Below, one piece after another: positions 1-64,000 of a DNA stretch of 64,000 nt; position 1 is the stretch's first letter, and every line of letters begins with the position of its first letter. The notes below the pieces were generated by a model. It was not told the DNA's origin, ran no database searches, and saw nothing but the letters and a program-made list of their open reading frames with translations. The DNA lies in the NCBI GenBank assembly GCA_965216785.1, contig OZ244197.1, forward strand, positions 2,496,001-2,560,000. Reading direction: 5' to 3'. The stretch is from Thermodesulfobacteriota bacterium (lineage in GTDB: Bacteria; Desulfobacterota_D; UBA1144; Nemesobacterales; UBA2774). The position numbers were made by a program, and so were the translations under genes.

Positions 1-61
1 GCGGTTCTTTGGGGTATTCCTCGCCGCATTCTTTACATTTTAGCGCTTTCACAAAACTCAT
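1..61 (-). CDS. thrC: Threonine synthase, N-terminal fragment (runs off the window)
   Basis: Hand translation MSFVKALKCKECGEEYPKEP, with the N-terminal CxxC zinc ribbon typical of this ThrC type; AAGAGG upstream. Only 20 codons are visible. Confidence 0.6.
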   Translation of the reverse strand, partial: MSFVKALKCKECGEEYPKEP

Positions 62-149
62 ATAGTGCCTCTTAGGTTATTGAATAAACCTAACAAACTA
101 CCCTCAAACAAAGGGTATGTCAAAAAAACGTACACCTTCGATTTACCCT

Positions 150-629
150 TTACCACTCGTCTCTTTTCTCTATTTCCTCTTCTTTTTCGTCTTCATCGAA
201 TACTACAACTTCAAATTCCCGCGCATGGAGCTCATTGCCGTTTTTCCTGTAAGTTCCACCTACAACCAAGTAATCGCCTTCAGCGATATCCCAAGTGCCG
301 GGAAGGATAATATTCATATAGTTCCCTTTTGTGTCAATAAGCTTAAATAATGTTGTCAGGTCTTCAGGATCGGCCTCGGTTATTTCAGGAGCTTCTGAGG
401 GCGCATCACTGTCCTCGATCTGACCTTCCACAATAAGGTCTATTATATAGCCTTCAATCTTAAGTATCGCTCCGTCATACGCTATTGGAGAGAACAGTAC
501 TTTTGAAATAGGAGCCCTTATGCCCTGAACAGTCTGCCCGGGTATATATTCGGGCTCTTTATTACATCCCGCAGTTATTACTAATAACAGAAGAACTGAG
601 GACAGCAAAAACATTTTAAATAGATTCAT
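150..629 (-). CDS. Hypothetical lipoprotein, probable OB-fold-like domain
   Basis: ORF 150..704. Likely start at ATG 629 giving signal peptide and lipobox ITAGC; acidic C-terminus. Confidence 0.6.
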   Translation of the reverse strand: MNLFKMFLLSSVLLLLVITAGCNKEPEYIPGQTVQGIRAPISKVLFSPIAYDGAILKIEGYIIDLIVEGQIEDSDAPSEAPEITEADPEDLTTLFKLIDTKGNYMNIILPGTWDIAEGDYLVVGGTYRKNGNELHAREFEVVVFDEDEKEEEIEKRDEW

Positions 630-791
630 GGATTCGCCTTTATATCCCAAAACACGTCCGTCTCGTATGATATTTTTTTCCATACTGGTATATTTTACAT
701 GCAAAGACTGAATATGCTTAATTTTTTATGGCATAATATCTGTCTTGTTTTTTATATAACCGGATAAATACACTAAAGATAAAGGCGGCGA

Positions 792-1613
792 TTGATAATG
801 GAAACATTTCTAGATAAAGGGCTCGGTATAGCGAGGATCAGGATTCAGGACAGCGACTCAAACTATAACTACATAGCATGGTGTGAGGAGACCCGCGAGT
901 GCTCGGTTATCGACCCCATAGACCCGATCGTGCTGCTTAACTTCATAAGAGATAATGACCTTATGGTTAAATACGTGATTAACACTCACTGCCACCCGGA
1001 CCATATATCCGGAAACGACGCGATAATTAAAGTAGCCCTAACAAACATCTCAAAAATACTGGTACACCCTGAGGGGCTGGAGCGCGTTTCCCCCAGGAGC
1101 TCGACTATTGACGAGGGTGATATAATAAAAGTAGGAAACCAGGAGATAAAAGTCGTTTACACGCCCGGCCATTGCCCGGAGCACGTAACTCTTTTGGCGG
1201 GCGGATACGCCTTCGTTGGAGACACGCTTTTTCTGTCCGGCTGCGGAAACACTAAATTCAGAGGCGTGACAGAAGAGCTTTTCAACAGCATAGATAAAAA
1301 GCTCAGGACTCTGCCTGATGAAACAAGCATTTTCGTAGGCCATGATTACGCGGAAAAGAATCTGGAGTTCGCGCTCGATATAGAGCCCGGCAACGAAGCC
1401 GCGGAATCTAAGCTCGAGGAAGTAAAATCAGCGAAAACTAAAGGTGAGGAACCTGGGCCTACCACAATAGGAGAAGAAAAGAGCTACAACCCTTTCATGC
1501 GCTACGATGTCCCGGGAGTAGTGGAAGAGCTTAAGAAAAGAAACCCCGATCTCGACCCTAGCCCCGTAGGAGTATTCAAAGAGCTAAGATCACTAAGAGA
1601 CAGCTGGACTTGA
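792..1613 (+). CDS. gloB: Hydroxyacylglutathione hydrolase (glyoxalase II, MBL fold)
   Basis: THCHPDH, TPGH, GDTLF..GCG, GHDY and EKSYNPF motifs. Confidence 0.85.
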   Translation: MIMETFLDKGLGIARIRIQDSDSNYNYIAWCEETRECSVIDPIDPIVLLNFIRDNDLMVKYVINTHCHPDHISGNDAIIKVALTNISKILVHPEGLERVSPRSSTIDEGDIIKVGNQEIKVVYTPGHCPEHVTLLAGGYAFVGDTLFLSGCGNTKFRGVTEELFNSIDKKLRTLPDETSIFVGHDYAEKNLEFALDIEPGNEAAESKLEEVKSAKTKGEEPGPTTIGEEKSYNPFMRYDVPGVVEELKKRNPDLDPSPVGVFKELRSLRDSWT

Positions 1614-1679
1614 TTATGTAAACACCCGGCTTCACCCGGTTATATTTATATAAAATTTCACATAAACCGCTAAAGAAAT

Positions 1680-4600
1680 ATGAAAAAGACAGAAGCTTAT
1701 AAAATTTTAGAGCAGCTGCTCAAGGAGCGCATACTTTTCATGGACGGCGCCATGGGCACCATGATACAGCGCTACAAGCTCGAAGAAGGTGACTTCAGGG
1801 GAGACCGCTTTGTCGAGCACGCGATAGACCTCAAGGGTAATAACGACCTCCTTTGCGTAACAAGGCCTGAGATTATTTCAGAGATTCACCGTAAGTATCT
1901 TGATGCCGGCGCGGATATTATTGAAACGAACACCTTTAACGCGAACAGCATATCACAGGCCGATTATGAGCTTGAAAGCATAGTACGCGAAATAAACATC
2001 AACGCGGCGCGCTTAGCTAAAGAAACGTGTAAAGAATTTATGGAGGATAACCCGGAACGAAAAGCCTTCGTCGCAGGAGCGCTCGGACCTACGACCAGGG
2101 CCGCGTCCATATCGCCTGACGTCAATAACCCGGCCTACAGGTCCGTCACGTTTGAAGACCTAAGAGAGGCCTATTACGAGCAGGCCAAGGCGCTTGTTGA
2201 AGGCGGTGTCGATATTCTTCTGGCAGAGACCACTTTTGATACGCTGAACCTTAAAGCCGCAATATACGCTGTACATACGCTTTTAAGAGAGCTTGACCGG
2301 GACATTCCTTTTATGCTCTCCGTAACCATCACAGACGCCTCGGGAAGGACACTATCGGGCCAGACGGTAGAGGCGTTCTGGAACTCCGTGAGACACGCAA
2401 ATCCCCTTAGCGTAGGCATAAACTGCGCGCTCGGCGCAGAGGACATGCGGCCGTATATAGAAGAGCTTTCTAAGATCGCTGACTGCTACATTAGCTGCTA
2501 CCCGAACGCGGGGCTACCCAACCCTCTCAGTAAGACAGGGTACGACCAGACCCCGGAAGACACCTCGGGGTATTTGGAAGATTTCGCGAAGAGCGGATTC
2601 CTCAACATGGTGGGTGGCTGCTGCGGCACAACACCGGAGCACATAAGCGCTATTGTGAGGAAAGCGGAGAAATTCCCTCCCCGCATAGTCCCGGACACCG
2701 CCCCAGCAATGCGTCTGAGCGGGCTTGAGCCATTAAATATAGTCGGAGACAAAGCCCCATTTATCATGGTGGGAGAGCGCACCAACGTCACAGGCTCACC
2801 CAGATTCGCAAAGCTCGTGAAGGCGGACGATTTTGATTCGGCCCTGAGCGTCGCGAAGCAGCAGGTGGAGAACGGGGCCAATTTGATAGATATAAACTTT
2901 GACGAAGCTCTACTTGACGGCGAGGCCTGCATGGTCCGCTTCCTGAATCTAGTTGCTTCAGAACCCGATATCTCGCGCGTGCCAATAATGATAGACAGCT
3001 CTAAGTTCACGGTGATCGAGGCCGGGCTTCAGTGCATACAAGGAAAGGGAGTCGTCAACTCTATCAGCCTGAAAGAAGGTGAGGAAAAGTTCCTTAGCGA
3101 AGCCAGAAAGGTTGTAAATTACGGAGCTGCGGCTGTGGTGATGGCGTTTGACGAGGAAGGGCAGGCAGCGACAAAGGAAGATAAAGTCAGGATCTGCAAG
3201 CGCGCTTACGACCTGCTTACAAAGGAAGCGGGAATGGACCCTCACGATATTATTTTTGATCCGAACGTCCTGACCGTGGCCACCGGAATTGAGGAGCACA
3301 ATAACTATGCCGTGGATTTCATAGAGGCCGTAAGGGAGATTAAAAAAATCTGTCCCGGAGCCAGAACGAGCGGCGGCGTAAGCAATATTTCTTTCTCATT
3401 CAGAGGAAACAACGTAGTCCGCGAAGCCATGCACAGCGCCTTTCTCTACCATGCTATAGAGGCCGGGCTCGACATGGCGATTGTAAACGCCGGGATGCTG
3501 GAAGTATATGAGAACATAGACAAAGAGCTCCTTGAAAAGGTAGAGGACGTGCTTCTTAACCGAAGAGCTGACGCTACAGACATTTTGATCGATTACGCGG
3601 AGCAGTTTAAGGGCACTGACAAAGAGCGCGAGAAAGAGACCGAGACCTGGAGGGAGGGCACGGTGGAGGAGAGGCTCTCACACTCTCTCGTAAAGGGAAT
3701 AACCGACCATATAGAAGCGGATACTGAAGAGGCGCGCGCAAAGTATGAAAAGCCCCTGGACGTAATAGAAGGCCCCCTTATGGAAGGAATGAAGGTAGTT
3801 GGCGGTTTGTTCGGCGAAGGGAAAATGTTCCTGCCCCAGGTCGTAAAGAGCGCGCGTGTTATGAAAAGGGCGGTGTCGTACCTTGAACCCTTTATGGAGG
3901 CCGAAAAAGCGAAATCAGGCGCAGGCTCGAGCAAAGGGATCTTTGTAATCGCGACCGTAAAGGGCGATGTGCACGATATAGGTAAGAACATCGTATCCGT
4001 AGTGCTCGGGTGCAATAACTACGATGTTATCGATCTTGGCGTAATGGTCGCCTGCGACAATATACTGAAGAAAGCAAACGAGGTCGGCGCAAACGTGATA
4101 GGCCTTAGCGGACTCATCACGCCTTCTCTTGATGAAATGGTTTATAACGCTTCAGAGATGGAGCGGCAGGGCTTTAAAACTCCTCTACTGATCGGCGGGG
4201 CCACGACGAGCAAGGCGCACACGGCAATAAAGATAGCGCCCGAGTATAAAGGAGTCGTAAGCCACGTACAAGACGCGTCGCTCGTTGTAAACGTCTGTAA
4301 CGATCTACTCAACCCCGAAAAATATGAAAAGTTCGCAAAAGAGCAGCGGGAAAAGCACGAAGAGCTTAGAAAGCTACACTTAAAATCGGTAGAGAAAACG
4401 AAATTCTTGACCATTGAAGACGCAAGATCAAGGGGCTTAAAAACAGACTGGAACGACATGGTATTGGACACCCCTTCAAAACTTGGCGTTGAAGTAATTG
4501 AGGATATACCCATAGAGCAAGTGATTCCCTATATAGACTGGTCCCCTTTATTCTGGGTTTGGGAGCTTAAGGGCACGTACCCGAAAATACTTGAGCACAA

Positions 4601-5372
4601 GGAGCGCGGCAAGCAGGCAAAGAGTCTCTTCAACGACGCGCAGAAGCTGCTCAAGAAAATAGTGCTTGAGAAGCGTTTCAGACCAAAAGCCGTAGTAGGT
4701 TTCTGGCCTGCGAACAGCGTAGGGGACGATGTGGAAATATATAGCGACGAATCTCGACAGCAAGTAAGCGAAAGATTCCATTTTCTCCGCCAGCAAAAGG
4801 ACAAAGGGGAGGGCACCTACCTGTCACTTGCGGACTTCGTAGCGCCTAAAGACAGCGGTGTGGCCGATCACATTGGAGGATTCGTCGTAACAGCCGGAGA
4901 AGAAGTAGAGGAGTTTTCTGAAACTTTTAAAGCCGCAGGAGACGACTACACGGCGATTATGGTCCAGGCGCTCGGCGACAGGATAGCAGAAGCGCTCGCG
5001 GAGATGGTGCACAAGAAAGCAAGGGAAAACTGGGGTTACGGAAAGAACGAGAAGCTCACATACGAAGAGCTTATAAAAGAGAAATACAGGGGCATTAGAC
5101 CTGCGCCGGGTTATCCAGCTTCACCCGACCACACGGAGAAAGCTATTCTCTGGGAACTCCTCGATGCTGAGAAGAACATAGGCGCATCGATCACCGAGTC
5201 TTTTGCCATTTACCCGCCAAGCTCTGTGGCAGGGCTTTATTTCTCCCACCCGGAATCAAAATATTTCCATGTGGATAAAATAAACAAAGACCAGGTAGAA
5301 GAGTACGCAAAAAGAAAAGGCATGACAGTAGAGGAAGTGGAGAAATGGCTCATGCCAAATTTGGGATACTGA
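1680..5372 (+). CDS. metH: Cobalamin-dependent methionine synthase
   Basis: [23 protein letters not shown], cobalamin-binding DVHDIGKN and RPAPGYP; 1230 aa. Confidence 0.98.
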
Positions 5373-5373
5373 A

Positions 5374-6081
5374 ATGAAAAACGGACAGATAAAGACTATA
5401 TTCTTTGATGCGGCGGACACGCTGTTTTACATCCGCGAGGGTCTTGGAAACACCTACGCGGCCGTGGCCCGTAAGCACGGGGCTGAGAATGCACAGCCTG
5501 AGGAGATTAAAAAAGCTTTCTCTAAGTATTTTGGCTCGGCGCCTCCTCTAGCTTTCGGCAACGCTACCGATGAGGAGAGAAAAGGTCTTGAAAAGGATTA
5601 CTGGAAGTCTATTGTCGAAAGTGTATACAATGAAGTCGGAATGTTCGAGGGGTTCGACAATCATTTCGACGAGCTGTTCGAGGTATTCAGAAGCAAAGCC
5701 TGGGAGCTATTCCCAGAGAGCAAGGAAACACTCGGCGCGCTTAAGGACTCTGGCTTTAAGCTCGGAATAATCTCTAATTTCGACTCAAGAGTATATGACG
5801 TGATGAAGGACCTCGGAATAGAGGATTACTTTGATTTTTTCGTCATATCGAGCGAGGCGGGTTTCGCTAAACCTCATACCGACATATTCCGCATTGCGCT
5901 TGAGAAAGCGGGCTCGGTAGGTGCCGAATCCCTTCACGTAGGCGATAACCTGAACAACGATTTCCACAGCCCGAGAGCGCTCGGCATTAAAGCGTTACTA
6001 TTGGATAGGGAAGGGGAGAATGAATCGATTGGGCGAGGCTATACGATTAAAGACCTTACAGAGATTCATAAACACGTTTAA
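5374..6081 (+). CDS. HAD-superfamily hydrolase (subfamily IA, REG-2-like)
   Basis: FFDAADTL, ISNFD, KP and HVGD..ND motifs. Confidence 0.85.
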   Translation: MKNGQIKTIFFDAADTLFYIREGLGNTYAAVARKHGAENAQPEEIKKAFSKYFGSAPPLAFGNATDEERKGLEKDYWKSIVESVYNEVGMFEGFDNHFDELFEVFRSKAWELFPESKETLGALKDSGFKLGIISNFDSRVYDVMKDLGIEDYFDFFVISSEAGFAKPHTDIFRIALEKAGSVGAESLHVGDNLNNDFHSPRALGIKALLLDREGENESIGRGYTIKDLTEIHKHV

Positions 6082-6093
6082 GCTATCTTAGTA

Positions 6094-6300
6094 TTATCTG
6101 CTGCCAAGCTCGGTAATATTAGCGTCAGGGTTCTTTACGAACATCACGAATGCCATTGAAGGCCTTTTTGAGGACTCACTCATTGCGAAATGCACATTTT
6201 CAAGCGCCCAGCCCTTAGACACCCACTCATTTATGACCCTTTCGAGCTCTTCATCGGTAACGGTCGTTACCTCGACTACTTTATAATCTGGATGATTCAT
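6094..6300 (-). CDS. Small conserved protein, DUF4177-like
   Basis: YKVVEV...LERVINEWVSKGWAL pattern; 4 bp downstream of hemB. Confidence 0.55.
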   Translation of the reverse strand: MNHPDYKVVEVTTVTDEELERVINEWVSKGWALENVHFAMSESSKRPSMAFVMFVKNPDANITELGSR

Positions 6301-6304
6301 ATTG

Positions 6305-7285
6305 TTACTTTGCAGAATTCAGCAGTTTCGCTGCTTCTTTGGCGAAATAAGTAATGATTATATCCGCTCCCGCGCGCTTTATGCTCACGAGCGACTCCAT
6401 CATCACGCGCTCCTCCTCGATCCACCCTAGCTTGCCCGCCGCTTTTACCATAGAGTACTCTCCGCTCACGTTATATGCGGCTATAGGGTGATCAAACTTT
6501 TCCCTGGCGGCTCTTATTACGTCAAGGTACGGCAGAGCGGGCTTGACCATAACAATGTCCGCCCCTTCTTCGATGTCGAGCGCTATTTCCCTTAAAGCCT
6601 CCCTTACGTTAGGGGGGTCCATCTGGTAGCTCCTTCTGTCACCGAACTTGGGCGGCGACTCGGCGGCTTCACGGAACGGCCCGTAAAAGGCAGACGCGTA
6701 CTTTGCCGAGTAGGCCATGATGGGAAGGTTGTCGAATCCTCCCTCGTCCAGCACGTCCCTTATCACCCCAACCCTGCCGTCCATCATGTCTGAGGGAGCA
6801 ACTATGTCCGCCCCCGCCTCGGCGTGTGATAGAGCCATCTTTGCTAGATACTCAATGGTCTCGTCGTTATCCACTTCACCGTCCCTAATAATGCCGCAGT
6901 GGCCGTGGTTTGTGTATTCGCACATACAGACGTCCGTTACAACGATCATATCCGGCACTCTTTTCTTTATCTCACGAAGCGCCTTCTGCACTATGCCTTG
7001 TGCGCTATAGCCCTCAGTGCCCATCTTGTCCTTCTTTTCGGGAATGCCGAAAAGAAGCACCGACTTAACGCCGAGCTTTCTAACTTCCCTCATCTCTTTT
7101 ATGATGTTATCTATCGACTGCTTGAAGATACCGGGCATAGACTTCACCTGTACCTTCTTTTTTTTACCCGGCATGACGAACATGGGGTATATGAAGTCCT
7201 TCACCGAAAGCCTGGTCTCTGACACAAGCTCTCTCAAGTCTGCACTCTTCCTGAGCCTCCTGGGCCTGTACACTGGGAAATACAT
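6305..7285 (-). CDS. hemB: Porphobilinogen synthase
   Basis: [34 protein letters not shown] and MVKPA. Confidence 0.98.
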
Positions 7286-7688
7286 GAGGGAATAGTTTAA
7301 TTGTAGATTGAAGGCTAAGTCAACTACAGGGAAAGATTAAAGGTGTCGGGATGTTTTGCTTTTGCAGTTGCTTTTTAAGTTTCCCGACATGTATAAATAG
7401 CGTTAAGAAAATGAATTATGGAGACGTTAAAAATCATACTGGGGCCGGGGTGGAGTGTATGATTTAGCCGATAGAATTCATTTTTAGCGTCATTTATGCC
7501 TAGGCGGGTGATTTTTGCTTCTTTTGATCATTCAAAAGAAGAAATACAGATTGTGACTCAATATACCGGGTCCTCATAGTTAAAATTAGCGCACCCTCTA
7601 CAAATCTGTATAATATTCATCTCATAAATCAGCTGGCACAGCTGGCTTTGTCAGCTACAGCAAAAATCAAACCAAAGCAGACGAACAA

Positions 7689-9374
7689 ATGGAAAATGAA
7701 ACGGAGAAAAAGAGCCTCGATTTTATAAGAGCGATTATTGAGGAAGACATAGAGAGCGGAAAGCACGGGGGCAGGGTGGCGACCCGATTTCCACCAGAGC
7801 CGAACGGCTACCTGCACATAGGACACGCAAAGTCTATCTGCCTTAACTTCGGCGCGGCACGTGAGTACGGCGGCACATGCAACCTTCGCTTTGACGACAC
7901 GAACCCGGTAAAAGAAGACACCGAATATGTGGAGTCAATAATCGAGGACGTAAAGTGGCTCGGTTATGACTGGGAGGGCCGTCTTTACTACGCCTCGGAC
8001 TACTTTGGACAGCTCTATGAGTACGCGATAAAGCTCATTGAAAAAGGCAAGGCTTATGTAGATTCGCTTTCAGCCGAGGAAATAAGACAGTACAGGGGCA
8101 CGCTGAGCGAGCCCGGAAAGGAGAGCCCGTACAGGGACAGGAGCCCTGAGGAGAACCTGGAGCTGTTCAGACGTATGAAAGAGGGCGAGTTCGGCGATGG
8201 CGAGCATGTGTTAAGGGCCAAGGTAGATATGAGCTCGGGCAACTTGAATATGCGGGACCCCGTGATGTACAGAATACTAAATGAGGCACACCACAGGACA
8301 GGGGATGAGTGGAATATTTATCCCATGTACGACTTCGCTCACGGGCAGTCGGATTCGATCGAGGAGATCACGCACTCGCTTTGCACGCTCGAGTTCGAAG
8401 ACCACCGCCCGCTCTACGACTGGTTCATAAAGGAGCTTGAGATTTACCCACCGCGCCAGATAGAGTTTGCCAGGCTCAACCTCTCCTACACAGTGCTAAG
8501 TAAGCGCAAGCTCATGCAGCTCGTAGCCGACGGGCACGTCGCGGGGTGGGACGACCCCAGGATGCCGACTATTTCGGGACTCAGAAGAAGAGGGTATACG
8601 CCTTCTTCAATAAGAAACTTTTGTGACAAAATAGGGGTTACAAAACACGACAGCATAATCGACGCAACGCTCCTTGAGCAGAGCGTCAGAGAGGATTTAA
8701 ACAAGACCGCTAGGCGAGTTATGGGAGTTCTTAACCCTCTCAAAATCGTTATTACAAACTACCCCGAGGACACTGAAGAAGAGCTGGACGCCGTTAACAA
8801 CCCCGAGGATGAGAGCATGGGGACAAGAAAAGTACCGTTCTCAAAAGAGTTATATATAGAAAGGGACGACTTTATGGAAGACCCGCCCAAGAAATTTTTC
8901 AGACTGGCTCCCGGCAGGGAAGTCAGACTCCGTTACGCTTATTTCATCACATGTAACGAAGTGATTAAAGATAGTGACGGGCATATCACAGAGCTTCACT
9001 GCACCTACGACCCCGAGACCAGGGGCGGCGACTCGCCCGATGGAAGAAAGGTCAAGGCCACACTCCACTGGGTTTCGGCGCTTCACGCGTATTCTTCGGA
9101 AGTAAGGCTGTACGACCGGCTGTTTACGGACCCCGATCCTGAGCACGATAAAGAAGGCCGCCCGTTTACGGATTTCCTGAACCCGGACTCACTGACGGTT
9201 CTCGGTGACGCAAAGCTTGAGCCCTGCTTAAAGGAGGCCGAGCCCGGAGTTAATTATCAGTTTGAAAGGCTGGGATATTTCACTGCGGACCCCGTAGATT
9301 CAAAACCCGGGAAACCGGTATTCAACAGGACCGCGACGCTTAGAGACACCTGGGCAAAAGCCAGGAAAAAATGA
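7689..9374 (+). CDS. glnS: Glutamine--tRNA ligase
   Basis: [23 protein letters not shown] and QFERLGYF. Confidence 0.96.
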
Positions 9375-9376
9375 TG

Positions 9377-10153
9377 TCAACCCGGGTATTGAAACCCGGA
9401 AGCGTCTAATCTCTGGCCGTCCACATAGATGTTCCCACGCCCGTCCACACCGGCTCTGCCTTTCGCGATAAGCTCATGAACCGCGTATGGGAATATCACC
9501 CACTCACCGTCTTCACGGATCTTGTGGTTCAGTTCTTCTATATTCCGCTCCTTAAACCCTTTAAGCGAAATAGGCGCAGACTGCACGAGCGCGCCGCCGA
9601 ATCTCTCACCCTCTCTCTCAAGGTACACGGTACACCTTATATCCTTCTCCTTTGCCCTAAGCGCTTGGATGGAGGCGTCTATACCGCGCACCAGATAGTC
9701 CTTTGTAATATCCCCCGGATAGAGATTCAGTATTTTGTTTTGGTAGCGGTTAAAAAAACGCTTCCCGAGCCTCCGCCTGAACCCGGCGAGCACTATCAGG
9801 TCAGGCTGGCACACCTGCTCTATGAGCGTAACCACGGCAGCATCGTAGTACTCCCGCGCCTCCTCGTCCTCTGGCCCTTTGTCCATTACGCCGAAAAAGT
9901 TGCTGGAGCTAAGACTTATAACCGGGATTCCGTACTCCTTGGCTTTCTCTGCCCCCTTGCACTTTGGAGCGTTAGTAAAAACGGCGTCGATGCGTCCGTA
10001 TTCTCTTTCCCCGGCATTTCTCCGCCTAAGCTCCTCTTCATGTATAGCAATAAAGTTAGTCCCCGAGCCCGAGAGGAAAACTACGACATTCATCGGAGCA
10101 TTATCAGGCTTGAAAATCAGCTCCGGCTGCAAATTCTCAATTAACTCGTTCAT
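9377..10153 (-). CDS. PurN/formyltransferase-fold protein with a degenerate active site
   Basis: VFLSGSGTN loop and DLIVLAGF, but ILNLYP in place of the canonical NIHP and no DxG motif. Confidence 0.75.
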   Translation of the reverse strand: MNELIENLQPELIFKPDNAPMNVVVFLSGSGTNFIAIHEEELRRRNAGEREYGRIDAVFTNAPKCKGAEKAKEYGIPVISLSSSNFFGVMDKGPEDEEAREYYDAAVVTLIEQVCQPDLIVLAGFRRRLGKRFFNRYQNKILNLYPGDITKDYLVRGIDASIQALRAKEKDIRCTVYLEREGERFGGALVQSAPISLKGFKERNIEELNHKIREDGEWVIFPYAVHELIAKGRAGVDGRGNIYVDGQRLDASGFQYPG

Positions 10154-10227
10154 ATAAGTCTCATGTTATATCGAAGTAAAATTTGAATTATTCCTTAAGT
10201 CAGGGAAAGTATATCTACTCTAATATT

Positions 10228-11091
10228 ATGAGCAACTCGGTAAAAAGGGTACTGACAGCGTTGGTCGCGGTGCCGTTCATATATATCATCATCCTGATCG
10301 GCGGACTGCTTTATCTCCTGTTCTTCCTGGCACTTATTCTGGTGGGACAAATGGAATACCGCCAGATTTTGCGCTCAAGGGAAATCCCGTTCGGCGTATC
10401 GGGCACCGTGTTTTCTGTTCTGGTCGCAATCGGAGCCTATTTTGGGTACATGTCCATGAACCTCGTATTTATTGCCTCCGTACTGCTCATACTGATATTT
10501 TCACTTAGGAGAAAAGAGAACGTAGACGCGCTAAGGAAAATGGGCGGGACTCTGTTTGGAGTAGTGTATATCGGTCTTCTGTTCAGCCACGCGGTACTGT
10601 TAAGAGATATCTCGTCGGTAGGGAATATAGATACTTATTCGCTAAATAGCCTTGGTCTCACAGACCCGGGATTCTTCTTCGTCGTGTTCGCCGTAGCATG
10701 CACATTTATTCATGACACCTCGGCCTACTACACTGGGGTGATGACCGGAAAGCATAAGCTCGCTCCCAACATCAGCCCCGGAAAGACCATAGAAGGCACC
10801 ATAGGCGGCGTTGTCGGCTGCATCATCGCAGGCATAGTCGTGAATTTCATCTTCGGCGACCCTCTAAGCTCTGACTGGGCCGTAGGGCTTGCCATTCTCA
10901 TCGCGCTAGCGGCGATTTTCGGCGATCTGGTGGAATCGGCAATCAAAAGGGGCGCCGGAATCAAGGACTCGGGAGACATCGTGCCCGGACACGGCGGGGT
11001 GCTGGACCGCTTCGACAGCCTCATTTTCGTATTCCCCGTAACATACTACTTCGCCCTTATCTTCTACAATTCCCAGGGCGTCGGATTCTGA
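10228..11091 (+). CDS. cdsA: Phosphatidate cytidylyltransferase
   Basis: ISPGKTIEG and GDLVESAIKR..IKDSG.IVPGHGGVLDRFDS; likely start ATG 10228. Confidence 0.93.
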   Translation: MSNSVKRVLTALVAVPFIYIIILIGGLLYLLFFLALILVGQMEYRQILRSREIPFGVSGTVFSVLVAIGAYFGYMSMNLVFIASVLLILIFSLRRKENVDALRKMGGTLFGVVYIGLLFSHAVLLRDISSVGNIDTYSLNSLGLTDPGFFFVVFAVACTFIHDTSAYYTGVMTGKHKLAPNISPGKTIEGTIGGVVGCIIAGIVVNFIFGDPLSSDWAVGLAILIALAAIFGDLVESAIKRGAGIKDSGDIVPGHGGVLDRFDSLIFVFPVTYYFALIFYNSQGVGF

Positions 11092-11112
11092 TTTACTGAT
11101 CTGTCATTTTGG

Positions 11113-11139
11113 GCGGTCGCTTTGCTCCCTCGCAATGAC
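11113..11139 (-). repeat. REP-like repeat arm (GTCATTGCGAGGGAGCAAAGCGACCGC)
   Basis: 27 bp identical, in reverse complement, to 46126-46152; lies between convergent genes. Confidence 0.8.
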
Positions 11140-11145
11140 TAGCCT

Positions 11146-12207
11146 TCAAGCCACGGAGGATAGGCCCCTTTCTTCCCTTCGTATTATTATCCTAAGGCCT
11201 ATCAGAATAAGAATGTTAAGCGTAAGCCCTGTGAGGGCGGCGAACTGCTCTTTATAGAATATGAACACATAGGTTAGGAGTATGGACACGAGTACCGAGC
11301 GCTCGAACATCCGGTACGCCGAAAGCCTGGACTTTCTCATCATATACACCCCGAGCAGGACGAATACACCCGAAAGGAGGGTCGAGAATATCTTGGCCTT
11401 ATCCACAAACGTAAGGTCTTCGAAGCGGTTAGTTGTAAACTCCACAGCTCTTGAGCTGGGTTTTCCGCCTCCAAAGCCCATGATGAAAGTCACCAGGGCC
11501 ACGAATACGAGCGTAATGACGAGCTTTCCTATGAAAAAGATATTAATGCCGAGTTTAAAGTATTTACTCTCTGCAATACGCTTATAGAACCTTCCGAAGG
11601 AGGTTTTTACGCGGCTGTAATAGCTTGGCTTATCCACAGGTATGGGTTTTGTGTCCGCGACGAGCTTTCTTAGTGCCTGGGTCAGCGGCTCATCGGGGTC
11701 GCTCCTGGATAAATAATCTAATACCTCTATCTTCTCTTCGGTATCCAGATTCTTGAGAGCGACCTCTTCAATGCCCTTTATGGCGTTTAACAGATACTCC
11801 CTCTTGGTAAACGACCACCCGGTCTTTATGGTGTGTATGGAGAGCAATATGAGCACGAACACCACGTACATGATCGCTATCGAGGGCTCAAAGAAATAGT
11901 CGTTATCGCTAGTCACGAACTTTCCTACCTCGTCTATGAACATACCGAAACCAACGCCCCCTATGATAGCGGCCCACACCTCTATCCTCTTTCCTATGAA
12001 CGACAGGAGCATAATTATCGCAACCAGCATCAAAAGCCCGCCCCAGAGCATGTGGGCGATGTGGAGTGTAGCGTTTCCGATCTGGGGATAGCCCGTGAGG
12101 TGCAGGAACAGGCGGATCCCCAGGATTGACGACACCGCGCACACCATAAACAGCTCGGCGTATGAAACGGCGTCCAGATTTCTTATCAGTGTAGTATTCC
12201 CTTGCAT
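11146..12207 (-). CDS. Conserved integral membrane protein of unknown function
   Basis: Multiple hydrophobic helices; HIAHMLWGG and GFGMFIDEVGKF motifs. Confidence 0.7.
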   Translation of the reverse strand: MQGNTTLIRNLDAVSYAELFMVCAVSSILGIRLFLHLTGYPQIGNATLHIAHMLWGGLLMLVAIIMLLSFIGKRIEVWAAIIGGVGFGMFIDEVGKFVTSDNDYFFEPSIAIMYVVFVLILLSIHTIKTGWSFTKREYLLNAIKGIEEVALKNLDTEEKIEVLDYLSRSDPDEPLTQALRKLVADTKPIPVDKPSYYSRVKTSFGRFYKRIAESKYFKLGINIFFIGKLVITLVFVALVTFIMGFGGGKPSSRAVEFTTNRFEDLTFVDKAKIFSTLLSGVFVLLGVYMMRKSRLSAYRMFERSVLVSILLTYVFIFYKEQFAALTGLTLNILILIGLRIIIRREERGLSSVA

Positions 12208-12348
12208 AATTGACTCTCTTTACCCTTGTATGTTAATCTGACTCAATATTTATCTGCATCACCCGGCAAGTCTTTTTTGCTCTATAATTTCCTATTAGGG
12301 ACTGGCGGAAGTGCAAAGCACTGTCCGGGGGTTTAATTTGACCAAATA

Positions 12349-13491
12349 ATGACGAATAACACAGCCACAACCGCACCGTCAGTCCAAGCCGTATCTGAGG
12401 ATAATAACACACTCAGGGTAAAAATTAACGGCCGCCTGGACGCCTATACGACCTCAGGGGCATGGGCACAGTCCGTAAAGGCCCTTTCGGATGCCAAGCC
12501 CGCAAATCTGATATTGAACGCAAGCGGTGTGGATTACTGCGACGCCTCGGGTATTTCTCTTTTTATTAAGCTCAGGCTCGAGCAGGAGAAAAGGGGCGGC
12601 GAGTTTAATCTAGAAGGTCTATCACCCGAGCTTGAAAAACTCTACAACCTCTTTGACCCAGAGCAGTTCGCGGAGCACGAAGAGGGGAAAGCGCCTAAGG
12701 ACGATCCCATAGTCGCGGTGGGTAAAGAGTCTTTTAACTTTTGGGAAGAGCTCAAAGTTCATATTGAGTTTACCGGCAAGGTGACTGTTGGACTCATAAA
12801 AGCGGCCACTCATCCGTGGAAGATCAGGTGGCAGGAAGTGCTGATGACCTCTGAGAAGTTCGGCGCGAACTCCCTTTTCATCATCGCGCTCGTGAATTTC
12901 CTGGTGGGACTTGTGATAGCGTTTCAATCCGCCATACCCATGCAGACCTACGGGGCGGAGATTTTCGTCGCCGACCTCGTGGTCATAGCGTATTTCAAAG
13001 AGCTTGGCCCCCTGATGACCGCGTTTGTAGTAAACGGACGTTCGGGCTCGGCGTTTGCCGCGGAGCTTGGCACGATGAAAGTAAACGAAGAGCTCGACGC
13101 GCTTGATACGATGGGGCTCGACCCCGTGCCATTTTTGGTGATCCCGAAAGTAATCGCGGCGATCTTCATGCTCCCGCTTCTTACTGTGTTCGGGAACCTG
13201 TTCGGACTTTTAGGAGCGCTTGTGGTGATGTTCTCGCTTGGGTTTACGTTTCAGACATTTTTAAATCAGATTACAACCGCTGCCACTTACGGGCTTTTGT
13301 TATCCGGCCTGTTTAAAACCCTGTTCTTCGCCCTGATTATTGCCGGCGTAGGCTGCCTTGCGGGTATGAGAGCCACAAAAGGGCCTTCGGCCGTGGGTGA
13401 CGCGGCTACAAAGGCAGTGGTGATCGGGATAGTACTGATGATATTGGTAGACGGAATTTTCGGAGTTATATATTACATACTGGGTATATAA
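12349..13491 (+). CDS. mlaE: MlaE-family ABC permease with N-terminal STAS domain
   Basis: STAS-like N-terminus; ELGPLMTA..GRSGSAFAAELGTMKVNEELDAL. Confidence 0.9.
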   Translation: MTNNTATTAPSVQAVSEDNNTLRVKINGRLDAYTTSGAWAQSVKALSDAKPANLILNASGVDYCDASGISLFIKLRLEQEKRGGEFNLEGLSPELEKLYNLFDPEQFAEHEEGKAPKDDPIVAVGKESFNFWEELKVHIEFTGKVTVGLIKAATHPWKIRWQEVLMTSEKFGANSLFIIALVNFLVGLVIAFQSAIPMQTYGAEIFVADLVVIAYFKELGPLMTAFVVNGRSGSAFAAELGTMKVNEELDALDTMGLDPVPFLVIPKVIAAIFMLPLLTVFGNLFGLLGALVVMFSLGFTFQTFLNQITTAATYGLLLSGLFKTLFFALIIAGVGCLAGMRATKGPSAVGDAATKAVVIGIVLMILVDGIFGVIYYILGI

Positions 13492-13492
13492 T

Positions 13493-14284
13493 ATGAGTGA
13501 GAGCGTAGAAAATAATAACAGACGCGATAAGATCATTAATGTCGAGGGCTTCACCGCCGCTTACGGCGAGACGGTCGTTATAGACAATATAACGTTTGAT
13601 GTCTACAAGGGAGAAAAGTTTATTATTTTAGGCGGCTCAGGGTGCGGCAAGAGCACGCTCCTAAAACATATGATCGGCCTATACAGACCGGCGAAAGGAA
13701 AGATTTTGATTGAGGGACAAAACATCGGAGCGGCATACGGGCAAGGCAGGATTGAAATTTTAAAGAGCATAGGCGTTGCCTACCAGTCAGGAGCCCTGTT
13801 CGGCTCTATGACTGTGATAGAGAACGTGATGCTCCCGCTCGAGGAATATACGGACCTCAGCAAAGAGACAAGGGAGCTTGTGGCAAGTATGAAGCTCAAC
13901 CTGGTGGGACTTACGGGCTCTGAGGACAAGATGCCGGCTGAGCTTAGCGGAGGAATGATAAAGCGGGCCGCTCTGGCAAGGGCCATGGCACTTGACCCGG
14001 ATATTTTATTTTTGGATGAGCCTTCTGCGGGACTTGATCCGATCACATCCGCAGAGCTCGATCAGCTCATTAACCAGCTCTCTAAGAGCCTTGGAGTAAC
14101 ATTTGTAATTGTCACGCATGAGCTGAACAGTATTTACAATATCGCCGACAGGGTTATTATGCTAGATAAGAGCACTAAGGGTATAATAGCAGACGGGAGG
14201 CCGGAGTACTTAAGAGACAACTCCACTATTCCGGTAGTGCAGAAGTTCTTCCTGCGGAAAACAGACGAGCAGCTTGAATCTTAA
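13493..14284 (+). CDS. mlaF: MlaF-family ABC ATPase
   Basis: GGSGCGKS, LSGGM, LDEPSAGLDP; operon context. Confidence 0.9.
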   Translation: MSESVENNNRRDKIINVEGFTAAYGETVVIDNITFDVYKGEKFIILGGSGCGKSTLLKHMIGLYRPAKGKILIEGQNIGAAYGQGRIEILKSIGVAYQSGALFGSMTVIENVMLPLEEYTDLSKETRELVASMKLNLVGLTGSEDKMPAELSGGMIKRAALARAMALDPDILFLDEPSAGLDPITSAELDQLINQLSKSLGVTFVIVTHELNSIYNIADRVIMLDKSTKGIIADGRPEYLRDNSTIPVVQKFFLRKTDEQLES

Positions 14285-14299
14285 AAGGTAGAAACTATC

Positions 14300-15265
14300 A
14301 TGAGCGAAAAACCAAATTATTTTAAGATCGGCCTATTTGTCATACTCGGCACACTCGTGCTCGCGGCTGCAATAATAATATTCGGCGGCGGTAAGTTTTT
14401 CGAGAAAAAATATGTTCTGGAGACCTATTTCGACCAGTCGGTCGAGGGCCTTAGCGTGGGCTCACCGCTAAAGTTCCAGGGCGTAAAGATAGGCAACGTA
14501 TCCGAGCTCGGTTTCGTATTTAATGATTATCAAACCGACTATCACTATGTACTCGTTAGAGCCGAAACATATCCGGAGAGGAGAATTACCCGAAATAAAA
14601 AGCACAGGTTCTTGAGCGACGCGCAGAGAAAAAAGAACCTTGATCAGATGATAGCTAAAGGCCTGAGACTCCAGCTCGCGTCCCAGGGAGTTACGGGCCT
14701 CGCGTTTTTGAATGCCGTATACCTTGACCCCCAGCGCTACCCGCCGCTCCCGATAGACTGGAAACCGGAATACATTTACATACCTTCGGCTCCCGGCACA
14801 ATTACCCTCATCACCCAAACCATCGAGAAGCTCACCGAGACTATCCAGAGCATTAATTTCAAGGAAATCTCCGACGACATAGAGGAGCTTGTGGTAACGC
14901 TCAACAATACGGTGAAAGAGGCCAAGGTGGCACAGGTAAGCGAAGATCTCCAAAACCTCCTTAAGACCCTAAACAACACTACCGGAGAGCTCGATAAGAT
15001 ACTTAAGAGTAAAGACGTGAAGACCACCTTAACAAATATCTCAGAGACCACCGGGCAGCTCAGGAAAACACTTGTTCGCGCGGACAGGCTGATCCAGAAC
15101 AGAGAGCATAATGTCAAGATCACACTCGATAACATAGAGCGGATCTCAGAAGACTTAAGGGAGTTCATGACAACGGTGAAGAATTACCCGTCCTGGGTGC
15201 TGTTCGGCAACCCGCCGCCCCATTTCATCCAGGAGCTTGAAGGGGAGAAGGAGGAATCTAAATGA
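14300..15265 (+). CDS. mlaD: MlaD/MCE-domain protein
   Basis: N-terminal TM helix, SVEGLSVGSPLKFQGVKIG, helical C-terminus. Confidence 0.88.
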   Translation: MSEKPNYFKIGLFVILGTLVLAAAIIIFGGGKFFEKKYVLETYFDQSVEGLSVGSPLKFQGVKIGNVSELGFVFNDYQTDYHYVLVRAETYPERRITRNKKHRFLSDAQRKKNLDQMIAKGLRLQLASQGVTGLAFLNAVYLDPQRYPPLPIDWKPEYIYIPSAPGTITLITQTIEKLTETIQSINFKEISDDIEELVVTLNNTVKEAKVAQVSEDLQNLLKTLNNTTGELDKILKSKDVKTTLTNISETTGQLRKTLVRADRLIQNREHNVKITLDNIERISEDLREFMTTVKNYPSWVLFGNPPPHFIQELEGEKEESK

Positions 15266-15903
15266 TGCGCTATATTATAATAACATTCATATTACTCTTT
15301 AGTGCCGGGTGCGCCAACGTGGATAAACCCTATCCGGAAAGATCATATTACCAATTTGAAGTAAGCCACAGCGCAAAACATGCGGCTCCTGTAAAGGGAA
15401 CCATACTCGGCATAAAAAGGCTCAGCGTTTCCCCCGGGAGTCAGGGGCTCGAATTCATTTACAGAACAGGAGAGTTCAAGTTCCAGTCAGATTTCTATAA
15501 CCAATTCTTCAGACCACCGGGAGCTCTGATCACTGAGGAAGTGACCAGGTGGTTTGCCAATTCCGGGGTATTCGAGGACGTCTTGGGACAGCTCAGCCAA
15601 GCCTTTCCAAATTATGTGATCGAGGGCAACATCGTAAACCTATACGGCGATTTCAGAAACAGCGCCGCCCCAGCGGCAGTACTGGAGATACAGTTTTTCC
15701 TGCTCAGGCTCACAGACGATGCGGACACGCCTATAGTGGTTACTAGCGACACCTACAGCGTCAGCAAGCCCATATCTTCAAAAGACCCCAAAGCGCTCAT
15801 GTTGGGCTGGAACCTTGCGCTCGAGGAAATACTCAGCGACTTCCAGGGCGACGTCATAAACAGCATGCGGGGACAGACCGTAAATTACTCGCAATCTAAT
15901 TAA
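15262..15903 (+). CDS. ABC-transport auxiliary lipoprotein (PqiC-like)
   Basis: Lipobox SAGC; last gene of the mlaEFD-type operon, overlapping mlaD (ATGA). Confidence 0.75.
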   Translation: MMRYIIITFILLFSAGCANVDKPYPERSYYQFEVSHSAKHAAPVKGTILGIKRLSVSPGSQGLEFIYRTGEFKFQSDFYNQFFRPPGALITEEVTRWFANSGVFEDVLGQLSQAFPNYVIEGNIVNLYGDFRNSAAPAAVLEIQFFLLRLTDDADTPIVVTSDTYSVSKPISSKDPKALMLGWNLALEEILSDFQGDVINSMRGQTVNYSQSN

Positions 15904-15969
15904 AGCTCTTTCAGGAACCTGTAAACCGCATTATAATACAAACACGAAATAAAGATTAAGAGAGGCAAG

Positions 15970-17409
15970 ATGAGGTTTGTATTTATAATCATACTGGTTG
16001 TCTTGGGCATCCTCCTGGCGCTGCCTTACTGGTTTGGCATAAACACTGAAAAAGAATACGGGAACTTGATTAACGACTTCTCGAAAGCGGAGAATATAAA
16101 CGTAGCCGAAAGGAGCTACGAACGCGGCTGGCTCAGCTCTAAGGCCAGTACTACATATGTATTTACCGGAAGCGAGGGTGAAATATTTAAGATCCACGAC
16201 GAGGACACTATTTATCACGGCCCCATACCGCTCGAACCGCTATTTAAAGGGCAGGTCTCGCCACTTCCCGTACTTGCTGTAATAAATTCAAAAGCAGCGT
16301 TAATCCCGGCACCCGACTCTGAGTATGAGGACTTAATTCGCGGACTCCCGCCCATTATGCACAAAACCGTACTCTCGATGAACGGCGGCGGCGCTACTAC
16401 CATAAACATGCCGGGAGTTGAGTCTAAACTAGATGAAGACGATGAATACTTCACCTGGAGCGGGCTTACAGGGTTAATCAAATTTGAGCCCGGGTTTAAG
16501 AATATGGTTACTTTCGTTGAATCAAGCGGGCTCGCTATTAAATCTGACGACCTTGAGCTTACCGTAAACGGTGTGGCCGGAGAATCCGATATTACCTATG
16601 AAGGTGAGGATTATTCCCTCCCTCTGGGCGGCGCGTTATTCAACGTTGATTCTATTTATATCCGCAGTAAAGACAAAGAGACCGGAGAGCTCGAAGACAT
16701 GTCCGTAAAGAACATAAGCTTCGAGGGCTCGACCGAAGACCTGGACGGCACCCTTACAAGCGTTCACAGCCTGAGTTTTGACGAGGTAACGTTAGGGGAG
16801 CTCACTTACGGCCCCGGCGGTTATAAATTCTCTCTAAGGAATATCGACAAGTCTGCATGGAAGAATATTCAGAGAATCCTTCAGGAAGCTAGCAAGCAGC
16901 CTGAACAGGAGAGCGATGAAGAATCAAACGAATATCTTGCGGAAATGATGGGAGTTCTCCCGGATCTTGTAAGAAAGTCACCTGAGCTCTCGATATCCGA
17001 TCTCTTTATCGAAACCGGTGAGGGGGAGCTTAGGGGAAGCCTATTTTTAGCGATCGACGGCACAGGGCTTACAGACCCGGAAATAGCTACGAACCCACTT
17101 TTTCTACTTGCTGCAATCACGGCTAATGCAGAGCTTTCGGTTACTAAGACCCTCTTAGAAGACGCCCTGCACGGATTTAATACTGAGGAAATTCAGGACG
17201 AGATCAACAGCGGCGACCTTGGGCCAATGACAAAAGAAGAGATTGAAAAGCTTGCCAAAGAGAGAACAACAAAAGATATAGATGAGCTAACCTCGCAGAA
17301 TGTACTCGTTTTGAAAGAAGACCGCTACGTACTCGTAGCAGAGTACACACCGGGCCAGATATTACTTAACGGCAAACCTCTTGGTCTCGACACGCTTTTG
17401 GGACTTTAA
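15970..17409 (+). CDS. YdgA/DUF945-family protein
   Basis: N-terminal anchor, YERGWLSS, IYHGPIP and C-terminal LNGKPL. Confidence 0.8.
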   Translation: MRFVFIIILVVLGILLALPYWFGINTEKEYGNLINDFSKAENINVAERSYERGWLSSKASTTYVFTGSEGEIFKIHDEDTIYHGPIPLEPLFKGQVSPLPVLAVINSKAALIPAPDSEYEDLIRGLPPIMHKTVLSMNGGGATTINMPGVESKLDEDDEYFTWSGLTGLIKFEPGFKNMVTFVESSGLAIKSDDLELTVNGVAGESDITYEGEDYSLPLGGALFNVDSIYIRSKDKETGELEDMSVKNISFEGSTEDLDGTLTSVHSLSFDEVTLGELTYGPGGYKFSLRNIDKSAWKNIQRILQEASKQPEQESDEESNEYLAEMMGVLPDLVRKSPELSISDLFIETGEGELRGSLFLAIDGTGLTDPEIATNPLFLLAAITANAELSVTKTLLEDALHGFNTEEIQDEINSGDLGPMTKEEIEKLAKERTTKDIDELTSQNVLVLKEDRYVLVAEYTPGQILLNGKPLGLDTLLGL

Positions 17410-17417
17410 GACTTAGA

Positions 17418-18287
17418 CTAATCCGGTACCGTAAACTTCTCCTCCTGCTCTCTGTATCCGGACGTATCGACGACGTCCTCAAATTCTGAAAAATCGAGCA
17501 TACCGCCGTAACCCCGGGTAGTACCGTTTTTACTTAAGTAGGATAGCGAAGCTTTCATAGCATATGCGGCGGAAAAAAGCCCGGTAAGAGGGTATACGAC
17601 AATTTTATATCCAAGCTCCTCAAGCTCCTCTGTACTCAATATCGGCGTCCTGCCACCCTCGACCATGTTAGCGAAGAGCGGAACCTCTGCAAAGGCCTTA
17701 CCGATCTCCTTTAGCTCCTCGGGCGATTTAGGCGCCTCGACGAATACGACATCGGCCCCGGCCTCATAATACGCCCAGCCTCTTTTTATCGCGTCGTCAA
17801 GCCCATTAACAGCGTTTGAGTCCGTGCGCCCTATAATGACAAGACCGCTTTCCCCGGCTGCACCCCTAGCGGCGAGGATCTTCTCGACATGCTCTTCGAG
17901 CGGTATCACCTGCTTTCCCTCAAAATGTCCACACTTTTTAGGCCAGACCTGATCTTCCAGTATAATCCCGGCGGCCCCGGCTTGTACGGCATCTTCCACA
18001 GTCCTAATCACATTCAGCGGGTTTCCGTATCCCGTATCTATGTCGGCCACTACAGGGGCCTTAACGGACTTTACGATGCGGCCAATAGACTCCAGCATCT
18101 CTGTTGCTGTTACGAAACCGAAGTCGGGCTTTCCGAGCAGCGTTGCGGAAATACCGAAACCACTTGTAAACAAAACCTCAAACCCGCATTTCTCGGCAAT
18201 TTTAGCGCTAACGCAGTCATAGACCCCTGGGAGCACTAATATCCCGGAGCTCTTTAGAATGTCTCTCAGCCTATGTCCGTTATTCAT
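17418..18287 (-). CDS. Isocitrate lyase/PEP mutase family enzyme (methylisocitrate lyase-like)
   Basis: DIDTGYGN, EDQVWPKKCGH and ANMVEGGRTP; no prpC/prpD nearby. Confidence 0.85.
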   Translation of the reverse strand: MNNGHRLRDILKSSGILVLPGVYDCVSAKIAEKCGFEVLFTSGFGISATLLGKPDFGFVTATEMLESIGRIVKSVKAPVVADIDTGYGNPLNVIRTVEDAVQAGAAGIILEDQVWPKKCGHFEGKQVIPLEEHVEKILAARGAAGESGLVIIGRTDSNAVNGLDDAIKRGWAYYEAGADVVFVEAPKSPEELKEIGKAFAEVPLFANMVEGGRTPILSTEELEELGYKIVVYPLTGLFSAAYAMKASLSYLSKNGTTRGYGGMLDFSEFEDVVDTSGYREQEEKFTVPD

Positions 18288-18305
18288 TGTTATTTCTCCT
18301 TTGTT

Positions 18306-19523
18306 TCATAAAAGCAAAGCCCCGGCAACACTTGCCAGAACGCACCAAATTACAACTATAATCGGGGAAACCCGCTGTGTCATCAAGAGCGCAAAACCAA
18401 CGGCCGCAATTAATATATCCACCCAGCTCCTGACTGCGCTTGTCCATACAGGGTCGTAGAGCGCGGCACCAAGGAGTCCTACCACAGCGGCGTTTAAACC
18501 CGCTACTGCTCTTAGCGCGGAGGGACGGCTGACAATTGCCTGCCACATAGGAAGCACACCTGCCAGCAAAAGGAAGCCCGGAAGAAATATTGATATAAGC
18601 GCTACGCCGGCGCCCACTATACCCCCCTGAGCGCCCGGCAGGCTCGCGCCTAAATACGAGGCGAGCGTAAACATAGGTCCCGGCACCGCCTGCGCCGCGC
18701 CGTATCCGGCCAAAAACTCGCTCTGCGATATCCACCCCGGCGATACAACCGTATCTTCGAGCAGGGGCAATACCACATGTCCTCCGCCGAATACCAATGC
18801 TCCCGCGCGGTAAAACGCGTTCACTACGGGTACCAGCCCTTCTTTACCACCTGAGAGAAATGGTAGTCCGAACAGGAGTAAAAAGAATATTACTATTAAG
18901 ACTGTACCGAGCGCAGGGCTGTATCTTACACTAAGGCCGTCACCTTCAACCGCTTGAGCGCTCTTAACGAAAACCAGGCCGAGCGCTGCCCCGATCAAGA
19001 CCACTAGCAGCTGTATCCACGCCTGGCCCGTGAGCAGGATGACTATTACGGCGAATACTGCAATGCCCGCGCGGGGTACATCCGGACACAGCCGCCTGGC
19101 CATGCGCAGCACGCCGTCCGCTACAACAGCAAGGGCAACGAGCTTAAGACCGTGGATAGCGGCATCTCCGATTGTCCCCGAGATATTTGGAAATATAAGC
19201 GCGAAAGCAAATAATATTAAAGCCGAGGGCAGGGTAAACGCCACAAACGCGGCAAGCGCGCCTGCCCAACCCGCTCGAAGTAATCCGAGGCTGAAACCCA
19301 ACTGGCTGCTCGCGGGCCCGGGAAGGAACTGGCATAGCCCCAGGAGCTGGGCGTAGTCGCTTTCTTTAACCCATCTGCGCCGCTCCACTATCTCACGGTG
19401 GAAGTAGCCCAGGTGCGCTATCGGTCCGCCAAATGAAGTAAGCCCGAGCTTTAGAAAAGTGCTGAGCACCTCTCCCGCGCTTCCTTTGGTCCGGACACTC
19501 TCGTTTGAAATATCGCTGCTCAT
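18306..19523 (-). CDS. chrA: Chromate efflux transporter (long-chain CHR)
   Basis: FGGPIAH..QFLPGPASSQ and second repeat FGGGHVVLP..QAVPGP. Confidence 0.93.
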   Translation of the reverse strand: MSSDISNESVRTKGSAGEVLSTFLKLGLTSFGGPIAHLGYFHREIVERRRWVKESDYAQLLGLCQFLPGPASSQLGFSLGLLRAGWAGALAAFVAFTLPSALILFAFALIFPNISGTIGDAAIHGLKLVALAVVADGVLRMARRLCPDVPRAGIAVFAVIVILLTGQAWIQLLVVLIGAALGLVFVKSAQAVEGDGLSVRYSPALGTVLIVIFFLLLFGLPFLSGGKEGLVPVVNAFYRAGALVFGGGHVVLPLLEDTVVSPGWISQSEFLAGYGAAQAVPGPMFTLASYLGASLPGAQGGIVGAGVALISIFLPGFLLLAGVLPMWQAIVSRPSALRAVAGLNAAVVGLLGAALYDPVWTSAVRSWVDILIAAVGFALLMTQRVSPIIVVIWCVLASVAGALLL

Positions 19524-19643
19524 ATCTGTATCTGAAACGGATTGGAATCAATCAGAATACTAATTGGATATATGGGTTCGTTCAAGCGGCTTAATACCGT
19601 TTTAACATAAGAATTGCACTCGTTACACGATTATGCTAATGTG

Positions 19644-19803
19644 AGAATGGGGACAGAGGCGATCCTTCGACGAGCTCAGGATGAGCGGGATGAAATGACG
19701 AAATAGGGACGGACCGGAGGGCGAAGCCCGATCGGGGGGAGTAAAATTAAGAACGGGGACAGAGGCGAGTGCTTCACAGCGATGCCAGGGAGGCTAAAAT
19801 TAA
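19644..19803 (+). repeat. Modular intergenic repeat cluster, copy 1 (modules C1-C2-D)
   Basis: GGGGACAGAGGC...TAAAATTAA units; 19651-19764 matches the reverse complement of 27377-27489 with 3 differences. Confidence 0.9.
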
Positions 19804-20284
19804 TAAGCCGCGGAAAAAGCAAGACAAGGATGAGGTGCGTAAAAGGGTCGAGAACGGGCTTAAGAGTAAAGACGTCATCCAGCTCATTTTAGCGCTCGAA
19901 GGGGTTAAGATCGACTACGACCACCTGTACTACTACGAGCATACGGGCCTAGTCGTGCCGTCCCTGAGGAAAGCGCAGGGCAGAGGATACCCAAAACTTT
20001 ACTCCACAGAAGACTTTATCATACTACGCTGGCTCGTCTCGCTTCAAAAGAGCGGCGTACCTGTAAGCAGGTTCAGAAGCATACTCGGGTATTTGAAAAA
20101 GAAGATGCCCGAAGTGCTGAAGAAACCTCACAATTGGACGCTCGTAACAGACGGCAAGTCTGTTCAGTTCAAAGATAACCAGTCGTCACGCAAAGTGGAG
20201 GTCATCGAGGACACGGGGCAGTACCTCTTTGCTTTGGACGAAGTAACTAATGAGACCCGCAAGACACCCAAGAAACGCGGTTAA
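19769..20284 (+). CDS. MerR-family transcriptional regulator (start uncertain)
   Basis: LYYYEHTGLVVPS..GRG..KLYSTED and C-terminal LVTDG, as in Rv1830-like MerR proteins. The listed GTG lies inside the repeat. Confidence 0.75.
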   Translation: MLHSDAREAKINKPRKKQDKDEVRKRVENGLKSKDVIQLILALEGVKIDYDHLYYYEHTGLVVPSLRKAQGRGYPKLYSTEDFIILRWLVSLQKSGVPVSRFRSILGYLKKKMPEVLKKPHNWTLVTDGKSVQFKDNQSSRKVEVIEDTGQYLFALDEVTNETRKTPKKRG

Positions 20285-20289
20285 TAAAA

Positions 20290-21534
20290 CTACATAGACT
20301 TATTCCCCTCAGCCACAATATCGGGAATGGATGTGAAGGATATCCTCATCGGGGCAGATTCCGCAGCTCCGTGCATCGGGGCGTAATAGATGCTGTTCGT
20401 ACCGTAGCGCTCATTGATGCTGTCAACGGCGATAGCGACTTTGTCCCGCTTGATCTCTCTTGAAAAGAGCGGGTAGGGGGTCCCCTCGGAGGGAGTGAGG
20501 TCATAGAGGGTCATCGATACGCTGAGCGGGGTAAGACCCCGGGGCCTTTCGGGCCAGACGGAGGAGAAAGCCTCCAGCATTGACTGCGTATCGTTTCTCT
20601 TTGTCATTTTTACGGTCTTTTTCCAGCGGAGATCACGGTCAAAGTATCTAACCTTAACGTCCATGCGGGAGGCGACGTACCCAAGCCTCCTCAGCCTGAA
20701 CGCGGCCTTGTGTATGAGTCTTACGATCACGGCTCTGGTCTTTTCCTCTGTCCTCATCTCGGGCGGGAGCACGTGCGAGTGGCCCACGGTCTTTCTGGAC
20801 GTTTCCGGCTCTGCCAGGTCCTCGCCCCTTATCATGTGCCACCAGCGCCTGCCTACGACGCTCTGCCATATGTAGGCGAAGTCTCGCTCGGAGAGCTTGA
20901 ACATCTGCTCTATCGAATGTACGCCGTGCCTCTTTAGCCGGGCGCGCATACCCTCACCTATGCCCGGGAGGTCTTGTAAATCAAGCTGATAGAGCTTTTC
21001 CGGTAGCTCGTTTTTTGTTATTACGGTAAGGCCGTCGGGCTTTTTCATCTCGGCGGCTACTTTGGCCAAAAAGCGGTTGGTCGAGAGCCCGACAGAACAG
21101 CGGAGCGACTCGCCTGCTTTTTCGTTAATTGCCCTCTTTACGTCCTTTGCGAGCCGGAGCGCCTTCTCAAAACCCCTCTGGCTTCCCGTCAGCCTGCAGC
21201 ACATCTCGTCAATCGACAGCACAGTGTCTACAGGGATAACAGAGTTTACGGCCTCTATGATGCTGTGGTGATACTCTACGTAGCGTACGGGCCTTGCCTC
21301 GACGATGTTGATCGCGGGGCATAGCTCCTTTGCCAGGCCAACTTTGGTGCCTGTTTTCACACCGTAGCGCTTGGCCTCGTAGCTTGCAGCTATGCAGCAG
21401 GTGGTGTCAGCGTCCACGGGGACAACGGCTGTGGGCTTTCCCCGAAGCTCGGGGCGCATCTCTTGTTCTACAGAGGCGAAATACGCGTTCATGTCCAGAA
21501 ACAGCCAGTCAAGAAACTGTTCGTTACGACCCAT
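20290..21534 (-). CDS. dinB: Y-family DNA polymerase IV
   Basis: DMNAYFASVEQ, AASYEAK, SIDE, KPDG and LPGIG. Confidence 0.88.
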   Translation of the reverse strand: MGRNEQFLDWLFLDMNAYFASVEQEMRPELRGKPTAVVPVDADTTCCIAASYEAKRYGVKTGTKVGLAKELCPAINIVEARPVRYVEYHHSIIEAVNSVIPVDTVLSIDEMCCRLTGSQRGFEKALRLAKDVKRAINEKAGESLRCSVGLSTNRFLAKVAAEMKKPDGLTVITKNELPEKLYQLDLQDLPGIGEGMRARLKRHGVHSIEQMFKLSERDFAYIWQSVVGRRWWHMIRGEDLAEPETSRKTVGHSHVLPPEMRTEEKTRAVIVRLIHKAAFRLRRLGYVASRMDVKVRYFDRDLRWKKTVKMTKRNDTQSMLEAFSSVWPERPRGLTPLSVSMTLYDLTPSEGTPYPLFSREIKRDKVAIAVDSINERYGTNSIYYAPMHGAAESAPMRISFTSIPDIVAEGNKSM

Positions 21535-21632
21535 ATTTTAGATGGTAACACGGTTCGAAAAACCTGTCTGGGAGCTTTTTTCGTTTTTGGGAAATTGTAG
21601 GAATTAAGGGGGAGGGAGGTTTAAATGCTCTT

Positions 21633-22643
21633 TTATGTTTGGATACCCTTTTCAAAATTTGATCTTAAATTTTCCAACAATTCTTCCCAATCTATGCAGT
21701 AGTAATAATTACCCAAACTAGTCATACTGCTGAAATATTTATTTTTGTCTAAGGAATCCTTATCGTATCCAAGCCTAAACTTAAGAGAATTGAGAAAGCG
21801 CAAATCTAAGTATAATTCCGAGGCTTTATGAGTTTTTTCTTTAATGGCTAATTTTACTGTTGTGTCAATCTCTATAAGTTGAGCAAACGGAATACCAAAA
21901 CTATTGAGAGAGATATGGTTCTTAGTATCAGATATGTGAGTTAATGAATCCTCATAATATGCGTTACTACCCTGGGTGAATATTGCATAAATATCTAATC
22001 CAAGTATCTCGTTATAGACTTTCCTAACATCTTTGACAATATCCAGAATATATTCAGGATTATAAGTGTAAGAAACATTGCTTTCGAAGTGACCCACAGT
22101 CCAGTTGCTTTTTAGAATCACATTATCCGCAAATGATATAAAAGACACATCAGAATATTTTGCAGCAAGTTTATCAATCGCATCACGTAGATTGATCAGC
22201 TTTTCATAATTCAGAAGGCCATTCTTTAATGCATTTTTTACTCCGATCGCATCGATCCAACAAAATACTGAATATTGCCTCAAATGTAGATGTTCGTACC
22301 ATGAAGATTTAACAAAAATATGTGGTCTTTCACCATATATTGGACAACTCACACATGTGACAAATTGGTCCCTAGGTAGATCAATGGTGACTTCGTGGAA
22401 GGTGTACAATACATCTGGAAACCAAGATAGTTCTATTGAGTTCTCATTGATTCGTCGAGCTACAATATCACTTATAGGGTCTACGGAGACATATTCACGA
22501 GTAGAAAAACTATTAAGCATTGCATTCTCATAATCCTGCATCAAACTCTCATCCATCATATAGGATTCTTCGTTTTTAGGTACTTGGTCGAATTCATGAA
22601 CTACAAAACTCTCATGCTCAAACATTTGTATAACACTCCACAA
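21633..22643 (-). CDS. Hypothetical protein with a putative divergent class III nucleotide cyclase-like domain
   Basis: AT-rich ORF. SVFCWIDAIG, ISFADNVIL, YAIFTQG, FGIPFAQLIEID and ELYLD occur in the order and spacing of cyclase motifs. Confidence 0.5.
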   Translation of the reverse strand: MWSVIQMFEHESFVVHEFDQVPKNEESYMMDESLMQDYENAMLNSFSTREYVSVDPISDIVARRINENSIELSWFPDVLYTFHEVTIDLPRDQFVTCVSCPIYGERPHIFVKSSWYEHLHLRQYSVFCWIDAIGVKNALKNGLLNYEKLINLRDAIDKLAAKYSDVSFISFADNVILKSNWTVGHFESNVSYTYNPEYILDIVKDVRKVYNEILGLDIYAIFTQGSNAYYEDSLTHISDTKNHISLNSFGIPFAQLIEIDTTVKLAIKEKTHKASELYLDLRFLNSLKFRLGYDKDSLDKNKYFSSMTSLGNYYYCIDWEELLENLRSNFEKGIQT

Positions 22644-22650
22644 GAGTAGT

Positions 22651-23655
22651 TTATGTTTCTAATTGTAAATCATCTGGACTTAGTGCTTCAACTGCTGCAA
22701 ATCCCTTGGTTTTCTTGAAATTCATATTATGAACAAAATTTTTCATAGAATCTGAAGGGTCAATCTCATCTAGATTTAATCTTTCTAATGTAGCTCTTGG
22801 AATAGCAACAGAGAGTATTGGTTGTTCTTCGATATGGCCTGTGCTTGAATTTAATAGATTATCAATTGCAGTCACAACAACAGCATTTACAGGAAGCACA
22901 GAAAACAATTCATTCGCAACCCTCAGTACACAGCTACAAATATAATCTTGATACAGTTCATAATACTTTCCCATGGGCATTTTCTTGTAAGAAACTTTGC
23001 CACTTTTTAAAAGGCTTTTTGATTCGTCTGGAATTACATCTTCACCGTGAACATTGATTGAAGCTTCAATAATACGAGATTCCCCAATTTTAAAATCAAG
23101 ACCTGAGCCTATTTCGACTATCTCTGAAAATGGGTTTAACTCTTCTATGACTTCTAAATATGCATCAACTTCTTTATCAAATAACCTAAGTGCGAGGTTT
23201 TTACTATCTTCCCAGTCAGATTTAGCTTTATCGTATTCCTCTAATGCGAACTCGTACTCATCGTCATCTAAACTTCTGCTTTTTTCGATATCATTGTATA
23301 GATCATTCTTCTTTTTTTCTGTTCTCTTAAGCAATTTATCAAACATTCCGGGTTTATATGTTTCATGCAGGTTCTTCGCATTATCTTCGTTTTTTGAGTT
23401 CCGTACTGGTTCAGTAGGCGGCTTTGAATCTCTGATGTCAGCCCAATCAATCCTCTCTGAGTATTCTTTGTGAACCGATAACAATCTATCTATAAAATTT
23501 TCATATACTTCAACTTCATAAGCTGCTTGCTCCATTGCAGCCATTCGTTCTTCTTGCAACTGTTGTTTCTCAAGCGCTCGTTGTCTTCGTCGAGAGTCTC
23601 GCTCAGCAGCTTTAATACTCGAATTCACAGACCTTACAAAACCTTTCCAACCCAT
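22651..23655 (-). CDS. Hypothetical coiled-coil protein; C-terminal domain resembles that of DUF4236-type/Mrr-associated proteins
   Basis: Likely start ATG 23655 after AAAGGGGG; YQDYICSCVLRVANELF...TGH...ILSV...LNLDEIDPSD. Confidence 0.6.
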   Translation of the reverse strand: MGWKGFVRSVNSSIKAAERDSRRRQRALEKQQLQEERMAAMEQAAYEVEVYENFIDRLLSVHKEYSERIDWADIRDSKPPTEPVRNSKNEDNAKNLHETYKPGMFDKLLKRTEKKKNDLYNDIEKSRSLDDDEYEFALEEYDKAKSDWEDSKNLALRLFDKEVDAYLEVIEELNPFSEIVEIGSGLDFKIGESRIIEASINVHGEDVIPDESKSLLKSGKVSYKKMPMGKYYELYQDYICSCVLRVANELFSVLPVNAVVVTAIDNLLNSSTGHIEEQPILSVAIPRATLERLNLDEIDPSDSMKNFVHNMNFKKTKGFAAVEALSPDDLQLET

Positions 23656-23794
23656 TTTAATACCCCCTTTGCAGATATATAAAACAAGAATTACATAATA
23701 TTTGGGTGAATGCAAAAGTTAAGAAGATAATTGGCAGATTCTCACAAACAATACCAAAATATAGGGTTGGTTCTTGCTTCGCTAACTATTTTCA

Positions 23795-23831
23795 CCCCCA
23801 TCCTAACCTTCCCCCGTCAAGGGGGAAGGAA
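23795..23831. repeat. Palindromic REP-like element CCCCCATCCTAACCTTCCCCC-GTCAA-GGGGGAAGGAA
   Basis: Perfect 9-bp stem at 23807-23829 with a CCCCCATCCTAA leader. Confidence 0.65.
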
Positions 23832-23847
23832 GTATAAGAGAAAGGAT

Positions 23848-23875
23848 GAGATTCCGGCTCGTAGGCCGGAATGAC
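23848..23875. repeat. Palindromic REP-like element GAGATTCCGGC-TCGTAG-GCCGGAATGAC
   Basis: ATTCCGGC/GCCGGAAT stem; resembles dRS3-like ATTCC..GGAAT repeats. Confidence 0.6.
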
Positions 23876-23899
23876 TAAATGCTGTGTTAGACTTTTTGT

Positions 23900-25168
23900 A
23901 TGGCCAGTCATAGCTTTGACTACCTAATAATAGGCGCCGGGATATTGGGCTCGGCGGTAGCGTACTCCCTTTCAAAAAGGCTGAATGAAAGGGGCAAGGG
24001 GGTCAGCATAGGAGTTTTGGACCCGGACCTCGAGGGAGAGCACTCTTCCACCCTTAAAAATGCGGGAGGAGTGAGGGCTACCTGGAGGAACCGTGCCAAT
24101 ATCTCCCTGTGTAAATTCTCTATAGAGTTCTATGAAACGATCGCAAGCGAGATACAGTTCAGAAAGCTCGGCTACTACTGGATGCACGGCGAGCGCTCCT
24201 GGGAAGAGGTAAATGAGAACTATCCGCTGTACAAGGAATACGGCTTGCCCACAGAGCTTCACCCGCCCGGGAAAATCCCGGAGCTAATGCCCTTTGTTGA
24301 TAACTTAGAGGGGATCGCCGGGCTTTCGGTATCCAGAAGAGCAGGGCTCATAGACCATTATTCTCTAAGGCAGCTATACAGAAAAGGGGCGCGGGAAATG
24401 GGAGTTAGGTTTTTTGACCGCTACTACGTCGACTCTATGTCCCTTGAAGGATCCTGCGTTACGAAAGTCACCGCATTTGACCTTACAAGCAGAGGCCAGC
24501 AAGCCGGGGGGTTGCACGATGCCGTAAAAGAACTTCTCGTAACAGGAGACGCGGGTGAGGGGGGAAGCATAGCCGAGTTTACATGCGGCACTCTCATAAA
24601 CACCTCCGGCGCCTGGGCGCCCAGGATCTCCGCTCTTTATGGATTTAACGACGAAGAGATAAAACCAAGGAGACGGCAAATGGTGGTAATGAAGAGCCAG
24701 GACGTCGATCTATCCTCTTATGGAATGGTAATAGACACATCGGATATATATTTTCATAAAGAATCGGGGGACATTCTCGCCGGCTACTCCAACATGGACG
24801 AGCCCTACGGCTACAACTTTGAATTCAGCTTCGGCGGAACGGACGAGGAAAGCCAATTTGTAAAATACATCTGGGAGCCGCTATCTAAACGAATGAGCGG
24901 GTTCGAAAAGGTAAAGCTTGTAAGGGGATGGGCCGGGATTTACGCAGAGACGCCCGACCGCTCTGGGTATCTGGGAAAGGTGCCGGGCCTTGATAACGTG
25001 TATGAGTGCGCGGGTCATACCGGAAGGGGGCTTATGATCTCCTACGGCGCGGGGGAGGCGCTCACGGACCTCATTGTCGAGGGAGAGTTCCGAGAAGGGC
25101 TCGAGCATACGCATGATCTATCAAGGGAAAGACCCTCGGGCAAGCAGTACGAAGGACTCCACTTATAG
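23900..25168 (+). CDS. FAD-dependent oxidoreductase (DAO/sarcosine oxidase beta family)
   Basis: IIGAGILG, NAGGVR, GWAGIY..TPD and GHTGRG. Confidence 0.85.
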   Translation: MASHSFDYLIIGAGILGSAVAYSLSKRLNERGKGVSIGVLDPDLEGEHSSTLKNAGGVRATWRNRANISLCKFSIEFYETIASEIQFRKLGYYWMHGERSWEEVNENYPLYKEYGLPTELHPPGKIPELMPFVDNLEGIAGLSVSRRAGLIDHYSLRQLYRKGAREMGVRFFDRYYVDSMSLEGSCVTKVTAFDLTSRGQQAGGLHDAVKELLVTGDAGEGGSIAEFTCGTLINTSGAWAPRISALYGFNDEEIKPRRRQMVVMKSQDVDLSSYGMVIDTSDIYFHKESGDILAGYSNMDEPYGYNFEFSFGGTDEESQFVKYIWEPLSKRMSGFEKVKLVRGWAGIYAETPDRSGYLGKVPGLDNVYECAGHTGRGLMISYGAGEALTDLIVEGEFREGLEHTHDLSRERPSGKQYEGLHL

Positions 25169-25176
25169 CCGCGGCG

Positions 25177-25485
25177 CTACAGCTCGATCTGAATAGAGTC
25201 TCCGTCAATGACTACTTTATAACACCCAACGTTCTCTTCTGCCGGGGGCGTGAGTACTTCACCCGAGGTTATGTCAAACTTCGCCCCGTGCCAGGGGCAG
25301 GTGACAGTGTGTCCGTCAAGCTCGCCTTCACACAAGGGCCCGCCCACATGAGTGCATTCGTTATCTATAGCGAAGAACTGTCCGCCCGAATTAAATAGGG
25401 CTATTTCCTTGCCGTCGACCTCGACAAGCTTCGCTTCACCATCTGTAATTTCTCCAACTTTAGCTACCTCTACAGATTCAGCCAC
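25177..25485 (-). CDS. Rieske-type [2Fe-2S] ferredoxin
   Basis: CTH...CPWHG motifs. Confidence 0.92.
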   Translation of the reverse strand: MAESVEVAKVGEITDGEAKLVEVDGKEIALFNSGGQFFAIDNECTHVGGPLCEGELDGHTVTCPWHGAKFDITSGEVLTPPAEENVGCYKVVIDGDSIQIEL

Positions 25486-25499
25486 TGGATTTCTCCCTA

Positions 25500-25826
25500 T
25501 TATTCGTCCATAAACTGTATTGCTTCCTCAAACTCCTCGGCCATCCCCGGGTGTCCGTGCCTATTGGCCGCTTCTATGCCTTTTACGTAGGCTTCCCTCG
25601 CCATCTCGGGCTGCCCTAGGTTCATGTGGCACTCGGCCAGTATCCTGTACACAGCGCCCTCATCGTCTTTGATATTCAGGTACTCGTGTATAGCGGCCAC
25701 AGCCTCTTCATACATCTCGGATTTGTAGTACTCGTTTGCGAGCCCGAACCGCCCGAGCGGGTTTTGCGGGTCTCTTTCAATCATTGCTTTTAGCGCGTCT
25801 ATTTTACTGCCGGTCAATTTTATCAC
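25500..25826 (-). CDS. Tetratricopeptide-repeat protein
   Basis: DPQNPLGRFGLANEY..., two TPR-like helix pairs. Confidence 0.75.
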   Translation of the reverse strand: MIKLTGSKIDALKAMIERDPQNPLGRFGLANEYYKSEMYEEAVAAIHEYLNIKDDEGAVYRILAECHMNLGQPEMAREAYVKGIEAANRHGHPGMAEEFEEAIQFMDE

Positions 25827-25936
25827 CTGTTGTTTGTAGTTTGATAAATATATTACACAGATTGTTCCCCTGAATAAAATCCTGCAATTGACTGTTTGAC
25901 TTAATCCTGCATAATTGAGAGCTACTTAATCAGCTC

Positions 25937-26494
25937 ATGAACCACTCAATAAGATATAAATTAATGGACTTCCTGTTCCAGGCAATTGCCGTTAGGCAGT
26001 ACCTGATCTTCTCGGGCTGCTTCTTTGTTCTCACGGCTCTTGTAATGTTTATACTAAACGCTCAGATTATGCCCGCGGACTGCCCGGGAATGATATCACT
26101 TGAGCTAGCCTTCACAAAAGGAGCGCTGGGAGAGATTGTAAACGCGTGCGGCGCCGGCGGGGTGAGGGCGCACCAGGTAATGATTTGGGTCGATTATATA
26201 TTCATTATCTCCTACGTCGGATTCCTCGGGAACCTGCTGGGCTCTTTAGTTAGGCACATCGAGTATGAAAAGGCGCTTCTGTACTTTTCCCTACCCATTT
26301 ACGCTGGCGTGCTGGACGTCATAGAGAATACGCTTCTGCTGATCGAGCTTTCAGATACACAGAGCCTCAGCGGCATTCTGATATTTCTGGCTTCTATAGC
26401 CGCGCTGGTAAAATTCCTGCTTCTCATAGCGGCTATAGCTATCACGATTTACTATCTGTTCGAGCTTATTACAAAGAGGGCGGATTCAAGCTAG
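25937..26494 (+). CDS. Hypothetical membrane protein
   Basis: About 4 TM helices; SLELAF, DYIF and DVIEN motifs. Confidence 0.65.
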   Translation: MNHSIRYKLMDFLFQAIAVRQYLIFSGCFFVLTALVMFILNAQIMPADCPGMISLELAFTKGALGEIVNACGAGGVRAHQVMIWVDYIFIISYVGFLGNLLGSLVRHIEYEKALLYFSLPIYAGVLDVIENTLLLIELSDTQSLSGILIFLASIAALVKFLLLIAAIAITIYYLFELITKRADSS

Positions 26495-27294
26495 GCTATT
26501 CCGTTTCGCATTGAGAACTTCACAAGATCGACCAGGTTATGAATTTCGAGCTTTTTCATGATGTTGGCCCTGTGGGTCTCGACCGTCTTTACGCTTTAAG
26601 ACAGCTCCTCGGCAATACCCGAATTACTCAAACCGCTCGTAATTAACACGAGCAACCTCTGCTCCTTGGCGCTAAGCGTGTTGTACCGATCGTGCTCTTT
26701 ATCAAAGTCTTTAATAATGGTATCCGGCGCCAGATACATCGGGCTTTCGTAAACAAAGTTGTTTTCCACCACTGTCGGGTGTGTTTTCATGATCGAAATT
26801 AGATCCTGGGAGCTTATTTTATTTACAGGATACTGGTTCATCATTATTAGAGATTTCTCCATACATAGCTTGTTTAAAAATGCTTTCTTCCAAAGCCTCT
26901 CTTTATTGCTCAGGAAATAAAATAAATAGCTGTACATCACAAGCACCCTCACTGGGCTCCGTCCCTTCTCTAGTACTTTATCAAGACTAATCCTGAGATT
27001 AGAGACAATAGTGCTCGCTCTTTTATTCTCTTTTACAGAGTTTTTGATAATTATTTCTTCATAGGCCTTCGCACTCCCGTTTTCAGTACGTATTACACCG
27101 TTTCCTTCAAGCCTTGAGATAAGCTCTAGGGGCGCACGACGGTCGGATATAACAACACAAGTCAATTTACACTTGATAGAGTGTGCAAGAAACTTGGCGG
27201 CTATCTCGTAACACTCTGTATCGTTGTAATACAGATGACATAAGTGCTCATGTGCTTTAAGCGTGGGTAAGTACTGGAATATTGACTGTTGCAT
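26491..27294 (-). pseudogene. MEDS-like sensor plus LuxR HTH regulator, interrupted by an in-frame TAA
   Basis: HEHLCHLY (MEDS-like). The frame continues past TAA 26596-26598 as SVKTVETHRANIMKKLEIHNLVDLVKFSMRNGIA to TAG 26491-26493. Confidence 0.8.
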
Positions 27295-27296
27295 GT

Positions 27297-27636
27297 TTAA
27301 TTTATTCCCAGGCATCGCTCGTTCTAATTTTATTCCTGCTCTCGCTCACACGCCTCGTTCACTCGCGGTCCCCAGTCTCTGTCCCCATTCTTAATTTTAC
27401 TCCCCCGATCGGGCTTCGCCCTCCGGTCCGTCCCCATTTCGTCATTTCATCCCGCTCATCCTGAGCTCGTCGAAGGATCGCCTCTGTCCATTTATTTTAT
27501 CCTACGGGCATCGCTCCAAAGCGCTCGCCTCTGTCCATTTATTTTATTCCCGCCCCGGCATCGCTTGTTCTAATTTTATTCCAGCTCTCGCTCACACACT
27601 TCGTTCACTCGCAGCCCCCAGCCTCTGTCCCCATTA
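27297..27636 (-). repeat. Modular intergenic repeat array, copy 2 (7 units)
   Basis: Repeated TAATTTTA(T/C)...GCCTCTGTCC(CC)AT units on the + strand; internal duplication 27311-27388 vs 27557-27634. Confidence 0.9.
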
Positions 27637-28178
27637 CATCTTATCAATCGTATCTTTAATAATCAGAGCGGCGTTATGGATAGAGTCAATCCTTCGCAGC
27701 ACCTCGGCATCGTCTCCGGGCGCCCCTTCCTCGAGGAATAATTCGGTACTCCCGATAATTGCGGCAAGGGCATTTTCCGTCTCCTCAATCAGCTTCCTCT
27801 GAGTTCTGTGTTTATGGAGCGCAATCTCGATTGTCGTATAAAGATCCGTTTCTTGAAACGGTTTTAATATGTAACCGTAAGGATTTGTGGTCTTTGCCCT
27901 CTTAAGGGTCTTTTCATTCGAATAAGCCGTAAGGAATATGACGGGGATGTTATAAAGCGCGCTCGTATAACCTTAGCAGCCTCGGTGCCGTCCATCTTAC
28001 CCTCCAGCATAATGTCCATTAGAACAATTTCAGGCTCAGTGCGCTCCGAAAGCTCAATCGCCTCCTCAGCCGAGCGAGCGATACCCGTTACCGAATATCC
28101 AAGGTTTTGAAGTGTTTCCTCAATATCCTTTGCGACTATAATTTCGTCTTCCACTACAAGTACTTTGATCATTTTCAT
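27634..28178 (-). pseudogene. Response regulator (REC domain plus helical tail), frameshifted
   Basis: VLVVEDE..LMDIML..DG in frame 1. After about 27954 another frame gives YNIPVIFLTAYS..YGYILKPF...KM to TAA 27634-27636. Confidence 0.85.
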
Positions 28179-28198
28179 TTATTCACCATTGAATATTG

Positions 28199-29290
28199 TT
28201 AAGCTGCGAATTCGAGTCTGAACTCGGTTTTTTCATTACGTAAGAGCGATATCTTCCCCCTGAGCTGTCTGGATAGCGACGTAACAAGCTCTAGCCCTAA
28301 TGTGCCTGAATTGTCGATATCCAGATCCTCTGGGAACTTCACTCCGTTATTGCTTACGCTCAGATAATATTTATTCCCTTCCTTTCTGAAATCAATTTTA
28401 ATCTCGCCCTGCGGATGATTTTCATCATACCCGGATCTTGGAAAACCGTGGATAATCGCATTAGATACTAGCTCGTTAACAACCAGACCGCACGGGATCG
28501 CGGTATTTAAATCCAGATATATGCTCTGTGAATCCATAACGAAATTTATATAACCGCCGCCCACGCCGTATGAGTGAAAGAGATAGTTGGTTATATTTCT
28601 CATATACGCCGTGAAATCAATTTTTGAAAGATCCTTCGATCTGTAAAGCCCTTCATGTAGAGTGGCTATGGACCTAATACGGTTCTTACTCTCGTTAAAA
28701 GACGCGACTGCGTCTTGGTCTCGTATTTGTCTTGACTGCAGATTCAGGAGACTAGATATTATCTGAAGGTTATTTTTTACCCTGTGGTGTATCTCTTTAA
28801 ACAGCACATCCTTTTCTTTCAAAGACTGTTTTAATTCTTTCTCAATGTAGCGGCGTTCGAGGATTTCTTTAATCAAAAGTATATTCGCGTTCTTTAACTC
28901 GGAATCGTCAAAACGCTCCCGCTCACCAGAACCCTCATCATTCTCTTTACCGCGATATGGAGATACATAATGCCCGGAACCCAATTTCAAGCTCTCAATT
29001 CTGAGAATTAAATCGTCTTTTACGTATCCAAACTTGCTTCTCAGGCTCTTAAAATCTTCACCGTAAAGCTCATCGCCCTTTTTAGTACCCATTAAGTTAT
29101 CAAGCTTGATACCGATATCATTTATCTCAGACAATATATATGAGAGCTCTGCCAGCTCGCCATTATAGGCGCTTTTTCCCCCAGAACCACCGTTAGCACT
29201 GTTATTATCACAGTCTTTTTTTATTTGAATGTTCTGCTCGTCTTCAGACTTTTTCATTAGATAGGAAATTTCCGGATAATTTTTATTCAC
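28199..29290 (-). CDS. Soluble histidine kinase (HisKA_2 + HATPase)
   Basis: EIHHRVKNNLQ, NELVSNA, NNGV and TLGLELV; no TM segment. Confidence 0.88.
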   Translation of the reverse strand: MNKNYPEISYLMKKSEDEQNIQIKKDCDNNSANGGSGGKSAYNGELAELSYILSEINDIGIKLDNLMGTKKGDELYGEDFKSLRSKFGYVKDDLILRIESLKLGSGHYVSPYRGKENDEGSGERERFDDSELKNANILLIKEILERRYIEKELKQSLKEKDVLFKEIHHRVKNNLQIISSLLNLQSRQIRDQDAVASFNESKNRIRSIATLHEGLYRSKDLSKIDFTAYMRNITNYLFHSYGVGGGYINFVMDSQSIYLDLNTAIPCGLVVNELVSNAIIHGFPRSGYDENHPQGEIKIDFRKEGNKYYLSVSNNGVKFPEDLDIDNSGTLGLELVTSLSRQLRGKISLLRNEKTEFRLEFAA

Positions 29291-29826
29291 AATGTCATTA
29301 AAGATTTTTGGTATAGCAAATATTCTAGCATATAAAACAGTTTATATGCCAGTATATTTGAAAAATCAATAGTTTTATATATTACCCAACTACTAGACAT
29401 AACAGGCTGTTATCATTGCATAATAATGAAATATATACATAGTCACCCTAATTAAAATACAGCAAACACCCCATTGCCGCCTAGATGGGTTTTGCTATTG
29501 GAGTATAAACGGAAATTGAGGAGCCTTAGTATATTAGGTTATTTTTGATCCATGGAGAAAAATACATACAGTCTGATTGTATATAGCGTCAGAAAGAGTA
29601 ATGGCATAGAATATACTTTAAGTATATGACATAAGTATCTGTAACAATAGCATATATGTATTTATTCCATATTCTTTGTCAAATACTTTTTAACATTTAG
29701 CAAAAAATACCGTTTGTGCGGGAATTGCTAACATTCATTATTGTCACTCCCCATTGCTCTCACACTTCATACGTGCTAGAATGTAAACTCCTTAAATTAT
29801 CATATAATACAAGGAGGTTCGGTGTG

Positions 29827-30738
29827 ATGGGAACAAGTATAGGAATGGGTAAACCGGGCAGAGGCCTGGTTATAACGGTAGTGTTTTTAGGTTTTGCGCT
29901 TCTGGCGGGTTGCGCTAATCACCAGTCTGTAAACGACTTCAGCATGGGGACTTCTGAATTTGCGAGCTCATACGATAGTATGTATCCCGGCAGTTACGAT
30001 ACATGCCTTTCTACCGCTGAGATCAGAAACATAATCATGGAGCTCGGGGAAACACCCTCGAGATCTCCGCTAACTCAATTAAGTGACGACAAAGCTCAGT
30101 GCGCAGGGTTCAACTCCGCGACAGAGGCTTTTAGCCAAACATCAATCGGGTTATACGATTTCAGCAAGGCGCTGGAGCTGGTTGCCACAAGGAGCCAGCT
30201 GGGCTCAATCAATGAAGCTCAGTTCATACCCCAGTTCTCGGGAATTGACGAGAGTGCGGCAGAACAAGTACCGGAGCTCGGCGCTCACAGAGAGGAGATT
30301 GCTCAGGTCAATACATGGAAGGATTATTTCCAAAGCTTTTTTGTTCAGAAAACTCCCCAGGAGATGATACTTGAGACTAACCCTCAGGTTACCGCGACAC
30401 TCGCTCTTTTGAGCGTATTTTCAGATATTTACCAGGTGCAGCTCGACAACTACGAGAGGAACATAAAAGTGTTGGATACTCTTCTTTACGATGTACAGTC
30501 TGAAGACCCAGTGAAAAGAACTTTTGTCATGAACCGTTCAAGAGATCAAAATAGCCGGCAGCAACTTCTGAAGAACTATAACGAGGCGCTTCAGGCGGTG
30601 AAAGATTCCTACAAGAAAATTTACGAGCGCTCTGAGCTAACGAACCCTCATTATAAAGACCCTATATTCCAGCAGGACATGAAAGAGTTCTTGATCAAGA
30701 TATCTAACCTTATACAGCAGTCAAAAATTATTTCGTAG
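29827..30738 (+). CDS. Hypothetical helical lipoprotein
   Basis: AGGAGG at 29812-29817 favours a start at 29824 or 29827; lipobox LAGC. Confidence 0.65.
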   Translation: MGTSIGMGKPGRGLVITVVFLGFALLAGCANHQSVNDFSMGTSEFASSYDSMYPGSYDTCLSTAEIRNIIMELGETPSRSPLTQLSDDKAQCAGFNSATEAFSQTSIGLYDFSKALELVATRSQLGSINEAQFIPQFSGIDESAAEQVPELGAHREEIAQVNTWKDYFQSFFVQKTPQEMILETNPQVTATLALLSVFSDIYQVQLDNYERNIKVLDTLLYDVQSEDPVKRTFVMNRSRDQNSRQQLLKNYNEALQAVKDSYKKIYERSELTNPHYKDPIFQQDMKEFLIKISNLIQQSKIIS

Positions 30739-30750
30739 TTTTTTTGATAT

Positions 30751-30786
30751 AAAAAAATATACGCCCCGCGCTCCTGTGCGGGGCGT
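30751..30786 (-). terminator. Intrinsic terminator between convergent genes
   Basis: ACGCCCCGC/GCGGGGCGT stem, with an A-run on + (U-tract on -). Confidence 0.7.
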
Positions 30787-30788
30787 TA

Positions 30789-31883
30789 TTAATTCTTATT
30801 TTCGTAAGTAACTCTGTATATAGAGCCTGTAAAATCATCCGAAATATAAAGCTCACCTTCCCCTCCCACTAAGACATCTACGGGTCTTCCCGTGCGCTTA
30901 CCGCCCTTGAGCCAGCCGCTCGCAAAATCCTTCACCTCAACAGGCTTCCCGTCTTTCATGCTTACACGTACTACCTTATACCCCGTAGGCACCGTACGGT
31001 TCCAGGAGCCGTGATAGGCAATAAATAAATCGCCCTTATAATCATCCGGAAACATAGCGCCCTCATAAAACGTGAGGCCGAGCGGAGCGGAATGCGCTTG
31101 AAGCTCAACCGCAGGCGCAATAGTGTCGACGCACTTTTTGGGATCGTCATAGTCAGGGTCTGGTATCTTGTCCCCGTAACAGTATGGCCAACCATAGTCC
31201 TTTCCCTCTCTTACTATATTCACTTCATCAGGGGGAAGGTTATCACCCAGCCAGTCCCTTCCGTTATCAGTAGCCCAAAGCTCCCCTGTAGCCCCATGCC
31301 ATGTAAGCCCGACCGAATTTCTGAGACCTGTGGCATATATCTCAAAACCCGTTCCATCCGGATTAAAGCGCATTATGGTTGCGCGCCTTTTATCTTCTTC
31401 TATGCATACGTTGCACGTAGAGCCCATAGACAGATACATCTTTTTGTCGGGACCGAACCCAAGAGTCTTTGTAAAGTGCCCCTTTGTCGGAAGCCCCGGT
31501 ATAAGTATCTCTTTCTCACCAGGGGACTTGTCCGCGCCCTCATATTTAAACCTGACCACTTGATCCGTCTCGCCAACATAAAGATAACCGTCATGAAATG
31601 CAATACTGTTCGGCCTCTTAAGCCCTGTAGCAAATTTATTAACACTGTCAGAGCGCCCGTCGCCGTTTTTATCTGGCAGCGCTATAACCGCGCCCCCGCC
31701 CATGTCGGCCACGAACAGCACTCCGTCCGGGCTCATAGCCATAAACCTCGGGTTATCCATACCCCCCGCGTATTCCTCTATCTTAAATCCCCCGGGCAGA
31801 TTGATTTCATCCAGGGAAGAATATGCATCAATTGGCAATATGACAGATATGGTCAATATAAAGTATATTAAACGTATTCTCAT
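30789..31883 (-). CDS. PQQ-dependent sugar/sorbosone dehydrogenase family protein
   Basis: Signal peptide; GSTCNVC, GLRN, DNGRD, YGWPYC, HSAPLG, HGSWNR and GRPVDV. Confidence 0.88.
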   Translation of the reverse strand: MRIRLIYFILTISVILPIDAYSSLDEINLPGGFKIEEYAGGMDNPRFMAMSPDGVLFVADMGGGAVIALPDKNGDGRSDSVNKFATGLKRPNSIAFHDGYLYVGETDQVVRFKYEGADKSPGEKEILIPGLPTKGHFTKTLGFGPDKKMYLSMGSTCNVCIEEDKRRATIMRFNPDGTGFEIYATGLRNSVGLTWHGATGELWATDNGRDWLGDNLPPDEVNIVREGKDYGWPYCYGDKIPDPDYDDPKKCVDTIAPAVELQAHSAPLGLTFYEGAMFPDDYKGDLFIAYHGSWNRTVPTGYKVVRVSMKDGKPVEVKDFASGWLKGGKRTGRPVDVLVGGEGELYISDDFTGSIYRVTYENKN

Positions 31884-31933
31884 AAGTGATAAGCTCTTAC
31901 CAAGTTTTCTTTTTTCCGGACATAAAATCCGAT

Positions 31934-32659
31934 TTATTCCATATCAAGCTGTTTTTCTAGATCGAGCAGCATATCTAAGTCAAAAGTCTGCTCAAACACA
32001 TTTACTGTTTTAGTATGCCTTCTGTTAAAGACTTGTGAAAATGCCCTTACTACGGAATCCTCCGCGTCCGTCATATCGATCTCACCCCTTTTTGCGAGCC
32101 ATCTCTGTACGGAGGTCATTTGAACGTCAGGGATGCCGCAAGGCACAATCTTATCAAAATAACTGAGGTCAGTGTTCACGTTTAACGCGAACCCGTGATA
32201 GGTAATCCAGCGTTTCACCCCAACTCCGATTGAGGCGATTTTATGCCACTTCACCCATACCCCGGTTACATCCTCAATCCTTCTTGCTTTTATACTGTAA
32301 TCTTCAAGCGCGGAAATTATCACCTCTTCCAAAGCCCTCAAGTACTTGTGTACGTCCCGTCCCATATTGCTTAGGTCCATAATAGGGTAGCCCACCAGCT
32401 GCCCCGGGCCGTGAAAAGTTATATCGCCGCCCCTGCTGATTACCTCAAGCTTAATCCCTTCTTTTGCAAGATACTCTTCAGCCGCTAGTAAATTTCCCAT
32501 ATTACCGCGCCTACCGATGGTGAAAGTGGGGGGATGCTCGAGCAACAAAAGGGTATCTTCTATCTCACCCTTCTTTCTTCGCTCCAATAGATCGAGCTGA
32601 ATCCCAAGAGCCTTATCATAAGGCACGAGCCCGAGCTTATATACCTTAAAATTATCCAT
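31934..32659 (-). CDS. lipB: Lipoyl(octanoyl) transferase
   Basis: LEHPP, RGGDITFHGPGQLVGYP, HGFALN and IVPCG. Confidence 0.95.
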   Translation of the reverse strand: MDNFKVYKLGLVPYDKALGIQLDLLERRKKGEIEDTLLLLEHPPTFTIGRRGNMGNLLAAEEYLAKEGIKLEVISRGGDITFHGPGQLVGYPIMDLSNMGRDVHKYLRALEEVIISALEDYSIKARRIEDVTGVWVKWHKIASIGVGVKRWITYHGFALNVNTDLSYFDKIVPCGIPDVQMTSVQRWLAKRGEIDMTDAEDSVVRAFSQVFNRRHTKTVNVFEQTFDLDMLLDLEKQLDME

Positions 32660-32762
32660 TACTATATTTTAGCCTGAAAACATACCACACGTAAGGGTTT
32701 TTAATTAAAAACTGAAATAGAAGAGATTCTCTAGGTAGGAATTAAAGGAAGAGTCGTGGCAG

Positions 32763-34196
32763 CTATATATTCCTTGCCCGTCCCATAGCAGCCAGCGCGG
32801 CCTCCATAACAGCCTCTGAAAGAGTAGGGTGGGCATGGGATGTGACGGCTATTTCGTAAGGAGTAGTCTCAAGCGTTCTTCCTACGGCAACTTCGGCTAT
32901 TAGCTCTGTTGCTCCGTGTCCTATTATATGAGTACCCAGTATTTCTCCCGTTTTTTTATCCGATATCATCTTTACAAACCCATCTGTCTCGCCTGTGCCT
33001 ACAGCTTTACCTACGGCTTTAAACGGGAATTTCCCGACGCTGTACTCATAACCTTTTTCCTTCACTTCCTCTTCTGTCATTCCAAGGGTAGCAATCTCGG
33101 GCTGGCAGTATACACATCCCGGAATGTTTCCGTAGTGTACTTTACTCTTAAGCCCCGCCATCATCTCAACGGCAGCTACACCCTCTTCAGAAGCTTTATG
33201 CGCAAGCAGGGGTGGCCCGATTACGTCCCCTATAGCGTAAATATTACTAGAAGTAGTCATATATGAATCATCTGTTTTAATAAACCCCCGCTCATCTAGC
33301 TCGATTCGCGCGTCGCTTAAGCCGATATCACCTGTTTTCTTATAAAAGCTAAGAGATGTGGGAGCGTCATTAGCTACCGGGCGTCTCCCGACAGCCACAA
33401 GCACCATCGATGCTGAAACCGTGGATTCAGTGCCCTTTTTAATGTCTTCAAGTATTACATCAACTGTTTTACGTTTCTTGTTGATATCTTTATATTTTGT
33501 GCCGGTCATAATGGTCATTCCACTTTTCTTAAACGACCTTTCAAGATCTCTAGCTACATCTCTATCCGCACCAGGCAGCAGATGATCCATCATTTCGACT
33601 ATCGTCACCTTACTTCCGAACGAATTATATACATACGCGAACTCAGCCCCTATATACCCGCCTCCGATTACAACAACAGAGGGCGGCACTTCAGGATGAA
33701 AAATCGCCTCATCGCTTGTCATTACCAGCTTTCCGTCTACTTCAAGACCCGGAAGCGTTACCGGGACAGACCCGGTTGCGATTAATATTTTCTCTGTATC
33801 GATCTCAACCTGATCCTTCTCGCCCGTAACCCCGACCTTGCCGTTTGTTATTATCTTTCCAACACCGTTAAACAGTGTGATTTTGTTTTTGTTAAAAAGG
33901 TACTCAACCCCTTTTGTGAGCTTATCCGACGCGCCCCTGCTCTTATCGATAACTTTAGAGAAGTCATAAGAAAGTCCTTTATGTGTTATACCGAACTCAC
34001 TGGATTTCTTGAAATATTCATAAACTTCCGCGCATTTTAATATGGATTTTGACGGTATACATCCCCAATTGAGACATACGCCGCCCGGTCTGTCGCGCTC
34101 TATTATAGCGACCTTCATTCCAAGCTGCGCGGCTCTGATAGCTCCAATATATCCCCCGGGTCCCGATCCAATAACTGTTAAATCGAATTTTTCCAT
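32763..34196 (-). CDS. lpdA: Dihydrolipoyl dehydrogenase (copy 1)
   Basis: GSGPGG, CLNWGCIPSK and HAHPTLSE; likely start ATG 34196. Confidence 0.93.
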   Translation of the reverse strand: MEKFDLTVIGSGPGGYIGAIRAAQLGMKVAIIERDRPGGVCLNWGCIPSKSILKCAEVYEYFKKSSEFGITHKGLSYDFSKVIDKSRGASDKLTKGVEYLFNKNKITLFNGVGKIITNGKVGVTGEKDQVEIDTEKILIATGSVPVTLPGLEVDGKLVMTSDEAIFHPEVPPSVVVIGGGYIGAEFAYVYNSFGSKVTIVEMMDHLLPGADRDVARDLERSFKKSGMTIMTGTKYKDINKKRKTVDVILEDIKKGTESTVSASMVLVAVGRRPVANDAPTSLSFYKKTGDIGLSDARIELDERGFIKTDDSYMTTSSNIYAIGDVIGPPLLAHKASEEGVAAVEMMAGLKSKVHYGNIPGCVYCQPEIATLGMTEEEVKEKGYEYSVGKFPFKAVGKAVGTGETDGFVKMISDKKTGEILGTHIIGHGATELIAEVAVGRTLETTPYEIAVTSHAHPTLSEAVMEAALAAMGRARNI

Positions 34197-34442
34197 AGTA
34201 GGAGTTATTATATATTCAATCGCTTTAGCGTCAATCAATTCAACTCAAATCCCGCTCTCCGCAGCCCACGCTTCAATCAAACATGAAAGGTATTATGAAC
34301 CTGTTATGCTGGTAATTTACTCTAATATTGAGATTATCATTGACTTGTTTTGAGGCCTTGCTGTAATATTTCAATGGGGGGTGGTTAACGGCAGGGCCGG
34401 GGCTAAATACAAAGGGGTTCTGTACACTATTAAGGGCAAGAT

Positions 34443-37127
34443 ATGCAAAAGAAAAAAGACGCTGAAATTAGAAAATCCCAAATTGAAGAGCAGGAGAACC
34501 GTGAATGGTTTGAATCACTAGACTACGTGCTCAGCTCCGGCGGCCCTGAGAGAGCGGAAAGGCTTTTGAAAGAGCTTCAGACACACGCTCAGAAAAGCGG
34601 ATTGAAGCTTCCTTTCTCTGCCAATACTCCTTACATCAATACGATTCCCGTAGAAGAACAGCTCCCTTACCCCGGTGACCCGGCGATAGAATGGAACATC
34701 AGGAGCCTAATACGATGGAACGCTATGGCTATGGTGGTTCGCGCGAATAAGATTGAAGAGGGAATAGGAGGACACATTTCCACATTTGCCTCAGCGGCAG
34801 CGCTATACGACGTTGCTTTTAACCATTTTCTGAGGGGAAGGACCGAAGATCATGAGGGAGACATCGTATATATACAGGGGCACGCCGCTCCCGGGATTTA
34901 CGCAAGGGCGTATCTTGAAGGAAGGCTAAGCATCGAGGATCTTCAGAACTTCAGACAAGAAACCGGACCTAATTCAGGGCTTTCATCATACCCTCATCCA
35001 TGGCTCATGCCCGATTTTTGGCAGTTCCCTACTGTGTCGATGGGCTTAAGCCCCATCATGGCCATCTATCAGGCCCGCTTCAACCGCTACCTCGAAGACA
35101 GGGGAATCAAGAAACCCTCAGACGCAAAGGTCTGGGCCTTTCTTGGAGACGGTGAGTGCGACGAGCCTGAATCACTCGGAGCCATCACGCTGGCTTGTAG
35201 GGAGATGCTTGACAACCTGATTTTCGTAGTCAACTGTAACCTCCAGCGTCTGGACGGTCCTGTAAGGGGAAACGGGAAAATAATCCAGGAGCTCGAAGCC
35301 ATATTCAGGGGCGCGGGCTGGAACGTCATAAAATTAATATGGGGAAGCAACTGGGACCCGCTGCTCGCGAAAGATAAAACAGGGGTTCTGAAAAGACGGA
35401 TGGCCGACGCGCTGGACGGCGATTATCAAAAATACTCCGTTGCCTCGGGCGAATATATTCGCAGCCATTTTTTCGGGAGAGAGCCCGAGCTGCTTGAGAT
35501 GGTCAAGGACCTCACGGACGAACAGCTCCAGAAGCTAAGGCGCGGCGGACACGACCCGGAAAAGATATACTCAGCATACAAGATGGCTGTTGAGAACAAA
35601 GGCTCTCCCACAGTGATACTCGCCAAAACGATCAAGGGATACGGACTCGGCGAGGCCGGCGAAGGCAGGAACATCACCCACCAGCAGAAAAAGCTGAACG
35701 AAGATGAGCTGAGGATCTTTAAGACCCGTTTCGATATTCCAATATCGGATGAAGACGTAGCCAGAGCGCCATTCTATAAACCTCCTAAAAGCAGCCCTGA
35801 AATAAAATATTTACTCAAAAGAAGAAAAGACCTGGGGGGCTTTCTACCCAAAAGAGAAATAAGCGGTCCCACCGTAAAACCCCCGTCCGACAAGGTGTTC
35901 GATGAGTTCTATAAAGGCTCGGGGAAGAGGGAGTTCGCAACCACTATGGCTGTTGTGCGGATGATCAGCAAGCTCCTAAAGGATAAAAATATAGGCAAGT
36001 ACATAGTACCCATCATCCCTGACGAAGCGCGTACGTTCGGCATGGAGTCGCTCTTCAGGCAGGTGGGCATATATTCCCACGTTGGGCAGCTCTACGAGCC
36101 TGTAGACGCTGAAACACTTCTATATTATAAAGAAGCCGTGGACGGACAGATACTGGAAGAAGGTATTACGGAGGCAGGCTCCATGTCCTCATTCATAGCT
36201 GCAGGCACATCATACGCAACACATGGGATCGATATGATACCGTTTTTTATTTATTACTCGATGTTCGGTTTTCAAAGAATCGGCGATCTGGTCTGGGCCG
36301 CGGGCGATATGAAGACAAAGGGGTTTTTACTGGGAGGCACTTCCGGGCGCACGACTCTTGCTGGTGAGGGACTACAGCACCAGGACGGCCAGAGCCACCT
36401 GCTGGCGTACCCTGTGCCGAACCTTAAAGCCTACGACCCGGCGTTCGCGTATGAGCTTGCAGAGATCATCCGTGACGGTATAAAACGCATGTACGTTGAC
36501 CGTAAAGACCTGTTCTATTACATAACGGTTATGAATGAGCCTTACCTCCATCCCCCGATGCCCGAAGGCGCAAGGGACGGGATATTGAAAGGTATGTATA
36601 AATTCAGAGAGGCTGAAGACGAGAAAGCCGAGCTCAGGGCGCAGCTATTCGGAAGCGGGGCGATCCTGAACGAAGTGCTCCGCGCGCAGGAAGTACTCCA
36701 GGAAAAATACGGAGTTTCAGCGGACGTCTGGAGCGTCACTAGCTACAAGGAGCTATACCGTGACGGTCTTGAAAAAGAGCGCTGGAATATGCTCCATCCA
36801 TCAGAGATAAAGAGGGTACCGTATATAAGTGAGTGCGTTAAAGACTCACCCGGGGTATTCGTCGCTGCTTCTGACTACGTAATGGCTCTTCCGGACTCAA
36901 TATCACAGTGGCTTCCGCGCCCTCTGGTAACACTCGGTACGGACGGCTACGGACGCAGCGGAAGCCGTAGGGGACTCAGGGACTTCTTTGAGGTTGACTG
37001 GCGCTACGTAACACTTGCGGTACTGGCATCGCTCACGTGGGAGAAAAAGATTAAAACGGACGTCGTAGAAAAAGCGATTAAGGAGCTTGAAATTAATCCC
37101 AGCAAAGCAAATCCCATATTATCTTAG
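34443..37127 (+). CDS. aceE: Pyruvate dehydrogenase E1, homodimeric type
   Basis: GGHIS, SSYPHP, GDGECDEPES, RTFGM and GEGLQHQDG. Confidence 0.96.
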   Translation: MQKKKDAEIRKSQIEEQENREWFESLDYVLSSGGPERAERLLKELQTHAQKSGLKLPFSANTPYINTIPVEEQLPYPGDPAIEWNIRSLIRWNAMAMVVRANKIEEGIGGHISTFASAAALYDVAFNHFLRGRTEDHEGDIVYIQGHAAPGIYARAYLEGRLSIEDLQNFRQETGPNSGLSSYPHPWLMPDFWQFPTVSMGLSPIMAIYQARFNRYLEDRGIKKPSDAKVWAFLGDGECDEPESLGAITLACREMLDNLIFVVNCNLQRLDGPVRGNGKIIQELEAIFRGAGWNVIKLIWGSNWDPLLAKDKTGVLKRRMADALDGDYQKYSVASGEYIRSHFFGREPELLEMVKDLTDEQLQKLRRGGHDPEKIYSAYKMAVENKGSPTVILAKTIKGYGLGEAGEGRNITHQQKKLNEDELRIFKTRFDIPISDEDVARAPFYKPPKSSPEIKYLLKRRKDLGGFLPKREISGPTVKPPSDKVFDEFYKGSGKREFATTMAVVRMISKLLKDKNIGKYIVPIIPDEARTFGMESLFRQVGIYSHVGQLYEPVDAETLLYYKEAVDGQILEEGITEAGSMSSFIAAGTSYATHGIDMIPFFIYYSMFGFQRIGDLVWAAGDMKTKGFLLGGTSGRTTLAGEGLQHQDGQSHLLAYPVPNLKAYDPAFAYELAEIIRDGIKRMYVDRKDLFYYITVMNEPYLHPPMPEGARDGILKGMYKFREAEDEKAELRAQLFGSGAILNEVLRAQEVLQEKYGVSADVWSVTSYKELYRDGLEKERWNMLHPSEIKRVPYISECVKDSPGVFVAASDYVMALPDSISQWLPRPLVTLGTDGYGRSGSRRGLRDFFEVDWRYVTLAVLASLTWEKKIKTDVVEKAIKELEINPSKANPILS

Positions 37128-37202
37128 ATCAACTTACGCGTCAGCTGTGGATGTAATACATCATGGAACTGATAGGGCAACAGACTAAAGGGCGGAAGCG
37201 AA

Positions 37203-38630
37203 ATGACGATTGAATATAAACTACCGGAATTAGGTGAAGACATTGAGACGGGAGAGGTTGTAAGCGTATACGTCTCTCCCGGCGACTCGGTCGCGGAAGA
37301 ACAGCCGCTTATGGAGATCGAGACCGATAAGGCCGCAATTGAAGTCCCTTCTCCCGCAGCGGGTGTGATTAAATCAGTGCACGTCGCGGACGGCGAGACT
37401 ATACAGGTTGGCCAGCTGCTCGTGACGATAGAAGACGGTCAAGGCAACGGAAAGGAAGCTGAGACAGTACCGGCTTCAAAGGAAGAAGTAGTAGAAGCAG
37501 AAATAAAAGAACCTGAGAAGGAAATAAAAAAGGAAGAGACAGATGAGACCGCTCTTGAACTTGATTTTAATAAGAAAAAAGCAAAAGCAGAAGAAGAGGA
37601 AGAGATAGAAACCGCACCTGTCCCGGAAGAAGAAAAGAAAACTGAGGAAAAAGAAGAACCTGAAGAAGAAAAAGAAGTAAAAGCAACCGAGATTAAAAAA
37701 GCCCCATCACAGCTGGTTCCGGCTTCACCTACGGTGAGAAGACTTGCCCGGGAGCTTGGGATCGATATTAACACAGTCACAGGCACAGGGCCCGGAGGGC
37801 GTATTTCCGAAGCGGACCTGCGGGCAGGCACCGGCACCGAGAAGAAAACGAAAGCGCCTGTTACTAAAACTCCGGCACCCGCAAACAAGACACCTGATAA
37901 AACAAAAACAGAGACCAAACCAAAGCCCGGCAAGCAAGAGCGCGTGAAGATGTCCAAGGTAAGAAGGCTTACAGCTGAGCGGCTTACTGACGCCTGGAAA
38001 GCCCCGCACGTAACCCAGTACGACAAGGCGGATATTACAGAGCTTGAGGGTCTCAGAAAACAGTTCGGGAAGTCCGTAGGCAAGGCCGGCGGCAAGCTCA
38101 CCATGACATCTATTCTCATTAAAGTCGTGGCCAAAACACTAAAAGAATTCCCTGAGGTAAACGCGAGCGTCGACATGGAAAACAGTGAAATCGTATACAA
38201 GCATTTCTATAACATAGGCATTGCGGTAGATACAGAGAGAGGTCTTCTGGTACCTGTCGTTAAAGACGCGGATAAAAAGAATATTACAGAGCTGTCTGTG
38301 GAGCTTGCGGATATTTCCGAGCGCGCCCGGACAAAGAAAATTACAGCTGACGAGTTGAGGGGCGGCACGTTTACCATCACCAACCTTGGAGGCATAGGAG
38401 GCACGTATTTCTCCCCTGTTCTGAACGCGCCCGAGGTAGGCATACTGGGGGTTTCGCGCTCACAGATGGAGCCCGTATACGTGGAAGAGGAGTTTGTCCC
38501 AAGACTCATGCTCCCGCTTTCACTTTCCTACGACCACAGGCTCGTAGACGGAGCAAACGCCATCAGGTTCCTGCGCCGGGTGATCGAGAGGCTAGAAGAG
38601 CCCCACAGCTGGTTCCTTAAGGTAAATTGA
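37203..38630 (+). CDS. aceF: Dihydrolipoamide acetyltransferase E2
   Basis: Single lipoyl domain ETDKA, acidic linker, ASPTVRRLARE and YDHRLVDG. Confidence 0.92.
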   Translation: MTIEYKLPELGEDIETGEVVSVYVSPGDSVAEEQPLMEIETDKAAIEVPSPAAGVIKSVHVADGETIQVGQLLVTIEDGQGNGKEAETVPASKEEVVEAEIKEPEKEIKKEETDETALELDFNKKKAKAEEEEEIETAPVPEEEKKTEEKEEPEEEKEVKATEIKKAPSQLVPASPTVRRLARELGIDINTVTGTGPGGRISEADLRAGTGTEKKTKAPVTKTPAPANKTPDKTKTETKPKPGKQERVKMSKVRRLTAERLTDAWKAPHVTQYDKADITELEGLRKQFGKSVGKAGGKLTMTSILIKVVAKTLKEFPEVNASVDMENSEIVYKHFYNIGIAVDTERGLLVPVVKDADKKNITELSVELADISERARTKKITADELRGGTFTITNLGGIGGTYFSPVLNAPEVGILGVSRSQMEPVYVEEEFVPRLMLPLSLSYDHRLVDGANAIRFLRRVIERLEEPHSWFLKVN

Positions 38631-38664
38631 TGGACATACTATATAGTGCATCACCGGAATACTC

Positions 38665-40092
38665 ATGAGCGATAAAAAAAACTCTACAGACGTTGTTATT
38701 GTCGGCGCGGGCCCGGGGGGTTATCCGTGCGCTTTTCTTGCCGCGGACTTGGGTCTCAAAGTCACTTTGATAGACCCCGAGGAGAACCCGGGCGGAGTGT
38801 GTCTCTACAGAGGGTGTATCCCCTCAAAAGCGCTACTTCACTCCGCGAAAGTAATCACGGAAGCAGAGCATGCATCGAGCTTAGGCATCGAGTTCGGCAA
38901 GCCGAAAATAAATATAGAAAAACTAAGGGGCTGGAAAGAGCAGGTAGTGCAAAAGCTCGTACGAGGGCTGGGACAGCTCTCAAAGCAGCGCAATATTTCC
39001 TACATTAGGGGAAGAGCGGAGTTCAAGGATTCAAACACGCTGATTATTAAAAAAGAGGACGGTGGGGAAGATGAGCTGACATTTAAGCGCGCGGTCATCG
39101 CAACCGGCTCCCGCCCGTCCACTATTCCCTCATTCCCGAAGTCCCCGGACATCCTTAATTCCACTACGGCTCTCGACCTCCCGGAGATTCCGGAGACAAT
39201 GTTAGTGGTAGGCGGCGGGTACATAGGGCTCGAGCTCGGAACTGTTTACTCATCTCTTGGAACCAGTGTATCTGTCGTCGAGATGACCTCTGGACTTATG
39301 CCCGGAGTGGACAGGGATTTGGTTCGCGTTCTCCAAAAGAGCTCGGAGAGTATTTTCAAGGAAATAATGCTAGATACAAAGGTAGTTGGAATTGAGGAAG
39401 CAGGGAATGGTTTAACAGTCAGCTTTGAAGGTAAAGACGGTGAGAAGACACAAAATAGTTTTGATAAAGTGCTGGTTTCAGTGGGCAGAAAGCCAAACTC
39501 TGAAGAGCTTGGGCTTGAGAATACCAATATAGAGATCGACAAAGCAGGGTTCATTAAGGTAAATGAGGAGAGGGAAACTACCGAGCCCGGGATATACGCC
39601 ATCGGAGATGTTGCGGGCGAGCCGATGCTAGCTCACAAAGCAACGCACGAAGGCAGGGTAGTGGCAGAGGTACTCGCAGGGAAACCGCATACTTTTAACC
39701 CCGCCGCGATACCGGCAGTGGTCTTTACCGACCCGGAGATCGCATGGTGCGGCCTTACCGAAACCGAAGCCAAAGAAAATAAAATCTCTGTAAAAGTAGC
39801 CCGCTTCCCCTGGGGCGCGTCCGGCAGGGCAAAAACACTTGACCGTCAGGACGGCGCCACAAAGCTCCTGGTAGACCCGGATACAGAGCGGGTGCTCGGT
39901 ATGGGCATAGTAGGCCCGGGAGCCGGAGAGCTGATAGCCGAAGGCGTGCTTGCCATAGAGATGGCGGCCCTCGCCTCAGACATCGAGCTCAGCATACACC
40001 CCCATCCCACATTGTCAGAGACCGTTATGGAATCCGCAGAGGTTTTCTACGGTCACAGCACACACGTATATAAACCAAAGAGGAACCGTTAG
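38665..40092 (+). CDS. lpdA: Dihydrolipoyl dehydrogenase (copy 2, PDH operon)
   Basis: GAGPGG, CLYRGCIPSK and HPHPTLSE. Confidence 0.94.
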   Translation: MSDKKNSTDVVIVGAGPGGYPCAFLAADLGLKVTLIDPEENPGGVCLYRGCIPSKALLHSAKVITEAEHASSLGIEFGKPKINIEKLRGWKEQVVQKLVRGLGQLSKQRNISYIRGRAEFKDSNTLIIKKEDGGEDELTFKRAVIATGSRPSTIPSFPKSPDILNSTTALDLPEIPETMLVVGGGYIGLELGTVYSSLGTSVSVVEMTSGLMPGVDRDLVRVLQKSSESIFKEIMLDTKVVGIEEAGNGLTVSFEGKDGEKTQNSFDKVLVSVGRKPNSEELGLENTNIEIDKAGFIKVNEERETTEPGIYAIGDVAGEPMLAHKATHEGRVVAEVLAGKPHTFNPAAIPAVVFTDPEIAWCGLTETEAKENKISVKVARFPWGASGRAKTLDRQDGATKLLVDPDTERVLGMGIVGPGAGELIAEGVLAIEMAALASDIELSIHPHPTLSETVMESAEVFYGHSTHVYKPKRNR

Positions 40093-40113
40093 CTTTCTAT
40101 AACAGGCCGGACC

Positions 40114-41610
40114 ATGACCCTCGCACCCGAGAACAAGCACGAGAAAGAGATTGCACGCCTCAGCATCCTCCCCGAGGACCGCTACTTAAAAGCCCTGGTA
40201 GATATGGTGAGCGACATTGCGGAGGCAAACGGTATTAGCAGAAAAGAGACGTCACATCTTGACAAAGTGCTTATGGATATCTTCCGTAATATTGTTACAT
40301 ACGGATTTCAGGATGACACCTGCACACCAATCGATGTCATAGTACTTAGGCGTCTCCACGCCCTCGTTATAGCGCTCGAAGACCGTGGGCTGCCTTTTGA
40401 CTATGAGAACCTCGAGCACGGCGAGGACAAGCGTTTCCGCTCGTATATGTCCAAAGGCTACGCCGACTCGGTAAATTTCCAAAGCCTCGGCAAGTACGGC
40501 AACAGGACCGAGATAGTAAAAAATCTTCCAGCAAGCGATATTAGGGAAGAGATGGATATAAGCGAGCACCATGAGCACATGAAAGCCGAGCCTGCGCCGC
40601 CCGACGCGCAGTTCACGATTGAAGTATTCAACCATAAAAACGTAAACGACCTCGTCCGCCTGGTGTATAAGTGCTATGGCTACACGTACACAAACGAATT
40701 TATGTACTACCCCGAGCAAATCGAAGCGCTCCTTCACGGAGACCTTATGACGTCCTGCGGGGCTTATGACAGCACAGGAGAGCTCATCGGCCATCTGGCG
40801 CTCGTATTCTCAAAGCCCGGAGCCAGGGTAGGCGAATCCGGCGAGGCTGTAGTAGACCCGAGGTACAGGGGTAGAAAGATTTTTCAGAAAATGAAGAATT
40901 TTCTGAAAGAAGAATCCGCGGCAAACGGTATCGTCGGAATTTACAGCGAGGCGGTAACGGTGCACCCCTACAGCCAGAAGGGGAACCTCGACATAGGGGC
41001 AAGCGAGATCGGGTATCTACTGGGATACAGCCCGGGCACAGTGTCGTTTCAGAATATAACAGACGGCGAGAAGCCGAGGCGCCAGTCCGTAGCTCTAATG
41101 TATCTGCCCGTGCTCGAATCAGAGCCCAGTAGGATTTATTCACCTGAAGCTTATAAGAAAATAATCAGCGATATTTACAGCAACATTGATATTAAGCGAG
41201 AGATAATTACAGAAGACCGGGATTTTAAATATGCTGCAGACTCGGAAAGTAAAGTCAGTGTAAAAGTAAGAACGGACCACAACCAGGGGATAATCTCTGT
41301 AGAGTCATACGGGGACAGCACTGTGGGCGAGATTCGGTATCATTTAAGAAAACTCTGTGTTGAGCATATCGACTGTATATACGCCGACCTACCCATAAAC
41401 CACAAAGGAGCGGGTCACACAGCAGAGGCTTTAAGGGAGATTGGATTTTTCTTCGGATACGTCGTCCCCGAATACGCTGACTCCGATATTCTGAGACTTC
41501 AATACTTAAACAATGTGGAAATAGAAAGAGAAGACATCAAGACCGCCTCAACTTTCGGTGAAGAGCTTCTCGGATTCATATTCGAAGATATGGACCGTGG
41601 GAACTCATAA
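40114..41610 (+). CDS. RsbW/HATPase-like domain fused to a GNAT acetyltransferase domain
   Basis: N-terminal NIVTYG..EDRGLPFD; central VVDPRYRGRKI acetyl-CoA loop. Confidence 0.7.
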   Translation: MTLAPENKHEKEIARLSILPEDRYLKALVDMVSDIAEANGISRKETSHLDKVLMDIFRNIVTYGFQDDTCTPIDVIVLRRLHALVIALEDRGLPFDYENLEHGEDKRFRSYMSKGYADSVNFQSLGKYGNRTEIVKNLPASDIREEMDISEHHEHMKAEPAPPDAQFTIEVFNHKNVNDLVRLVYKCYGYTYTNEFMYYPEQIEALLHGDLMTSCGAYDSTGELIGHLALVFSKPGARVGESGEAVVDPRYRGRKIFQKMKNFLKEESAANGIVGIYSEAVTVHPYSQKGNLDIGASEIGYLLGYSPGTVSFQNITDGEKPRRQSVALMYLPVLESEPSRIYSPEAYKKIISDIYSNIDIKREIITEDRDFKYAADSESKVSVKVRTDHNQGIISVESYGDSTVGEIRYHLRKLCVEHIDCIYADLPINHKGAGHTAEALREIGFFFGYVVPEYADSDILRLQYLNNVEIEREDIKTASTFGEELLGFIFEDMDRGNS

Positions 41611-41631
41611 TCAAATCTCCCCTATATATTT

Positions 41632-42372
41632 TTAAGTCTTCCCAAGAACAGGCACCACAGCGCCTGAAATAGAATCTCCACCACTCGAGCACAAAAATGA
41701 AATTACCCTCGCAATTTCCTCAGGCTTCACCCACTTTGAGTGGTCAGCCTTTGGCATCTCAGCCCTGTTATGCGGGGTGTCCATTGTGCCGGGAATAATG
41801 GCGTTTATGTTTATGTTATACCTCGACATTTCATCCGCGGCAGATTGTGTGAGGTTTAGTACACCCGCCTTTGAGGCTCCGTACGCGCTCATGTTCGCCG
41901 CTCCGTGAAGGGCAGGGCGGGCCCCGATATTCACAATCCTTCCATAGTCCCGCTCCATCATGTGCGGAAGCGCGGCCCTTGTCATGAGGAATACGGACTT
42001 AAGGTTCATATCCATCATCCGCTCCCAGGCAGCATCGTCCGTATCGACAATCCCCGCCATTGAAAACCCGCCTACTATGTTTATCAAAATATCAATGCGC
42101 CCGAGCTTCTTTATAGATTTTTGAATAAGCTTCTCTGTCTGCCCGGACTTTGTAATATCCGCTTTAGCAAACGACAAGGCAGCCCCGTATCTATCCTTTA
42201 CGTCTGTAGCATACTTTAGCTGCCTCTCCTCTATATAGGTAGATAGCACCTGAGCCCCTTCGGCCAGGAACTCTTCCAACACCGCGACTCCCAGCCCTCC
42301 GGTCCCTCCGGTTATCAATGCGCGCCTGTCTTTTAATCTTTGCATTTTCACCTCCTGAGCACTTTGAGTCAT
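41632..42372 (-). CDS. SDR-family oxidoreductase
   Basis: TGGTGGLG and YGASK. Confidence 0.9.
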   Translation of the reverse strand: MTQSAQEVKMQRLKDRRALITGGTGGLGVAVLEEFLAEGAQVLSTYIEERQLKYATDVKDRYGAALSFAKADITKSGQTEKLIQKSIKKLGRIDILINIVGGFSMAGIVDTDDAAWERMMDMNLKSVFLMTRAALPHMMERDYGRIVNIGARPALHGAANMSAYGASKAGVLNLTQSAADEMSRYNININAIIPGTMDTPHNRAEMPKADHSKWVKPEEIARVISFLCSSGGDSISGAVVPVLGKT

Positions 42373-42476
42373 ATTCCGATCGCATATATTAGTCGGTATT
42401 CAATATCAAATCACTATTGACAATATTATGCTAACCTAAATAAAATAGATTTATATACCTTCCGGCCGAGGACAAT

Positions 42477-42833
42477 ATGGAACTTTTTATATCTATGAAA
42501 GCCGAGACTTTAAATAAGGGCATATATTTTAAGGAAAGTAGCATTATGCAGATGCCAACGGCGCAATCGGGCGGACACTTCGTAGCTGAATACCGGGAAG
42601 GGGACGAAGAGAAGCTGCAGCTCCTGAACCGTTACGTCGACATACTAAAACAAAAACTAAACGGAAAAGAAGACTTTTTCGTCCAGCAAACCTCCTACGG
42701 TTTCAAGCTCCTTAAACCCGTAGATAACGACATGGAATACATGGAAGCCTGGGAAGACTGGGTAAAATTCACAAGAGGCCTACTTCGTGAGCTTAAAGAA
42801 ATTTTAGGCGAAGACGATTGGGTATTGGATTAA
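42477..42833 (+). CDS. Hypothetical protein (start uncertain)
   Basis: 118-aa ORF filling an intergenic gap; no recognisable motif. Confidence 0.55.
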   Translation: MELFISMKAETLNKGIYFKESSIMQMPTAQSGGHFVAEYREGDEEKLQLLNRYVDILKQKLNGKEDFFVQQTSYGFKLLKPVDNDMEYMEAWEDWVKFTRGLLRELKEILGEDDWVLD

Positions 42834-42895
42834 GCCCTATCTTTTATTGAAGCACGAAAGAGCAAAGCAACTATAGCGCATCCTGGTCCTTTCAC

Positions 42896-42925
42896 TTGAC
42901 ACACATACACAAAACCTATTAGTAT
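42896..42925 (+). promoter_or_regulatory. Putative sigma70 promoter TTGACA-N18-TAGTAT
   Basis: Consensus-like -35 and -10 about 50 bp upstream of the small ORF. Confidence 0.5.
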
Positions 42926-42975
42926 TGAGGTGTGGGCAACATGTTGTGCAAGCCCGCAACAGGAGGATATAGAAT

Positions 42976-43047
42976 ATGTGGACATTAATCGTAATAGGCT
43001 TAGCTTTCCTCGGCTGGTATATAATCAAGCCGCAAGAGGCTGAGTAA
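42976..43047 (+). CDS. Small single-pass membrane peptide (23 aa, MWTLIVIGLAFLGWYIIKPQEAE)
   Basis: AGGAGG at 42961-42966; hydrophobic helix; flanked by promoter-like and hairpin sequences. Confidence 0.65.
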   Translation: MWTLIVIGLAFLGWYIIKPQEAE

Positions 43048-43060
43048 AGGCGCCGCGCCT

Positions 43061-43086
43061 AAAAGCGCTGGGACTTAAGCGCTTTT
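43061..43086 (+). terminator. Putative terminator AAAAGCGCT...AGCGCTTTT
   Basis: 9-bp inverted repeat just after the small ORF. Confidence 0.5.
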
Positions 43087-43277
43087 CAAGGCAGCGTTGT
43101 TTTATCATATTTCATACCGGAGCTTCCTTTAGCAATTAAGCCCCGCTTTATTTGCTTTTCCCCGTATTTTTGCTAATATTTTCTGGCAATTAAACCAAGC
43201 CAAATAGACACTCTACAGGTATAATTCAATTCCGAATTTATAAGTCCGTAAGGGCAATTTAGGAGACTAATCACCCG

Positions 43278-46124
43278 ATGTCAGAGGCCAAGAAAATTAA
43301 TTATAAAGACACTCTCAACCTCCCGAGGACCAGCTTCCCCATGAAGGCGAACCTGAGCCAGAAAGAGCCCGAGTATCAGAAAAGATGGACCAATATTAAC
43401 CTTTACGAGAGAATGAGGGATAAATCTAAAGGTGAGGATAAATTCATTTTCCACGACGGTCCGCCATACGCGAACGGCCCCATTCACCTTGGCCATCTGC
43501 TAAATAAAGTGCTTAAGGACATAGTAGTACGCTCAAAAACCATGCTCGGATACGACGTGGAATTTGTGCCGGGCTGGGACTGCCACGGGCTTCCCATAGA
43601 GCACAAAGTGCTAAAAGAGCTTGGCGAGGAGGCAAAAGAGCTATCAAAGCTCAAGATAAGATACAAGTGCCAATCCTACGCACAAAAATACGTCAAGCTC
43701 CAGTCAAAACAGATGCAAAAGCTAGGCACAATCGGAAATTACGAGCACCCGTACCTTACTATGACGCCCGATTATGAAGCGGGGGTTCTGGAAGTATTCT
43801 CAAAACTTTTAGAGAGGGACCTGGTATACCGCGATCTAAAACCCGTTCACTGGTCGATCGAGAATCGTACTGCGCTTGCGGACGCAGAGCTTGAGTACTA
43901 CGACAGAAAAGACAGGAGCGTATATGTATTATTCAAGGTAGAAAACCCGGGGTCTTTGCCCGGGAGCCTTGCTCTTCCCGCAGGTGAGAAACCAAGCCTT
44001 ATGATCTGGACCACCACCCCCTGGACTCTGCCCGCGAACCTCGCAGTGGCCGTCTCTGCGGATGGAGACTACGGACTATATAAAATAGAAAAAGACGGAT
44101 CTACTCATTACGCCCTACTGGTAGACAACCTTGCCGAGTCGGTTTTTAAAAAATCAGGCGCGGATAATTTCACAAAACTCGGCTCGTGCAAAGGAAGCGA
44201 GCTCTCAAAGAACTCTATAACGTACATTCACCCGTTCGCCGGGCGCACCGGCACCGTGGTCACAGCGGACTACGTCACATTCGAAGACGGCACAGGGCTG
44301 GTGCACACTGCCCCCGGACACGGAGTCGAGGACTATCAGACCGGGCTTAAGGAAGGGCTTCAGATATACTGCCCGGTCCTTGGAGACGGTACTTTCGACG
44401 ACACAGTTCCCGAGTGGATTAGGGGCGTGGATGTATGGAAAGGGAACGAAATAATAACGGAGCACTTAAGGGAGTCAGGAAATTTATTTCACGATGAAGA
44501 GTTCACCCACAGCTACCCTCACGACTGGAGGAGCAAGACCCCTACAATCTTCCGCGCAACGGAGCAGTGGTTCGTCAGCGTTGACAAAACTATCGATGAG
44601 TACGGAAAGAGCCTCAGGGAGCTAGGACTCGACAGCACGGAACAAGGTGTTACGTTCTATCCCGATTGGGGAAAGAACAGACTCAGGGGAATGCTCGAAT
44701 CCCGCCCCGACTGGTGCATCAGCCGACAGCGCGCATGGGGGCTTCCGATTCCGGCGTTCATAAATGACGACGGCCAGGCAGTGATAACCTCAGACCTTCT
44801 AAAAGTAATAACTGATAAGATAAGAGAAAAGGGAGCGAACTACTGGTTTCAGGCAGAGGACCATGAGCTGCTCGAAGGATACGATCCCAATAAGGACAGC
44901 GAGGCGCCCGATTGGGTAAAAGAAGAGGGCGCTCTCGACAAGCTAAAACGCGGAACGGATATATTTGACGTATGGTTTGAGTCGGGCTCCTCTTGGCATT
45001 CTGTGCTGCAGCAAAGAAAGATAGGCTACCCTGCAGACCTTTACCTGGAAGGTTCTGACCAGCACAGGGGCTGGTTCCAGCTCTCGCTGCTCCCGGCTTT
45101 AGGAGTAACGGGCGTACCGCCCTTCAAGGCCCTTCTTACACACGGATTCATGGTTGACGCCGAAGGCAGGAAGATGAGCAAATCAGGAGGGAACGCCCTT
45201 GAAGTCGAAGAGCTTTTAAAACAGCACGGAGCCGACATCTGCCGCTGGTGGGTGAGCTCACTCAAATACACTAACGACATAAAAGTAGACTGGGAGTTCT
45301 TTAAAGTCGCAGGAGACGAGTACAGAAAAGTAAGAAACACCATCAGATTTTTACTCGGCAATCTTGAAGGATTCGACCCCGAAAAAGACGCTGTGGAGTT
45401 TACCGAAGAGGATAAGTTCTCGATAGACAGCTGGGCAATGGGCGAGCTTAAGAAATTCGTCGCCGAAACAAAAGAGGCGTATGAGGGTTTTCAATATAAA
45501 AGGGCAAATGAGCTGATATTCCATTTCTGCTACGAGATCCTAAGCGCAGTCTACCTGGCCGCTACAAAAGACCGCCTATACTGTGAGAAAGAAGACTCCA
45601 GAAAGAGACGCCGCTCCCAGACCGTTATGTATAGGATTGCAGACTCTCTCATCAGGCTCTTGAGCCCGATACTTGTACACAGCGCCGACGAGGCTTATCT
45701 GAGCTTAAAAGGCGAGGGCACAGATTCAGGGCTATCCGTACACCTTGCGGGTATGCCCGAGGATATAGATGCCGAGATTGACGACAGGTGGGACGACGTA
45801 ATGGACCTCCGCTCGAAAATCCTAAAAGCGCTTGAGGAGACAAAAGAGACTGGCGGTGTAAGCAATCCACTAGACGCGGGTGTAGTAATAACTCTCGGCA
45901 GTGAATCCTATGCGCGCATAAAGCCGTTTGAAGAAGAGCTTGCCGATCTGTCCGGAGTTAGCAGAGCCGAGCTTTCCGAAGGGGAGACAGCAGAGGTCAC
46001 TGTAAACGACCTGAGCGACGAGCCCCGCTGCGAGCGCTCGTGGAAAAGGGACGGTACGGTAAAAGAACGCTCAGACGGCGGCTTTCTATCTGACCGCGAC
46101 GCAAAAGCCCTGGGACTTCTCTAA
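43278..46124 (+). CDS. ileS: Isoleucine--tRNA ligase (type 1)
   Basis: HDGPPYANG..HLGH, WTTTPWTLP, GSDQHRGWF and KMSKS. Confidence 0.97.
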   Translation: MSEAKKINYKDTLNLPRTSFPMKANLSQKEPEYQKRWTNINLYERMRDKSKGEDKFIFHDGPPYANGPIHLGHLLNKVLKDIVVRSKTMLGYDVEFVPGWDCHGLPIEHKVLKELGEEAKELSKLKIRYKCQSYAQKYVKLQSKQMQKLGTIGNYEHPYLTMTPDYEAGVLEVFSKLLERDLVYRDLKPVHWSIENRTALADAELEYYDRKDRSVYVLFKVENPGSLPGSLALPAGEKPSLMIWTTTPWTLPANLAVAVSADGDYGLYKIEKDGSTHYALLVDNLAESVFKKSGADNFTKLGSCKGSELSKNSITYIHPFAGRTGTVVTADYVTFEDGTGLVHTAPGHGVEDYQTGLKEGLQIYCPVLGDGTFDDTVPEWIRGVDVWKGNEIITEHLRESGNLFHDEEFTHSYPHDWRSKTPTIFRATEQWFVSVDKTIDEYGKSLRELGLDSTEQGVTFYPDWGKNRLRGMLESRPDWCISRQRAWGLPIPAFINDDGQAVITSDLLKVITDKIREKGANYWFQAEDHELLEGYDPNKDSEAPDWVKEEGALDKLKRGTDIFDVWFESGSSWHSVLQQRKIGYPADLYLEGSDQHRGWFQLSLLPALGVTGVPPFKALLTHGFMVDAEGRKMSKSGGNALEVEELLKQHGADICRWWVSSLKYTNDIKVDWEFFKVAGDEYRKVRNTIRFLLGNLEGFDPEKDAVEFTEEDKFSIDSWAMGELKKFVAETKEAYEGFQYKRANELIFHFCYEILSAVYLAATKDRLYCEKEDSRKRRRSQTVMYRIADSLIRLLSPILVHSADEAYLSLKGEGTDSGLSVHLAGMPEDIDAEIDDRWDDVMDLRSKILKALEETKETGGVSNPLDAGVVITLGSESYARIKPFEEELADLSGVSRAELSEGETAEVTVNDLSDEPRCERSWKRDGTVKERSDGGFLSDRDAKALGLL

Positions 46125-46125
46125 T

Positions 46126-46162
46126 GTCATTGCGAGGGAGCAAAGCGACCGCGGCAATCCCC
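46126..46162 (+). repeat. REP-like repeat GTCATTGCGAGGGAGCAAAGCGACCGCGGCAATCCCC
   Basis: Second copy at 11113-11139; starts 2 bp after the ileS stop, between convergent genes. Confidence 0.8.
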
Positions 46163-46192
46163 ACTAATCCAGGCACTAAATGAATCCATGTG

Positions 46193-46534
46193 CTATCCAG
46201 GCGGCCACTCCATCTGCCTGCCGCCAAGCAGGTGAACGTGCATGTGCTCGACCTCCTGCCCACCTTCTTTATTTGTATTCAGCACCAGCCTGTAACCTGA
46301 CTCCGACACACCCATGTCTCTTGCGATCTGTGAAGCCCTGAGCAGCATATGTCCCAGTAGACCCTTATTATCTTCACTCGCTTCGGCAAGCGAGACAATT
46401 TCTTTCTTGGGGATAATAAGTACGTGCACGGGGGCCTGTGGATCTATGTCCTTAAACGCTAGGCAAAGATCATCCTCGTACACGATGTCCGCTGGAATCT
46501 CTTTATCAATAATCTTCTTGAATACCGTACTCAT
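46193..46534 (-). CDS. hinT: HIT-family purine nucleoside phosphoramidase
   Basis: HMHVHLLGGR triad; likely start ATG 46534. Confidence 0.88.
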   Translation of the reverse strand: MSTVFKKIIDKEIPADIVYEDDLCLAFKDIDPQAPVHVLIIPKKEIVSLAEASEDNKGLLGHMLLRASQIARDMGVSESGYRLVLNTNKEGGQEVEHMHVHLLGGRQMEWPPG

Positions 46535-46535
46535 G

Positions 46536-47609
46536 TTAATCCTCCGGCAATTTAATGTTCGGCCACTTTGCAATCGAATCCGTAGACTTAACTATATTTA
46601 TACCTGCCTCCCGGAACTCTTGAAAAGAGCTATCGGCCTCATCTGTATAGTCTATAACCCCGGGTACGACTATGGGCGTCATACAGTCTTCCAATACATA
46701 TATCTTCTCCGTAAGCTTACTGTCCCTTACCGCTACACAATCCAGAAGGTCTGCAATGGTCCAGGCGATGCAGTGGCTCTTTGCCTGTCCAGCGATAATC
46801 ACAGCGTCGTAATCGATTAGCTTCTGAAATATTGCCTCAGACGTCCCCGGCTTTTGAAAGAGCGACTCGCTCCTTATGGATAGTGGCTCACCCCCGGGTC
46901 CTGAAGATACTTCGGGAGCAAGCACTGAATAGTGTTCGGTAACAGGGTTATCGCCCTTAACGTGGATATCCGGCTGGCTTAGCCTCGCGATAGTGTGAAA
47001 AAACATTGCTTCTTCAAACGATGGTACGAGTGCGTGACCGATCCCCCCAAGCATTGCATGATAGGGCCATATTGTAAGCTCGTATTTCCCGGATTTTTTA
47101 AGCTCTTCCGTATAATGAAGTATTTGGTGTTCTATGTAATCCCCGGAATAGCTCACATCGTGCGTGAGCTTCATGTTAAACTTCCACTTGCCTTCCCTAA
47201 TGTCGTCTTCAGTTATATGAGTGTATGGCGCCGGGTGCTCGCCAAGATCGTTAACAAAGAATATGCTGTGGAAGATCTGCATCGCCTGGTGCGTATCCAT
47301 AGTGGGAACAATCTCGGTAATCATGTTGAGATTCCTGTATATGAACTCCGTAAGCCTCCTGTTATCTTCTACTGCCCCTGTGCCTGACCGCCCTCCGACA
47401 AATAGCTCGAAACCAGGAATACAGAACGTATTTTGAACGTCTACAGCTATAAGGCATACACGGAAGTCATCATTTGAAGACGGGCTTATATCATGCTCAA
47501 CTGCCCAAGCCGATGCGGTGCTTGCGATTTCCTGATACTCCACCCGCCATACCCGAGAGACTTTTTCGGGGTCGTAGTGTGAGGGGACAGGAAGCTCTTT
47601 ATTTGCCAT
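46536..47609 (-). CDS. Isochorismatase/nicotinamidase-like cysteine hydrolase
   Basis: VDVQNTFC, DTH, WPYH, KG and AKSHC. Confidence 0.8.
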   Translation of the reverse strand: MANKELPVPSHYDPEKVSRVWRVEYQEIASTASAWAVEHDISPSSNDDFRVCLIAVDVQNTFCIPGFELFVGGRSGTGAVEDNRRLTEFIYRNLNMITEIVPTMDTHQAMQIFHSIFFVNDLGEHPAPYTHITEDDIREGKWKFNMKLTHDVSYSGDYIEHQILHYTEELKKSGKYELTIWPYHAMLGGIGHALVPSFEEAMFFHTIARLSQPDIHVKGDNPVTEHYSVLAPEVSSGPGGEPLSIRSESLFQKPGTSEAIFQKLIDYDAVIIAGQAKSHCIAWTIADLLDCVAVRDSKLTEKIYVLEDCMTPIVVPGVIDYTDEADSSFQEFREAGINIVKSTDSIAKWPNIKLPED

Positions 47610-47722
47610 AGGGTCTTATACCTGTGTAGATTGATATAATTGTATAACGGAATTGACATTATATGAGCCAGTGGCAATAATCAAGTTTATAATGCTTAAA
47701 TCCGAGGTCCTACACTTACCCA

Positions 47723-48505
47723 ATGCCTAAAAGACTCGAAAAAAGAGGTATTAAAGCCTATATATTCGTCACCTGCCTTGTGGACACGTTCTTTCCCGAT
47801 GTGGGAGTGAGCATGGTAAGGGTGCTAGACAGGTTAGGCGTGGAAACCGTATTTCTGAACGATCAGACATGCTGCGGACAACCCGCTTTTAACAGCGGAT
47901 ACCAGGACGATGCTCGAGTCGTGGCAGAAAGGTTCCTCAAGGTGTTCGAAAAGGCGGTAAATGACAGTTCGGGGAAGGACATTTACATAGTTTGCCCGTC
48001 CGGATCGTGCACATCCATGATTAAAGTGTTTTATAAAGAACTATTCCATAATAGTCCGACATTATTGAATATTATTGATAAGATATCGGACATGACATAT
48101 GAATTCACGGATTTTTTGGTAAATGTGCTAAATATTACGGACGTGGGGGCAGAATACAGTGGTGTACTGACGTATCACGACTCCTGTCATATGCTGAGAG
48201 AGCTAGGGGTAAACGATGCCCCCAGACAGCTAATCCGCTCCGTAAAGGGGGCGGAATTCAAGGAAATGGAGATGCATGACGCCTGCTGCGGCTTCGGGGG
48301 CACATTTTCTGTAAAATTCCCCGAGGTTTCGGTCTCAATGCTTGATGAGAAAATCCACTGTATTGAAAAATCCGGAGCAGACACTGTGGTTTCGGCGGAT
48401 ATGGGGTGCCTGATGAACATCGGCGGGGCGCTCAGCAGGAGAAATATCCCCGTAAAAGTCATGCACATCGCGGATTTACTTGCTAGCCATGGGGAAAAAG
48501 CTTAA
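47723..48505 (+). CDS. lutA: Lactate utilisation protein A (CCG domains)
   Basis: TCCGQPAFNSG, YHDSCH and CCGFGGTFS. Confidence 0.88.
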   Translation: MPKRLEKRGIKAYIFVTCLVDTFFPDVGVSMVRVLDRLGVETVFLNDQTCCGQPAFNSGYQDDARVVAERFLKVFEKAVNDSSGKDIYIVCPSGSCTSMIKVFYKELFHNSPTLLNIIDKISDMTYEFTDFLVNVLNITDVGAEYSGVLTYHDSCHMLRELGVNDAPRQLIRSVKGAEFKEMEMHDACCGFGGTFSVKFPEVSVSMLDEKIHCIEKSGADTVVSADMGCLMNIGGALSRRNIPVKVMHIADLLASHGEKA

Positions 48506-48507
48506 TT

Positions 48508-49959
48508 ATGTCCTTTGAAAAAGTAGCGTTTGAAAAAGACTCCTCGAAAGCACTGAGAGATAAAAAGCTCAGAAAAGCTCTGGTTAATGTTACAGACCGC
48601 TTCAGAGCCGCAAGACTTAGAGCCTCGAGCCAAGTCGTTGACTGGAACGAGCTCAGGGCGCGCGGCAGAGAGATCAAGAAGGGAACCATTGAGAACCTGG
48701 ATAAATACCTCTGTATGCTCGAGGAGAGCGTTAAGAGGGCAGGGGGCAAGGTGCATTGGGCCAAGGACGCGTCAGAGGCGTGTGAGATCATCGTAAACAT
48801 TGCGCGCGAGGGTGAGGTTAGCTCGGTAGTCAAGAGTAAGTCCATGGCCACAGAGGAGATTGAGCTTAACTCAGCGTTTGAAAAAAGCGGCATAAAAGTG
48901 GTCGAGACCGATCTTGGAGAGTACATAATCCAGCTTGCCGGTGAGCACCCATCACACATCATCGCCCCCGCGATACATAAAACCAAGGACGATATTTCGG
49001 AGCTATTCTCAGAGAAGCTGGGCATACCCCATTACGATGAGGCTGAGCAGCTGACAAAGGTCGCGAGAGAGAGACTTAGGAGCGAGTTCTTAAATGCCGG
49101 CATGGGAGTATCAGGCGCGAACTTTGCCGTGGCCGAGACAGGAACTATTGTCATAGTAGAGAATGAGGGGAACGCGAGGCTCACGACCACAGTGCCGAGG
49201 ATCCACGTAGCACTTGTGGGAATAGAAAAGCTTGTTCCCCGCTTTGAGGACCTGTCTCTTTTTCTGACGCTACTTGCAAGGAGCGCCACGGGGCAGAAAT
49301 CCTCCACCTATGTCTCGTTCATCACAGGACCCAAGAGAGAAACAGACACGGACGGCCCTGAGGAGTTTCACCTGGTGCTGCTAGACAACGGACGCTCTGG
49401 GATTCTCGCTTCAGATGAGACCAGGGAATCGCTCTATTGCATCAGGTGCGGCGCGTGCCTTAACAACTGCCCTGTGTACAGGCAAGTGGGGGGGCATTCG
49501 TACGGCTGGGTCTACTCGGGCCCGATTGGAGCGATCATTAACCCTCAGCTTATGGGTATAGACAAAGCTCCCGAGCTGCCGTTCGCCTCGTCCCTTTGCG
49601 GTGCGTGCAGAGACGTCTGCCCAGTAAAGATCGATTTCCCCAAAGTGCTATTAGATCTCAGAAAGCAGGTAGTCGAGAAAAAGGGTAAGCAAAACAGGGT
49701 AGGGGGTCATTTGTTTGAGTCGCTCGGAATAAAGCTCTGGCGATTCGTCGTTCAGAACAGAGCGCTGTATGAGATGGCTAATAAGACTGCCTACTATTTA
49801 CAGATGCCCTGGAAGAAAGGTAATAGGAATTTAAACTCGCTACCGTACCCGTTCTCCAGATGGACAGATGAAAGAGACTTCCCGCAGGTCGCGAAAGAGT
49901 CTTTCAGGAATAGATGGGAGAAAATTAAGCAGGAGTTAGCGGAGCATTCAAAAGCATGA
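48508..49959 (+). CDS. lutB: Lactate utilisation protein B (LUD + 4Fe-4S)
   Basis: ETDLGEYI, PSHIIAPAIH, CIRCGACLNNCP and SLCGAC..CP. Confidence 0.92.
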   Translation: MSFEKVAFEKDSSKALRDKKLRKALVNVTDRFRAARLRASSQVVDWNELRARGREIKKGTIENLDKYLCMLEESVKRAGGKVHWAKDASEACEIIVNIAREGEVSSVVKSKSMATEEIELNSAFEKSGIKVVETDLGEYIIQLAGEHPSHIIAPAIHKTKDDISELFSEKLGIPHYDEAEQLTKVARERLRSEFLNAGMGVSGANFAVAETGTIVIVENEGNARLTTTVPRIHVALVGIEKLVPRFEDLSLFLTLLARSATGQKSSTYVSFITGPKRETDTDGPEEFHLVLLDNGRSGILASDETRESLYCIRCGACLNNCPVYRQVGGHSYGWVYSGPIGAIINPQLMGIDKAPELPFASSLCGACRDVCPVKIDFPKVLLDLRKQVVEKKGKQNRVGGHLFESLGIKLWRFVVQNRALYEMANKTAYYLQMPWKKGNRNLNSLPYPFSRWTDERDFPQVAKESFRNRWEKIKQELAEHSKA

Positions 49960-50648
49960 GTAACCAATCACGAGAGGAAATATTGCATAAAGTACGTAAG
50001 GGTCTATCAACCGTACAGGACACTGCGCAGATCCTTCCTGACGACAGAGATTTCTCTAAAGAGGCTAAGGAATTAGCAGAGAACCTCACTAATCTGCAAG
50101 ATAAACTCGTCGAGCAATTTACGGCAGAGGTAGAAAATGTAAACACAACTGTCTTAAGAGCTCAGAATTCAAAGAAGCTCATACAATCTATTGCTAAGCT
50201 CACGAAAGAAAAGCAGGCGAAATCTTTCGCGGTCTGGGAAACCTCTTATCTAAAAGAGCTCGGACTGAAAGAGACGCTGAAAAAAGAAGGGTTAAAACTC
50301 GTAACCGTGAAGAACAAAAACCGCCTCGCCAAAGCTGACATCGGTATCACGGAAATAGACTACGCCATAGCCGATACCGGCACGCTTGTGCTGCTCACGG
50401 ATAGAAATCAGCCACGCGGGGTGTCACTGCTGCCGCCGATACATTTGGCAATAGTGCGTCCTGAAAACATAGTCGGCAATATCAGAGAGCTGTTTATTTT
50501 GCTGAAAGATAGGATCGATAGATCAGGAGATATTAAAAGCTGTATGACGTTTATAACAGGCCCCAGCAGAACCGCAGACATAGAGCTTAACCTCACACTC
50601 GGAGTCCACGGCCCGAAAGAGCTGTTTGTCATTATAACAAAATCCTAA
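49956..50648 (+). CDS. lutC: Lactate utilisation protein C (LUD domain)
   Basis: AIADTGT and ITGPSRTADIE..GVHGP. Confidence 0.88.
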   Translation: MSNQSREEILHKVRKGLSTVQDTAQILPDDRDFSKEAKELAENLTNLQDKLVEQFTAEVENVNTTVLRAQNSKKLIQSIAKLTKEKQAKSFAVWETSYLKELGLKETLKKEGLKLVTVKNKNRLAKADIGITEIDYAIADTGTLVLLTDRNQPRGVSLLPPIHLAIVRPENIVGNIRELFILLKDRIDRSGDIKSCMTFITGPSRTADIELNLTLGVHGPKELFVIITKS

Positions 50649-50671
50649 TTAACAAGCCATATGGTATCTTC

Positions 50672-51046
50672 TTAAAAACAGACAAACTGCACTTCTGGAT
50701 CAGAACTAATTAGCCCTGTTGGCATTCCGTTCATACCAATCTCTATCTCACTGAAAAAACGTAATGTGCCACAGTCAAGGGTATTACAATCTATAGAGAT
50801 ACATTCACTATCCTCTGGTGGGATAAAAAAATCTGCGGCTAACGAAATCCCACTGTCATCAGGTGGGAATGTTGCGCCACAAAAAAATGGTTCACAGACA
50901 TTAATTATATCTTCAGCCAGACATTCCGAATTCATTATTTTCTCATTTGGTACACAATCTATATTATCGCTACTCCCATTATCACTACACCCGCCGTACA
51001 ACGAGATTAGCAACAAAGGAACAATTAGATAAGCAATAAACTTAAT
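50672..51046 (-). CDS. Cys-rich lipoprotein, probable ATT start
   Basis: GGAGG 6 nt before ATT 51046; the signal peptide then aligns with the upstream paralog; 8 further Cys. Confidence 0.65.
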   Translation of the reverse strand: MKFIAYLIVPLLLISLYGGCSDNGSSDNIDCVPNEKIMNSECLAEDIINVCEPFFCGATFPPDDSGISLAADFFIPPEDSECISIDCNTLDCGTLRFFSEIEIGMNGMPTGLISSDPEVQFVCF

Positions 51047-51057
51047 TATCCGCCTCC

Positions 51058-51975
51058 TTATTCAACAACTAAAGTGCAGCTAACTACTCTATCTTCACCG
51101 TCAACATTTATAATACCTTCTGGTAAGAGATTATTTTCCATAAGTGTAATATCGGTGATGATTCCGGATACAGTATCAATGTTAAAATTTCCTATCTCGA
51201 TCTCTTCACAACTTACGCTGGTACAATCTAAAGCAGTGCAATTAGGCTCGGTCATGTCTATTGTTCCACCCAGGAAGCTACAGGGTGTATTCTCGCATCT
51301 ATTAAGCAAGGATTCCGCCAGACATTCGGAATTTGGAAAATTGAAAACTGAATTACAAACATCTTCCACTCTGATAAAACTCACAGGGACATCTCTTTTC
51401 ACCACCTCGACTACAGAGGAGCCAAAAAACCTAGCTTCAGATGATTCTAAATCGCTATTAGTATCAGTTATGACTGCTATGAGCTCAGTTCCGAATTCAA
51501 GAATAGTTACTACCTCGGTGCCGAATTGCCTTGTTCCTTTCAAAGAAATAATGACCATATTCTCAGAAAAGTTCACATCTGGAATATCAAAAATATTATC
51601 TTTAAAGAAGCAGCTGTTTCGAAATCTATTCCAATCATGTTGTGTCTTTATTACAAGCCCACTATCTTCCCAGCGGCATTCGGGAGGTAAGAATGGAAGA
51701 AATATTGACCGGCCTAAAGTTCTAACTATTTCATTAAAATCTAATTGCCGGAGGAAGTCCGGACGGTTTTCCTGCTCTTGGATTATCTCTCCAATAGTTC
51801 TATCGTTCACTGAGGAGGTGCTGCCACCTTCATTTTCATCAAAGCAGGGGTTAGAAGATAACTCTGAGAAGCACCTGTTAATGGTATCTTGATCACCACC
51901 CCCATTACCACAGCTGCCGTAGAGTGATAGTAATAAAAACGGAATGAGAAAAATAAGAACGTATTTCATTATCAT
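51058..51975 (-). CDS. Cys-rich lipoprotein with a PrcB-C-like middle domain
   Basis: Lipobox-like LYGSC; VIKT..DW..PDVNF..VI..G pattern; C-terminal Cys-rich domain shared with the next gene. Confidence 0.65.
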   Translation of the reverse strand: MIMKYVLIFLIPFLLLSLYGSCGNGGGDQDTINRCFSELSSNPCFDENEGGSTSSVNDRTIGEIIQEQENRPDFLRQLDFNEIVRTLGRSIFLPFLPPECRWEDSGLVIKTQHDWNRFRNSCFFKDNIFDIPDVNFSENMVIISLKGTRQFGTEVVTILEFGTELIAVITDTNSDLESSEARFFGSSVVEVVKRDVPVSFIRVEDVCNSVFNFPNSECLAESLLNRCENTPCSFLGGTIDMTEPNCTALDCTSVSCEEIEIGNFNIDTVSGIITDITLMENNLLPEGIINVDGEDRVVSCTLVVE

Positions 51976-52034
51976 CCCCTAATACAAGAGTGCCATAAAA
52001 TAAATTAAATACAACACTAAAAAAGTAAGGGGAT

Positions 52035-52754
52035 TTACGAGTCTTTCATCCAGTCTCTGGCGTCAAATTCTTTGCCATTTTCACCAATCGACTCGTCTGA
52101 AGCCAGGTAGACGAAAACGGGGGAAATATCGAGCGGGGTAGGGAGGGTATTTGGGTCTTCCTCGGGGTAAGCGCCTGCTCTCATATCGGTCCTGGTACCT
52201 CCTGGGTTTACTGAATTAACTCTAACTTTATAAGGCTCCATCTCCTGGGCGAGTATCTGAGTGAGCGCTTCAACACCGAATTTTGAAGCGGAGTAAGCTC
52301 CCCATTCTTTTCTTCCTTCTCTGCCCACAGTAGAGCTTACATTGATGATTGAGCTATTTTCAGACTTTATTAATAAAGGGAGTAGGGCTTTTGTGACGAA
52401 AAACTGTGCGTTAAGGTTAATATGTATTACTTCTTCCCATAAATCCTCTGGATAATCCATTATCTTAGCTTTGATTCCTAATATACTGGCATTATTAACC
52501 AATATATCCAGTTTGCCCCATTTTTCTTCAATTTCAGCGGCCAGGCGCTTTACATCATCCTTATTGGTTATATCAGCGCTGACAAAGCTGATATCTCCGT
52601 ACTCAGACAGCTCCTCATGAGCGGCCTGAAGCGAGTCCTCATTGCGTCCGCAAATAATTACCTCGGCTCCTTGCCTTAAATAAGCCTCGGCAATGCCTTT
52701 ACCAATTCCTTTACTACCACCTGTAATCAGTGCTTTTTTGTCTTTGAGTTTCAT
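52035..52754 (-). CDS. SDR-family oxidoreductase (YciK-like)
   Basis: TGGSKGIG, YSASK and NPGGTRTDMRA.AYP.ED. Confidence 0.88.
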   Translation of the reverse strand: MKLKDKKALITGGSKGIGKGIAEAYLRQGAEVIICGRNEDSLQAAHEELSEYGDISFVSADITNKDDVKRLAAEIEEKWGKLDILVNNASILGIKAKIMDYPEDLWEEVIHINLNAQFFVTKALLPLLIKSENSSIINVSSTVGREGRKEWGAYSASKFGVEALTQILAQEMEPYKVRVNSVNPGGTRTDMRAGAYPEEDPNTLPTPLDISPVFVYLASDESIGENGKEFDARDWMKDS

Positions 52755-52804
52755 AGCCAGAGAATATTACCCGTAAATTAAAGATGTGGAAGCACCTGTA
52801 TATC

Positions 52805-53506
52805 TTACTTATTTCGCTTTTCGTATGCTTCATCCACACTCTTATGCATCGTTAACAGCTTTGGTAGGCCTATGGTAAAATCCCAAAGCGCGTTTAGTCC
52901 GGATCGCATTAATACTCTAATGGCAAGCGGAATAGAAGGTGCGCCAGGCTCGAAATGGTCTTGCTCGTGGATTTCATTTCTTCCTTCAGACAGCACTTTT
53001 TGAACATTAGGCGGCATGTTCCAGTCGCTCCTGAAAATAACAGTGCCTTCAGGGTTTATTATATAAACCGCGTCCGGAAAAGAGCCGTAAAGCTTATGCG
53101 CGTTCCCGTTAAGCGTATCTACTAGAATTGTCCTACGCTCGTTTTCTTCACCGGACAGTCTTTTAGCGTGTTTTATTTTTTCCTCAATCGATGTCTGGTG
53201 CGGAACGTTCGAGCCGGGATGCGCTTCTCTTACATATAGGACTAGGAACCGGACGTCCTTAAACTCCTCGGCCAATACGTTCATCTTCTTGATATTTCCG
53301 ACGTACATCGGACACGAGAAACTTCCGGTTTCTAGCACTAGCCAGGCTCCAAAGTAATCCGACAGCTTTACTTTCTCACCGTCAAGTGCGAACGCTTCGA
53401 AATCCTGGACTTTTTCTCCAGGCTTTGGACCTTTGAAATCGAAGAAATTATAGTATTCCGGTTTGAACTTGCAGTAATTATATTCTTCAGTACTTGTATC
53501 GGTCAT
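52805..53506 (-). CDS. Iodothyronine deiodinase-like thioredoxin-fold protein (Cys form)
   Basis: GSFSCPMY and YVREAHP motifs. Confidence 0.75.
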   Translation of the reverse strand: MTDTSTEEYNYCKFKPEYYNFFDFKGPKPGEKVQDFEAFALDGEKVKLSDYFGAWLVLETGSFSCPMYVGNIKKMNVLAEEFKDVRFLVLYVREAHPGSNVPHQTSIEEKIKHAKRLSGEENERRTILVDTLNGNAHKLYGSFPDAVYIINPEGTVIFRSDWNMPPNVQKVLSEGRNEIHEQDHFEPGAPSIPLAIRVLMRSGLNALWDFTIGLPKLLTMHKSVDEAYEKRNK

Positions 53507-53611
53507 TTAATTGCTTCTCCCTCCATGGATATTTAACTAATATTACGTCCTAAACTCTGAATCTCATAATGAGGTGATTTGTGAAAGTTAATAGGTAACA
53601 TATAAGCAATT

Positions 53612-53941
53612 ATGGACAAAAAAGTTGATGAATATATAGATAAGCAAAAAACTCCTCAAAAAGAAGTTTGCAGGAAGCTAAGGGAGATTATTTTCAAAAC
53701 TTTTCCTGAAATTCAAGAAGAGATGAAATGGGGAGTGCCGTCTTACGAGAATGGCAAATATTATTTTGTCGGGCTTAAAAACCATGTGAATCTTGGTTTT
53801 TCATTAAAAGGATTATCAAAAGAGGAAATTGCTCTTTTTGATGGTGGTGGAAAAACGATGAAACATATAAAGATTAACTCTTTGAAAGATATTGACGAGA
53901 AGAGGGTTATTAAGTTGCTAAAGATGGTAAAGAATAAATAA
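53612..53941 (+). CDS. DUF1801 (YdhG-like) protein
   Basis: VDEYI..LREII..KWGVPSY..HVNLGF..KTMKHIK. Confidence 0.8.
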   Translation: MDKKVDEYIDKQKTPQKEVCRKLREIIFKTFPEIQEEMKWGVPSYENGKYYFVGLKNHVNLGFSLKGLSKEEIALFDGGGKTMKHIKINSLKDIDEKRVIKLLKMVKNK

Positions 53942-53998
53942 TTCCTATCAGTAAGGGGCTGAACCGCATAACCTCAGCGGCTTAGATATTAAAATATT

Positions 53999-54676
53999 CT
54001 AATCTGTTTTCACTTCCACATCAGTGAACCATACTCTGAAATTTTCATCCACCCCTTTGTGGTCTAGAGAAATTATAATAGGGCCGAATTTTTGGTTATC
54101 TTCCCATGTGGAAACTCTTGTGGGCTCATCAGCGCCGCCGCGGCGGTATATCCACTGTAATATCATATAATTTTCATCTATATAGAGCTCGTAAACATCT
54201 CCGGGAGTATAGCCTCCCGTATCCGGATATATTACTTTGACCCTTGTTGTAAGTCCGCTTCCTAGCGGCAAATTTACCTTTTCTTCATCAACTTCGACTC
54301 TAATCCCTTCATCCCAAACCAGATGGAAGGGGAACACGAGCCAGTACTGATCGTTTATGAACCATGAGTCAACTTCTTTTAACTTATCCGGATCTTTAGA
54401 AAGAATGTCTCTATTATAAGAAACGTCCTGTTTAACGCCGTCGATTTCAAGAAGCCTCACTTTATTTTCTTTAGGCATCCACGCCCAGGAGCGCTTTACT
54501 TTCTGGTGTCCGATCTTCGCGTTAAACGTATAGCTTAACTCTATAACTTCGTCGAAGTCTTCGATCCCGTACGCCTGAGCAATTTTCTTACCAATCTCAG
54601 ACTCAACCGCTTGAGACTCGCTCAGCGAGCAAAGAATGAATAGAGATATTGTAACAATCCAAAACTGTTTTTTCAT
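53999..54676 (-). CDS. Hypothetical exported protein
   Basis: Signal peptide; FINDQYWLVFPFHL and GGYTPGD.Y motifs. Confidence 0.65.
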   Translation of the reverse strand: MKKQFWIVTISLFILCSLSESQAVESEIGKKIAQAYGIEDFDEVIELSYTFNAKIGHQKVKRSWAWMPKENKVRLLEIDGVKQDVSYNRDILSKDPDKLKEVDSWFINDQYWLVFPFHLVWDEGIRVEVDEEKVNLPLGSGLTTRVKVIYPDTGGYTPGDVYELYIDENYMILQWIYRRGGADEPTRVSTWEDNQKFGPIIISLDHKGVDENFRVWFTDVEVKTD

Positions 54677-54767
54677 GAGATATCCGCCTTGTATATATTG
54701 TAACTTTGATAATATCCTATCTTACTTTTAGGCACAAATTCAGCATATTTTACATGATACCGACATA

Positions 54768-54795
54768 AAGTCCGATAAGGTATATTATGTAAACT
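54768..54795 (+). other. dif: dif site (XerC/XerD chromosome dimer resolution site)
   Basis: AAGTCCGATAA-GGTATA-TTATGTAAACT, an 11-6-11 layout. The XerD arm is the same as the Bacillus-type dif arm; intergenic. Confidence 0.85.
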
Positions 54796-54924
54796 AACAA
54801 TTCATACAATTATTCCAATACTCTCTACAACGGGATCACTGGACTTGTGAGAAGTAGTCCCCGGCTACGAGAACAAGTAACGTTCAAAAAAAGAGGCTCA
54901 TTTATTACCTGAAAAGATTTGTGT

Positions 54925-55359
54925 TTACCTCTTTGCAGCTCTTTTAGTAGTTTTCTTAGCCGTTGTTCTTTTGGTTGTTTTTGTAGCCGCTCTTTTAGTA
55001 GTCTTTCTAGGCTTGCTGGCCGCTCTGCGTTTGGGTTTTTCATTTTCCTCAAGCGCTTTCTTACCACCCTCGACAGCGCCCAGCGCCGCAAACTGCATGA
55101 CTTTTGTAGCTTTATTCAGGACATCAGCTGAGTTTTTCATAATATCGGCCGTTGAATCGCTTACTTTTTTAGCGACATCTTCAGACAACTTTGTAAAATG
55201 ACTTTTTCTAGTCATACCAATTTTATTGCTTAAATTGATAATATCATCTCTGATATCTTCAAAATGCTGCATGATGTCTTGCATGCTTTTATCTTTTGGC
55301 TTAGTTGATTTCCTAGCCCTACTCGTTTTAGCAGTCCTGCCGGTTTTACTTGTTGCCAT
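54925..55359 (-). CDS. Lys/Arg/Thr/Ala-rich histone H1-like protein with a central helical region
   Basis: GGAGG RBS; C-terminal KTTKRAATKTTKRTTAKKTTKRAAKR repeats. Confidence 0.7.
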   Translation of the reverse strand: MATSKTGRTAKTSRARKSTKPKDKSMQDIMQHFEDIRDDIINLSNKIGMTRKSHFTKLSEDVAKKVSDSTADIMKNSADVLNKATKVMQFAALGAVEGGKKALEENEKPKRRAASKPRKTTKRAATKTTKRTTAKKTTKRAAKR

Positions 55360-55543
55360 CTTAAACCTCCGTACTTTGTAGTTTTTGTTCTGAGCCTATG
55401 TCACTGCTTAAAAACATTATAATAAAATAATTAGGAACTGCCTAGCAAGCAACTCTATTTATCATTGATATATAAACAAATATTTCTTGATTCGGAATAC
55501 TTAGAGTTTGATAAAGAGGCTAAGAGTTTAAGAGCTCAAAGGT

Positions 55544-56617
55544 TTATTGACCCTTGGTTTTTATTATTGTTACGTGGCCCATTTTACGCCCGGCGCGGGC
55601 TTCTGATTTTCCGTAGAGATGTATACACGCGCCGTCTTTTCTATAGTACTTCTTAATTTTCTCGACCTCTGATCCTATGAGGTTTATCATCACAGCGTCA
55701 GAGTGGCGCTCGGACGAGCCTACAGGGAGACCGCACACAGTGCGTACGTGCTGCCCGAACTGTGAGACGGCGCAGGCGTCTATGGTCAAGTGGCCCGAGT
55801 TATGGGTGCGGGGAGCAATCTCGTTTGCCAGAATGCGCCCGTCCTTTGTGACGAACATCTCTAGCGCAAGCACTCCTACAAGTCTCACTTTCCGAGCCAG
55901 CAGCAGCGCCTTGTCCCTGGCCTGCTTTGCCAAATCCTCGGGTATGCCCGCCGGCAAGGTACTTTGCGAGAGAATGTGATTTTTATGATCGTTCAACATA
56001 GGGCCGTAAATAGCTGTCTGCCGCTTTACATCCCTTGCAACGATGACTGATATCTCGCAGTCAAAATCAATGGGCTCTTCCGCTATAAGTTCATTTGAGC
56101 CGAGCTTCTTCCAGCTCTTTTTCGGTGAGTCCCCTGCCCTGTGAACAAGCTGCCCTTTGCCATCATAACCGAACCGGGTGGTTTTTAAAATAACATCACC
56201 GAGTCCCATATCACGGACCGCGGCACCTATATCTTCTGCTTTCCTTACAGGCGCCCATCTCGCCGTGGGGATGCCTATATCGTTTAAAAACTGTTTCTCT
56301 TTAATCCTGTTCTGTGATATTTCAAGAAGTTTATCGTCGGGGTAGACTGGTTTAATATCTTGAATGTAGCGGACGGTTTCATACGGAATGTTCTCGAACT
56401 CGTAAGAGACCACATCCACGCTCTCGGCAAATGCCCTTAGTTTTCTTTTATTGTCGTAAGCTCCTACGAAAGTTCTGTCCGCTACCTGGCCCGCCGGGCT
56501 GTCTTGCTCAGGACAGTATATATGCACCTTGATACCGAGCTCTGCCGCCGCCAATGCGCTCATCCGCCCGAGCTGCCCTCCCCCTAATATCCCCAGCGTT
56601 TTAGTTTCGAAACTCAT
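55544..56617 (-). CDS. purK: N5-CAIR synthetase
   Basis: [32 protein letters not shown] and RKMGH. Confidence 0.96.
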
Positions 56618-57144
56618 GACTTCTTTTTGCGTGGGGTAGCCGGGGATTTTTTATTAGGCCTGATCTTAATACTCGCTGTTTGCTTTTTACGGAATGCCTC
56701 AAGCTTCTCGGCCACTTTATTGTCCTCTGTCGACAGGATAGACGCCGCCAGGAGGGCCGCGTTCTTAGCCCCCGCTGTGCCTATGGCGAGCGTGCCTACG
56801 GGTATGCCACCCGGCATCTGCACGATGGAAAGGAGACTGTCTAGCCCCTTTAATGTTCTGCTCTCGACCGGAACTCCAAGTACAGGGAGAGTAGTCATGC
56901 TGGCCGCCATTCCGGGAAGATGGGCGGCTCCCCCTGCGCCCGCGATGATAACTTTTAGACCGCGCTCCCGAGCTGTCTTGGCATATTCGTACAAGCGGTC
57001 TGGAGTACGGTGGGCCGAGACTATTTTAGTCTCATATGGTATTTTCAGCCCGTCGAGCGATTCCGCCGCGTGCTTCATAGTTTCCCAGTCGGACTGAGAG
57101 CCCATAATGATCCCTATTAGTGGCCTGCGTTTTGAAATGGTCAT
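56614..57144 (-). CDS. purE: N5-CAIR mutase
   Basis: MGSQSD, SAHRTP and GGAAHLPG. Confidence 0.97.
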
Positions 57145-57318
57145 ATCCGTGCGCTCAGATGTGAAAAATAAAAAAGATGTTACGGAAAATAACTCAAAAA
57201 GTCAAAAGGGCCAAAATTAGAATAACCCGGCGCTCTACCATGCAACGGGCACACTCAAATATTAATATGACAATCAATTCACTTGATGATGACAGGCCGA
57301 TAGTCTATCTTAAGGATT

Positions 57319-58248
57319 ATGCTAAGAACCAAGCATAAAGATAATATCTACTTCATAACCCAGCCTGATCATGCGGCGGTGTCCGGGTATTTCGCTGCGC
57401 ACTGGGGAAACGACGAGTTCACGCGTCCCGGGTATTACGCTCCCAGCAAAGACCCTGAGCAACTCCGTGCTGAAACTGTACTGGGCATTGCCGAGCACGA
57501 TAACGGCTGGTGGGAATGGGAAGCGACTCTCGGAGAGGATGCAGAGGACGGCCTGCCCAAGGGCCTTACAACGGTACTCAAGAACCAGGAAGAAGGGATG
57601 AACAGATGGAGGCTCGGGATACCGAGGCTGAGTGAGAAACATCCCTACGCTAGCCTCCTTATCAGCTACCACGCCTATTGGCTCTACGCTCACTCAAGTA
57701 GAGCCGAGACGAACGAAGCGTTCATTCACCCCCTGTTCTGGAAAGGCACAGACCTCTATGCTGAGGACTCAAAACCCGGATTAGAAGGAGAGGCCCTTGA
57801 GAACGCGCTTAAATTTGTAGAGGAAGTAAGAGGCTTACAAGAAAGTCTGAAATCACAGATAAATGCGAACGAAAATAAAAACGACTGGCTGAGCGACGGC
57901 AACTTACTGCCGCACGCAAGACTGATACAACTGCTGGACGGGCTTTCGCTCTCAATATGCTCGAACCTCATCCCGGCCAGTGATGGAGAATCAAAGGGCC
58001 TTGGGCAGGACGAATTTAACCTACTGAACGTGCCGAGGAAGAGCTGGGACGACCGTGTGGCAATGAAAGTATATCCCAAGGGAGAGAGGAATATCGGGCT
58101 TGACCCCTACCCCTTCGATTTAGACCCTCTCAGAGTAAGCGTTCCTACCAGGATTGTAGAAGGCCCGGCAGATAAACCCTTGTGCCTCTACCCCTTCTGG
58201 CATTCCATACCCCTGCAGCTGATCGAGTATGAATTCAGCTCTGGTTGA
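57319..58248 (+). CDS. DUF3891-family protein
   Basis: ITQPDHA..WGN, EHDNGW, PYASLLISYH and LDPYPF. Confidence 0.75.
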   Translation: MLRTKHKDNIYFITQPDHAAVSGYFAAHWGNDEFTRPGYYAPSKDPEQLRAETVLGIAEHDNGWWEWEATLGEDAEDGLPKGLTTVLKNQEEGMNRWRLGIPRLSEKHPYASLLISYHAYWLYAHSSRAETNEAFIHPLFWKGTDLYAEDSKPGLEGEALENALKFVEEVRGLQESLKSQINANENKNDWLSDGNLLPHARLIQLLDGLSLSICSNLIPASDGESKGLGQDEFNLLNVPRKSWDDRVAMKVYPKGERNIGLDPYPFDLDPLRVSVPTRIVEGPADKPLCLYPFWHSIPLQLIEYEFSSG

Positions 58249-58365
58249 CGCATTTCTTCTACATAAGCTAAAGCGTAAAATTAAGTAACCCCCTTGAACA
58301 AGTCGGGATAAGTTATTATATTTACTCTAATTTACTTTTAATATTTCTTGGTCGAGGAAAGATCT

Positions 58366-58728
58366 ATGCCGATATACGAATATGAGTGTAAAAACTGCGG
58401 AATCCAATTAGAAGAGCTTCAGAGCTTCAGCGACCCGCCCCTTAAAAAGTGCCCTAACTGTAAAAAGAATAAGCTTGAAAAGATGATATCGCTATCATCG
58501 TTTAAACTAGAAGGCACCGGCTGGTACGCCACTGATTATGTGAAAAAACCGGGCATTCCGCCTCAAGCAGCCGACCAGAAAAACCCTGCCGTTTCTGACG
58601 GCGACGGAAAAGCGGACGGCGCAGCTAAAACAGTTGCAGAATCGGGCAGCCCTTCGAGTCCGAGCGAGACATTTAAGTCGATAGAAAAAGAGACCAAGAA
58701 AGCGAAGTCCAAAGCCAAATCGGCTTAA
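58366..58728 (+). CDS. FmdB-family zinc ribbon protein
   Basis: MPIYEYECKNC..CPNC..GTGWYATDY; likely start ATG 58366. Confidence 0.85.
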   Translation: MPIYEYECKNCGIQLEELQSFSDPPLKKCPNCKKNKLEKMISLSSFKLEGTGWYATDYVKKPGIPPQAADQKNPAVSDGDGKADGAAKTVAESGSPSSPSETFKSIEKETKKAKSKAKSA

Positions 58729-58847
58729 AGTTTTAGTCACCCTCCCCTACCGAAAGAAAGTTTTCTCTTTGATACTGTAAAAGATTATTGTACTTACCCC
58801 CATGTATTGAGACTTCCATAATTTTAGGTTTATAATAGATACCCATT

Positions 58848-59639
58848 ATGGATATGGGAATAAAAGACAAAGTTGCCATAGTAGCCGCATCGAGCAAAGG
58901 CCTGGGTAAGGCTGTAGCTATGGGGCTTGCACACGAGGGCGTGAAAGTGACAATCTGCGCCCGTGGTGAAGATGAGCTTAAAAAGACTGCCAGTGAGATC
59001 GAATCCGAGACCGGAGCTCAAGTGCTGGCTGTACCATGCGATGTTTCCAAATCAGAGGAAATAGAAAACGTAGTCGCAGAGACAGTTAATAAATTTGGGA
59101 CTGTTGACATAATGGTGAATAACGCGGGAGGCCCTCCTGTAGGGTTGTTCGAGGAGTTTTCCCTCGATGATTGGCACAAGGCAGTCGAGCTTAACCTCTT
59201 TAGCACCATCACATTCTCTAAGCTAGTCATCCCTTATATGAAAAAGAGCAACTGGGGCAGGATTATTAATATGACCTCCTACACCGTAAAGGAGCCTGTG
59301 GACGGTCTTATACTGTCAAACACAGTAAGAGCTGGAATAACAGGACTCACCAAGACATTATCTAACGAGCTTGGGCCTCATAACATTCTTGTGAATAACG
59401 TAAGCCCGGGAAGGATCCATACGGACAGAATCACACAGCTTGCCCAGGAGAGAGCTAAACGAAGCGGAGCAAGCTTTGAAGAGGCGCTTAAGAGCATGGA
59501 CGACGGTATACCGCTTGGAAGAGTCGGGCAGCCCCGCGAGTTCGCAAACCTGGTAGTTTTTCTTGCCTCAGAGCGCGCGAGCTACATTACAGGCGATACG
59601 ATACTAATCGACGGCGGACTAAGTAAAGGAATCATGTAG
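58848..59639 (+). CDS. SDR-family oxidoreductase
   Basis: AASSKGLG, NNAGGPP and SNTVRAG. Confidence 0.88.
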   Translation: MDMGIKDKVAIVAASSKGLGKAVAMGLAHEGVKVTICARGEDELKKTASEIESETGAQVLAVPCDVSKSEEIENVVAETVNKFGTVDIMVNNAGGPPVGLFEEFSLDDWHKAVELNLFSTITFSKLVIPYMKKSNWGRIINMTSYTVKEPVDGLILSNTVRAGITGLTKTLSNELGPHNILVNNVSPGRIHTDRITQLAQERAKRSGASFEEALKSMDDGIPLGRVGQPREFANLVVFLASERASYITGDTILIDGGLSKGIM

Positions 59640-59646
59640 CCAGGGA

Positions 59647-60147
59647 ATGAAACTCTACCCTCCACAAAAAAACATGTCTGTACTCTATCTGGCTTTGGCA
59701 TGTCTTCTTTATTATTTCATCGCAACAGGGTTGCTGTCATCCAATACATATATATACAATACGGAATATACATAGTATGTAGAGTTATATAAAGATGGCC
59801 GCTCTATAATGCATGTTATAGATACATCCTCTGTAAAGGATATATTCGATAGATATAATATTGAAATAAAGAACGGCGACAAAATTATTATAGACGAAGA
59901 CGGCAGCATTAAAACCGGGAGGATAAGCGGCGTCAAAAGCTTATCTCTAGGTGTCCCAATCGGGATTAACTCCGCCCCGGCTAAGGACCTTACTGCTCTT
60001 CCCGGAATCGGGAGCAAAACAGCAGAGCGCATTATCACCTACAGGGAAAACTCAGGGGGCTTTAAAAGCCTTGAAGAGATAGATAACGTTGTGGGAATCG
60101 GCGAAAAAACTCTGGAGTCTCTAAAGGGCAAGATAAGCCTTGACTAG
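59647..60147 (+). pseudogene. comEA: ComEA-like HhH DNA-binding protein interrupted by an in-frame TAG
   Basis: INSA...LPGIG..AERII..FKSLEE...VGIG. An upstream in-frame ATG 59647 encodes a TM helix, and TAG at 59773-59775 separates the two parts. Confidence 0.7.
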
Positions 60148-62861
60148 CGTCTCAGCAGAAAATCTATTTCGGTCTCTGTTTCGTTCTTCGGAAGACCGTA
60201 ATCACTCGGCACATATCCGGGGTCCGTGCCAAACTCCCCGCTGTCAATCATCACTCTGTCTCTTAAGGAATCCAGCACGTTTTCCCTAAGCGAATCGATG
60301 CTGTAGGGCACATTTCCGTATGGAGTACTTACGGTTTTTATGCGCGAAGGCTTTTTGAATTTGCCCCCGGGGTATTTCTCTAAAGCCTCCTCCATAAAGT
60401 CTATCCATATCGGGAGCGCGGCCCTCGAGCCCGCTTCCTTTTTACCGATTGGTTTATGGTCGTCACGCCCTACCCAAACCGCTGTTGTGATACGAGGGCT
60501 GAACCCCACAAACCACGCGTCCGTGTATTCGTTCGTAGTCCCCGTCTTTCCGCCCAATGGGGCCTTTGAAGTGAGCCTTGCGGCCCTTCTGCCCGTGCCT
60601 TCTTTAATTACAGCTTGAAGTAGATCTGACATTATGTACGCGGTCTCGGGGCTTAGAGTCTGTTTTTCTTCCCCGCCCGACAAGAAGTCCACTGAGCCAG
60701 AGCGGACCAGCTCGAGAAACTCAGCTGGGTTAAAAAACTTATATTCACTTGAGTCCGAGGCAAAACCTTCTGAATCCGAAAGCTCATTTTCCTCTAAAAA
60801 TTCTGAATCAAACTTAGCCTGATCGGGGTCCCTGCCCTTCTTCTTCGCGAGCGCTCTGATTATATTTAGTCTTTTGGCCTCGCGGTCCGCCTTTAAAGAT
60901 TCTTCTTTGGATACAAACTGCCCGCCCGTGTTATCCTCGACAATTCTCCCGTTACGGTCATATATCCTGAGGATGAATACCGGCTCTACAAGCTTCCCTT
61001 CGTTCGCAAACACGTTATATGCCTTAACCATTTCCATCACTTTTACGTCGGCGCCGCCGAGCGCAAGTGAGGGATAGGGGTTGAACTTGGTCTCAAAACC
61101 GAAGTTCTTCGCATAGCTAACCACATACTTGGGATCAATATCGAGCATCAGCCTGATGGTCGCGAGGTTTCTGGACTTGGCAAGAGCCGTTCTTAAAACT
61201 ATTGCACCCAGGTAGTTACCGTCGTAGTTCTGCGGCGCCCAGTCCTTGATGACTATAGGCATATCATACAGAACAGATGTCTCGGTGTAGCCTTTGTCAA
61301 TAGCCGCAGAGTAAACAATCGGTTTAAACGCCGAGCCCGGCTGCCTTACAGCCTGCACTGTCCTATTAAATTGTGAGGACCTGTAATCAAACCCTCCGAC
61401 AAGCGCTCTAATATTGCCGCCAGTGTCCATAGCGACCAGAGCGGCTTGTGTCTCAGGGGCATAATTTAATACGTACTCATATTCTCCGCCTGAGGATTCC
61501 ATCGCTTTAATTTTTATGACATCGCCTTTTTTAAGGTTTTTAGTTACGAGGCTTAATCCTCTGTAGCCGTCTGCAGGCACGTACTTTTCTGTGTAAGGAG
61601 AGCTTAGTCCGGGAACCGGCTTACCGAGCTTGGGGCTTACGGCATAGCGAAGCTCCCCCTTTATATCTCCAATCGCAATCTCTGCCGTATAGAGAACCGC
61701 TGCTTCATCTTGAGATTTATCGTCTTTTATTTCAGATTGCTCGTTTTTTGTTATTGAGGTCACTACAGCTTTGTACTCATCACCCGCTTTAATATCCACT
61801 ATGTTCTGGGCGCTTAAGTATTTTTTAACCTGGGTGTCGTTTGAAAGGTTTTTGACCACGACTCTGCGGCCTCGTCTCGACTCTAAGTCCACTAGCCCTC
61901 TCTTAACAGCCCACTGCGCTTCAAGGTTCAGGTCTACGTCAAGAGTAGTAAATACGGTGTAACCCCCGTTTATGAATTCCTCTGTGCCGACAGTGTTTTC
62001 AAGATAGCGTCTTACGTGCTCCACAAAATAAGGAGCGAGCTTGGAGTTCACTCTCAAGCGGGGCTTAATGTCTATTTCAAAACTCTCAGCCTCAACTCTT
62101 TCGTCCTCTGTAATAAACCCTCCCTCCATCATTCTCCTGAGAACCGTTTTTTGCCTCTCAAGCGCGCGCTCAGGGTGGTTACGAGGTGAATAGTACTCGG
62201 GTTTTTGCGGCAGTCCGGCAAGCAGCGCGGCCTCCGCAAGATTTATATCCTTGGCCGATTTACCGAAATAATTTTGGCTTGCAACCTCAATCCCATGCGC
62301 TCCGTCAGCCAGATAAATGTGATTTAGATATAGAAATAGAATCTCTTCCTTTGAAAGGTTATTCTCGATCCTGTGGGCAAGTATCGCCTCTTTTATCTTT
62401 CTTGTAAGAGTGCGCTCGGGGGTCAGGATAATATTCTTGATCACCTGCTGGGTTATCGTGCTTGCGCCTCTTACCCAATCGCCCTCCTGAATGTTCTCAA
62501 ACATAGCGGCGATAATACTCTTTACGTCGACCCCTTCGTGCTCGAAAAAGCGGCGGTCCTCAACAGCGATAAAAGCATTTCTCACATGAGTGGGGATATT
62601 TTCATACCGAATGATTTTCCTTCTTTCTGCGGCGAATTCTCCAATTAATGTCCCGTCCGCTGAGTACACTTCGCTCTTTAGCCGGGGCTTATAACCTGTC
62701 ACGACAGTGAAATCGGGCAGGTCGCGAGTATAGTACTTATATCCCGCGTACAGGGCCAGAATCCCAGCTACCAGGAGTATAAAAAAAGCGGCGATAAAGA
62801 ACATTAACGCCTTGCTTTTTCTGGGTTTTGATTTAAATTTTACTTTCTTTTTCTTAGCCAT
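60144..62861 (-). CDS. mrcA: Penicillin-binding protein 1A
   Basis: EDRRFFEH, GASTITQQ, RKIKE, QPGSAFK, SRN and KTGT; likely start ATG 62861. Confidence 0.93.
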   Translation of the reverse strand: MAKKKKVKFKSKPRKSKALMFFIAAFFILLVAGILALYAGYKYYTRDLPDFTVVTGYKPRLKSEVYSADGTLIGEFAAERRKIIRYENIPTHVRNAFIAVEDRRFFEHEGVDVKSIIAAMFENIQEGDWVRGASTITQQVIKNIILTPERTLTRKIKEAILAHRIENNLSKEEILFLYLNHIYLADGAHGIEVASQNYFGKSAKDINLAEAALLAGLPQKPEYYSPRNHPERALERQKTVLRRMMEGGFITEDERVEAESFEIDIKPRLRVNSKLAPYFVEHVRRYLENTVGTEEFINGGYTVFTTLDVDLNLEAQWAVKRGLVDLESRRGRRVVVKNLSNDTQVKKYLSAQNIVDIKAGDEYKAVVTSITKNEQSEIKDDKSQDEAAVLYTAEIAIGDIKGELRYAVSPKLGKPVPGLSSPYTEKYVPADGYRGLSLVTKNLKKGDVIKIKAMESSGGEYEYVLNYAPETQAALVAMDTGGNIRALVGGFDYRSSQFNRTVQAVRQPGSAFKPIVYSAAIDKGYTETSVLYDMPIVIKDWAPQNYDGNYLGAIVLRTALAKSRNLATIRLMLDIDPKYVVSYAKNFGFETKFNPYPSLALGGADVKVMEMVKAYNVFANEGKLVEPVFILRIYDRNGRIVEDNTGGQFVSKEESLKADREAKRLNIIRALAKKKGRDPDQAKFDSEFLEENELSDSEGFASDSSEYKFFNPAEFLELVRSGSVDFLSGGEEKQTLSPETAYIMSDLLQAVIKEGTGRRAARLTSKAPLGGKTGTTNEYTDAWFVGFSPRITTAVWVGRDDHKPIGKKEAGSRAALPIWIDFMEEALEKYPGGKFKKPSRIKTVSTPYGNVPYSIDSLRENVLDSLRDRVMIDSGEFGTDPGYVPSDYGLPKNETETEIDFLLRR

Positions 62862-62973
62862 TAGATTCGACGCTGTCCGCTCAGAGGCAATTGAGTGGGA
62901 ATGAAAATTAAACATAATTATACCTGAGATAAAGCGGTTTTATAAAGCTTTAAATTCGCCGGGTTTAAATTTC

Positions 62974-63183
62974 ATGGAACAGAAAAATACTGAAGAGGCA
63001 CTTACGCTGGATACATATATTAAAGGCGTAAAAGACCAAGAGATAAAGGGCATACTGCTTAAGCTCAAGAACGAAATACGTAGAACGGACGCTGACAAGA
63101 ACACAATTGAAGCAGTTATTGCCTCATTAAAAGATAAAAACATCACCATAGCCGAGGAAGTGCTAAACTTAATCCAGGACTAA
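62974..63183 (+). CDS. Small hypothetical helical protein
   Basis: 69-aa ORF divergent from PBP1A, upstream of cysK. Confidence 0.55.
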   Translation: MEQKNTEEALTLDTYIKGVKDQEIKGILLKLKNEIRRTDADKNTIEAVIASLKDKNITIAEEVLNLIQD

Positions 63184-63310
63184 TGTGGACAGAGGCGAGC
63201 GTCTTTGCGCGATGCCGGGGATTAAAATTGGCTACAGAGGCTGGGGGCAGCGAGCGAACGTACTGCGTGAGCGAGAGCAGGATAAAATCAACCGTGCAGC
63301 TGTGCCGGGG
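63182..63310 (+). repeat. Modular intergenic repeat cluster, copy 3 (D, B and a degenerate E module)
   Basis: GGACAGAGGCGAGCG..GCGATGCC..TAAAATT, then ACAGAGGCTGGGGGC..GTGAGCGAGAGCAGGATAAAAT. Confidence 0.85.
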
Positions 63311-63367
63311 CTATATTACCGGCAGGCAATCAACGGCACATAGTACTATTCTTAGGAATACAAAATT

Positions 63368-64000
63368 ATGAATGCTCAAAAGAATACGGCAGACAGCATA
63401 CTTGACTTAATAGGCGGAACACCTGTTATAAAGCTCCACAATATAGCCACCGATGACTCTGCCGCCATATGGGCAAAGCTCGAGAACCTGAACCCCGCGG
63501 GCAGCACAAAAGAGAGAATATCTCTAAGAATGATAGAAAGCGCTGAGAAAAAAGGACTCATTACCCCCGGGAAAACAGTAATTATCGAGGCCACGAGCGG
63601 TAACACCGGCATAGGCCTTGCGCTTGTATCCGCGCTTAAAGGCTACGATCTTATCCTTACCATGCCAGCAGGAAAGAGTTTTGAGAGAAGGCAGCTGCTT
63701 TCAGCTTACGGGGCTGAGGTTATTTTGACCCCTGCCGAAGAGCTCATGGAAGGCGCGGTCACAAAAGCCAAAGAAATAGCGGCCGAGCGCCCGGACTCTA
63801 TAATGTTAAGCCAATACGAAAACCCTGAAAACCCAGAAGCGCACCGCCTCGGTACAGGGGCGGAGATAATAGAGCAGGTACCTCCCCCCATAGACGCCTT
63901 TGTTTCGACCGTCGGCACAGGAGGCACGTTAAGCGGAGTCGGAAGCGCTCTCAGAGAGAAGTACCCTAACGTGCGCCTAGTCGCTGTTGAACCTGCCGAA
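63368..64000 (+). CDS. cysK: Cysteine synthase A (runs off the window)
   Basis: Hand translation: [33 protein letters not shown] and VGTGGT. Confidence 0.9.

Follow-up and report, generated by a model that had tools for sequence, protein, structure and literature searches.

Between two minus-strand genes, at positions 27298 to 27634 of the 64,000-nucleotide stretch of Thermodesulfobacteriota DNA analysed here (the window), lies a compact array of short modules, several of them repeated, and the question is what kind of element it represents and how it came to be there. A first-pass annotation, made from the letters alone, described seven head-cargo-tail units and proposed either a system in which an enzyme captures independent cargos at a fixed junction or a processed multi-unit RNA. 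We found that the array belongs to a family of head-to-tail intergenic hairpin repeats restricted to one uncultured bacterial genus, which likely acts as single-stranded DNA and likely spreads as a non-autonomous element similar to REP and BIME repeats, a reading to which we give a probability of roughly 0.6.

Layout of the array and extent of the family

The modules B-E-D-C1-C2-B-E named in the first-pass annotation were borne out in both sequence and order, and the whole array, on the minus strand throughout, read as head-B-tail-E-tail, head-D-tail, head-C1-linker, C2 with its own head and tail, and head-B-tail-E-tail. The A of the first head (ATGGGGACAGAGGC, 27621 to 27634) doubles as the final base of the TAA stop codon of the upstream gene. 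It is followed by the first B module (27584 to 27620), which has its own sub-head TGGGGGC and for which covariation predicts a hairpin with 2-bp stems separated by GA/GA tandems. A tail (GGAATAAAATTA, 27571 to 27582) leads to the first E (27557 to 27570), which has no head and corresponds to the 3' half of the D hairpin. The head with D (27507 to 27538) is the basic unit of the family, and the head with C1 (27454 to 27491) contains what appears to be a CGTC/Ssn-type repeat half-site placed after the head's GGC-GA. C2 with its head (TGGGGACGG, 27407 to 27437) is predicted to form an outer 3-bp stem, a GA/GAT internal loop, a 4-bp stem and a C-GAA-G triloop, and the array closes with the second head and B module (27338 to 27388) and with a tail, the second E and the last tail (27298 to 27336). 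The seven units originally described were thus not confirmed as such: we counted five heads and seven tails, both E units lacked a head, and the C1 tail (GGATGAAATGA) deviated from the tail consensus given in that description. The head motif GGACAGAGGC, with at most one mismatch, was observed 11 times in the window compared to 3.56 expected, and none of 100 shuffles reached 11.

The last tail stops 3 bases short of the likely start codon (27294) of the downstream MEDS-domain gene (26596 to 27294, minus strand), while the upstream gene encodes a response regulator (27634 to 28178, minus strand) that is frameshifted near 27951 in the source strain. Overlapping short-read contigs from run X1 tiled the array with one 1-base insertion and run X5, from a second strain, gave an identical module order, so that the array is not an assembly artefact; the support from both runs consists of overlapping pieces, no single contig spanning the whole array. 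Two extra bases in the response-regulator gene were present in run X1 and absent in runs X5, X8, X9, X16 and X18, and the frameshift is therefore strain-specific.

The recurrence of the same modules elsewhere in the window was also confirmed, with a C1-C2-D array at 19647 to 19803 and a D-B-E array, its E degenerate, at 63183 to 63318, both on the plus strand. The longest exact stretch shared by any two arrays of the genome (54 nt) was between the 19.6-kb and 27.4-kb arrays, which lie 7.6 kb apart. A genome-wide search for the repeat, as the first-pass annotation had suggested, returned about 40 dispersed arrays. A pattern scan found 43 clusters in the 3.12-Mb genome, one of them a likely chance match, and the head-D, head-B and B patterns gave none in a control scan of the reversed genome. 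A module parser found 41 arrays, or 40 after removal of one lone intragenic match, and these contained 101 modules (D 59, E 15, C2 15, B 10, C1 2).

An exact 17-mer of the family was observed in 3 of 41 related genomes, all of one genus, and the C2 and B patterns were observed in the same three genus members out of 120 genomes of the phylum. The relatives with the family carry the name Ca. Dadabacteria. Scanning one genome per prokaryote species gave 72 stretches (one locus occurring twice), all but four of them in two Ca. Dadabacteria MAGs; these four were lone matches without array context and were dropped from later counts. Metagenomes added 119 further stretches, and the pooled set of the source genome, 67 genome loci and these 119 metagenome loci comprised 248 distinct arrays. 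The C2 and B patterns had no matches in viruses or plasmids, viral contigs contained 58 single 15-mer matches (one per locus), and plasmids and phages gave weak matches of 27-32 nt only.

Module designs and hairpin structure

The basic unit consists of a head (TGGGGRCRG), a hairpin and a purine/AT-rich tail. D has the form head(9)-AGGC-GA-GC-8 nt-GC-GAT-GCC, and that of C2 is head(9)-NCCG-GA-NN-7 nt-NN-GAT-CGG (or CGG...CCG), such that both follow one register with the outer stem exchanged from GGC/GCC to CCG/CGG. B combines a shorter head with two stems of 2 bp set between GA tandems. Among 59 variants its inner pair was T-A in 35, C-G in 17 and T-G in 5, and B is likely a third form of the D/C2 hairpin design. 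E comprises the 3' half of D together with the loop end, and it was seen behind D in 4 of 174 cases versus 54 of 127 for B, C2 or C1 (p=2e-19). The order of modules is therefore partly fixed, since D and C2 share a register and E is a half of D that prefers to follow B, C2 or C1, and this does not fit the earlier suggestion of independent cargos captured at a fixed junction.

C1 stood directly behind a head in 20 of 24 cases. Its sequence took several forms, frequently GGC-GA-[insert ending GA]-GCG...GCGATGCC, in which it is lodged in D. Look-alikes of C1 were solitary at 5 places in the source genome and bracketed small GIY-YIG genes, in inverted orientation, in genomes G028 and G010 (L338, L339). 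Judged by this likeness, C1 appears to be a foreign half-site of an Ssn/CGTC-type repeat and the only foreign module. The set of modules thus reduces to a single native hairpin design, in what are likely three forms, plus a half-unit and a half-site of foreign origin. The first-pass annotation had likened C1, C2 and B to other REP-like families; the GIY-YIG-flanking look-alikes bear this out for C1. B may resemble plasmid primosome assembly sites.

Across the 248 arrays we observed 76 module orders and 23 of the 25 transitions among the five modules, in agreement with the earlier view of a dispersed, modular and re-ordered family. A partial grammar, head-D-(B or C2)-tail-E, recurred, and in many arrays no tail stood between D and an adjoining B or C2. 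The layout was strictly head-to-tail, with no inverted module within 150 bp in any of the 248 arrays. The 5' edge of first heads, (A)T|GGGG, was sharp: among 89 of them, A was present in 74%, T in 81% and the G positions in 97-100%. Internal heads, unlike first heads, were decayed. A loose likeness of the head to tRNA-Ser was seen; a tRNA origin was rejected, with no match to the 3' end of any of 45 tRNA genes.

In 16 aligned copies of C2, all 112 of 112 stem cells were paired, 19 of them with changes on both sides, and none of 500 shuffles matched this, while slid-register controls lowered the pairing to 22-52%. The C2 stems thus covary, as the first-pass annotation had proposed to check, and we take this as support rather than proof since the set is small and the copies are related and pattern-chosen with some letters fixed. 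In 52 of 53 copies the C2 loop was G-N-A with a C-G closing pair, and its middle base varied over all four letters, although only the first G of the loop was imposed by the search pattern. Mini-hairpins of the form GCGNAGC are very stable in DNA, and their RNA counterparts (a tetraloop form being the example given in the available text) are much less so (PMC13037366). The G-N-A triloop therefore points to DNA and not RNA, and the covariation in C2 names the strand and likewise suggests DNA over RNA. GA tandems and G-T pairs were confined to the head strand. The family likely acts as single-stranded DNA rather than RNA, and we found no support for a processed multi-unit RNA. ViennaRNA scored no module as more stable than its own shuffles, as DNA or as RNA (best z -1.78), and these poor scores may reflect an under-rating of sheared G-A pairs by the folding models. 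Rfam gave no match in the window at the gathering threshold, the best on the 27.4-kb array having E=2.6.

Gene context and turnover between relatives

A total of 36 of the 41 parsed arrays in the source genome were located outside genes predicted by a simple gene caller. The three arrays in the window are co-oriented with the downstream gene, which the first-pass annotation had stated as a rule; genome-wide the rule is wrong because 24 of 36 intergenic arrays follow the direction of the downstream gene (p=0.065). Among distinct sites between co-directional genes in the pooled set, 49 were sense and 18 antisense (p=2e-4), while the bias in the source genome alone was weak (15:9). The head began 0-4 nt past a stop codon at 26 of 73 sites, compared to the 5-13% expected. 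REPs within 15 nt of a stop codon are described as affecting translation (PMC12306157, citing Liang 2015, in the portion available), and known REPs include some whose ends lie against a stop codon or provide it (PMC3733652).

The neighbours of the arrays were ordinary genes, including those on both sides of the rpsS-rplV gap in genome G002. A conserved mini-ORF starting from the head ATG was rejected, the frame running into a stop within 18 codons in 59 of 153 cases, and insertion at start codons was also rejected. No replication-strand bias was observed by hand count, with 17 plus and 14 minus arrays in the stretch of positive GC skew (approximately 0.95-2.45 Mb). The array strand contained 37% G and 18% C, and Rho was present in all three genomes of the genus. 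Modules of the family were also present in contigs of metatranscriptome X18, where DNA carry-over is possible.

At long-lived sites, relatives differed by gain, loss and re-ordering of arrays. The 221 intergenic arrays corresponded to 128 distinct sites, of which 52 were filled in more than one source, and the order differed at 48 of these 52, although parser misses, gaps of N and contig ends may have raised this figure. Both orientations were observed at only one site. Sites were empty by pattern in 50 of 127 syntenic flank pairs, some of these being decayed copies. No long target duplication was seen among the filled/empty pairs listed, in which several of the 'empty' sites were remnants. 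The junctions yielded no clean rule for the target site, many of the empty ones resembling decayed or deleted copies; duplications of 1-3 bases are compatible with the data at 75-90% flank identity.

At the 27.4-kb site, a relative (L244) contained D-D at the same TAA|TGGGG junction, with members of other repeat families behind it, while the site in genus g3 (L176) had no array. A contig of run X16 with flanks approximately 95% identical bridged the site with about 36 other letters versus 236 in the source genome, and the strain comparison suggested earlier thus showed a much shorter array at the same site in a close relative. The 63.2-kb array was absent from the orthologous site in another relative (L255), and loci L156 and L225 differed by a head-to-head loss or gain. 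D loops were identical in 26 of 38 pairs within arrays versus 250 of 1673 pairs between arrays, which probably reflects slippage. Arrays less than 20 kb apart shared longer exact stretches (permutation p=0.017), and the arrays were clustered, with 20 of 39 gaps under 20 kb, a clustering reached by none of 5000 random sets. The spacers of L108, L111, L115, L143 and L244 mix the family with other repeat types. These are probably CGTC-type dimers, C-rich DUF559-type palindromes, 7-mer GATGCAG runs and GxxExxY-type 9-mers.

Known repeat systems, candidate enzymes and origin

The analogy to BIME and BOX mosaics drawn in the first-pass annotation was well chosen. REP/BIME and REPIN-RAYT repeats, like this family, are short intergenic hairpins with an unpaired 5' tag in tens of copies, lineage-restricted, clustered in mosaics and often beside stop codons, as described in the available texts (PMC3733652, 10.1101/279083, 10.1101/119735). 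In the broad sense the family is a BIME-like mosaic, being intergenic, multi-copy, strain-variable and built from a small set of re-used hairpin and linker modules. It differs from the GTAG REPs, which have a 5' GTAG/GTGG at the hairpin foot instead of TGGGGRCRG, occur mostly as inverted dimers and flank a RAYT gene that we observed in none of the three genus genomes. Head-tail dimers are rare in known REP families in the texts available (PMC3733652, PMC3049150), and a purely head-to-tail layout with GA-tandem/GNA hairpins is what sets the family apart from REP/BIME. The family seems to be undescribed, with no description in Rfam or in literature searches.

The motif GGGGWSAS is reported for repeats around TIRYT-type HUH genes (TnpA-Y1 subclass 2.1), whose TIR families are, like this one, moderately abundant and clustered in the texts available (PMC3733652, 10.1101/279083). 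First heads of the family read GGGGACAG and fit the motif, which with eight letters is weak alone. The match may be due to chance, because the TIRYT repeats are described as inverted around their Y1 gene and the family has no inverted arrays (nor was a Y1 gene seen in the genus); in addition, the family's internal heads decay and its hairpin modules come after the head. Repeats of Ssn GIY-YIG nucleases (CGTC REPs/NTS/SRM) are likewise described as inverted around the gene (PMC11893778, PMC3733652, in part), and only C1 resembles them, as a hairpin half-site flanking small GIY-YIG genes in inverted orientation, while head, D, B and C2 do not. The TIR and CGTC comparisons were made against text descriptions rather than the repeat sequences, and the membership of the head and C1 could shift accordingly. 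Neisseria arrays also interleave repeat families (PMC11893778, available text). The BOX elements of pneumococcus and S. suis are similarly species-restricted and modular, with a variable number of modules and no known enzyme of their own in the available text, but have a fixed A-Bn-C order, terminal inverted repeats and target duplications (PMC3049150); the family has a looser order and no inverted ends, and the terminal inverted repeats and target-site duplication of MITE and BOX elements were not observed in it. Unlike CRISPR arrays and integron cassettes, with unique spacers or cassettes at one locus and cas or integrase genes alongside, its modules are re-used at about 40 dispersed loci, as the first-pass annotation had noted for the spacers.

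An HUH/RAYT-type transposase encoded elsewhere had been proposed as the cognate enzyme, and none was found in the three genus genomes, which are incomplete (80-92% complete, the source genome being at 92%). Y1_Tnp was observed in none of the three versus 67 of 101 genomes in the order, many of the latter weak, and 30 Y1 loci from the order had no B, C2 or head-D module near the gene. A tblastn search with 29 ORFs from Y1 loci matched the source genome only through one unrelated neighbour ORF. REP_Tyr_transpos was over the cut-off in none of the three genomes, and a weak match (E 0.014) upstream of an array in G001 was rejected because its DNA is 83% conserved and syntenic in the source genome. 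Neither reverse transcriptase nor 23S_rRNA_IVP was observed in the three genomes. A 150-aa ORF 1.1 kb from an array (L222:5130-5582) resembled the start of a reverse transcriptase by eye; it had no Pfam match and occurs once. Other candidates were rejected, including a GxxExxY protein in one of the three genomes, bracketed by its own 9-mer repeats; the small GIY-YIG genes of G001 and G002, flanked by CGTC-type repeats or tRNA/tmRNA and not by the family's units; and DUF559 in two of the three genomes, of which the G002 copy adjoins a C2 unit yet carries its own C-rich repeats. No GIY-YIG gene was flanked by head, D, B or C2, and 20 tyrosine-recombinase loci of the genus contained no D, B or C2 module. 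Array-near ORFs without a homolog in the source genome (14 of 271, 32 of 436 and 12 more) included single IS481- and IS1595-type genes and nothing recurrent (16 proteins scanned and the rest judged by eye). The search for a nuclease, transposase or reverse transcriptase beside the arrays, also suggested at first pass, thus linked none to them in the three genomes searched.

The preferred reading of a non-autonomous REP/BIME-like element could operate in three steps. New sites would be seeded in trans, just 3' of an A/T-rich 'AT' in short spacers, by a hairpin-recognising single-strand DNA nuclease or transposase that is encoded elsewhere or has since been lost; a TIRYT-type HUH enzyme would be our first guess from the GGGGWSAS head and an Ssn-type GIY-YIG enzyme the second. 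At a filled site, units would then multiply by slippage, and recombination at the heads and tails that arrays share, and at short GC/GA microhomologies, would exchange them from array to array. This could account for the mosaic orders, for E as a half-unit and for C1 as a captured module. Selection would retain mostly the sense orientation inside operons, since the opposite strand would place a C-rich, G-poor stretch in the mRNA of a cell with Rho.

Spread without any enzyme, now and ever, through slippage, RecA-type or microhomology recombination and uptake of single-stranded DNA by natural transformation, with the hairpins as hot spots, is an unlikely alternative that draws on the lack of a cognate gene in the genus genomes searched, a ComEC-type gene in two of the three genomes, and the homogeneity within arrays, local sharing and L156/L225 difference described above. 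It has difficulty with seeding 128 sites with a sharp common 5' end without a site-specific step, and the conserved GA tandems and GNA loops on otherwise free stems suggest a protein that reads shape. Somewhat harder to accept is a kept RNA element, transcribed with the genes and acting on mRNA stability, on translation or as processed multi-unit RNAs. The 49:18 sense bias, the heads 0-4 nt past stop codons, the effect of stop-proximal REPs on translation reported in the available part of PMC12306157, tails resembling a ribosome-binding site and the modules in the X18 contigs (subject to DNA carry-over) are consistent with it; the triloop signature of DNA, the lack of an Rfam family, the turnover of content at sites often empty in relatives, the 18 of 67 co-directional sites that are antisense, the head ATG without a conserved mini-ORF and the precedent for stop-abutting REP ends (PMC3733652, in part) argue against it.

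The cassette system originally proposed, in which a dedicated enzyme would capture short independent cargos and reshuffle them where head and tail meet at a fixed junction, is improbable. The 23 of 25 transitions and a foreign C1 directly behind the head in more than one sequence form are what it would produce, but the 248 arrays share four core modules, three of one design, with no unique spacers, E is tied to B, C2 and C1, tail-less joins of D are frequent, and no enzyme, leader or single master locus was observed. That the arrays are deletion derivatives of one fixed-order MITE, which the first-pass annotation had named as one outcome that would overturn it, is very hard to sustain: the recurrent partial grammar is of this kind, but the 76 orders and 23 of 25 transitions include cycles, in which D and B, and likewise C and B, follow each other in either order, and we observed neither terminal inverted repeats (0 of 248) nor long target duplications among the filled/empty pairs listed.

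A more specific and doubtful possibility is that the units are distinct mobile single-stranded DNA micro-elements, head-tagged hairpins with tandem G-A pairs and GNA loops that would be moved as unit-length circles by an unrecognised enzyme, inserted 3' of AT and able to splice in half-sites of other families; regeneration of the target in the tail would make the arrays strictly head-to-tail. If true, this would extend the small nuclease-repeat pairs (RAYT-REP, Ssn-SRM) and imply a new shape-reading single-strand DNA enzyme. With this family, the enzyme behind orphan hairpin mosaics could be sought on defined substrates. Taken alone, it is a repeat confined to one lineage whose enzyme and function are hypothetical, and a specialist would find it neat but not very surprising.

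Several other elements were observed in these genomes. The source genome (G000) had no GIY-YIG match and no homolog of G001 uvrB/uvrC, while a GIY-YIG match was present in 23 of 25 related genomes; part of the G000 genome is therefore missing or lost, and the absence of uvrB/uvrC is either an assembly gap or a real loss of nucleotide excision repair. An excess of heads in G025 was dismissed as one unrelated 29-bp tandem repeat, a minisatellite of approximately 27 copies (L446:1500-2320) on a contig that looks eukaryotic by eye and is a possible contaminant. A second abundant repeat in G000, a symmetric A-tract/GGGAGCCGAAGCTCCC/T-tract hairpin, was terminator-like and present in approximately 26 copies, one of them near 23790-23840 of the window, with similar DNA in G004 and G002. 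Three dispersed and closely similar tyrosine recombinases of approximately 210 aa, consisting of the catalytic domain only (G000:C1 870977, 1163454 and 1289455; L410-L412), shared an A/T-rich upstream motif and low-GC surroundings. An integrated-element remnant with a phage-type repressor and a DnaD-like initiator (L425:11169-17457, corresponding to G000 2.159-2.165 Mb) was common to relatives and carries three arrays of the family.
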